Shown: in pieces, positions 1 through 41,336 of the stretch
Layout of the letters: every line of letters begins with the position of its first letter
Position numbering within the stretch: the stretch's first letter is position 1
DNA from: a candidate division WS6 bacterium OLB20
Lineage (GTDB): Bacteria > Patescibacteriota > Dojkabacteria > B142 > OLB20
Direction: 5' to 3'
DNA: 41,336 nt
Assembly (NCBI GenBank): GCA_001567355.1
Contig: JYNZ01000003.1
Span: 136,655-177,990, forward strand
Position numbers and translations under genes: made by a program
Notes under the pieces: model-generated
What the model was told of the DNA's origin: nothing
Seen by the model: the letters and a program-made list of their open reading frames with translations, nothing else
The model's database searches: none

Positions 1-1173
1 TCAGCAAATACCACAACCCTGCAGATCAGCAAGAAACTGCGTGAACTTGAGTCGTTTTTTGCAACAAAAATGGGACCCCAGGTTCTTGATTACCTTTTCC
101 TGTTTACCAAAGACGAGTCCGTAAAAGTTGAGTTTCATCAGCTGCCGCCGGATGTCGAAACAGAAGTCCGGCACTATATAGAGCTGGCAGACAGGATAAT
201 GAACGCCTCTGGCATAGAGCCGGCAACTGGTGAGGATGTTCCGCTGCATGAAAAGTTTATCAGCAGACTGCATGACATGTATCTGCTCAGATACGTCGAA
301 GCAAAACGGCAGTTTGCGGAGTACCAGCTTGTCAGAGTCCCGACAAGAACAGAGCAGAGTATCCTTAACCAGATGAACCTGCCCGACAAGGCCGATCATA
401 CCGTACCAGTGTCCATACATTTTCAGATACCGGACGCGTTTGTCATCGATGATGACGGCAATCTTGATGTGCCGGCAACACTTGAAGCAGAGGCAACCGA
501 TCACCAGATCGTCTCGTATTTCAGTGCAATCCCGCTGCTGCCATCATTGACCGCACAGCTGTTCCAGGACCTTGATGACATTACAGTGTTTGAAAACGCC
601 ACGCTCTTTCTTCGTGAAGAACTGATGCATGTAAATGAGATTGTACTGCAGGAGACAATCATCTACCTGACCAGGCGGGTATATGCCTATATGGACAGAG
701 GACAAAGCTGGATACAAGGTGTGGCAAATGTAAAGGAATATCACCGCCAGATCAGCGAAGGGACATCTCCTGATTTTCCACCTGATCTTGCTGATCTGGG
801 GAGTGAAATTGAGCGTCTGCTCTCGGAGGAGCTTGCCGAGATCAAACAGCTCGAACCGCAGACACGGATCACGCTGGTTGAGGAATACAAGGAACTGATT
901 CTGTACTACATACATGCAGGCATCCTGCTGCCGGAGAACTACTACAAGCTTGAGTTCCGTGATCCCAGAGAGTACACGAGGGATGAGCAGCGGTTTAACC
1001 TGCTTTTTGACCTGTACCTGTATAACGATGACGGGGAGCTGCTTCCTGTACCGTTTGAGACATATAACATTGACTTTACGCAGGAATCACGTCAGCAGAT
1101 ATTTGACGCGGTCACCGGCGGACTCGAGAACCCAGACTTTACCCTTACAGAATATCTGTCTGAAGTAAGCTGA
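1..1173 (+). CDS. Hypothetical acidic protein, probably 5'-truncated by the window edge
   Basis: The frame of ORF 70..1173 is open back to base 1 (SANTTTLQISKKLRELESFFATK-MGPQ...). The stop overlaps the next start (TGATG). No family recognised. Confidence 0.75.
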   Translation, partial: SANTTTLQISKKLRELESFFATKMGPQVLDYLFLFTKDESVKVEFHQLPPDVETEVRHYIELADRIMNASGIEPATGEDVPLHEKFISRLHDMYLLRYVEAKRQFAEYQLVRVPTRTEQSILNQMNLPDKADHTVPVSIHFQIPDAFVIDDDGNLDVPATLEAEATDHQIVSYFSAIPLLPSLTAQLFQDLDDITVFENATLFLREELMHVNEIVLQETIIYLTRRVYAYMDRGQSWIQGVANVKEYHRQISEGTSPDFPPDLADLGSEIERLLSEELAEIKQLEPQTRITLVEEYKELILYYIHAGILLPENYYKLEFRDPREYTRDEQRFNLLFDLYLYNDDGELLPVPFETYNIDFTQESRQQIFDAVTGGLENPDFTLTEYLSEVS

Positions 1174-2126
1174 TGAAAAAAAATGCACAGGGACAAATAG
1201 TATCCATAACTTCCACTGATCTTCTGGAAATCCTAACCACCTGGAATGCTGTCAAAGGCAACAAAGCAGGGGTTCCTGAAAGCGCAAACGCAAATGAGCA
1301 GATCCTCAGAGATATGATGCTGATGCTCAGGAGAAACAGGGTACGGGATGGAACCGAAGTGCAGATAATGCAGTTTGCCCAGATCCTTGAGAGGGATCCG
1401 CTGGACCTGTTTGCAGCACTCCTGCAGATAAAGCAGCTCCCATCGCTGCCGGATAAGGGAGAAAGTGTTGAAGGCCTGACACAGCTGACCGCATCCTGGA
1501 CCCGTGCCAAGGCCAGAGCTCAGATTGATGATAAGGTTCTTGACGCGCTCAAACCGCAGCTCAATCTGCCAGGTGTCGATAAACTCAGCATCGCACAGAT
1601 GGAGTCATCAGTGTATTCGCTTATCAGTACAATGAAGTCCACGGGCGAGTACCGACCGACCGAGTTTCAGGCTGCAGCAGTTGCAGTTATGCAGCAGCTG
1701 ATCGGCTACGCTGAAAATGTATCTGACGGTGTATCAGGCGAAAGCATGATCCGGGCTCTTGATATGTTTGATAATCAGCGGCCGCTGCAGGAGGAACTTA
1801 AACTTCAGCAGGCCAGCAAGGAACGTCTGTTCAAGGATATGGCCCGCAGCCAGAATCTGCTGGACGGCCAGAATGCGGCAGTCATGCTGCAGCAGACAAA
1901 GGTTGAAAAACTCGAGAAAGACATTCAGAATGAGATCAGTGCGGGTAGACAGCAGGGGACAGCTATCCAGGTGATCCGTCATGAACTGGAGCTGTCACAG
2001 GAGCAGCTTGGAGTGCATCTGACCGAGATTAAGCGCCTTGCGGCAGAAATTGATGAACAGAAACTCAAAATTGCGGCAATCGATCAGAAAATGCAGGAAT
2101 TACTCAAACGGATTAAAGGCAGATAA
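1173..2126 (+). CDS. Hypothetical helical protein with C-terminal coiled coil
   Basis: 317-aa ORF with a Q/E/L/K-rich heptad-like C-terminal half. Coupled to both neighbours (TGATG, TAATG). Confidence 0.8.
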   Translation: MKKNAQGQIVSITSTDLLEILTTWNAVKGNKAGVPESANANEQILRDMMLMLRRNRVRDGTEVQIMQFAQILERDPLDLFAALLQIKQLPSLPDKGESVEGLTQLTASWTRAKARAQIDDKVLDALKPQLNLPGVDKLSIAQMESSVYSLISTMKSTGEYRPTEFQAAAVAVMQQLIGYAENVSDGVSGESMIRALDMFDNQRPLQEELKLQQASKERLFKDMARSQNLLDGQNAAVMLQQTKVEKLEKDIQNEISAGRQQGTAIQVIRHELELSQEQLGVHLTEIKRLAAEIDEQKLKIAAIDQKMQELLKRIKGR

Positions 2127-5100
2127 TGGCGACAGCAGCGCAGACAAACAACAACATAAACCTGTTTGAGCCACAAATCAGAAAGACTCGCAACGAGCTT
2201 GTCGACATGACACGTCAGGCGGACGAGTTGCTTGCCCGCACCCGTAAACTCCTTGATACTGTCTACAGCACCATGCGCTCTGCTCAGCAGTATCTCTCAA
2301 AGCAGTACCTGACAGATGACGACCAGAAAGCAGCAGAAGCATTGCGTCAGCAGCTTGCTGAGCAAGATGCACAGCAGCCGGCTGCTTCGCAGCAGACAGC
2401 TGGCGTGCAGTCACCCGTGCAGACAACACAACCCGTTGCAGCCGCACCGGCGCCTCAGGCAACCCCGCAACCGCTGCCTCAGCGGGCCCGCGAGTTCAGA
2501 CGTTCGGTGCGGGAGGAAGTCCGTAATCTGTTTGCCGAACCTGCTGATCCACTGTTGCGAGAGGAGCTGAGAAACCGTGAACAAAGACTCCGGATGGCGG
2601 GTAAAAACTGGAGCGCTTTTCTGTTTGATGCTGAAGTCAGGCACGATACTCCTTACAAACGTCGGCAGAAGGAGACGATGGCTGAGTCATGGAATATGAT
2701 CCGGCAGGCTGCTCAGTTGCCCGGAAAAACTATCAATAAGGCTGTGAAAGAGGTCGCGATGAATACCGCGGTTCTGCCCCTCATTGTTGCCAAAAAAGGC
2801 GGAACAGCAGTCTTCAGGTGGAGCGGCCGCCAGGCTGGCAAGTTTGTCGGCAGGCTGTCCGAAGAAGAAATGGCAAGCGAGGGTTATCAGATCAAAAAGT
2901 TCCTCAATCCACGGACTTCACCGGTCAGCAGAATCGCATCCGCCCGTAAAGAAGATCTGAAGCGCTTTCATGACAAGCAGGTGGTGGTCCGCCTCGCAAC
3001 CACAAGACGTGCTGCAAAAAAGAAAAAAGATGATATTCAGAACGCGCTCCAGCAGATGGTGGTTGACGGAATCCTGCGCGGCATCCGGGACTCGATCATG
3101 CGGACTATCGACAATGTTGTCGAAGGTACCAAAAAAGCGTACAGAACCGCCCGCATCGCAACCCGAACAAGGATAATTAATTCGCGTCCTGTCCAGACCG
3201 CTATTAATACTCCGACAGCCCGGAACACGGCAGCATCGCTGCAGCAGATGCGAAATTCTGAAACATATAAAGCAATCTCAACCAGAGCAGGCCGCATGAT
3301 TGAGAGCGCTCCTGAAGCAGTCAGGTCAGTCGGCAGAAACTTTGTCCGGGTCGGCAGCAGAGTAAGCGAAACGAGGCTTGCCCGCTGGACCGGCCAGGCT
3401 GGCGAATACGTGGGTACCAAAGCAGTACAGGCAGCAAAGGCAACGCCCGGCTTTGTACGTAAACTGCCAAGCCGCAGCTGGAAGCTGTTTAAAGGTGGTG
3501 TCGAACGTGTACCTGCTGCTGCAAGCGGTGTGACACGCGGAGCGCTTGCGGGAGGAACAGCATTTGTAGTCCTGGGTGCCGGCACACCGGCAGCACTTGC
3601 TGGCGCTGCTGTCTTTGCAACCACAGCTGCAGTAACGTATCGTGCCTCACGACTGACAACACTTGATACAAAAAATCTTAAGACAGCAACCTTTGACTGG
3701 GACCCGGATGCCTTTAAAAACGGCAGGGTGAGTGCAGATGTGCAGCGGCAGATCACCGAGCGCGGCAATATTTACCGGGGAGCAACAAGAGTTTTCAGAG
3801 CGCTTGATGCAGGCTTCACTTACGGCTCACTCGGAGCACTCGCAGCAACTTTGTTAGGTGGCAACGCGTTGCTTGGAGCGGGAGCAGGTTTTGCAATCGG
3901 TGCAGGCGGCAGATATCTGATCGACCGCTATGTGGGCAGAGGAGTTGCCGGCATGCTGCAGGGCAAGGCTGGTTTTCTGGCCAAGCTTGCTGCACTGCCA
4001 AGTCACTCTGTCTTAAACCAGACATTAAGCAACCAGTGGTTTATCGAAGAGATAAGACGCGTAAACAGCGAGTACAAAGGCGACTTCAGCCGCTATCTCC
4101 AGGAGAACTGGACCTTTGGCGGCGGTGGAGGAGCACTTGGAGACATTGGAGTCTTCACCAACTACATAGGTGCTGCGGCATATATTTCCTCGTCAAATTC
4201 TCTTATGTCGACTGTGTTCCGGAACTCATTAGGTTCCGGAGGCAGATGGGCTGCCTGGGGCAGTGCATCGCGCAATGTTCTCTCACGGTTTGGTCTTACT
4301 ACAACGCCCTTTCAACCAGGCGGACTCACACTTGGCAATGTCGGCCGTGCCCTTGGAAATATCGTTAAAGCCCCATTTCAGGCGCTCGTCAGCGCACCGG
4401 TTTCGCTGGTTACAAACCCGCTTACAATCGGCATGGTTGCAGGCACGGTTATCGGATCACTACTTGGTGCCGGACTTGGTGCCGGTCCAGGGGCTTTGCT
4501 TGGAGCTGCAATAGGTTCGACCGTCGGTGCCATCGCCGGAGGAGTGATTGCAGGTGCACTTGGTATCGGCACCGGAGGTGTCGGTTTTGCTCTGACAACT
4601 GTTGTTGTAACGGTCACCACTACAGTCGGGCAGTTGTTCGGGCAGTTTATCGGCAACCTGTTTGATACTGCAGTAAATGATGTTGTTGAGAGTTTTACAA
4701 GCAGAATCTCCGGCTTCTTCAACAGTCTGATGGGTATTCTCAACCTTCTGCGTCTTATGACTCAGGGTATCAGCCCCGAAAACGCACTGTCTGCACTGAT
4801 GGGACTTATTGCCCTGTTACAGGTGATAGAACGAAACTCCGAGCAAGGTGGAGAAAACAAGGCAATCGAGGACACGAGATCTGATGAGGCACGCATTCAT
4901 GGCGAAACAAGAGCAGGAGGCTTCATCAGACTTGAACACTACAACATCGCACTTCTCGATACAGAGACTGAATCATGGACAGATGAACGCATCATGATAC
5001 TTATGCAGGCACTCGAGCAGAAGCCTGATGCATTCACACGGCAGGGTGAGCAGGTGGTTCTCGCCATCGGTCGCGAAGACGCGCTGGCGGATGACGGGTT

Positions 5101-5191
5101 TACACTCATTTACATTCAGCCCGAGGCATTTAATCTGGGCTACCGTCCGGACTATATTCTGGGATATGCACAGCAGGCACTGCTGCAGTAG
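2126..5191 (+). CDS. Large hypothetical protein: basic helical N-terminal half, Gly/Ala-rich hydrophobic GxxxG segments in the C-terminal half
   Basis: 1021-aa ORF with several hydrophobic Gly blocks, e.g. GMVAGTVIGSLLGAGLGAGPGALLGAAIGSTVGAIAGGVIAGALG. Confidence 0.8.
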   Translation: MATAAQTNNNINLFEPQIRKTRNELVDMTRQADELLARTRKLLDTVYSTMRSAQQYLSKQYLTDDDQKAAEALRQQLAEQDAQQPAASQQTAGVQSPVQTTQPVAAAPAPQATPQPLPQRAREFRRSVREEVRNLFAEPADPLLREELRNREQRLRMAGKNWSAFLFDAEVRHDTPYKRRQKETMAESWNMIRQAAQLPGKTINKAVKEVAMNTAVLPLIVAKKGGTAVFRWSGRQAGKFVGRLSEEEMASEGYQIKKFLNPRTSPVSRIASARKEDLKRFHDKQVVVRLATTRRAAKKKKDDIQNALQQMVVDGILRGIRDSIMRTIDNVVEGTKKAYRTARIATRTRIINSRPVQTAINTPTARNTAASLQQMRNSETYKAISTRAGRMIESAPEAVRSVGRNFVRVGSRVSETRLARWTGQAGEYVGTKAVQAAKATPGFVRKLPSRSWKLFKGGVERVPAAASGVTRGALAGGTAFVVLGAGTPAALAGAAVFATTAAVTYRASRLTTLDTKNLKTATFDWDPDAFKNGRVSADVQRQITERGNIYRGATRVFRALDAGFTYGSLGALAATLLGGNALLGAGAGFAIGAGGRYLIDRYVGRGVAGMLQGKAGFLAKLAALPSHSVLNQTLSNQWFIEEIRRVNSEYKGDFSRYLQENWTFGGGGGALGDIGVFTNYIGAAAYISSSNSLMSTVFRNSLGSGGRWAAWGSASRNVLSRFGLTTTPFQPGGLTLGNVGRALGNIVKAPFQALVSAPVSLVTNPLTIGMVAGTVIGSLLGAGLGAGPGALLGAAIGSTVGAIAGGVIAGALGIGTGGVGFALTTVVVTVTTTVGQLFGQFIGNLFDTAVNDVVESFTSRISGFFNSLMGILNLLRLMTQGISPENALSALMGLIALLQVIERNSEQGGENKAIEDTRSDEARIHGETRAGGFIRLEHYNIALLDTETESWTDERIMILMQALEQKPDAFTRQGEQVVLAIGREDALADDGFTLIYIQPEAFNLGYRPDYILGYAQQALLQ

Positions 5192-5197
5192 TTCAAA

Positions 5198-7165
5198 TTA
5201 CTGATCCTGATCGTTTTGTGAGGCAAGACCGTAACTGCCGTATGGCTTTGCGTTGTCATTATCCACCTTATCTGTGTACCCCATATCCGTGCCACCGGGA
5301 CCCACCGGCGAACTTGCTGTATCACTGTCTGCACTTTTTAGCCAGTCCGGGATCTCTTCATCATCGCTGTAAATACTCGGCATCGATACCTCCGGAGAAT
5401 CGAATGAGCCCATTCCTGTATCAGCGGTGACCGGCTCAGGAGTCGCAAACTGATCTTCTGATCCGACAGTCTGAGATCCGATTGAGGGTTCAAAGCTTTC
5501 TGACACAGGAGGTGGTGAATATGTCTGCACAGGTTCGCTGTATGCGGGCACATCCGGATTAGGGACAAGCGGAGCCGGCTCAGTGTATGTCGGGCTGTAG
5601 TCGTAACTTGTTGTCTGCGGATAGCTTTCCGGTGCGTAAACAGACTGTTCACGTCTGCGGGATATCAGAGTATAGGCAAGCCACGGAATAATCAGAAGCA
5701 GCAGTCCGCAGCAAAGTATCAGCAGCGCCAGCGAGAGCGTATCCCCGCTGAGGTTATCCCAGGGGTAGGTCACACCGCTGCCGGAACCATCAGGGACTGA
5801 ATCCGGAACCGAGTCAGGCGTAGAATCAGGATCGTCTCCGACCGAGAAAAACCACTCCTTAACAGTTGTTCCCCCATCGCTGTCGGTAACGCTGACTGTT
5901 ATCTTGTGCCGGCCCGGAGCGAGATCCTCAGGTACTTCACAGGTGAAATCCGGGGCATCAAAATCACAGCCACTGAGCTCGGATCCGTCAAGAGTAACAC
6001 TGATATCCTCATTCAGCACCTCAGTGCCCTCTGGTGCGGTAATCTGCAGTTCAATGACCGGTCGCCTGTCAGCACTGACCGAGTCCTCTGCCGGGGATAC
6101 TATTACTACTGAAGGCACCTGCTCGCCACCCTGGGTGTCATTGCTGAGGGTAAACTCTTCACTGATTTTTTCGAACGTATTGCCACTGTTGTCTCTGACA
6201 ACCAGCCTGAGCCGGTACTGTCCCGATTCAAGACCGGTAATATCCCAGTCATAGGTCCCTGGATTACCGGTAAAGCTTTGCAGCTGTGTCCAGTCGTCAC
6301 CGTCCTGTGCATAAGAAAGTGTAAGAGAGGAGGGTGAAACCCTGGTTATCGTCCATGAAACGGTTGTATTATCCTTTGTAATTACCACATCCGAGGTCGG
6401 TGAAGTAAACGTGATCTCGGGTTCTGTCACCTGCGGCGGAACAACATTTAGTGTAAACCGCTGCGTGGCAGAGCCTCCAAAGCCATCAGTAACAGTCACC
6501 GTGATATCGTAATTACCAGGGGTATTGATCGGACTGTTGGTATAGATCTGACCGGTAGTACGGTTCATATACAGGAAGAAATCGCCCCCTTTATCGATCA
6601 CGTAGGTAAGAGAATGTCCGTCAGGATCGTTTGCAGCAACCTGATAGGTAAAGTCAGCACCTGTCGTAATAGTCATTGCCGGCGGCTGCGAGGTGATAAC
6701 GGGAGAGCGGTTGGTATTGCCGATTATCACAGTATGCTTGTCGCAGAGCGTATAAAAATTGTTCGGTGTCTCACGGAATGTCGCGCAGGCGCGCAGGCAG
6801 TAGTATCCGTCAGGTATTGAACTCCTGTTCACGATCGGACCGTCAGTATCCCATGACTGTGTGTACGTCTGCCCCTGAACTGAAGCGGTTTTGGTACCGT
6901 TTGCTATGGTACCGAAAAACCCGCCATTTGCACTGCATGACTGCGAGAACAGATCAATCTGAAATGGGAGGTCAGATTTGTCAGCCTCCTTCATAAACCA
7001 GGATATCTGGCGCACGCCGGTCACAACGGCATTGTTTACCGGTGATGCAATGTAGATCTCGTCATTCCCTTTGCTGACTGCAAGGACGGGGCCAAGAACA
7101 CCGGCCGCAGCAATAAGGGAGGCGGCAGAAATCAGTACACGGACTGTCAGCATCAGCTGTTTCAT
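5198..7165 (-). CDS. Surface protein with Ig-like/cadherin-like domains, a TM anchor and an acidic Pro-rich tail
   Basis: N-terminal signal-like stretch; NRSPVITSQP...FTYQVAANDPDGHSLTY (putative Ig/cadherin repeat); GRHKITVSVTDSDG (Big-type); TM segment LALLILCCGLLLLIIPWLAY followed by RRR. Confidence 0.8.
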   Translation of the reverse strand: MKQLMLTVRVLISAASLIAAAGVLGPVLAVSKGNDEIYIASPVNNAVVTGVRQISWFMKEADKSDLPFQIDLFSQSCSANGGFFGTIANGTKTASVQGQTYTQSWDTDGPIVNRSSIPDGYYCLRACATFRETPNNFYTLCDKHTVIIGNTNRSPVITSQPPAMTITTGADFTYQVAANDPDGHSLTYVIDKGGDFFLYMNRTTGQIYTNSPINTPGNYDITVTVTDGFGGSATQRFTLNVVPPQVTEPEITFTSPTSDVVITKDNTTVSWTITRVSPSSLTLSYAQDGDDWTQLQSFTGNPGTYDWDITGLESGQYRLRLVVRDNSGNTFEKISEEFTLSNDTQGGEQVPSVVIVSPAEDSVSADRRPVIELQITAPEGTEVLNEDISVTLDGSELSGCDFDAPDFTCEVPEDLAPGRHKITVSVTDSDGGTTVKEWFFSVGDDPDSTPDSVPDSVPDGSGSGVTYPWDNLSGDTLSLALLILCCGLLLLIIPWLAYTLISRRREQSVYAPESYPQTTSYDYSPTYTEPAPLVPNPDVPAYSEPVQTYSPPPVSESFEPSIGSQTVGSEDQFATPEPVTADTGMGSFDSPEVSMPSIYSDDEEIPDWLKSADSDTASSPVGPGGTDMGYTDKVDNDNAKPYGSYGLASQNDQDQ

Positions 7166-8520
7166 TCTTCCTCCTCTTGCGGTTTATACAGATTAGTTAC
7201 AGTTTCCTGCGCATTATTCAGGTCCTGATCTCCCAGAAGCACCTGGTCAAACGCAGCCTTGACCCTGTCACCATCTGGAATACGCCAGTTCCTGCTGTTG
7301 GCAAGTGCCTGCATATACGGGCCCAGCAGTTCATTTGCCTCAGGATCGTTTGTTATTTCTCCCGCCATGCTAATCCTCGGGTAGAGAATGCCGATCGGTC
7401 TTCCATTTGCTTTAACTGTCTGATCAAGCGTTTTCAGCTGTTCGGCCTGTGTGATGAACTGGAGAAAATCCCATGCCACCGCAGTGTTCGAACTCTCTTT
7501 TGATACAGTCTGTCCCCAATAGGTCGGCCAGTAGATTTCCTCATCATTATTAATACTGCCCAGCTGTGGTACGGGTGCCACACCGACATCAATCCCCAGA
7601 TTATATTCTTCATTATATTCAAGAACATCAATCAACCGCCAGCTTGGAGCAGCATACATCGCAAGTTTCTTTTCAAGAAAGCTGGCAATATCGATTTTCT
7701 GATCTTCTGTCCAGACACCGGCAGAACCGACAAAACTCCGGTAAAAGGTCAGGGCCTCATCAGCTTTACCGATCTGCGCATCACTGGCAAATGTCGCCGT
7801 ACCTGCACCGTTTGTCATCTGGACACCGTTCTGGAGCAGAAGCAGGTTAAACATATCAAAATTAAACTCTGTATTGTTCGGAAAAACTGCCGAAAAACCG
7901 GAACTGATGATCCTGTTGTTAGCATCCCGTCTGGTAAGATTTTTTGCCTGAGTTGAAAACTCAAGCCAGTCATCACTCGGGAACGTATACAGCGCCTCCT
8001 GCAGCTTTGCCTTGTTGTAAATGATAGCCAGCGCATCCATGTAGACCGGAATCGCGAGCAGCCGGTCGTTGTAGGCAAAGTCAGAGGTAACAACAGGATA
8101 AAAGTCCTGCAGATCAGCCGGCGTGAATGTATTTGACGGAGCGGGGGAGACATACTTTTCGTAGACAGTCATCCAGCTGTTATGCACGGTAAAAATATCC
8201 GGCGTGCTAAGCGCATTGTTATCATTGAGGACAACATCAAGCTCTGAGCGGTATCCCTCAACACCATTTCTGACGCCGCGCTGGTCGTACTGGATCGTCA
8301 CATTCGGATGAAGGTTCTCGTATGCATCAATCAATGGACGGACGTTTTCCTCGGGTTCAAACAGATTCCACCAGATCAGAATAGTCTCTTCAGTTGATCC
8401 GCCAGGAGTAGGCGTAGGGTTTACCTGCTGGTTACCGCCACCTGTGCAGGCAGCCAGCGTTACAGCAAGAACTACGGCGGTTGCGGTGTATTTACTCAGC
8501 AGTTGTTTCATTCTGTTCAT
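7162..8520 (-). CDS. Extracellular solute-binding lipoprotein (family 1, sugar ABC type)
   Basis: Lipobox-like LAAC; motifs IDAYENLHPNVTIQY, PDIF, AIPVYMDALAIIYNK, AWDFLQFIT. Start ATG at 8520 or 8511 is uncertain. Confidence 0.85.
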   Translation of the reverse strand: MNRMKQLLSKYTATAVVLAVTLAACTGGGNQQVNPTPTPGGSTEETILIWWNLFEPEENVRPLIDAYENLHPNVTIQYDQRGVRNGVEGYRSELDVVLNDNNALSTPDIFTVHNSWMTVYEKYVSPAPSNTFTPADLQDFYPVVTSDFAYNDRLLAIPVYMDALAIIYNKAKLQEALYTFPSDDWLEFSTQAKNLTRRDANNRIISSGFSAVFPNNTEFNFDMFNLLLLQNGVQMTNGAGTATFASDAQIGKADEALTFYRSFVGSAGVWTEDQKIDIASFLEKKLAMYAAPSWRLIDVLEYNEEYNLGIDVGVAPVPQLGSINNDEEIYWPTYWGQTVSKESSNTAVAWDFLQFITQAEQLKTLDQTVKANGRPIGILYPRISMAGEITNDPEANELLGPYMQALANSRNWRIPDGDRVKAAFDQVLLGDQDLNNAQETVTNLYKPQEEEE

Positions 8521-9814
8521 TGTAGTTGAGTTCAACATTTGTTACTAACCGGTCACCCACCTTGACAGCAAATACTGTCCATATCTGTCCGCGCACCAGC
8601 TCAATCTCGTTTCCGTCCGAATCGAAGTAACGGGCACGCTCCAGCCGGTCATCCTTCTTCCAGGTTCCTTCAATTACCTGCCCGTCACGCAAGATTACGG
8701 CCCTGTCTTCACCAAGCATGTCAATGATTATCCGGTTGTGTCCGTCATTTGCCTCGCCGTAGTTGTGCCATTCAATTATCACATTCTTGGGAGCAATCTG
8801 CTCTCCGGTGAGCAGATCAATATCCTCGCGTCCTGCGATAAAGCGCTTATAGGTGTTGCTGGCCTTGTCATAAACAAACCTTGCAGCGTAATCATTGCGG
8901 GCCAGAGACAGAAACGCAATGTCAACAGATGCAAAGTTTCCGCGTTCTGTCACCGGAGCGTCATGCTTGAATTTCAATGGTTTAATACTCTGCGCACCAT
9001 AATCCCATGATCCCGACAGGCGCTGCAACTCTTTATTTATCAGCGAGAAATCGGTGTACAGCGAGTGCACATAGCCTGAAGAGCGTGCTTTTGCAGAATC
9101 TCTGTATCTGCTTCCGGCCGACTGTAGTGATTTAAGCCCCCAGCGGTAAATGGCGCCACGGGCATCTGCCTCTTCGCGGTACGTCTCCCATGGTGCATTA
9201 TCATATCCCGCCTGTCCTTCGTGCAGAATGACCGGGTCAGCAAATGCCGAAACAAACATAATCATGTAGTAACGCAGACTGCGCACCGGTCCGATCTTTT
9301 CGACATCCCTGTGCTGGAGGTATACAGGTACATATCGAGTGATACCTCCTTCAGCAAGAAATTCACCAACGATATCGGCTTTTGAAAGACCATGCTGCGG
9401 CCTTGCTGCCGTGTGGTTATTTATGGTTATCGCAACAGGATGCTGAACGATCATTTGATCGTACGCGTCTTTGGTCATAAGTGTTCCATTTATAGGGTTT
9501 TCATGATCCTTAATCTGGGCCGGGAGCGAAACTGACTCCAGCACAATATCTTCGGCAGCAGCTGGCGGTATAATTCTGAACTCGGTGTCAAGGTCGATCG
9601 GTGTCCGACGTTGTAGCACAGAATCAGCTGCAACAAATCCCGTGAAGACAACGATGAACAGAACCACAAGTGCCGCAAACCGCGCCAGCATCCTAACACT
9701 CAGGCGCAGCGGAACAGGTCTGAAGTTCTTCTGCTTTGAAGGAATTGTCGCCTTATCGAGCGTAACCCGAATTGCACGCTTGTCAGAGCTGCTTCTCTTG
9801 TTCATAATATCCAT
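8492..9814 (-). CDS. DUF3048 (YerB-like) membrane-anchored protein
   Basis: Motifs PVAITINNHTAARPQHGLSKADIVGEFLAEGGITRY, KIGPVRSLR and IELVRGQIW; N-terminal TM helix. Confidence 0.85.
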   Translation of the reverse strand: MDIMNKRSSSDKRAIRVTLDKATIPSKQKNFRPVPLRLSVRMLARFAALVVLFIVVFTGFVAADSVLQRRTPIDLDTEFRIIPPAAAEDIVLESVSLPAQIKDHENPINGTLMTKDAYDQMIVQHPVAITINNHTAARPQHGLSKADIVGEFLAEGGITRYVPVYLQHRDVEKIGPVRSLRYYMIMFVSAFADPVILHEGQAGYDNAPWETYREEADARGAIYRWGLKSLQSAGSRYRDSAKARSSGYVHSLYTDFSLINKELQRLSGSWDYGAQSIKPLKFKHDAPVTERGNFASVDIAFLSLARNDYAARFVYDKASNTYKRFIAGREDIDLLTGEQIAPKNVIIEWHNYGEANDGHNRIIIDMLGEDRAVILRDGQVIEGTWKKDDRLERARYFDSDGNEIELVRGQIWTVFAVKVGDRLVTNVELNYNEQNETTAE

Positions 9815-9859
9815 AGTACATTCAATCTGATTTCTTTTCTAGATTTTACATGCTGCCGC

Positions 9860-11080
9860 TTGGCTTCATCACTAACAAAATCAACTGACCTCGTCCGGAA
9901 ACTGATTGTATTCTTCATAATTTTTGCAATCTTTGTTTTCATATTTGATTTCATACTTGCCCTGATCTCTCCGGAAGAACGTGATACTCCGTTGCCGCGC
10001 AGGGACAACAAGGGGTACGTTGAAGCCAATAATGCCCTCGGGACAATCCCGCGGTTTCCGGTACGGTCTCTCACTCTTGCTCCTGACACAAGAGCATCAT
10101 ATGCCTTAACAAGCGCGCTGCCAGAGTTTCCGCCAACTGTAAATGTATACCGTATCGATCGTCCGACAGAGACGTTCCTCAGTGTGCCGAATGCCCTCAA
10201 AACCGCTGCAGCACTTGGATTTGATCCTGACCAGTATCAGAATACATCAGATGATGTATTATTCTGGTCAACACCCAACAGTACAAGGACGCTGACATAT
10301 AATAAGGTACTTGAAGACTGGCTGCTTGAAGTAAATCTTGCGACCGATCCTGCCGCACAGCTCGATGACAAAGAACTGGTTACTATTCAGGACTTTTACA
10401 AACAGGCTGCTGTCGGCATTATCGGGTCACTGGGTCCGGAGTCAGGAATGTTCAGCACTGACACTGTACGGGTTGACTATATTGATATTGATGCGAGTGG
10501 AAACTATACACGTTTTGTTCAGCCAACCGATGCACGTTATGCCAGGGTTGCACTATTCAAGGCCCTTGAATCGTCAAGTCTTGTAGAAAACTACCAGCCC
10601 CGCGAAGGCGAGGTTGCATCACGTCCCGTAACCTCAGAAGTGAGAAAAACAGCGTATATGAGTGCTCCTGCTGAGCTGGTGCTGCAGGGCAGTGCTGACG
10701 AGCCTGATGAAGACATACTTTCATATAAGTACCGTGAATTTCTGCCAGCAGACAAAGGAGTATATACCCTGATAAATCCCGAAACTGCATGGAACAACGT
10801 TCAGGCTAACCTGGGATATCTCTATTGGCTCAGGCCCGAGGACAGAGACGTTTTCGACCCTTATGAACAGGTGGTTGTCACACGGTTTGATGCTCAGCCC
10901 GAAAAAACCCGAATAATCTATCTTGAGCCGGACAACTGGGATCCTAATCTGCCCTATACGCAGTTCCTGCAACCGTTCTATATCTTTGAGGGTATCGCGA
11001 GACTCCAGGATGGCCGGGAGGCGGAATTTGCATTTATTGTCGAAGCATTGAATAATAGTTCCTATAATAACGGGGACTAA
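9860..11080 (+). CDS. Hypothetical membrane-anchored protein
   Basis: 406-aa ORF with TTG start and an N-terminal TM helix (LIVFFIIFAIFVFIFDFILALI); C-terminus FLQPFYIFEG...FIVEAL. Confidence 0.8.
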   Translation: MASSLTKSTDLVRKLIVFFIIFAIFVFIFDFILALISPEERDTPLPRRDNKGYVEANNALGTIPRFPVRSLTLAPDTRASYALTSALPEFPPTVNVYRIDRPTETFLSVPNALKTAAALGFDPDQYQNTSDDVLFWSTPNSTRTLTYNKVLEDWLLEVNLATDPAAQLDDKELVTIQDFYKQAAVGIIGSLGPESGMFSTDTVRVDYIDIDASGNYTRFVQPTDARYARVALFKALESSSLVENYQPREGEVASRPVTSEVRKTAYMSAPAELVLQGSADEPDEDILSYKYREFLPADKGVYTLINPETAWNNVQANLGYLYWLRPEDRDVFDPYEQVVVTRFDAQPEKTRIIYLEPDNWDPNLPYTQFLQPFYIFEGIARLQDGREAEFAFIVEALNNSSYNNGD

Positions 11081-11115
11081 AGACTGCCCTTTTCTTTTTG
11101 TTTACCCACTTTAAC

Positions 11116-12792
11116 ATGAAAAAGCATCCGGTAAAGTACATTTTTGTGTCCGGAGGAGTACTCTCTGGGCTCGGAAAGGGCGTCTGCGCGGCCTCTCTTG
11201 GAATTCTTCTGCAGAAACGCGGTTTCTCAGTCAGCGTGATCAAATGCGAGACGTATCTCAATGTCGATTCAGGAACAATAAACCCTATTGAGCACGGTGA
11301 TCCCTTCCTCTGTGAGGACGGTCTGGAGGCCGATATGGATCTTGGAACCTATGAACGCTTTCTGGACATAGAAGTAGGTCGAAAAAACTTTACAACCATG
11401 GGCCAGGTGTATCAGAAGATCATCAATGACGAGCGACACATGCGCTATGAAGGTAAGACAGTAGACGCAATCCCTCACATCCCCGAAGAGATAATTCGCC
11501 GCATTAAAGTGGCAGCAAAAGGCTTTGACATTTGCATCATCGAGCTGGGTGGCACAGCAGGCGAGTATCAGAACATCTTCAATATCGAGGCGGCACGCAT
11601 CATGAAACTAAAGCACCCGAAGGATGTAATCCATGTACACCTCAGTTATGTACCTGTTCCGGCACATCTTGGCGAACCGAAGACCAAACCCACACAGCTT
11701 TCACTGAGGCTTCTTAACCAGGCGGGGATACAGCCGGATTTCCTTGTGGTGCGCAGTGAAGTAGAGATCGATAAAAAACGCCGAGAAAAACTGGCAATAA
11801 ACTGCAACCTCAACTCAGACTATATTATCAGTAATCCTGACCTCGCAAATATCTATCTTCTGCCGCAACTGTTCAGAAAGCAAAGATTTCATGTCAAGGT
11901 AATGAAAGAGCTCAATATCAAACCACCTCGCACAAGAACAGACCTGTCAGACTGGCAGGCGTTGCAACGACGGGTCCGCGGAAACAGCAAGACACCGGTA
12001 ACCATAGCTATCGCTGGAAAGTACTTTGCAACAGGCGATTACGAACTGTCGGACTCATATGCATCACTTCTTCATGCACTACGGCATGCCTCATGGTATA
12101 CGGGTATCGATCTCAGACTGAAATTTGTAAACACAGAAGACATTGAGAAGAAGGGGATTTCAATGCTCACAGATACATCCCCGGACGGAATAATCGTACC
12201 AATCGGCTGGGGCAACAGAGGTGTAGAGGGGAAAATATCCGCTATCAGGTATGCACGTGAGAGCAAAACCCCTTATCTGGGACTCTGTTATGGAATGCAG
12301 CTTGCTGCAGTCGAGTTTGCACGCAATGTTGCCGGTCTTAGAAATGCTCATACAGAAGAGGTCGATCCGGATACAGAGCACAAGATTATTCACAGTATTC
12401 CGTTTAATAAAAAGTACCAGACGATTAAAGGCGAAGGTGTGTCCATGAGACTGGGTGCATTTGATTGTGTACTCAAAGAGGGAACCCTTGCAGAACGTGT
12501 GTATTCAAAGCATGATGCCTGGAAGGATAAATCCGGTAGAATCATAAGCGAGCGTCACCGCCACCGCTTTGAGTTTAATAATGAATACAGGGCAATACTC
12601 GAAGAAAAAGGTTTCGTCATTTCTGGGACCTCTCCGGACGATTTTTTTGTAGAGATGATCGAGTTACCAAAAGCCCTGCACCCGTTCTTTATTGCCACGC
12701 AGGCTCATCCTGAGTACAAATCAAGGCCACTCCATCCTCATGCGCTCTTCCTTGAATTTCTAACTGCTGCAAAGAAAGCCAGGAAAAAGTAG
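11116..12792 (+). CDS. pyrG: CTP synthase
   Basis: KYIFVSGGVLSGLGKG, KTKPTQ, glutaminase GLCYGMQ, ERHRHRFE and QAHPE. ATG at 11116. Confidence 0.97.
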   Translation: MKKHPVKYIFVSGGVLSGLGKGVCAASLGILLQKRGFSVSVIKCETYLNVDSGTINPIEHGDPFLCEDGLEADMDLGTYERFLDIEVGRKNFTTMGQVYQKIINDERHMRYEGKTVDAIPHIPEEIIRRIKVAAKGFDICIIELGGTAGEYQNIFNIEAARIMKLKHPKDVIHVHLSYVPVPAHLGEPKTKPTQLSLRLLNQAGIQPDFLVVRSEVEIDKKRREKLAINCNLNSDYIISNPDLANIYLLPQLFRKQRFHVKVMKELNIKPPRTRTDLSDWQALQRRVRGNSKTPVTIAIAGKYFATGDYELSDSYASLLHALRHASWYTGIDLRLKFVNTEDIEKKGISMLTDTSPDGIIVPIGWGNRGVEGKISAIRYARESKTPYLGLCYGMQLAAVEFARNVAGLRNAHTEEVDPDTEHKIIHSIPFNKKYQTIKGEGVSMRLGAFDCVLKEGTLAERVYSKHDAWKDKSGRIISERHRHRFEFNNEYRAILEEKGFVISGTSPDDFFVEMIELPKALHPFFIATQAHPEYKSRPLHPHALFLEFLTAAKKARKK

Positions 12793-14299
12793 CCGTCGGA
12801 GTAGCACATTGTCCGACAAAAACACACCTGACTCTATACCCAGGCTATACCAGCTAACGTTTTCTCTTCCCGTTTTGCATTATTACACCAGCATAGCGCG
12901 ATAAACAGGAAAAGATACTGCGGTTTCTGCTAAACGAACATATTCTCGCGACACAATGTCGGACATTCTGCCAGGAAGTCCGTTCGCGATATTTTTACCA
13001 GCACCAGTCCAATATCGTTTAGATATATCTCACACCGTCTTCGTTTCAGAAATCATAAACCTCGTCCGCTCAGAGCCTGAGTAAAATTTGCTGCCAATAT
13101 AAGGCGACTGCAAAGCGACCGATAGTATAGAGGCGTAAAAGAATGAGTATACAGACAGATAATATTAGTTAGCCAAGGTAAGCGTACGATAACCAACTGT
13201 ACTTGCTGTATAGATTATTGTAGTAACTATCGGCTTATTCTAAAAACCTTCATACACTCTGCCTGCTTTTAAGCAGCTAGAGAGAAGAACCAGTATCGAG
13301 AGACCGATCAGACACCGAAACTCATAAAGTATTTATTTTCATATCATGCAATTATCTCAACAGGCAGTCAGACATGCGACCTTTGCAACACCAGCGAGGT
13401 CTAAACCGGTACTAATGTACAACAAATATGTGATTGACAATCATAGCGTCTTGGATGTCTGTGTAGTATTCTTGTACAGAAATCTGTCAACGTCGTTTGC
13501 TGCGACGTGTTGTGTCAGTTTACTCTATATACAGGTCGTTTGTCTCTCTGATATATTATTTTCTTCACTGTATACTCTCACTCAAAGCCCTTTGGCGATG
13601 AAATTTGCTTGCCGGAATGCAAAATCGTATATATCTGCAATGTCACTAACACATACTATATACTAAATTTGTTTCTGTGTCTGAGAGTCTCCGGTCAATG
13701 TAGTCATGCCCATTGCAGACCGTGTATTTCATGAATAGAATCCGGATCGATTTTTACTGCTCAGCTGTTTCTATTCCGAAGCCTATAGCCGATCCACCAA
13801 CACAGGTAGCGCTGACTTCTACTGTGCGACAACACTTTTCGTGACACCTTATGATCCGATCGATATTGTCAGTTATTTTATCCTATGCGTCAGATTATAT
13901 GACCATACCCTAGATCAATAGATGCATTGCTAGTTCAACACTGGGTGTAATTTTGATTCCATTAATAATGGTTATCAGCAATCCCCATAATCTAAAAGCT
14001 AATTAGACGCGAAAAACTAACACCTGATACCACATACTTATTAATTGAAATATCCTTCTTGAATGTTGCCATTAGCAGAGAGTGCTAAGAAGAAGATTAT
14101 CGTTATGCACGCACAATCCGGGTGGAAAAGCCACCGCAGGTTCTGTTTTACCTGCATACAATTTCGTGTAAACTGATACCAGATACTACGTCCGATAATT
14201 AGACATGTGTGTGCAGCCGGGTACTCTACAATTCCTTAATATCCTTCCGGCACATATTAATTAGTGTATTTATTCTGTGAAACTGAGCAACCTTAAGGT

Positions 14300-16207
14300 A
14301 TGAGACGCAGGGAACCGTCAATAATCTCGATAATCGCACTGCTGATACTGGTCATCGGTATTCCTGCAACAATTGTTGCAATCAACCTTGGTTTTAATCC
14401 GTTTGCATTTGCCAGCCCAACAGAGTCTCCTGCCGAGCTGGTTGTTGCAAATGTCACAGACACCAGTGTAACGGTCTCGTTTCTCACTCCGGCAGCACCC
14501 ACTGATGCGCTTATCAAATATGGGACCGCTGCAGATGCACTAAACCTCATCGCTTCAGACACACGCGACCTGACGACAGGTCAGTCAGGGGCTTACCGAG
14601 TGCACACATTTGAGATCAGCAACCTGAACCCGGGTACAGAGTATTTTTTTGCGCCGGTAATCGGAGGAACAACCTACAACAACGGAAATACACCGTACTC
14701 GTTTGAGACGTTCACAACGCTTGACGCTCCGGCTGTCCCTAATCCGAAGTACGGTTCGGTCAATCCGACCAGCGCAGGTGCACTTGTTCGTGCACATGCA
14801 GTCAACGACGGTACCGTCTCTACTCCAATCTCAACACTGACAGCTGATAACGGTACGTTTACCTTTGATGCGGGATCCCTGAGGACACAGGATGGTGAGG
14901 TGTTTGACCTGCAAGGGGCGGAGGTGATTGCAGTTATTGCAACCGAGGATAATGCACGGGGTGGAGTCCAGTTTGATGCATCCGCACAACCCGGCAGGGT
15001 GGCTATCACCGGAAACTCAACCCTGGCTTACTCTCCTGTGCTGACAGCGCTTCCGGAGACAGGGATCACCGCCACACCTACATTTACAACCGGATCGTCA
15101 CCGACAACAACACCGACAGTAACCGTTACAGGCCAGCCAACGGCAACTGTAACTGCGACTGTAACCCCCACTGTTACAGCCACGACCTCACCCGGTGAGG
15201 ATGATTCCGTAATCCTTACTGCAGCATACAGCGGTGGACTTGAGCAGACAGACTCCAGTGCACCGCATACCGTTTTTATCAGCAATCTTTCAGTTAACGG
15301 TTTTACTGTAAACTGGCTCACCAAGGAGCCGACGACAGGCGCAGTGGTGGTCAGCAGTCAGAGCACACAGTATCTGGATAATCGCGACACCTCTTCAAGC
15401 CAGAGTGCACGTTACACGCATATGGTTGATATTGACACATCCGATGCGGATCCTGGTGACCTGATATCATTCCAGCTGACTTCAAACAACAAAACATTTT
15501 CAGGCATCGAGGATTTCCGTTTTTCGGTTACAGTACCCGAGATTTCGGATTCCCCTCCATCCCCGGCAAGTATTGAGGGTACTGTGGATACCGGCTTTAC
15601 CAGGACTATCGACCGCGACCTGATCATTGCAGGTCAGGGTTTTGGGGGCGGAACAACCTGGTCCAGTATTCCTGCACCACAGTCTGGAGGTTTTTCGCTT
15701 AGTTACGGTGACCTTGTTGATCCTGACACAGGATCATACGTCAGCCCGGATCAGATCAGGATTGTTGCCTATGGAGAATACAACAGCTCCGATACCGCCA
15801 CTGCAGATCCTGATGAGACTGTCGCACTGGACCTTGAGCCAGGTGTCAGTTTTACCGATCTTCGGCAGAGCAGAAGCTATTCATCACCGCCCAGGTTTAC
15901 CGGTACGGCTCCTGCAGGCAGCACTGTGCTGATCGATGTAAACGGAACAGAATACTCAGCAACAGCAGACTCGGGCGGTCAATGGCGTCTGAGTGACCTC
16001 AGCTCCCTGACCGCAGGGCAGAACACAATTAGCGCTTCTGCGGCTGGTGATATCGTCGCCACAACATTCTCACTTGACCTCGAGCTGCTGCCAGACACGG
16101 CGATCGAGAACTGGGGAAATCTGGCGGCCGGGGCGCTGCTTGTTCTGGCGGGACTGGTAATCAAACGTATTATTACTGTTACCCGTTATCAGCAGAGCAG
16201 AGGGTAG
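14300..16207 (+). CDS. Surface protein with two FN3/purple-acid-phosphatase-N-like domains, a Thr/Pro linker, an Ig-like domain and a C-terminal LPxT-type sorting-like signal
   Basis: N-terminal TM helix; VANVTDTSVTVSF...HTFEISNLNPGTEYFF; ISNLSVNGFTVNWLT; TPTVTVT linker; FTGTAPAGSTV...ADSGGQW; LPDTA followed by a hydrophobic helix and KR. Confidence 0.85.
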   Translation: MRRREPSIISIIALLILVIGIPATIVAINLGFNPFAFASPTESPAELVVANVTDTSVTVSFLTPAAPTDALIKYGTAADALNLIASDTRDLTTGQSGAYRVHTFEISNLNPGTEYFFAPVIGGTTYNNGNTPYSFETFTTLDAPAVPNPKYGSVNPTSAGALVRAHAVNDGTVSTPISTLTADNGTFTFDAGSLRTQDGEVFDLQGAEVIAVIATEDNARGGVQFDASAQPGRVAITGNSTLAYSPVLTALPETGITATPTFTTGSSPTTTPTVTVTGQPTATVTATVTPTVTATTSPGEDDSVILTAAYSGGLEQTDSSAPHTVFISNLSVNGFTVNWLTKEPTTGAVVVSSQSTQYLDNRDTSSSQSARYTHMVDIDTSDADPGDLISFQLTSNNKTFSGIEDFRFSVTVPEISDSPPSPASIEGTVDTGFTRTIDRDLIIAGQGFGGGTTWSSIPAPQSGGFSLSYGDLVDPDTGSYVSPDQIRIVAYGEYNSSDTATADPDETVALDLEPGVSFTDLRQSRSYSSPPRFTGTAPAGSTVLIDVNGTEYSATADSGGQWRLSDLSSLTAGQNTISASAAGDIVATTFSLDLELLPDTAIENWGNLAAGALLVLAGLVIKRIITVTRYQQSRG

Positions 16208-16240
16208 GGTATAATCACTTTCAGTTAATCAGAATCTTCC

Positions 16241-17162
16241 ATGATAACAATTCTTCAGGGTGCGGTTATGGGCGTAGCGGAACTGATCCCAGGCATCAGT
16301 GGCTCCACACTAGCACTGACAATGGGCATTTATGATGACTTTGTCGACCTTCTCCATGACGTGTCGGTTCTTTTTCAAAACTATAATTCTTGCTGGTATC
16401 GGAAAAAAACGACGCTCAGACATTGTTACTGCATTCAAAACAATCAATCTGCATTTTGCTGTTCTGCTGGGTATCGGAACTGTGCTTGCAATCGGTCTGT
16501 TTTCAGGAATAATGAGCACTTTGCTTGATGAGCATACCAGCAAGGTCTACGCAGTATTTATGGGTATCATTCTGGCTTCGCTTGTTATTCCGTTTCGAGA
16601 ACTGAAAGGTATCACTATTGAAGAGTTTACGCTTACTGTCGTTTCGTTCGTTCTCTGGTTTGTGCTGTTTGGACTGACACCTTCCGAAATTGAACATCCC
16701 CATCCACTGCTCGTATACTTTGGCGGCATCGTGGGTATCACCGGACTGTTTCTGCCGGGTGTCAGCGGTTCATTTATTCTCCTGATCCTGGGACTGTACC
16801 ACTATGTTATTGACAGCGTGCGCGATACATTTCGTTTTGCAACGACTTCAGATCAGCTGATCAATCTGATCATCTTTGCCGCAGGTCTGGCAACCGGCTT
16901 TATGCTGAGCGTCAAACTGCTGCGTTATCTTCTGGCACATCAGTACCGGTATCTTATGGCGTTTGTGGGGGGACTCATGCTGGCGTCAGTACGCGTATTA
17001 TGGCCATTTACAGCCGGCAATCAGCCTGTTGCGCCGTGGGAGATCACAACGGCAGAGCTTGTACCGCTTGTATTACTGTCCGTGTTCTCAGGTGGTATCA
17101 CTCTTTACATCGCTTCCAGGGCTGACCTTAAGGATGCTGTATCTAACAGCCCCAGGAGGTAA
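16241..17162 (+). CDS. DUF368 membrane protein (putative undecaprenyl-phosphate translocase family), split by one frameshift
   Basis: GAVMGVAELIPGISGSTLALTMGIY in the first frame and LPGVSGSFILLILGLY in the second. Removing one T from the T run at 16371-16375 joins them. Confidence 0.85.
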
Positions 17163-18460
17163 AAGGAGCCGGTAATCAGAAGCATCTCGTCATCCTGAAG
17201 CTGCGCGACAGCCTGCAGCACAGCCTGGTTTACATCGGTGTACGACGTCCTCGTCACACCAGGTAAAATCTCATCGAAGATCAGGTCAAGTTCGGCAGCA
17301 GGCACAGATGACACGTACAGGTCCTGTGTTGCCGCAAAATCACACAGATAGACCGCCTGCAGACGGTCCTTAATTGTCGAAAGCTGGCGTACCGCATCTC
17401 TGGCACGGACTTTGTCTCTGCCTTTCTTAAATCCTGTCACAAGTCGGATTTTGACATCAGGATCAATCTCATCCAGGGTCCGGACCAGTGCGGCCATCTT
17501 ATCTGCATTATGAGCAACATCGGTAATTACCAGAGGATCTTCTGAGAAGATCTGGATACGGCCGTTAAGCCTGGTATCTTGAAGGGCTAAAGCTGCATGA
17601 TCGGGGTTAAACCTGTCCCCGAGAAACTCGGCAGCAGCTGTGAGCGCTACTGCAGCATTTTCAGCCTGATGCCTGCCATGCTGTCGCAGCGTAACTTGCA
17701 CCTGGCGGTCTTTAGTGTAGGTAAACACTGTCCCCGCCCTGTTTACAGTAATATCGGACGCAGTAAAGTCTCTGCCTGTGCGCAGCAGTGTTGCATTCAT
17801 TCTGACAGCGTGATCTTCAATGACGCGAAGGACAGAACTGCTGGTTACACCTGTAACCATTGTACGGCTGGGCTTAAGGATCTGCACTTTATCAGCTGCG
17901 ATCTCTTCGACAGTGTTACCCAGAAACTCCTGATGGTCCAGTCCGACCGAAGTGAGGACAGCGACCTCTGCATCAATAATGTTTGTAGGATCAAGCTTCC
18001 CACCCATTCCGACCTCCAGGACTACCGCATCAAGGTGGCGTCTGGCAAACAGAACAAATGCCATTGCCAGTACAAATTCAAAATAGATCAGTGTGACACC
18101 GGTTTTGTCCGTAAAATAGTTATCATGTGCTGCCGCCACTTCGTCAAACACAGCAGTAAATTCTTCTTCACTGACTGGTTCACCATCGATGCAGATACGT
18201 TCCCTGACCGAAAAAATATGAGGAGAAAAGAATGATCCCGTTTTAAGACCGTGTGAACTTAGAATCTGTTGCGTGTATGCTGTTGTTGATCCTTTTCCGG
18301 ATGTGCCGGCAATATGGACAAACCGGAGTGAATCATGAGGACTGCCAAGGTATTTCATGAATCCCAGAAACCTGTCCAGCGTGTAGTTTTCAATCCAGAT
18401 CGACTTCTGGGTGTAGGCCTCAAGTCGCTTCTCGGTCTCAATGAATTCGTTGTTTTGCAT
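17105..18460 (-). CDS. folC: Folylpolyglutamate synthase / dihydrofolate synthase
   Basis: HIAGTSGKGST, SPH, ERI, EVGMGGKLDPTN, GLDHQEFLGNT, DVAHN and ITGSFYL. Confidence 0.95.
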   Translation of the reverse strand: MQNNEFIETEKRLEAYTQKSIWIENYTLDRFLGFMKYLGSPHDSLRFVHIAGTSGKGSTTAYTQQILSSHGLKTGSFFSPHIFSVRERICIDGEPVSEEEFTAVFDEVAAAHDNYFTDKTGVTLIYFEFVLAMAFVLFARRHLDAVVLEVGMGGKLDPTNIIDAEVAVLTSVGLDHQEFLGNTVEEIAADKVQILKPSRTMVTGVTSSSVLRVIEDHAVRMNATLLRTGRDFTASDITVNRAGTVFTYTKDRQVQVTLRQHGRHQAENAAVALTAAAEFLGDRFNPDHAALALQDTRLNGRIQIFSEDPLVITDVAHNADKMAALVRTLDEIDPDVKIRLVTGFKKGRDKVRARDAVRQLSTIKDRLQAVYLCDFAATQDLYVSSVPAAELDLIFDEILPGVTRTSYTDVNQAVLQAVAQLQDDEMLLITGSFYLLGLLDTASLRSALEAM

Positions 18461-18548
18461 ACCTTATACTGATATATTTTGTAAAGACTTCGCTCGGCAT
18501 CCGTTTCAGAACTATAACAAAAAGTTTTACCTTAACCTACACGTGCTT

Positions 18549-20492
18549 ATGCATTCAACAGAAATTCGCAAGCGGTTCTTTGACTTTATGATTTCACCGC
18601 CACGTAATCATACCGAGATTGAAAACGTCTCACTGGTTCCGGTCAACGACCCGACAATTCTTTTTACTAATTCAGGAATGTTCCCGCTGGTGCCGTACCT
18701 GCTTGGAGAGGAGCACCCGCTCGGAACCCGGCTGTGCAACTTTCAGCGCTGCCTGCGTACATCTCTTGAAGAAATTGAAGAGATCGGCGACAACAGACAT
18801 ACACTGATGTTTGAAATGATGGGCAACTGGTCCCTGGGTGACTATTTTAAAGAAACCCAGATCAAGAACGTACTGAAACTCTACGTTAAGGAATTCGGAC
18901 TTGATCCCAACAGGATCTATGTGACGGTGTTTGCCGGCGACGATGATGCACCGCGCGACGATGAATCGATTAAATACTGGAAGGAAGCCTTTGCTGAATA
19001 TGGTGTTGATGCGGAATTCACTGAAGATATCTACAATATTCCGTCACTTGAAAACTTTGACAAGGAGCACAAGTTCCGTATCTTTCCCTATCCCAAGAAG
19101 AAAAACTGGTGGCAGCGCGGTAATGCTGTCGGTGAGCTCGGCGGACCTGACACAGAAATATTTTACGACCGTGGTGTCGTCGAAGTGCCGGAACCGGACG
19201 GAAAGGATCACGTAAACTCTGACAGCGGAAGGTTTATCGAAGTAGGAAACAGTGTTTTCATTCAGTACCGGCTCAATGAGCAGTTACAGTGGGAGGAGAT
19301 AGAACAGAAGAATGTCGACTTCGGCGGCGGATTTGAGCGGGTTGTCATGCTTGCCCAGAACAAGGATGACATTTTTGAAACAGACCTGTTTGAAGAAATC
19401 CTCAGCGAACTGGAGAGCATCACCGGCTTCGGCTACAAAGAGACAGAAGGCCTAAGCGAGGAGGAGCAGAAAAAGGTCACCCGCAGTTTCAGGATCATTG
19501 CAGACCACATCCGCGGCTCTGTCTTTATCCTGGGAGATGGCGTAAAGCCTGCCAATAAGGATCAGGGATACATTCTTCGCAGTCTCATCAGGCGGATGGT
19601 CAGGCGTGCCAGGATGATCGACCTGACTGCAAACTTTACAGCACGCATGGCACAGATTGTGATCAACAAATACAGGGAGTACTACCCGCAGCTGGGTGAG
19701 AATGAGGCAATGATCACGGACGAGATAGAAAAAGAAGAAATACGATTCAGCAGCACACTCGAAAAAGGACTGAAGGAGCTGCAGAAGTTTACCGGAATGG
19801 GTATCAAGATTGACGGCAAAACCGCGTTTTTCATCTATGAAACATATGGTTTCCCGATCGAAATGATCATAGAAGAGATAAAATCATCTTCTGTCAATGA
19901 TCCCGGGGATCTGACAGAGGCTGATGTAGAGCGTATAACGGCAGATTTCAAGGCCGAGCAGGATAAACACAGAGAAGAAAGCCGAGCAGGTGCAGAACAG
20001 AAGTTTAAGGGTGGACTGGCTGACCACAGCCGTGAAACGACCATGTTACACACTGCTCATCACATTCTGCTCGCTGCTTTGCAGAGTGTGCTTGGTAAGC
20101 ATGTTAAGCAGCGTGGCAGCAACATTACCGGTGAACGTCTGCGAATTGATATTTCACACAGTGATAAAATTACTGCTGCTGAAATTGCCGAAGTTGAGGA
20201 GATCGTGAACAAGGTAATCAGTGAGGGGTACACAGTCGAAAAAAAGACCATGCCCAAAGCAAAGGCTGAGGAGATTGGGGCAGAGATGGAATTCGGTCAG
20301 AAATATGGCGACCTGGTCAATGTGTACTTTATCAAAAACCCGCAAACCGGCGAGATCTTTTCTGCTGAGTTCTGCGGTGGCCCGCATGTCGACAACACAG
20401 GTGAGCTTGCCGGCATGGGTACTTTTAAGATATTGAAAGAACAGAGTAACGGTTCGGGCGTGCGCAGGATCAAGGCAACACTCGTTACATGA
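18549..20492 (+). CDS. alaS: Alanyl-tRNA synthetase, short form with editing domain but no C-Ala domain
   Basis: DPTILFTNSGM, FEMMGNWSLGDYFK, GGPDTEIF, DFGGGFER, IIADHIR, editing motifs HTAHH and EFCGGPHV, ending at GVRRIKATLVT. ATG at 18549. Confidence 0.96.
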   Translation: MHSTEIRKRFFDFMISPPRNHTEIENVSLVPVNDPTILFTNSGMFPLVPYLLGEEHPLGTRLCNFQRCLRTSLEEIEEIGDNRHTLMFEMMGNWSLGDYFKETQIKNVLKLYVKEFGLDPNRIYVTVFAGDDDAPRDDESIKYWKEAFAEYGVDAEFTEDIYNIPSLENFDKEHKFRIFPYPKKKNWWQRGNAVGELGGPDTEIFYDRGVVEVPEPDGKDHVNSDSGRFIEVGNSVFIQYRLNEQLQWEEIEQKNVDFGGGFERVVMLAQNKDDIFETDLFEEILSELESITGFGYKETEGLSEEEQKKVTRSFRIIADHIRGSVFILGDGVKPANKDQGYILRSLIRRMVRRARMIDLTANFTARMAQIVINKYREYYPQLGENEAMITDEIEKEEIRFSSTLEKGLKELQKFTGMGIKIDGKTAFFIYETYGFPIEMIIEEIKSSSVNDPGDLTEADVERITADFKAEQDKHREESRAGAEQKFKGGLADHSRETTMLHTAHHILLAALQSVLGKHVKQRGSNITGERLRIDISHSDKITAAEIAEVEEIVNKVISEGYTVEKKTMPKAKAEEIGAEMEFGQKYGDLVNVYFIKNPQTGEIFSAEFCGGPHVDNTGELAGMGTFKILKEQSNGSGVRRIKATLVT

Positions 20493-21094
20493 CAAAAGCA
20501 CCACGGTTTACAAATGGCGAGCTGGCACGAAAGGCGCTTCACATCTCTTTTGGCACGGTTCTGTTGCTGACGCTCCACCTGCAGGTGTTTGAATACTGGC
20601 ATTATCTCGTGCTGCTTGTTGCAGGACTGACCCTGTCACTGACGATTAAGTTCCTTGAGGGGTTTCCGCAGATAGCAAAGCTGATTGCACCCTTTGACAA
20701 AGACGACTACCTGCCGGCACAGGGTATGGTCTATTTTTACTGCACATTTGTCCTTCTGCTGACGCTGACACGATGGATGGAACTTCCCGACAGGTTTATT
20801 ATGCATCCTGTTCTGATGCTCACACTTGCGGATCCGGCATCGTTCTTTATCGGCAAGGGCTGGGGAAAGCGCCCGCTGCCCGTAAACAGACGCAAGACAG
20901 TCGAGGGAACACTGGCAGGTATGCTGGTAGCGTCTGTTGCGGGTCTGTTGTTTGTGTCTCCATTTGCAGCAGTCCTCATAGGATCACTGGCCATGATGAT
21001 GGATGTGGTTGATCTTAAGATCGGAAATCTGGAAATAGATGACAACCTGCTGATACCGCTTGCCGCATTTATTCTGTTACTCAGCACAGTATGA
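20489..21094 (+). CDS. CTP-dependent lipid kinase, dolichol/phytol kinase (SEC59/DGK1/VTE5) family
   Basis: ELARKALH, ADPASFFIGKGWG, KTVEGTLAG and IDDNLLIP; multiple TM helices. Confidence 0.85.
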   Translation: MTKAPRFTNGELARKALHISFGTVLLLTLHLQVFEYWHYLVLLVAGLTLSLTIKFLEGFPQIAKLIAPFDKDDYLPAQGMVYFYCTFVLLLTLTRWMELPDRFIMHPVLMLTLADPASFFIGKGWGKRPLPVNRRKTVEGTLAGMLVASVAGLLFVSPFAAVLIGSLAMMMDVVDLKIGNLEIDDNLLIPLAAFILLLSTV

Positions 21095-22143
21095 GCACTT
21101 TTCCGGACAATTTACTGGACAGCCTCAGCATTCGCAGAGAGGTTCCGCTTGCCCCGTTTACCACCTGGAAGGTGGGCGGACCCGCTGAGTACTATGCCGA
21201 AGCACCAGACAGAGATACGCTTGTAACACTTGTCCGTACAGCTGAGGAGCATGCTGTCGACGTTACCATTCTGGGCTGGGGCAGTAATGTGCTGATAGCC
21301 GATCGAGGAATCAGAGGCCTTGTTATCCGGAACAGATCAGCACAGATTGAGCCGCTTTCAGAATGTGAGTTTACACCGCGCAGGGAGGATTTTATCCGTC
21401 TGCAGCAGCTGGATACTGCAAAATACTACTCATTCAGTGATCTGGATTATCCCGAAGAACCCGGGCCCGGCATGCTTGTCTGGCTCGACAGCGGAGTATC
21501 ACTGGGCCTTGCGATCAACAAACTGATCAGCGACGGTCTTACAGGTCTGCAGTGGTTTTCCGGGATCCCGGGCACAATTGGTGGAGCTGTCTACAACAAC
21601 ATTCACGGCGGTTCACATTTCATCAGCGAGTACGTTCGAGCAGTTGAAGTATTTAAAGACGGAACGCTGTATCAGCTATCTGCGGACGAGCTCGATTTTG
21701 GCTATGACTACAGCAGGTTTCATTCATCAGGCGAGGTCATCGTCAGAGTTCAGATGTGTCTTGCCCGTGGAAACAGGGAGAAGGCGCGCGCAGCATCTGT
21801 CGCATGGGCACAAAAGAAAAAGCTGCAGCCGCACAACTCTGCAGGCTGCTGCTATGCAAACCTTTCTGAAGAAGAGAGAGAACGCCTTGGTCTTGAATCT
21901 ATCGGCTGGGGCTACATCATAGATCAGATCCTTAAGCTTAAAGGCACACAGCGGGGAGGAGCGGTAATCTCAGAGCATCACGCCGCCTTTATCGAAAATA
22001 CCGGTTCGGCGACAGCCGGGGATATTTTTTCGCTGCTGAAGCTTGTCTCAGATACTGCTAATGAAAAACTTGGCATCAGACCCCAGCTCGAAGTCTTTCT
22101 GCTTGGATTCACCCCTGAGGAACGTTCTCAGCTCATTTCCTGA
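21091..22143 (+). CDS. murB: UDP-N-acetylenolpyruvoylglucosamine reductase
   Basis: LAPFTTWKVGGPA, LGWGSNVL, GIPGTIGGAVYNN, FGYDYSRF, SAGC and SEHHAAFIEN. Confidence 0.95.
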   Translation: MSTFPDNLLDSLSIRREVPLAPFTTWKVGGPAEYYAEAPDRDTLVTLVRTAEEHAVDVTILGWGSNVLIADRGIRGLVIRNRSAQIEPLSECEFTPRREDFIRLQQLDTAKYYSFSDLDYPEEPGPGMLVWLDSGVSLGLAINKLISDGLTGLQWFSGIPGTIGGAVYNNIHGGSHFISEYVRAVEVFKDGTLYQLSADELDFGYDYSRFHSSGEVIVRVQMCLARGNREKARAASVAWAQKKKLQPHNSAGCCYANLSEEERERLGLESIGWGYIIDQILKLKGTQRGGAVISEHHAAFIENTGSATAGDIFSLLKLVSDTANEKLGIRPQLEVFLLGFTPEERSQLIS

Positions 22144-22296
22144 ACACAGCATCGCAAAGCAGGGTGTAAACGCCATGTGGAGCAGACACCTCAGTCCGGA
22201 GCGACCTGTAGTTATTTACCAACACGACGGGCAGCAGCCTGTAGTAAAACCCTTAACACTGTGACAGCTATCCGGTGCAGGTATGTACTCCATATG

Positions 22297-22326
22297 TAGA
22301 CAATGTCGGACAGAGTCTGTTATAAT
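22297..22326 (+). promoter_or_regulatory. Sigma70-type promoter of the toxin-antitoxin-like operon, with a palindrome in the spacer
   Basis: TAGACA (22297-22302), N18, TATAAT (22321-22326) with upstream TG; palindrome TGTCGGACA at 22304-22312; ATG 10 nt downstream. Confidence 0.7.
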
Positions 22327-22336
22327 TACCCCGCGC

Positions 22337-22591
22337 ATGAAAAACAATAAAACCACCAAAATCGCTGTACGACTGGAGCCCAAAGAAAAAAAGCTCCTGT
22401 TTTACTTTGCAACCAGACTGGGTCTGTCTCCGTCTGCACTGGTCAGAAACCAGATCAAATCAATGCTCTCGGAGCTTGAAGAAAAACTTGCAGACGCGCA
22501 CTACCTTAATGTCACCAACCTGAGCAATATGACAGGCCCGACATACTCTCAGGACGAGATTGAGAGCCTGTTTGAGGTAACTCATGACTGA
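22337..22591 (+). CDS. Ribbon-helix-helix (RelB/CopG-like) antitoxin or regulator
   Basis: TTKIAVRLEPKEKKLL...LGLSPSALVRNQI fits an RHH pattern; acidic C-terminus TYSQDEIESLF; overlaps a RelE-like gene. Confidence 0.7.
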   Translation: MKNNKTTKIAVRLEPKEKKLLFYFATRLGLSPSALVRNQIKSMLSELEEKLADAHYLNVTNLSNMTGPTYSQDEIESLFEVTHD

Positions 22592-22838
22592 AATCACCTA
22601 TACCTCCAAAGCAAAAGACGACCTTGCACGGATTCACTGGCGCACCAGAGAACGCATCATAAGTATGCTGGCCGGTATCTACGGAAAAAACCCCGTCAAG
22701 GTGGGGTTTAAGCAGGTATCAGACACTGAATTAATGAAACTGTACGTTGAGGATCACGTTATCCTCGGCAAGGTGGAGGAGAGGCAACTGAGCATTATCA
22801 CCGTCCAGAAACGGCAACCGATCCGCATTCCTGAATAA
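22584..22838 (+). CDS. RelE/ParE-fold protein with degenerate catalytic positions
   Basis: 84 aa; EITYTSKAKDDLARI...RERII N-terminus and a beta-rich C-terminus ending IITVQKR; position directly downstream of an RHH gene. Confidence 0.65.
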   Translation: MTEITYTSKAKDDLARIHWRTRERIISMLAGIYGKNPVKVGFKQVSDTELMKLYVEDHVILGKVEERQLSIITVQKRQPIRIPE

Positions 22839-22844
22839 GCGTCT

Positions 22845-23021
22845 TCAGGATTTGTATCTCTCGACCTGCAGCTCTACCCAGGTGACAGGGTCACCCTGAT
22901 CGAAGCTCTTGGCTTCTTCCCAGACACGGGTAAGGAAATCTTCCACATCAGCAGCAGGACCGAGCATGCGCTTCCAGTCAGTATGACTGAACATGAGGAG
23001 GTAACAAGCCAGCTCTGTCAT
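22845..23021 (-). CDS. Small hypothetical protein (58 aa), absent from the ORF track
   Basis: ATG at 23021 to TGA at 22845 reads MTELACYLLMFSHTDWKRMLGPAADVEDFLTRVWEEAKSFDQGDPVTWVELQVERYKS. It fills the gap and has an upstream TGG-TATAAT (23044-23049, minus strand). Confidence 0.6.
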   Translation of the reverse strand: MTELACYLLMFSHTDWKRMLGPAADVEDFLTRVWEEAKSFDQGDPVTWVELQVERYKS

Positions 23022-23110
23022 TGCACGGTATTAATATATACCTATTATACCATCGATCACCCTGTTTTCTCAAGGGTACACCCAGACGAGAGTGTGCTAT
23101 ACTTTTGCTG

Positions 23111-24070
23111 ATGAATACTCCCACAGCAGCTACGAAACCGACACAACACATGCTTCTTGATTTTCACCGCAACCGGACACGTCTTGCTGTGTTTCTTACA
23201 GTGGTAACGCTCACAACACTTGCCATTATCCCTGCAGTAAAATTTGTAGGTCCCGACGATCTACCCGCCCCGGCAGCCACTGAAACCCTTGTATTTGAAT
23301 GGGAAAACCTGCCCACACTCAGACTTGGTCACTACGCGCTCTGGGCACAGCATGACGACACAACTGCATTACTCAAGCGCTTTAACCGGTCCGGCGACAC
23401 ACTGGTGAGCCTGAACGGCGAACCGCTTACAACCTGGCAGGTCTCAGTTCCAGCCGGCAGTACAGAACTATTCGTTACAATCGAGGCTGAGGGCGACCGT
23501 GATGAAAACCCCAATCTAGAGATGATGCGCGCCCCCATCACCGGGGATACAGCAGTAATGAAATTCACCGATATGACGGAAGCAGCTGGTTCAGTAATCC
23601 TTGCAACCCCGACTGATGGCAACAGCCAGATCAATGAGCGCAGCGGTTTCTGGTTTACCGGACCCCAGGCGCAACAGACTTCTCTGACACTTCCCGAGCT
23701 GCCTGACGGGTTTCGCTGGCAGTCAAGGGTTACAAACAGCAGCGTTGAAGTTACCACCGGCATGTTTGAGACGGCAGCAGGTCCTGATGACCTGTCAAAA
23801 TACTCAGAGACAGGGGCTCCCGGATTTTCATTTCCTGGCGAAGACATGCTGCAGAATCTGCCCGAGGGACTGCTGCCGCCACTCAATCTGGCAAACGGAA
23901 CCTACACCATTATTGTGTCTGCAGAGCCATACAGCAGCGGGGATTTCACCGGCGAGACCGTCTTCGTGGTGGTTCTTGCCGTCACAGTGCCTGATACTGC
24001 AGAAGCACGCTCAGGGATTGAGCTCGTAAACACAGCCCGTGTGCCAGCACTGACAATTCGCATTGAATAA
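23111..24070 (+). CDS. Membrane-anchored protein with two RskA/'anti-sigma factor'-like extracellular repeats
   Basis: TM helix; HYALWA...LFVTIEAEGDRD; ILATPTDG..NERSGFWF; LPELPDGFRW; FPGEDML. ATG at 23111 lies 7 nt after TGC-TATACT. Confidence 0.6.
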   Translation: MNTPTAATKPTQHMLLDFHRNRTRLAVFLTVVTLTTLAIIPAVKFVGPDDLPAPAATETLVFEWENLPTLRLGHYALWAQHDDTTALLKRFNRSGDTLVSLNGEPLTTWQVSVPAGSTELFVTIEAEGDRDENPNLEMMRAPITGDTAVMKFTDMTEAAGSVILATPTDGNSQINERSGFWFTGPQAQQTSLTLPELPDGFRWQSRVTNSSVEVTTGMFETAAGPDDLSKYSETGAPGFSFPGEDMLQNLPEGLLPPLNLANGTYTIIVSAEPYSSGDFTGETVFVVVLAVTVPDTAEARSGIELVNTARVPALTIRIE

Positions 24071-24100
24071 GCCGGCTCGAACAGGCTATACTGACAATTC

Positions 24101-25864
24101 ATGGCAATCCGAATACTTCCAAAAGACGTAATCAATAAGATAGCTGCAGGCGAGGTAATCGAACGTCCGGCCTCGGTAATTAAAGAGGCAATCGAAAATT
24201 CCATCGATGCAGGTGCTACACGAATCGACATCAGCATCGAAGCCGGAGGAATGCAGCTGATCGAAATCCGGGATAACGGCAGTGGAATGAACGAACAGGA
24301 CGCCGCACTGGCTTTTGTGCAACATGCGACTTCAAAGCTTGCAACACAATCTGACCTGGAAGAGATCCTGACACTGGGTTTCAGAGGCGAGGCACTGGCC
24401 AGTATCGCAAGCGTAGCAGATAACCGGCTCCACACGTTTGACGGCACAACAGGGCCGGTGATTGTTACAGCAAAGGACTCCGAGGTAGAGGTAAACCCCG
24501 GCCAGGCAAGATCCCAGGGCACAACACTGACTGTCCGTAATATTTTCGGGTCGATCCCCGCACGCAAAAAATTTCTGCGCTCGGAAAACACAGAATACCG
24601 TCACATACATGACACTGTAACCGCTGCTGCACTGGCACATCCTGCTATCGGATTCAGCCTGCAGCGTGATGGTCGTGAAGCACTGTCTGTCCAACAGGGA
24701 CAGACCCCTGCAGAACGTCTCGGCTCGCTTTTCTCAAACATTGATCCTGCCAAAATGCTGCCAATTCATTATGATGGCCCCGGCATTTCTGTCAGCGGAT
24801 TTGTAAGCCATCCCGAACTCACCGGCAGGCGAAGCGGGGTTGAATATACTTTTCTGAACAGACGGACCATCAGAGATAAGCTTATCAGCAAAGCAGTGCG
24901 GGACGGTTTCCAGACAAGCATACCGGGTGACCACAAACCGCAGTTTGTCGTCTTTATTGATATTGACCCTGCGCAGGTTGATGTAAACGTCCATCCCCGC
25001 AAGTCAGAGGTCCGGTTTACAGAACCCGGGCGTATTTTCACAGCGGTGAGAACAGCAGTTGCAGGATCTCTTGAGAATGCGCTGCAGAATCAGTTCCGGT
25101 CAAGACTCGCAGAAGACAGAAGCCCGCAGACATCCTCCTGGCGGCCACAGACACAAGATTCAGCTCAGGTGCAGCCAGTAGCGGCAGCACCTCGTTCTTT
25201 TTCTGCATCGATCTACAGCCAGACGCAGCATCCCCGATACGAAGGGCCTGCTCTGACGCTGCTCGACAGCACCAAAGACTATCAGCCATTCGAAGCAGTC
25301 CAGGTGCTGCGCACCTACATTGTATTTGAGCGAGCAGGCAGCATGCTTGTTGTCGATCAGCACGCCGCGGATGAGCGTGTGAAGTTTGAACAGATATCAC
25401 GACAGCTTGCAGATGAAACCCCTGAGACCCAGAGTCTGCTGCTTCCGCTTGAACTCGATCTCGGCTCAACCGAAAAAGCGATTCTTGCTGAACATATTGA
25501 GCGGATTCAAACGTTCGGCTTTCAGATCTCTGAGGATGCCGGTGGACAGTATCTTCTTTACGAAGTACCTGCCCTCCTGCGCGAGGGTACAGGAGAAGCT
25601 GTTATCAAAGAGATTATCTCGGGTATTGCCGAAAGCGATGGAGAAGGGGACACCGCGTTTCATGCTGCGCGGGAACACAGCATCGCCACAATGGCCTGTC
25701 ACGGCAGCATCCGGGCCGGAAGAAAACTGCAGCCTCAGGAGATGCAGAAGCTGCTGACCGATCTGTTTGCCTGTGAGCTGCCGTACTCCTGTCCTCACGG
25801 CCGCCCGATAATCCGTGAGTATACGCAGGCAGAGCTCGAAAAGGAATTTATGAGAAGAGTATGA
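24101..25864 (+). CDS. mutL: DNA mismatch repair protein MutL (endonuclease type)
   Basis: NKIAAGEVIERPASVIKE, HATSK, GFRGEALASI, VDVNVHPRKSEV, DQHAADER, ACH and CPHGRP. Confidence 0.97.
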   Translation: MAIRILPKDVINKIAAGEVIERPASVIKEAIENSIDAGATRIDISIEAGGMQLIEIRDNGSGMNEQDAALAFVQHATSKLATQSDLEEILTLGFRGEALASIASVADNRLHTFDGTTGPVIVTAKDSEVEVNPGQARSQGTTLTVRNIFGSIPARKKFLRSENTEYRHIHDTVTAAALAHPAIGFSLQRDGREALSVQQGQTPAERLGSLFSNIDPAKMLPIHYDGPGISVSGFVSHPELTGRRSGVEYTFLNRRTIRDKLISKAVRDGFQTSIPGDHKPQFVVFIDIDPAQVDVNVHPRKSEVRFTEPGRIFTAVRTAVAGSLENALQNQFRSRLAEDRSPQTSSWRPQTQDSAQVQPVAAAPRSFSASIYSQTQHPRYEGPALTLLDSTKDYQPFEAVQVLRTYIVFERAGSMLVVDQHAADERVKFEQISRQLADETPETQSLLLPLELDLGSTEKAILAEHIERIQTFGFQISEDAGGQYLLYEVPALLREGTGEAVIKEIISGIAESDGEGDTAFHAAREHSIATMACHGSIRAGRKLQPQEMQKLLTDLFACELPYSCPHGRPIIREYTQAELEKEFMRRV

Positions 25865-26358
25865 ACGAACGCGGCAAACAACTGCTGTTTGGAACCATAG
25901 TACTTGCGGTACCGCTTGTCAGTGTTTGCTCTCTGGCTGCACTTCAGACCGTCAGTGATACCCGCTACATAAGCCCCGCAGTTGTTCCGCAGCCTGAAGA
26001 GCGTATTACTGTGACCTTTCCTGACTCGGGATACTCTGTCAGTGCGGAGATCGCAGACACCACGAGTGAGCGAAGCACAGGCCTGATGTTCAGGCAGACG
26101 CTGCCGGAAGGGACAGGAATGCTGTTTGTCTTTCCCGATGAACGTCCACGCAGTTTCTGGATGCGAAACACCTATGTACCGCTGGATATTATCTTTATCT
26201 CAGCAGAGAAGAGGATAGTACGGATCCACGAAAACGCCACACCATTGCAGGAGCAGCCCACTTACGATTCTGGCCTTGCAGCGCAATACGTTCTTGAGGT
26301 ACCTGCAGGGACCTCCGCCTCACACTCTATCCGTACAGGAGATGTGATCAGTTTCTGA
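25861..26358 (+). CDS. DUF192 family protein
   Basis: AEIADT..ERSTGLMFR..L.EGTGMLFVF, FWMRNTYVPLDIIF and YVLEVPAG. Confidence 0.92.
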   Translation: MNERGKQLLFGTIVLAVPLVSVCSLAALQTVSDTRYISPAVVPQPEERITVTFPDSGYSVSAEIADTTSERSTGLMFRQTLPEGTGMLFVFPDERPRSFWMRNTYVPLDIIFISAEKRIVRIHENATPLQEQPTYDSGLAAQYVLEVPAGTSASHSIRTGDVISF

Positions 26359-26583
26359 AATATTTGATCAGTCTGCCTGATTTTTCCAACATTTTTATCG
26401 AGAAAATTCAGCGGTTTTCAGGGGCCCTTGGTATGCATTGCCGGAGTAGTGCACAAAACGTACAACTTTATACAACACACATTCCTCTCCTGTTCACATC
26501 TCTTGACTGCCTGTCAGATATTCTGCTAAATTGTAAGCACAATTAAATACAGAAAAAGCAGTAAAAATAGTTAAAAGTGCAAG

Positions 26584-26615
26584 CAAGAATACTCCGCAAG
26601 GAGTATTCTTGTTTT
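26584..26615 (+). terminator. Intrinsic terminator-like hairpin
   Basis: Perfect 12-bp stem CAAGAATACTCC-GCAA-GGAGTATTCTTG with a GNRA loop, followed by TTTT. Confidence 0.75.
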
Positions 26616-26640
26616 ATACAGCGAAAGTGTTTGTTTCGTG

Positions 26641-26670
26641 TAGACACTCCCCATACATCATCAATATAAT
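26641..26670 (+). promoter_or_regulatory. Putative clpP promoter
   Basis: TAGACA-N18-TATAAT, 29 nt upstream of the clpP ATG; same layout as the promoter at 22297. Confidence 0.6.
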
Positions 26671-26699
26671 AGGGCATACCTGTTAAACGCGTTTCACGC

Positions 26700-27338
26700 A
26701 TGAGTTCATACTTAATTCCCACAGTTATCGAAAAGAGCAGAGATGGTGAGCGTGCATACGACATCTATTCACGCCTGCTTAAGGACAGGATAATCTTCCT
26801 GGGCACCGGCATCGACGACCAGGTCGCCAACGCGGTCATTGCCCAGCTTCTATTTCTGGAGAAAGAGGACCAGGAGAAGGACATAACCATGTACATCAAT
26901 TCTCCCGGGGGCGTAATATACTCGGGACTGGCGATTCTCGATACGATGTCATATATAAAGCCCGATGTCAGAACGGTTGCAATCGGGACTGCAGCCTCAT
27001 TCGGCACAGTCATACTGTCCGCAGGAGCTAAAGGAAAGCGCTTTGCGCTGCCAAATACCATGGTGCACATGCATCAGCCTCTGGTCTCGGGAGGCATTGG
27101 CGGACAGGCAAGCGATATTGAAATCGAAGCAAGGGAGATCCTGCGTCTCAAGGAACTGCTGACCAATATCCTTGCAGAAAATACCGGACAGACTCATGAC
27201 CAGATTACAAAAGACTCGGACCGGGACAAACACATGACAGCAGACGAAGCATTGAAGTACGGACTGATTGATAAGATCATCAAAAACGGGACGAATCAGG
27301 TGACTGATTGCAGTCTGAGGCGGTACCTACTACAATGA
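26700..27338 (+). CDS. clpP: ATP-dependent Clp protease proteolytic subunit
   Basis: [30 protein letters not shown] (catalytic Ser), HQP and DRD. The C-terminal tail may be altered by an A-run error. Confidence 0.97.
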
Positions 27339-27381
27339 AGCATCACGGACCGCAGTAGTTTTATTTTATATTCAGTTATTC

Positions 27382-27966
27382 ATGAGCAAATATGTCTCAT
27401 CCGGCGCAATGAAAAAGATTGCGCTTGTCTCAGGTGCCCTCGCTCTGGTTAACGGCCTTATCGGCCTTGCCGTTGCACTGGTACCTCCACTTGCCTTCCT
27501 GGCATGCTTTATTACACCGCTGCTTTGTCTGGTCGGACTCGGAATCCCGGCCTGGGCAGCATATGTGGCTGTCAAAGAGAACGGCTTCACCAAGGACCAG
27601 ATCACTGACGGTCTGCTTTCAGGAGCACTTGCCGGAGCAGTATCAGGTGCAGTTACCGGTACTGTTGGAGCAGTATTCGGCATCATTAACACACTGGCTG
27701 GCGGCGCAAGCAGCGCAGCACTGACTTCTCTTGGAGGTTTTGACACGCCAGCAACTGACGTTGCAGTGTCAACCGGCGCCGGAGTTGTTGGATCGATTAT
27801 CTGCGCACCTGTTGGAATCATCGTTGCTATTCTGATTGCAGCAGTTATCGGAGCAGTCGCAGGCCTCTTGATCGCAGCCATGACCGAGAAGGCAGGCGCA
27901 AAACCTGCAATGGCAAGCAAGCCTGCAGAGCCAGTAGAAGCAAAAAAGGAAGAAGAGACCAAGTAA
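27382..27966 (+). CDS. Hypothetical Gly/Ala-rich integral membrane protein
   Basis: 194 aa, about four hydrophobic helices and a charged tail; followed by a terminator. Confidence 0.8.
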   Translation: MSKYVSSGAMKKIALVSGALALVNGLIGLAVALVPPLAFLACFITPLLCLVGLGIPAWAAYVAVKENGFTKDQITDGLLSGALAGAVSGAVTGTVGAVFGIINTLAGGASSAALTSLGGFDTPATDVAVSTGAGVVGSIICAPVGIIVAILIAAVIGAVAGLLIAAMTEKAGAKPAMASKPAEPVEAKKEEETK

Positions 27967-27985
27967 CGCTTCTTTAAGAACACTC

Positions 27986-28016
27986 ACAGTCCCGCTCAAA
28001 GCGGGACTGTTTGTTT
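27986..28016 (+). terminator. Intrinsic terminator
   Basis: ACAGTCCCGCT-CAA-AGCGGGACTGT followed by TTGTTT. Confidence 0.85.
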
Positions 28017-28098
28017 CTATACAGATTGAATCACATATGATAGTATTAGTAACCGTGATTTTGACACTGTTTCAGTCTGCTTTGCAGTGTCAATGCAG

Positions 28099-28175
28099 GG
28101 GTAGTTAGCTCAACTGGTTAGAGCATTCGCTTGACGTGCGAAAGGTTATAGGTTCGAGTCCTATACTACCCACCA
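28099..28175 (+). tRNA. tRNA-Val (GAC)
   Basis: Acceptor stem GGGTAGT/ACTACCC, D arm AGCTCAACTGGTTAGAGC, anticodon arm TTCGC-TTGACGT-GCGAA, T arm ATAGGTTCGAGTCCTAT, encoded A-CCA end. Confidence 0.97.
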
Positions 28176-28264
28176 GATTCACGGTCCGACATATACCGCA
28201 GCCAGGGGAGGAGCATTGCGCAAAGTGGTACAATGCTTTGTACCTGCCCGACGATTTCAACAAC

Positions 28265-30013
28265 ATGAACGAACAACAGTTACAAGCTCTTGAAACGATG
28301 CGACACAGTTTTGCGCATGTACTTGCGCAGGCGGTATTGCGTCTCTATCCTGGCTCAAAGCTCGGCATAGGCCCGGTTATTGAAGAAGGCTTTTACTACG
28401 ACATTGAGGCTCCCTCACGCATCAGTGCAGACGATCTGCCACAGATAGAAGCAGAAATGAAGCGGATCATTGACGAAGGTCTTGTGTTCAAGCAGATCAT
28501 CATTCCGCGCGAACAGGCGTTTGACACCCTGCACCACCTCGGCCAGATCTATAAGACAGAGCTGCTGCAACAGATTCCTGACGAGACCATCAGTTTTTAC
28601 AAAACAGGTGAAGAATTTATTGACCTGTGCCGGGGTCCGCACGTGCACGACACATCACAGCTCAGGGTGTTCAAACTGACAAGCATAGAGACTTCGTACT
28701 GGCTCGGTGACGAAAACCGGCCCGAGATGCAGCGTATTATCGGGGTGGCATTCAGCCATGCCGCTGAACTGGAAAAGTACCTGAAGGACCAGGAGGACAG
28801 GAAACTCCGGGACCATCGTATTCTGGGCAGGCAGCTCGGGATATTTCATCTTGACCAGACACAGGGTAAAGGCATGCCCATGCTGCTCCATAATGGCGTT
28901 ATGCTGAAACAGAGCCTTGCCAGCATGCTGAAAAACAGAATGATCGATCAGGATTACGAATTTATCGAGAGTCCCGAATTTATTAAAGAGAGCACGCTGC
29001 ATGCGGTGAGATATCTTGACTACAACCGGGACGTATTCATGCCACAGTTTCAGCTGGAAAACAACATGCACCGTCTTCGGACAGATGCTGTCAGCCAGCT
29101 TTTTTCTGCATTCAGTTACAAAAAGAGAAGCTACAAGGAGCTGCCGCTTCGACTGAGTGAATTTGCAGCATCATACGCAAACATACCGGTTAAAGATCTG
29201 CACGGATTGTTTAAGACACGAAGGTTTACCAGAGACAACAGCGTCAGCTTTACAGCTGCTGATCAGGCGATCCCTGAGGTCAAACGCATCATAAAAGAGA
29301 TGACATCCCTGCTGCAGCAGTTTGAACTGAACGACTACCGTATTGCCCTTGGCACCCCTGTACAGGGAGCTAACGGGCAGCACTATATCGGAAACGAACA
29401 GGACTGGCGGGATGCGTCCTATATTCTTGAAAAGGCCCTGTCTGAGATGCACATCACAAGCCGCAAGACTGAAGGCGAGGCTGCTTTTTACGGCCCCACA
29501 CTGCAGTTCCGGGTCAGAGACGTATTCAGACGTGAATGGACGATTGCCTCAGTCGGAATCGATCTTGCACTGCCCAAAATTGCCAACCTCACCTTTGTGA
29601 CTGCGGAGGGCAATGATGACACACCGGTCGCTATTCATCACAGCTTTATCGGCTCATTTGAGCGATTCCTCGGCATTCTGACCGAGGAGTACGGTGGCGC
29701 GTTTCCGACATGGCTTGCACCAGAGCAGGTACGCATTATCCCGATTTCAGCCAAGCACACATCACACGCCAAGGAAGTAGCAGAACAACTGCGTCACAGC
29801 GGTATCCGCGTATTTCTCGATGCACGTGATGAGACAATGCAACTGAAAATCAGAGATGCGCAGATCGATCGCATTCCCTACATGCTGATAATCGGGGATA
29901 AAGAGATCCAGACAGGATCTGTCTCAGTCAGACCCCGCAGCGGTCAGGACCTTGGTCTGATGCGCACTGACGAATTTGCAGCCCTCATATTTAAAGACAG
30001 ACCCGGTGCCTAG
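28265..30013 (+). CDS. thrS: Threonyl-tRNA synthetase homolog with degenerate aminoacylation site; editing and anticodon-binding domains intact; no TGS domain
   Basis: RHSFAH, GFYYD, DLCRGPHV, RDHR.LG, SYKELPLR, AFYGP, GSFERF, PTWLAPEQV and KIR..Q..RIPY. Catalytic motifs are substituted (see findings). The track ORF extends spuriously into the tRNA; ATG at 28265. Confidence 0.9.
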   Translation: MNEQQLQALETMRHSFAHVLAQAVLRLYPGSKLGIGPVIEEGFYYDIEAPSRISADDLPQIEAEMKRIIDEGLVFKQIIIPREQAFDTLHHLGQIYKTELLQQIPDETISFYKTGEEFIDLCRGPHVHDTSQLRVFKLTSIETSYWLGDENRPEMQRIIGVAFSHAAELEKYLKDQEDRKLRDHRILGRQLGIFHLDQTQGKGMPMLLHNGVMLKQSLASMLKNRMIDQDYEFIESPEFIKESTLHAVRYLDYNRDVFMPQFQLENNMHRLRTDAVSQLFSAFSYKKRSYKELPLRLSEFAASYANIPVKDLHGLFKTRRFTRDNSVSFTAADQAIPEVKRIIKEMTSLLQQFELNDYRIALGTPVQGANGQHYIGNEQDWRDASYILEKALSEMHITSRKTEGEAAFYGPTLQFRVRDVFRREWTIASVGIDLALPKIANLTFVTAEGNDDTPVAIHHSFIGSFERFLGILTEEYGGAFPTWLAPEQVRIIPISAKHTSHAKEVAEQLRHSGIRVFLDARDETMQLKIRDAQIDRIPYMLIIGDKEIQTGSVSVRPRSGQDLGLMRTDEFAALIFKDRPGA

Positions 30014-30110
30014 CATAAAATGATTGAATTATCCTGCACTTTCTGCTATTATCAACACTCGTATAGGTTAATTGTTACCAGCTTTCGCAATATACAAGGG
30101 TAGAAACAGC

Positions 30111-30665
30111 ATGAAATACATGAAGCGCGAAGAAGTGCGCTATGCCAGAAATGAATTCATTAAGGCACCCAGATTACTTGTAATTGATGCGGATGGTACA
30201 CAATTAGGCGAGATCGATACCGAAAAGGCACTTGCAATCGCCAGAGAGCGTGAACTTGACCTGATTGAGGTTGCTCCAAATGCAAATCCTCCGGTAGCCA
30301 AGATATATGACTGGTCAAAGTTTAAGTACCAGCAGGACAAAAAGCGCAAGGAGAACAAGAGTAAATCGATCGAACAGAAGGAGATGTGGTTCAAGTCGTT
30401 TATCGACACGGGCGACATGCTCCATAAGATCAAAAAGGTAAAAGAGTTTCTTGAAAAAAAGCATCCGGTCAAAATTACCATCCGTGGTAAGGGCAGGGTG
30501 ACACGTGACCACATGTATCAGGTGATGGACGAGATACTCGCCGAACTGGAAGGTTACATTAAATACGACGGACGTCCAAAACTGAGCGGGCGCAACATGA
30601 GCCTGATCGTACGTCCCGACATTAATAAAAAGACAAATGAAAAAGAACAAGATCAAAACACATAA
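30111..30665 (+). CDS. infC: Translation initiation factor IF-3
   Basis: NEFIKAPRLLVID..G.QLG, LDLIEVAPNANPPVAKI, VKITIRGKGR. The start is uncertain. Confidence 0.95.
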   Translation: MKYMKREEVRYARNEFIKAPRLLVIDADGTQLGEIDTEKALAIARERELDLIEVAPNANPPVAKIYDWSKFKYQQDKKRKENKSKSIEQKEMWFKSFIDTGDMLHKIKKVKEFLEKKHPVKITIRGKGRVTRDHMYQVMDEILAELEGYIKYDGRPKLSGRNMSLIVRPDINKKTNEKEQDQNT

Positions 30666-30840
30666 GGCTTCGAAGAAGCGTTTTAAACTGACTGCCACTG
30701 GTAAGGTTATGCACTACAAGCAGGGCAACAACCATCTTAAGGCTAACAAGAGTGGCGCACAGAAAAAACGCAGAAGCGGTGATACAGAGCTTGGCAGCAA
30801 AACCCAGGCAAAGAAGATTATTAATTTGATGAACGAATAA
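30637..30840 (+). CDS. rpmI: 50S ribosomal protein L35
   Basis: KIKTHKASKKRFKLTATGKV; synteny between infC and rplT. Confidence 0.95.
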   Translation: MKKNKIKTHKASKKRFKLTATGKVMHYKQGNNHLKANKSGAQKKRRSGDTELGSKTQAKKIINLMNE

Positions 30841-30841
30841 G

Positions 30842-31183
30842 ATGAGAGTCAAACGGGGTATTACAAAAAAACGAAAACATAAAAAGGTACTTGAGCAGAC
30901 AAAAGGTTTCCGCCTGAGTTACAGCAAGCTTTACCGCCGCGCACGCGAGGCGCTGCTGCATGCAAAACAGTACTCATACGGTCACCGCAGAAAGCGCCAG
31001 GGACAGTTTCGCCGTCTCTGGATTGAGCGTATCAATGCCGGTCTTACAGAAAGCGAAATGAAGTACAGCACATTCATTCACAATCTGAAGACAAAGAACA
31101 TCGAACTCAACCGTAAAATTCTGGCAGATCTTGCGCTTAACCACACCAGTGTGTTTGCAGAGGTCGTAAAGTCAGCAAAGTAA
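30842..31183 (+). CDS. rplT: 50S ribosomal protein L20
   Basis: MRVKRG, FRRLWIERINA and LNRKILADLA. Confidence 0.97.
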   Translation: MRVKRGITKKRKHKKVLEQTKGFRLSYSKLYRRAREALLHAKQYSYGHRRKRQGQFRRLWIERINAGLTESEMKYSTFIHNLKTKNIELNRKILADLALNHTSVFAEVVKSAK

Positions 31184-31213
31184 CGGTTCAACTGTTCACA
31201 TTACTCGTATTTC

Positions 31214-32263
31214 ATGGCTACAGCCAAGCCAGACACGCAAAAGCTGCTGACCGAGCTTGACGACCTGCTTCTTAAAGCAAAGGCGAACATCGCCAGCACC
31301 GATTCCGAAGAAGAACTTGACCAGGAGCGCGTACGCTACACCGGTCGCAAATCAGAACTCACCACAATCCTGAGAGGGATTAAGGACCTTTCGGATGACG
31401 GTAAAAAAGAGGTCGGAGCCCGTGCAAATGAAGTCAAAGAAAAGGTTCTTGAACTTGTTGAGAAACAGAGCATGGTGCTTCGCAAAAAGTCAGTGGAGCG
31501 TGCGAGCAAAGAGGAAGAGCTAGATGTAACTCTGCCCGGTAACAAGATCCCGCAGGGACGAAGACACATTATCTCCCAGATGCAGGAGCGGACAGAAGAA
31601 ATATTCCAGCGCATGGGCTTTGACGTGGTATACCCCTACGAAATTGATACAGACTTCAATAACTTTCAGGCTGTAAATATTCCCGAAGGTCATCCTGCCC
31701 GCGACAGCTGGGATACATTCTGGACCGAAGACGGTCAGATTGCAATCACACATACATCTGCCATGCAGAACAGGGTTCTGCGTTCGCATGAGCCACCGAT
31801 CAGGGTGGTTGTGCCAGGCAGGACGTTTCGTCATGAGGCTACGGATGCCCGCCATGAACATACGTTTTTCCAGGTCGAGGGAGTTTACGTGGATAAAGGC
31901 GTGACGTTTGCTGATATGCTCGGAACGCTGCAGACATTCTTCTCCGAATTTTTCGGTCAGAAGATAGGCATCAAGTTCTCGCCTGACTTCTTTCCGTTTG
32001 TCGAACCGGGAGGCATGATCTCAATCGATGTGTCCGGACTGGGAGATTCCTTCATGGAGATATCAAAAGGTACCGGCTGGCTCGAAATTCTTGGTTGCGG
32101 CATGATCCATCCGCGTGTACTTGAGATGGGTGGGATTGATCCCAATGTTTACAGCGGTTTTGCCTGGGGATTTGGCCTTGAACGTGTGGTCATGCCAAAA
32201 TTTGCGATCGAAGATATCCGCCTGATCTACAAGGGTGATTTGGATTTTGTTAGACAATTCTGA
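31214..32263 (+). CDS. pheS: Phenylalanyl-tRNA synthetase alpha subunit
   Basis: HPARDSWDTF, THTS, DARHEHTFFQVEG, FPFVEP, WLEILGCGMIHP and GFAWGFGLER. Confidence 0.97.
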   Translation: MATAKPDTQKLLTELDDLLLKAKANIASTDSEEELDQERVRYTGRKSELTTILRGIKDLSDDGKKEVGARANEVKEKVLELVEKQSMVLRKKSVERASKEEELDVTLPGNKIPQGRRHIISQMQERTEEIFQRMGFDVVYPYEIDTDFNNFQAVNIPEGHPARDSWDTFWTEDGQIAITHTSAMQNRVLRSHEPPIRVVVPGRTFRHEATDARHEHTFFQVEGVYVDKGVTFADMLGTLQTFFSEFFGQKIGIKFSPDFFPFVEPGGMISIDVSGLGDSFMEISKGTGWLEILGCGMIHPRVLEMGGIDPNVYSGFAWGFGLERVVMPKFAIEDIRLIYKGDLDFVRQF

Positions 32264-34710
32264 TGCTGTTATCATTTTCATGGCTTCAGACGTATCTGCC
32301 GGACCTGCATACGTTTGACCACAAAACAATTGCCGAGGCTCTCACCGGCTCACTTGCTGAGGTTGAGGGCATCACTGGTGTCAGAAAAGGTCTGAAGAAC
32401 ATCTCAGCTGGCGAAGTTATCAGCGTTGAACCTCACCCCACACACAAAAAACTTTCTGTCTGTGCAGTAAAACTGGCAAACAGTGAACGGACAATCATCT
32501 GCGGAGCACCTAATGTTGCAGCCGGAATGATTGTCGCCGTATGTCTGCCCGGCGGGAGCGTTCTCAACCCCAAACAGCCCCTGGGTTCACAGGATGTGTT
32601 TATGATTGAACAGCGCCAGATAGGAGAGGTAACATCAGAAGGTATGATCTGCTCTGCCAAGGAGCTTGGTCTGTCTGAATCTCACGATGGCATCCTTGAG
32701 CTTGAGCCCGAGATGATCCCAGGTACAGATCTCGTTCCGATGCTGCAGGATACAGTATTTGAGATTGAAAACAAGTCAATCAGTCACAGGCCGGACTGCT
32801 TCTCCCACAGGGGGATAGCGCGCGAGCTGTCTGCAATCCTCAACACAGAATTTCAGGAGACACCATCTGATGTATCTCTGATCCCTACAGCCAATCTTCC
32901 GCTTGCTGTTGACCGCAAGGTCAGCGCGGAGCTCTGCAGCAGATTTAACGCTGTAACCGTGACAGAGGTTACGGTAAAACAGTCACCGCTCTGGCTGGTA
33001 GCCAGACTTGCAGCGGTTGGCATTCGAAGCGTCAACAATGTTGTTGATATCACTAACTTTGTCATGATGGACATCGGTCAGCCGCTGCATGCGTTTGACT
33101 ATGACAAACTAGCCGATGCCGAACTTACAGTCAGAAATGCAAAGCAGGGTGAGAGTATTAAAGCGCTCGACGGATCCACCTACAAACTCAGCAAAGACAT
33201 GGTCATCATCGCCGACGGCGCAGGAAAACCTGAGAGTATCGCAGGTATCATGGGAGGAGCCCGGACCGAAATCACTGAAAAAACAACAAATATCGTTCTT
33301 GAAGCCGCAAACTGGGAGATGTATAACATACGGCGCAGCTCGCGTGAGCTTGGACTGCGGACAGAAGCGAGCACACGATTTGAAAAAGGCCAGGATCCAA
33401 ACCTGACAATGGATGGGCTCAAAGATGCCCTTGCACTTGTACAGGACGTTGCCGGAGGCGAACTTGCCTGCGAGCCCGTTGATATCTATCCCGAACCTGT
33501 TACTGAGCATACTGTCGAACTTCCTGTTCCCATGGTCAAGCGCTTTCTTGGTATTGACCTTAAAACCGATGCGGTAATTGAACTGCTGGAAGCACTTGGT
33601 CTTGAACACCTCGAAGAAGAAAGCTCTGCCGAGAATATCGAAAAGGATTCACAGATATTTCGCATACCCACATGGCGTGGTGATCTGAAGATTGCACAGG
33701 ATCTGCTTGAAGAGGTAGCCCGGATGTACGGGTACGATGCAATTGTCCCGACCTTACCTGAGGGATCACTAGAGCCGGTTGCGCGCAACCCTGTGTCAGT
33801 CGTCAACCGGATTATCCGTGACAGTCTCACCGGCTCAGGACTAGACGAGCTGATCACGTATAGTTTTACAGGAGAAGATGACTACAAGCGGATCCGTCTT
33901 GACCACACAAAGGCACTGGCGCTCAGCAACCCGATCTCTCCTGATTTGCGCCTGCTTAGAACAACGTTACTGACAAACTTGACTGCCAAGCTTTTGAGAA
34001 TGCCAAGCGACACAGCGTATTCCGCTTTTTTGAACTCGGACGCGTTATCCAGAAGGAGACCGATGATAGCGGTATCCATCTGCAGCCGCGAAAGGTGGCC
34101 GGTCTGCTGGCCGATGAGTCGGCTTCCGAGCTGTTTTTTTGATGCAAAAGGCGTGATTGAGGTCCTGCTGAAGGATCTGCACATCGATACTGATGCAGTC
34201 CGTTTTGTCCCTCTTGCTGAGGAGCCCGGTGCAGGTGCAAGCGCAGCATTCCATCCGGTAAGAACAGCTGTAGTTTATATCGGCGAAGAACGGCTGGGAA
34301 TCGTCGGCGAACTTCATCCGGAAATACTACTGACAGAAGACTACGACGGCAGGATCAGCGCATTTGAACTTGACGCAGACCTGCTCCTCAAGCATTACAA
34401 CGAATATGCCACCTACACAAGAATCTCGGAATTTCAGGCTGTCTCGCGCGACCTGAGCTTCTGGGTCGCCAGATCGGTTCTGTATACTGATTTTGTCGGT
34501 GCTATTCATGCACTCAACAATCCACTGGTAAAGAATGTCGAGCTTGTCGATGTGTTTATGCCAGCAGGAGAAGAGAAGCGCAAGGGCATCACTGTCAGTA
34601 TCACACTGCAAAGTATGGAACGAACACTTAGTGAAGAGGATATCAATTCCGCCGTTGAGACGGTGTCTCATGCACTTAAATCTGCAGTAAAGGCAGAGCT
34701 GCGCTCATAA
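32263..34710 (+). CDS. pheT: Phenylalanyl-tRNA synthetase beta subunit, with an internal pair of compensating frameshifts
   Basis: ICGAPNV, SEGMICSAKELG, RPDCFSHRGIARE, NNVVDITN, GQPLHAFD, EASTRFEKG, DLLEEVARMYGY and RDLSF. Confidence 0.96.
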   Translation: MLLSFSWLQTYLPDLHTFDHKTIAEALTGSLAEVEGITGVRKGLKNISAGEVISVEPHPTHKKLSVCAVKLANSERTIICGAPNVAAGMIVAVCLPGGSVLNPKQPLGSQDVFMIEQRQIGEVTSEGMICSAKELGLSESHDGILELEPEMIPGTDLVPMLQDTVFEIENKSISHRPDCFSHRGIARELSAILNTEFQETPSDVSLIPTANLPLAVDRKVSAELCSRFNAVTVTEVTVKQSPLWLVARLAAVGIRSVNNVVDITNFVMMDIGQPLHAFDYDKLADAELTVRNAKQGESIKALDGSTYKLSKDMVIIADGAGKPESIAGIMGGARTEITEKTTNIVLEAANWEMYNIRRSSRELGLRTEASTRFEKGQDPNLTMDGLKDALALVQDVAGGELACEPVDIYPEPVTEHTVELPVPMVKRFLGIDLKTDAVIELLEALGLEHLEEESSAENIEKDSQIFRIPTWRGDLKIAQDLLEEVARMYGYDAIVPTLPEGSLEPVARNPVSVVNRIIRDSLTGSGLDELITYSFTGEDDYKRIRLDHTKALALSNPISPDLRLLRTTLLTNLTAKLLRMPSDTAYSAFLNSDALSRRRPMIAVSICSRERWPVCWPMSRLPSCFFDAKGVIEVLLKDLHIDTDAVRFVPLAEEPGAGASAAFHPVRTAVVYIGEERLGIVGELHPEILLTEDYDGRISAFELDADLLLKHYNEYATYTRISEFQAVSRDLSFWVARSVLYTDFVGAIHALNNPLVKNVELVDVFMPAGEEKRKGITVSITLQSMERTLSEEDINSAVETVSHALKSAVKAELRS

Positions 34711-34758
34711 TACAGAGTTTACCCCGCCCGGACAGATCAGCAGATTACCTTACAAGGT

Positions 34759-37735
34759 CTAGATTACTGTCACAGTGATCGTATTGGAGTTGATAGTCAC
34801 TCCCTTTCTGACACCCCGCACCACAAGAGAGTAGGAACCAGGAGTTGCCGGTGTCGCCCATGTGCAGCTGCTAGCAGTGCATGTTGCTCCGGATGCAGTT
34901 CCGTTTACTATCAGCTGTATGTTATTTAGCTGTACACCGGTGTATGTGAAATTAACCTGGTTATTGCTTCCTCCCGCAAGAATTGCGCCATTTGCAGGCG
35001 AGTCGATGGAGGTGGTACCGAGTTTTTCCAGTGTGATTGATGTTGTGCCGTTATTGCCTGCCGAGTCAGTGACTTTGACCGACAGAGTGTGATTGCCTAC
35101 GGCAACATCGCCAATATTGTACGAATCAGAGTGGGGCAGGCTGGTTACCGTATCCAGAAGTGTCCCGTCAAAATACAGCTCTGCACTGGTTACATCGGCC
35201 TGTGCTGAAAAGGCGTTGAAGTTGACATTCAGTGTCGTCCCGCTGATTACAGCACCGTCAGTTGGTGCTACAAAAGCAGCCCATGGAGCCATAGTCCCAC
35301 CTGGATTCCGGTTGATATCACAGAACTCGGTCGGGATCTCAGTTGCACCGATATCAGGCCGCGTTGCAATCCACTTGTCCAGATATGACTGCAGGCTGGG
35401 GTCCGGCATCTTGTAGATCTTAAGGACAACCTCCATTGCCTGGCCTACGGCAATATCTATATCGCGCGCGACCTTTCCGGGCTGATCCTTACAGACAGTA
35501 ACCCGGGCTACTGATACGTACTTAGGAACCGCAATGCCTGCGATGGCGAGATCAGATCCTCCGACCCCCTCGCAGCTTGCGCCTTCCTCGGCCGAGCAGG
35601 CACCAGCCGATATGACACCGGTCAGGGCGGGGGAACGGTGTCTTAGGTATTGAACCGCCTATACGTTTGACGAACTCGGCAACCCACGGGCGTGCTGTTC
35701 TGAATCCTGAGGCGCCGTATCGCATTCCCTCATTATTATTGTTGCCGATCCATCCCACAGCAACGATTTCGGGCGTGTAGGTGGCAAACAGGGTCTCCTG
35801 CTGTCCTTCAGATGTACCGGTCTTACCTGCAATATCCCGTCCGTCCCAGCTGTCACCCGGACCGCTGTTGCGGCCGTTAAGGATATGGTTAACCAGATAT
35901 ACACCTCTGGCATCAGCTACCTGCTCAGACTCAGGCTTATGTTCATAAATAACGTTTCCTTCTTTATCTTCAATTTTCAGAATGACTTCATGCCGGGTAA
36001 GCTTTCCGCTATTGGCAAGTACACCGTATGCCTGCGCATGCTCAATGAGTTTGACGTCAGCACCGCCGACAGAGATGGACGGTCCATAGCCCTGCGGATT
36101 AGTCAGCGTCGTGTATCCCCAGCGCTGCATCTCTTTGACAAAGCTGTCAGTGCCCATTTTGTTGACCAGATAGATCGCGGGGATATTCCGGGATTCGCGA
36201 AGATGCCACCGTGCCGAATTAAGCCCGGTAAAGCCGCCTTCATAGTTTTTCGGTTCATAGTTTCCGATCTTGATCGGAATGTCAGGGATGATGGATCCAG
36301 GCGTGATAATACCGTCCTCCATGGCCTTGTAGTACACCATCGGTTTCATGGACGAACCGAACGACTGCAGCGTGTCAGTTATGTTTACATTAGGTTCAAA
36401 CCTGCAGCTGACACCAAGCGTACAGCCGGCTGGCGTTGCCTCAGCAAAATAATCCTTGGAGCCAACCATGGCTACGATTTCACCATTATTGGGGTTGAGC
36501 GCCACAAGAGCAGCGTTTTCTCCGCCGTATTTTGATCCGTACTCATTAACTCCCTTAAGTACCTGTTCTTCTGCAATCTCCTGATAATCAAGGTCAAGCG
36601 TTGTTGTAATTTTGTATCCGCCGGTCTCTATGTCTGACAGCTCAAAGGGTTCACCCTGATTGTAACCGCGCTGCTGCAGAAGCTTCTGAACATAGAACAC
36701 AAAGTGGGGTGCCTTGATATCAAACCGGGGTTTGATATAGGTAAGCTCATATGCGCGTGCCTCATCAATCATCTCCTGCGTCAGAATATCCTCGTCATTG
36801 CCATTAAGTTCCTTTGCCTTTGAGTTGATCAGGTCGCGGTAGCGTTCCATCTGATCCAGAACATACTCCTGACGCTGTTTAACAAGCTGCTGAGACTGCT
36901 CGGGATTTGCAGATTTTGTAGGAGAAAGCTGTGTCGGGTTCTGAGGGATGGCAGCAAGAATAGCCATCTCAGCAAGATTAAGATCCTTGAGGTCCTTACC
37001 GAAGTATACCTTTGCAGCAGTAGTGACGCCATAGATATTGCTGCCTTCAGGTGCTACAGTCAGGTACATTTCGAGAATCTCGGATTTATCACGCTCACGT
37101 TCGATCTGCAGGGCAAGAATAACCTCTTTGATCTTACGTTCAAGCACGCGCTCATTAGTCAGAGCAGTCTGTTTGATCAGCTGCTGTGTTATGGTTGATC
37201 CTCCGCAGGATGACTCGCCGGCACGGATATAGGCAAAGCTGCAGCGCAGGATCGCGGTCACGTCAACCCCAGGGTGGGAGTAGAAATCAATGTCCTCAGC
37301 TGCCAGAAACGCCCACTGCAGAAGCTGCGGGACTTCTTCGATGTTTACGGGATCACGGTTTTCGTCACCAAATACACGGTAGAGCTCTTTGCCGTTTCTG
37401 TCGTAAATTACGCTGGCAGCACTTTTGTTACCAAATGGTTTATCCCGGCTGGGAAGATCCTCGGTTATACCCTGCACATAGGCCAGTGCAAAAATCAGCC
37501 CGACAGTTATGACAATCAGCATGATTGCTCCCAGCGAAAGCAGAGCCTTGCGGACACGCTGGCTTTTAAGGCGCTGCATTATGCTGCGCTTTCCTTTTGA
37601 CTGCCTGGATTTTTTAGCAGTGCCGGACCCGAGACGCCATTTTTTTGACGAAAAGTTGCGTTTCTGAGAACCGGTAACACGTCTCCGGGATTTATTGCCC
37701 GAGCGGGAAACCTTTATCTTGGTTGAGTATGCCAT
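34759..37735 (-). CDS. Class A penicillin-binding protein (transglycosylase-transpeptidase) with C-terminal Ig-like domains, split by one frameshift near 35620
   Basis: GT51 motifs AAEDIDFYSH, GGSTITQQLIK, RKIKE; transpeptidase motifs GSSMKP, SRN, AGKTGT. Deleting one base at 35620-35621 joins the frame to ORF 34759..35436. Confidence 0.88.
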
Positions 37736-37757
37736 AGGTTATGAACAATCGTTATCT

Positions 37758-37766
37758 ATTATAGCA
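37758..37766 (-). promoter_or_regulatory. Extended -10 element of the PBP gene
   Basis: TGC-TATAAT on the minus strand, 22 nt upstream of ATG 37735. Confidence 0.6.
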
Positions 37767-37833
37767 GTATTTTGCCGCTACAATAACCACAGCGAAAAAC
37801 CTGCAATTATCTGTCAGGGAACGTTACAGGGGA

Positions 37834-39000
37834 TCAGTCAAGCAGGAATCGCACTACTGCAGTGGCAAATTCTGCTGCGTCAAACAGTGACTCTGTCAGC
37901 ATATACTCCTGAGAGGTATGCTGCAGATCACCTCTTACTCCAAATCCGTCAAGGACGGCAGCATCCGGATTGGCACGACTGAAGAGATTGGCTTCTGAAC
38001 CGCCACCCCGGTCCTCGATATGCAGCGTTCTGTCCTGATCCCTTGCTACAGAGGCAACAACATCCAGAAAAGCTCCGGTCGCCTGTGACGGCTGCAGGGG
38101 AGGGAAGTCCAGACCGACACTGAAACTGGCGCCGAATCCGTCCTCGTTGTTGATTGCCTCAACCTGCTTTTCAATCCATGCCAGAACACGTTCCCGCTCA
38201 TAATCAAAGATGTAGCGGATATCGATCTTCAGATCAGCATGTTCTGCAAGTACAGCAAAACCACTGCCTGCAGTGATCTGCCCTGTATTTACTGTTGTCC
38301 CAGAGCTGTAATCGGCAACCTTCTCCTCAAGAGTGGTAATCAATTCTGCGGCTTTGAGGATTGCACTCTTGCGCTGTTCCTTGCGGCCAAGCACACCGGA
38401 ATGACCACCATCAGCAGTTATGGTCAGATCCACATATGCCAGCCCCTTGCGCGATCTGACAACAGATCTGTCCCGCGCTGCTGGTGAGTCAATCCCATCG
38501 AGCGTTGACTCAAATACCATGATGAAATCCTGGTCACGGGCCAGCTCTTCGAGCACATGTTTATACCTGTTTCTCGGTCCTTGTTCCTCCTCGGTCGATA
38601 CTGCCACAGTCACATTCTTCATCTCTCCGGCAGCAGCCAGCTCCCTCAAAAGTGCGATAATCACCATCAGGCCGCCTTTCATATCCTGTGTTCCGCTCCC
38701 GGTAAGACGGTCCTTTTGGATTAGAATCCTGTCAGTGTCTGCAGGCAGGATGGTTTCAATATGTCCAGACAGCAGTACCGAGGGCTTTGCCTTGTCAAAG
38801 TCGGGGGATCTGGCAATCAGAAACGGAGCCCTGCCGGCAACCTGTCGGCGCTCGATTGCAAGCCCGGTTTCAGCGAGCAGACTCTCGTAGAAGTCAATCC
38901 CGGCAGTCATACCGGGTATGTTCTCAAAATGCGTATCAATAGAAAGCAGTTGTATCAATTCATCAAGCAGTCGCTGTCTGTCCATCTGACTGTATTTCAT
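37834..39000 (-). CDS. M20 family metallopeptidase (carboxypeptidase G2-like)
   Basis: LLSGHIET, GSGTQDMKGG, TEEEQG, FES, RKG, GGHSG, GGGSEAN and LDGFG..G..QHT..E. Confidence 0.9.
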   Translation of the reverse strand: MKYSQMDRQRLLDELIQLLSIDTHFENIPGMTAGIDFYESLLAETGLAIERRQVAGRAPFLIARSPDFDKAKPSVLLSGHIETILPADTDRILIQKDRLTGSGTQDMKGGLMVIIALLRELAAAGEMKNVTVAVSTEEEQGPRNRYKHVLEELARDQDFIMVFESTLDGIDSPAARDRSVVRSRKGLAYVDLTITADGGHSGVLGRKEQRKSAILKAAELITTLEEKVADYSSGTTVNTGQITAGSGFAVLAEHADLKIDIRYIFDYERERVLAWIEKQVEAINNEDGFGASFSVGLDFPPLQPSQATGAFLDVVASVARDQDRTLHIEDRGGGSEANLFSRANPDAAVLDGFGVRGDLQHTSQEYMLTESLFDAAEFATAVVRFLLD

Positions 39001-40157
39001 AAATAAGTGCTGCTGCCAGGCTGGCAGATACAGCTATGGTGTCAATGCGGACATAATCATCAGGCGAATGCTCGTTGCCGCCTTTTGGGACCCAGACCGT
39101 CAATCACCTGCAGAGCAGGATTGTACGCGTAAAGATTGCAGACATCAGACCAGCCGCCTCGTGGACGTGCACTCACAGTAATTCCGACTGATCTTCCTGC
39201 AGTCTGAGCACGAGTGAGCAGATTATCTGTTCCACTGTTCTTCGGCAGGGCAGGCAGGTCGTAGCTGTATCCGTGATCTGCAACCTTAACTCCGGGAACA
39301 TATGTACGACTGCAGATTTCGGCTATCCCTTCTTTTACCCTCGCTGCCTCGATATTATCTGAGTACCTGCAGTCAAACGCAAATTCGCAGTTTTCAGCAA
39401 TCACCGTGTTTTTACGTCCTCCCTGAACAAACGCAAGATTGATTGTTGTGCCTGCCTGATAATCAGCAAGTCTATCAATATCTGCCATCATTCCTACAGC
39501 ATGGGAAATAGCATTACTGCGTTCACTTTTTTGCGACAAAGCACCCGAATGTCCGCCGGGACCATGCACCGAGAGGGTCTGCTGGAATATTCCTTTTCGG
39601 GCGGATGCAAGCACAAATTCCCGGGGATATGCAGGGTCTGTGTCAGGCAATCCGCCATCATCAGCTTTTTCAAACCCAAGAACATGTGTCACCCGGGCAG
39701 CCACCTCGCGCATCTGATCCTGAAACGCTGGTGATCCTTTTTCTTCACAGGTGTTTACAACCACCAGGATATTTTTAAGTGCTCCTTCTGCTGCGAGTTT
39801 CCCCAGACAGGATGAAACCGCGACAAATGATGCCTGCATGTCAGATGCGCCGGGTCCATATACTCTGTTTCCATCTGTACGCACCGGGACATCCTGTTCG
39901 GGCGTGAAAACTGTATCCGCATGCAGTATCAACGCGATTCTTGGAGCAGCGGAATCCCATCTCTCAGTCCGAAAGCAGGTAAAGTCAGCAAAGTCCGGAT
40001 GTGTTGCTGTTTCTGTTATGAATCCCTCGGGCAGAGACTGACCGAAACGCGAGACTGTACGCGCAACACCCTCACGGTTTGCCGTATATGAGTTTATCGA
40101 GAGCAGTTCTGTAAGCAACTGCTGACTATACTTGTGCAGAAAGGAATTTGTGCTCAA
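38963..40157 (-). CDS. M20 family metallopeptidase (carboxypeptidase G2-like), frameshifted near the 3' end
   Basis: LHADTVF, GPGASDMQ, CEEKGS, GFE, RKG, GGHSG, GGWSD and IDGLGP. Removing one base from the run at 39083-39086 restores KGGNEHSPDDYV and a stop at 38963. The start (TTG 40157 or 40196) is uncertain. Confidence 0.85.
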
Positions 40158-41212
40158 TTTCTTCTTCAATCTGCTCGGGGCGGTATCCAGCTCCAAGCAT
40201 CGAGATCACAGTAGCATGGTCAAGAACAGGAAACCAGACCGGATCCCGCTGACTGATTTTCAATCTCCCTCCAAGGTTTCCGATACGACCAGCAGTCTGA
40301 AGTACCTTGAACAGCATTTCGCCATCATCATCTCCAAGCTCCTTGATAAGTCCGTTGCGCTTGGCATTCATCAGTACACGCAAAAAAGTTTGCATGACAT
40401 GCTTCACCAGCCCCGTTATCATTTACCTTACGGGCAGGTTTTGTCGGAATCTCAAGCGTGTAACTGTTGCCGTTACGGTAACTGACAGCAACACCGTCTG
40501 CACCGCGTGTTTCGAGGATAACCGGTACGCCTGCAAGTACGGATGCACGCATATTGTGTGTATCGATAGTCGCTGATTCATTTCTGGAGGCCAGCATAAC
40601 ACTGACACGTCCGCCCTGGATTGCGCGACTGATGATCGTGTCATCGTAGTTGTATGACTGCGCTATAGCTTCGGCGGATGACTCATTTAATGTCCATGCA
40701 AACACCCCATCAGTGTTTGCCTGCCGGTACCCGTCGGCCACTTCTGCGATCACATCAGGGCTGAAGGCACTTGCGACAACAAGATCAGCATGCGTTACGC
40801 GACTGCGGACATCATTTGTCACCTGAAAGCGATCACGTAAATCAGTATGCTTGACTCCGATTTTTGGCTGTTCCGGATTGCCGGAAATAATCATATACAC
40901 TTTTTCAGTTGTACCTGCATGCGGCTGCTGGTAGACCCGTATACCTTTTCTTTCCATATACCGGCTGATTGACTGCGCACCATGGTCATACCCCTCATCG
41001 GTGACCCCTCCCACAGTGATAAAATCGATGTTCTGCTCGCCCGTTGCCTGCAGTGCCAGGGCATTACATGCACCTGAGCCTCCGACAGTAACGACTTCAC
41101 CCTGCATCGGGGAGGTCACATCCGGACTGTATCCGTGTCCTTCGGGAAGGAACAGTGAAGTCTCAATCGTACTCGAACCTAATACTGCTGTTCGACCGTT
41201 TTGTGAATTCAT
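40126..41212 (-). CDS. PfkB/ribokinase-family kinase-like protein, frameshifted at an A6 run
   Basis: GGSGACNALAL, SRNES, ETRGADGV and VNDNGAGEAC. Removing one base from the run at 40382-40387 continues into ORF 40126..40422 (FLRVLMNAKR...AGRIGNLGGRLKISQ). Confidence 0.75.
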
Positions 41213-41233
41213 GATTTTTTGGCTTACAACTAA

Positions 41234-41335
41234 TTAATAAGAACGGACTCCATCAAATTCGTCCAGACGGACTCCTGCACGATTGGTAAAGCTGACTGAT
41301 GATGTGCGTGACAGTCCGGTCCCTTTTTCTTCAAG
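41234..41335 (-). CDS. 3' end of an unidentified CDS running off the window
   Basis: Open frame LEEKGTGLSRTSSVSFTNRAGVRLDEFDGVRSY* ending 21 nt before the PfkB-like ATG. Confidence 0.5.
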   Translation of the reverse strand, partial: LEEKGTGLSRTSSVSFTNRAGVRLDEFDGVRSY

Positions 41336-41336
41336 A

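Follow-up and report, generated by a model that had tools for sequence, protein, structure and literature searches.

What does a threonyl-tRNA synthetase (ThrRS) gene do once the residues of its synthetic site are gone? The window analyzed here, a 41,336-nucleotide stretch of contig JYNZ01000003.1 from the candidate division WS6 bacterium OLB20 (Dojkabacteria), carries a thrS-like gene, encoding protein P0001, that raises this question. An earlier note, made from the letters alone, had placed the gene at a canonical thrS-infC locus, and Pfam assignments bore out the order thrS-infC-rpmI-rplT-pheS-pheT. The features of the locus are as follows:

26700..27338, + strand: clpP (Pfam, synteny), conserved across the class upstream of the native thrS and serving as synteny marker of that locus
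27986..28010, + strand: hairpin resembling an intrinsic terminator, with an 11-pair stem followed by a T run, which closes the upstream membrane-protein gene and forms the 5' boundary of the unit
28099..28175, + strand: tRNA-Val(GAC) (ARAGORN; Rfam RF00005, 71.9 bits), 89 nt before the start of the thrS-like gene
28265..30013, + strand: thrS-like coding sequence of P0001, 582 amino acids plus stop, positional ortholog of the ancestral thrS (synteny, trees)
30111..30665, + strand: infC (IF-3) (Pfam); a TTG start at 30072 is also possible according to the ORF list
30637-30840, + strand: rpmI (L35) (Pfam)
30842-31183, + strand: rplT (L20) (Pfam)
31214-32263, + strand: pheS (Pfam)
32263-34710, + strand: pheT (Pfam)

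P0001 has an N2 editing domain, a class II core and an anticodon-binding domain but lacks N1, and as a whole protein it scored 503.2 bits against TIGR00418, above the cut-off of 383.65. Its reading frame is open, with zero frameshifts and zero stops, and HMMER aligned it to the E. coli (1qf6_A, E 1.3e-105) and S. aureus (1nyq_A, E 3.6e-119) enzymes with no gaps across the motifs, in agreement with the earlier view that its altered motifs are substitutions, not a frameshift artefact. The ATG at 28265 is the credible start because the alternative longer ORF, from GTG 28136, runs into the tRNA-Val(GAC) gene; orthologs of P0001 start at the same place.

The synthetic site of P0001 is degenerate. 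With E. coli ThrRS residue numbers taken from the 1qf6 alignment, the core contains:

28862..29698, + strand: class II catalytic core, residues 200-478 (Pfam tRNA-synt_2b, AF2, Foldseek); predicted fold kept, active site scrambled
29084..29092, + strand: D274-A275-V276 for M332-N333-C334; Zn-ligand Cys lost (V276 codon, 29090-29092)
29177..29185, + strand: motif 2, A305-N306-I307 for R363-N364-E365; ATP-binding Arg lost (A305 codon, 29177-29179)
29231..29245, + strand: R323-D-N325-S-V327 for Q381-D-D383-A-H385; Thr-hydroxyl contact and second Zn ligand lost (codons of N325 and V327, 29237-29239 and 29243-29245)
29489..29557, + strand: Y409 (= Y462) kept; T412 for K465; T426, I427, S429 and G431 for Q479, C480, T482 and Q484
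29636..29665, + strand: motif 3 region; H458 (= H511), S464 (= S517) and R467 (= R520) retained

In the alignment, E. coli KPMNCP pairs with P0001 RTDAVS, HRNE with YANI, FTQDDAH with FTRDNSV, FYGPK with FYGPT and WQCGTVQLD with WTIASVGID; TGHW pairs with VRYL, and IHRAILGSMERF with IHHSFIGSFERF. The changes relative to E. coli ThrRS are C334V, R363A, E365I, D383N, H385V, K465T and Q484G, and every catalytic substitution that the earlier note had named is present, codon for codon. Of the charged residues of class II motifs 2 and 3, only R467 is kept, R363 and E365 having become A305 and I307. Among Cys334, His385 and His511, the active-site zinc ligands whose role in ThrRS is described in PMC4787780, P0001 has V276, V327 and H458, so that one of three is kept. 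Judged from its sequence, P0001 cannot be an ordinary ThrRS: it has lost the motif-2 Arg along with two of its three Zn ligands. Canonical ThrRS proteins of the class and of other phyla are invariant at the positions that P0001 has lost. Of the catalytic positions without variation among the tabulated canonical copies, P0001 keeps 3/12, against 8/8 editing-site positions; a Fisher test on a wider list (catalytic 4/15 versus editing 8/8, p = 0.0013) is illustrative, since the positions were hand-picked, partly from recall.

The two flanking domains present a different picture:

28265..28774, + strand: N2 editing domain, residues 1-170 (Pfam tRNA_SAD, PF07973, 46.3 bits); intact
29717..29989, + strand: anticodon-binding domain, residues 485-575 (Pfam HGTP_anticodon, PF03129, 76.5 bits)

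The HxxxH motif is present as H14/H18 (28304-28318) and CxGxH as C122-R-G-P-H126 (28628-28642), and G36 (= G95), Y45 (= Y104), K97 (= K156), D120 (= D180) and Y112 are kept, so that all N2 residues checked are intact, in line with the earlier view that the editing site looks normal. H73, H77, G95, Y104, K156, D180, C182 and H186 of the editing site are kept in P0001 and identical in 22/22 degenerate copies. PMC12003907 gives HxxxH and CxGxH, with Y173, as the hallmarks of N2-type domains, and P0001 has both motifs and Y112; PMC7302879 describes the invariant His73, Gly95 and Cys182 as the substrate contacts of N2.

The AF2 model of P0001 (pLDDT 93.3, pTM 0.82) superimposed on 1qf6_A in Foldseek with a TM score of 0.88 and an rmsd of 3.2 Å over 574 columns, and its core plus anticodon domain fit E. 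coli structures at rmsd values of 1.3-1.6 Å. The fold is thus predicted to be intact, a result partly borrowed from the numerous canonical ThrRS sequences in the alignment given to AF2.

The host genome (G000; 1.46 Mb, 95%-complete) encodes a second ThrRS, P0002, on contig C2, with a canonical active site and a TIGR00418 score of 644.5 bits. P0002 has the intact C/H/H ligands that the earlier note had proposed to look for in another thrS of the genome. The note had also considered that such a partner might be editing-less; this idea fell, as P0002 has HxxxH, G95, K156, D180 and CxGxH, the sole departures in its editing domain being one loop residue and the residue that corresponds to E. coli Y104. 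The Y104 position is Y in 22/22 degenerate native-locus copies (relics), 8/8 intact native copies and 2/14 partner copies. By sequence, then, the synthetic-site residues of P0001 are absent and an active-type ThrRS coexists in the same genome. A pairwise check of domain identities indicated that the cores of the partner copies are genuinely divergent. P0002 falls in different places in a tree of full-length sequences and in one built from N2 plus the anticodon domain; partial copies below 500 aa were excluded from both, and G032_L066 (515 aa, very long branch) from the latter and from the conservation set.

The altered catalytic site is widespread among relatives. The clpP-thrS-infC copy carries it in 25/41 genomes of the class, and all 25 encode a canonical ThrRS as well, the copy being partial or split in three; the 41 genomes are relatives, so that counts across them are not independent events. 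No genome among the 41 had a degenerate copy as its sole ThrRS, and in the 8 genomes without a second-lineage copy the native copy is intact. Each degenerate copy with a readable flank lies at clpP-x-infC-rpmI-rplT-pheS, and 15/16 genomes of the family keep the thrS-like gene, the sixteenth being too fragmented to read. The selective loss suspected earlier is common to these relatives. Specifically, the editing residues are invariant in 22/22 copies, and N2 columns conserved at 0.9 or above number 63/170 in 22 degenerate versus 39/170 in 22 canonical copies, whereas the corresponding columns of the catalytic core are nearly all lost (7/279 versus 51/279). The anticodon-binding domain, which had also been called normal, has 18/91 versus 20/91 such columns. 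Mean identities of degenerate and canonical copies, obtained from 12 two-copy genomes whose 66 genome pairs are not independent, were 0.62 and 0.56 for N2, 0.27 and 0.48 for the core and 0.48 and 0.57 for the anticodon domain. The 7 core columns conserved across the degenerate clade appear to be Gly, Pro and Trp residues with a structural role, and the pocket residues vary by genus (DVAIRNV, DISVRST, EFTTSSF, DSQQRSH and others).

The form of the change differs among families of the class: the site is scrambled in f1, f10 and f13, f2 has Cys334Thr with Asp383Ala/Thr, and in f4 the Zn ligands are lost and motif 2 is kept. These differences could reflect repeated conversion after the arrival of the second lineage. 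In a further family it is the editing residues that are missing from the native-locus copy of G034, and the corresponding copy of G024 has lost both sites. Among 147 database representatives from the profile search, 88 are canonical at all 16 positions checked and 20 are altered at catalytic positions but keep all 7 editing residues; in 13 of those 20, the changes affect at least 6 of 9 catalytic positions. A related-locus search with P0211, an N1-bearing degenerate representative, gave 17 loci, mostly from Clostridia, in which 13/13 full-length ThrRS proteins are canonical; the equivalent search of genome contigs with P0001 yielded no relative.

Domain-wise selection, which the earlier note had proposed to examine, proved to be purifying on all three domains, dead core included, with omega far below 1. 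The figures are raw codon counts plus maximum-likelihood values, NG86/YN00 being unusable on saturated pairs. For the dead core, G005/G009 gave 31 synonymous-only versus 5 amino-acid-changing codons (omega ~0.04) and G008/G010 gave 116 versus 30 (omega ~0.02, dS saturated). For G000/G003 dS is also saturated, so omega was treated as not estimable; the core is still 56% identical. Within lineages the dead core is constrained as strongly as the live ThrRS core. Because the dead domain is under purifying selection, the pattern is not one of decay.

On balance, these patterns favor the view that P0001 is a fixed, tRNA(Thr)-specific trans-editing deacylase on a ThrRS scaffold. The native-locus thrS would be the original gene, with aminoacylation passed to a second ThrRS lineage, that of P0002, encoded elsewhere, and the native gene would survive as a pseudo-synthetase. 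tRNA(Thr) would be held, as by a normal ThrRS, through the anticodon-binding domain together with a class II core that still folds; the aminoacylated 3' end would then enter the intact N2 site (HxxxH/CxGxH, K156, D180, G95), we propose, because the CCA end is not drawn to a rival synthetic pocket; and Ser-tRNA(Thr) released by the active ThrRS would be hydrolyzed there. We infer the activity from conservation, and substrate and oligomeric state are likewise inferred. Three observations count against trans-editing. With the editing motifs of P0002 intact as well, a separate editor looks redundant, and a 1.46-Mb genome pays for it. The constraint on the dead core exceeds what a passive scaffold would obviously need. 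The persistence of the G034 and G024 relics without an editing site hints at a role other than hydrolysis.

Under the trans-editing reading, P0001 would be a bacterial parallel to two known systems, crenarchaeal ThrRS-ed and Anabaena apo-T1. Crenarchaea are said, in work by Korencic in 2004 and Shimizu in 2009, to have a catalytic ThrRS and a separate editing-plus-anticodon protein, ThrRS-ed, and the labor would be similarly divided here. Unlike ThrRS-ed, P0001 has an N2 editing domain and keeps a full-length class II core, and its partner is not editing-less; the editing domain of the archaeal protein is instead DTD-like (PMC11295145). P0001 scored 66.2 bits against NF011500 (Ser-tRNA(Thr) hydrolase; cut-off 362), in the anticodon domain only, and is therefore not a member. 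Rubio et al. (2015, NAR, PMC4787780) describe two ThrRS genes per cell in Anabaena sp., as here, and a synthesis-dead subunit (apo-T1 or the triple mutant) that edits via N2 in trans and can heterodimerize with the active paralog. Specifically, replacement of the three Zn ligands of T1 gave a mutant that had no synthetic activity and wild-type Ser-tRNA(Thr) deacylation, suppressed Ser mischarging by T2 in trans, lost homodimerization and copurified with T2 (PMC4787780). In contrast to P0001, where the loss is gene-encoded and family-wide, the T1 switch in that account is conditional (zinc loss) and metallated T1 is competent; moreover, T2 is editing-impaired, whereas P0002 keeps its editing motifs. 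P0001 shares with the canonical enzymes of E. coli (1qf6) and S. aureus (1nyq) the N2-core-anticodon fold (TM 0.87-0.89; 33-35% identity) and the thrS-infC locus, but differs in lacking N1/TGS, as do the other copies of the class examined, and in its destroyed synthetic site. The free-standing AlaX editors, which have the same fold as N2, also carry an HxxxH plus CxGxH module and act in trans (PMC12003907); they are small, with one or two domains, and unlike P0001 have neither a class II core nor an anticodon-binding domain. Against NF040865, the model for such editors, P0001 scored 25.5 bits (cut-off 300).

Whether P0001 acts alone or as a fixed subunit bears on the alternative of an asymmetric heterodimer, in which the relic would be an obligate subunit with P0002, giving editing and/or stability. 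A model of P0002(179-590) with P0001(181-582) scored 0.88, compared to 0.00 for the best of three controls, with at least 97% of contacts agreeing across runs and a partner pLDDT of at least 88; the score mark was reached by 58/80 solved complexes and 2/110 mismatched pairs, calibration counts that hold only roughly here, as the model was run on custom-built alignments. The model supports binding without showing it, and its pass may reflect likeness to solved ThrRS homodimers. Copurification of the Anabaena T1 mutant with T2 (PMC4787780) and the near invariance of the motif-1 Pro (P237) agree with the heterodimer, and the Y104 pattern is compatible with a partial division of labor, but the interface-bearing core averages 27% identity between genera and the two genes are unlinked in G000 (two thrS genes stand in tandem in G018, G022 and G023). 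We regard an obligate heterodimer as possible but rather unlikely. A tentative scenario of the same standing is that in Dojkabacteria a newly arrived lineage B, that of P0002, charges tRNA(Thr), and the ancestral lineage A was converted to an editing-only subunit of an asymmetric A-B heterodimer, B's editing pocket starting to drift at the Y104 position. The model cannot separate heterodimer from homodimer. The heterodimer also overlaps with the trans-editing reading, differing only in quaternary state.

E. coli ThrRS binds its own mRNA operator, and a noncatalytic RNA role for P0001, in which it would bind tRNA(Thr) or an mRNA leader to regulate infC-rpmI-rplT or the active thrS, or would sequester or chaperone tRNA(Thr), draws on the conserved anticodon-binding domain, on the position of the gene at the head of a translation operon with no terminator-like site found between its stop and infC, and on the G024 relic, kept at the same locus despite the loss of editing and synthetic residues. 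Such a role would leave unexplained why N2 is the best-conserved domain, with its catalytic residues invariant in 22/22 copies. Moreover, the Rfam scan of the window gave no element other than the tRNA at the gathering threshold and so provides no leader or operator lead; we consider an RNA role improbable. The strong purifying selection on the core within lineages (omega 0.02-0.04), as strong as in live ThrRS, would also fit a remodeled class II pocket that binds a new ligand or catalyzes a new reaction, HisZ, AsnA and EpmA being aminoacyl-tRNA synthetase paralogs with new functions. Pocket residues that differ between genera, the 7/279 conserved, structural-looking columns and the missing motif-2 Arg required for ATP binding make this highly improbable. 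An active ThrRS with an unorthodox site, suggested by the TIGR00418 score and by the public annotation of P0001 relatives as 'threonine--tRNA ligase', is difficult to reconcile with the loss of two Zn ligands, R363, E365, D383 and K465, and a functionless, decaying pseudogene, suggested by the long branch and scrambled site, with an open frame, retention in 15/16 family genomes and omega far below 1. We give this last pair of explanations very little credence.

A literature search, mostly without subscription papers, turned up neither a bacterial ThrRS described as catalytically dead with editing intact nor an account of ThrRS paralogs in CPR bacteria, and to our knowledge few pseudo-synthetases have a known job. 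If the trans-editing reading is correct, a full-length, synthesis-dead, proofreading ThrRS would be the bacterial N2-type counterpart of archaeal ThrRS-ed and the evolutionary end-point of a state that Anabaena enters only conditionally. That an ultra-reduced CPR genome keeps the gene would imply that Ser/Thr fidelity is worth 1.75 kb to an amino-acid-importing cell. The graded forms across families offer a natural series for the displacement and repurposing of an essential enzyme and, if the A-B scenario holds, natural stages of an essential synthetase becoming a pseudoenzyme proofreader. There is also a consequence for annotation: the genes score above the cut-off of the thrS equivalog model and carry the name 'threonine--tRNA ligase', so that a dead enzyme is treated as a live one in metabolic calls and in estimates of completeness based on markers.

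An Ala-tRNA(Thr) editor was considered and dropped: the acceptor stems of tRNA(Thr) CGU, GGU and UGU are ordinary, with U73 and no G:U pair suggesting mischarging by AlaRS. Separately, no RNA run was listed as containing the sequence; four sequencing runs from two studies did so in small shares, with a few contigs of 151-465 nt at 100% identity that probably represent DNA.

The thrS-like gene of the window encodes P0001, a protein with a ThrRS scaffold. It and its neighboring features are placed in the window as follows.

18417–20489, + strand: AlaRS-like frame, ~690 codons stop to stop, with a tRNA_SAD editing domain at its end
27382–27966, + strand: 194-aa Gly/Ala-rich predicted membrane protein, between clpP and tRNA-Val
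27986–28010: strong terminator-like hairpin, 5′ of tRNA-Val(GAC)
28099–28175: tRNA-Val(GAC)
28265–30013, + strand: P0001 coding sequence, 582 codons, open frame

Upstream of the gene lie clpP and a DUF192 gene, and downstream infC, rpmI, rplT, pheS, and pheT; a terminator-like site was looked for between the thrS-like stop codon and infC, and none was seen. A longer ORF with a GTG start at 28136 is spurious, because it crosses the tRNA-Val(GAC) gene and because orthologues begin level with the ATG at 28265. The membrane protein had no Pfam match, and homologues occupy the equivalent position in the three closest genomes examined (G003, G002). The AlaRS-like frame is below the usual bacterial AlaRS length, its C-terminal domain apparently missing. 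P0001 scored 503 bits against the NCBIfam thrS equivalog TIGR00418 (cut-off 384), and Pfam assigned it a tRNA_SAD (N2 editing) domain, a class II core (tRNA-synt_2b), and an HGTP anticodon domain; the TGS/N1 domain was not found by Pfam. Its closest homologues are labeled Candidatus Dojkabacteria (CPR/Patescibacteria), the nearest orthologue being only 63% identical, and the relatives' genes are annotated publicly as threonine–tRNA ligase.

P0001 was aligned with HMMER to the ThrRS proteins of E. coli (1qf6_A, E 1.3e-105) and S. aureus (1nyq_A, E 3.6e-119). In E. coli numbering, the losses are C334V (29090–29092), R363A (29177–29179), E365I, D383N, H385V (29243–29245), K465T, and Q484G, and GHW of the TGHW motif is replaced by RYL; Y462, H511, S517, and R520 are retained in the core. 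The alignment and a codon map thus returned the same residues and codons that an earlier note had read by eye, and its view that these are substitutions rather than a frameshift holds, since the frame is open and the active-site motifs align with zero indels. The N2 site, which it had called normal, is indeed unaltered at H73/H77 (HxxxH), G95, Y104, K156, Y173, D180, and C182/H186 (CxGxH). We take R363, E365, D383, K465, Q484, K156, D180, and Y104 to have functional roles in ThrRS. In published work, the active-site zinc takes part in Thr recognition (PMC4787780), H73, G95, and C182 are invariant substrate contacts in N2 (PMC7302879), and HxxxH, CxGxH, and Y173 are elements of the editing site (PMC12003907). 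An AlphaFold2 model of P0001 (pLDDT 93.3, pTM 0.82), tempered by the many live ThrRS proteins in its 79-row alignment, superimposed by Foldseek on the E. coli ThrRS–tRNA complex with a TM score of 0.88 and an rmsd of 3.2 Å; the core plus anticodon domain fitted E. coli structures at 1.3–1.6 Å.

The source genome G000 (1.46 Mb, seven contigs, 95% complete) contains one further TIGR00418 match over the cut-off, P0002 (590 aa, 644.5 bits, contig C2). Its catalytic motifs are canonical (RPMTCPHH, YRYE, LADAHI, FYGPK, HRSSIGAIER). The expected second thrS with an intact catalytic site is therefore present, and P0001 is not the genome's sole ThrRS. The earlier note had, however, suggested an editing-less partner, and P0002 carries complete N2 motifs (HSAAH, DLCRGGH). 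A predicted P0001–P0002 heterodimer scored 0.88 (best of three controls, 0.00), a level that 58 of 80 solved complexes attained, against 2 of 110 mismatched pairs; runs shared at least 97% of contacts, with a partner pLDDT of at least 88. The model supports, rather than demonstrates, P0001–P0002 binding: it does not separate hetero- from homodimers, and similarity to ThrRS dimers of known structure may explain the high score.

To place P0001 among its relatives, 5 editing-site and 15 catalytic-site columns were tabulated for 40 genomes of the same class, second copies included. Canonical copies invariably read M-C-R-E-x-D-H-Y-K-x-T-Q-H-x-R at the catalytic columns. In a second class, the editing pentad HHDCH is retained and the catalytic columns are replaced, in ways that vary by genus (DVAIRNV..., DISVRST..., EFTTSSF..., DSQQRSH..., LSKSDQI..., and others). 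Such a degenerate copy is present in 15 of the 16 genomes of the window's family, G000 among them (two copies are partial at contig ends); the other genome, G004, is too fragmented to read. Overall, the native-lineage copy is altered in 25 of 41 genomes, all 25 of which also hold a copy with canonical residues (partial or split in G006, G029, and G023). The loss is thus common to relatives, as these sequence comparisons show, and the degenerate copy is a family trait rather than an accident. Across the other families, the alteration is graded. Native copies of families f10 and f13 are likewise scrambled at the catalytic site. In f4 (three readable genomes), R363 and E365 are retained and the Zn ligands are gone. 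In f2 (G016, G019, G021; L011, L014, L015, at the native locus), only C334T and D383T/A are changed, and each genome has a second, canonical ThrRS; degeneration may be at an early stage here, or the enzyme may have an altered amino-acid specificity. Within f5, the native-locus copy of G034 (L056) has lost editing (SFDGG) and kept its catalytic site. The f4 gene order is canonical–relic–infC, with the canonical ThrRS directly upstream (L019/L048 in G018, L024/L055 in G022, L018/L067 in G023, L050 in G020); the canonical copy of G023 reads in two frames.

Wherever the flank of a degenerate copy can be read, the copy sits at clpP-x-infC-rpmI-rplT-pheS, the same clpP-x-infC place that intact thrS occupies in single-copy genomes. 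In a quick full-length IQ-TREE tree (61 rows), 16 scrambled copies formed one clade (SH-aLRT 99) adjoining the f4 and f2 forms and intact native copies. Scrambled cores invite long-branch artefacts; therefore, a second tree was restricted to the N2 and anticodon-domain columns (267 in all; 66 rows, with six outgroups; G032_L066 excluded). All degenerate and intact single copies fell in a native-locus group of 31 rows (support 82; 24-row core, support 96), and the canonical partners, P0002 included, in a clade of 23 rows (support 100). A partner-clade copy occurs in 23 genomes, of which 21 have an altered native catalytic site; the native site is intact in G034, and the native copy is unreadable in G020. 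The eight genomes without a partner-clade copy (G017, G025, G026, G028, G031, G035, G037, G039) have an intact native copy. Because the genomes are relatives, these counts are not independent events. In the full-length tree, P0002 itself clusters with copies from G034, G024, and G039, whereas in the second tree it joins the G003 partner (support 100). It is 71% identical to that partner in N2 and 45% in the core; these differences suggest domain mosaicism in the partner lineage.

Conservation was compared between 22 degenerate and 22 canonical copies, and identity over the same 66 pairs of 12 genomes with both copies full-length.

Conservation by domain. Conserved columns (top residue at least 0.9), degenerate vs. 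canonical; mean identity, relic (degenerate native-locus copy) vs. partner
N2: 63 vs. 39 of 170; 0.62 vs. 0.56
Catalytic core: 7 vs. 51 of 279; 0.27 vs. 0.48
Anticodon domain: 18 vs. 20 of 91; 0.48 vs. 0.57

N2 identity was higher in the relic for 50 of the 66 pairs, and all 18 tabulated N2 positions are essentially fixed among the 22 relics. The Y104 position is Y in 22/22 relics and 8/8 intact native copies but in only 2/14 partner copies, the others carrying F, S, H, Q, M, or N, which hints that the partner editing pocket is drifting. Simple decay, which the earlier note had weighed, is at odds with the dead core of two close pairs, where synonymous differences far predominate: 31 synonymous-only vs. 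5 amino-acid-changing codons in G005/G009 (omega ~0.04), and 116 vs. 30 in G008/G010 (ML omega ~0.02, dS saturated), where constraint is no weaker than in the canonical partners. By these codon counts, the dead core is not decaying. Omega for P0001 against its closest orthologue, in G003, is not estimable because dS is saturated; identity is 56% in the core, 73% in N2, and 70% in the anticodon domain. Between G005 and G009, dS is ~0.13 for the relics (L046/L043) and ~0.81 for the canonical partners (L047/L044); one locus or the other has apparently undergone recent exchange.

In Anabaena, changing three Zn ligands of T1 yields a mutant that is devoid of synthetic activity, fully deacylates Ser-tRNA(Thr), heterodimerises with T2, and suppresses T2 Ser mischarging in trans (PMC4787780). 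P0001 resembles a natural equivalent of that mutant and, read by this analogy, is on balance probably a tRNA(Thr)-specific trans-editing deacylase. In the published cis-editing model (PMC11295145), the anticodon domain holds tRNA(Thr) while the CCA end shifts from the synthetic site to N2. Several points count against trans-editing. Editing motifs are still present in the partner, which leaves no explanation for why another editor would be needed; G024 retains at clpP-x-infC an open-frame f5 relic (L059) with both sites lost (THDAV and a scrambled catalytic site); and constraint on the dead core seems to exceed what a mere scaffold requires.

Outside the window, G000 also has a DTD homologue (C3:67828–68250) and two class IIb (Asp/Asn/Lys-type) synthetase-like frames (C2:187226–189046 and C3:69798–71882), each carrying a fused YbaK/ProX-type tRNA_edit domain, C-terminal in one and N-terminal in the other. 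Proofreading modules seem to be a heavy investment of this lineage.

ThrRS-derived proteins that edit in trans are already known; no description of a bacterial relic of the P0001 type was found in the literature searched. P0001 differs from the known kind in its bacterial N2 basis, its full-length dead core, and its origin from the ancestral gene rather than the duplicate. A profile of 12 relics was searched against 1.84 billion representatives. Among the best 150 matches, 147 were new proteins: 88 were canonical at 16 checked positions, 20 had catalytic changes with 7/7 editing residues intact (13 of these with at least 6/9 catalytic positions changed), 12 had editing changes only, 9 had both kinds, and 18 had gaps at checked positions. 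Two database representatives, P0211 and P0256, are N1-bearing ThrRS-like proteins of ~630 aa whose catalytic residues are scrambled. Among named relatives, those nearest to P0211 are canonical ThrRS proteins of Clostridia (49% identity); thus, similar relics may exist outside CPR.
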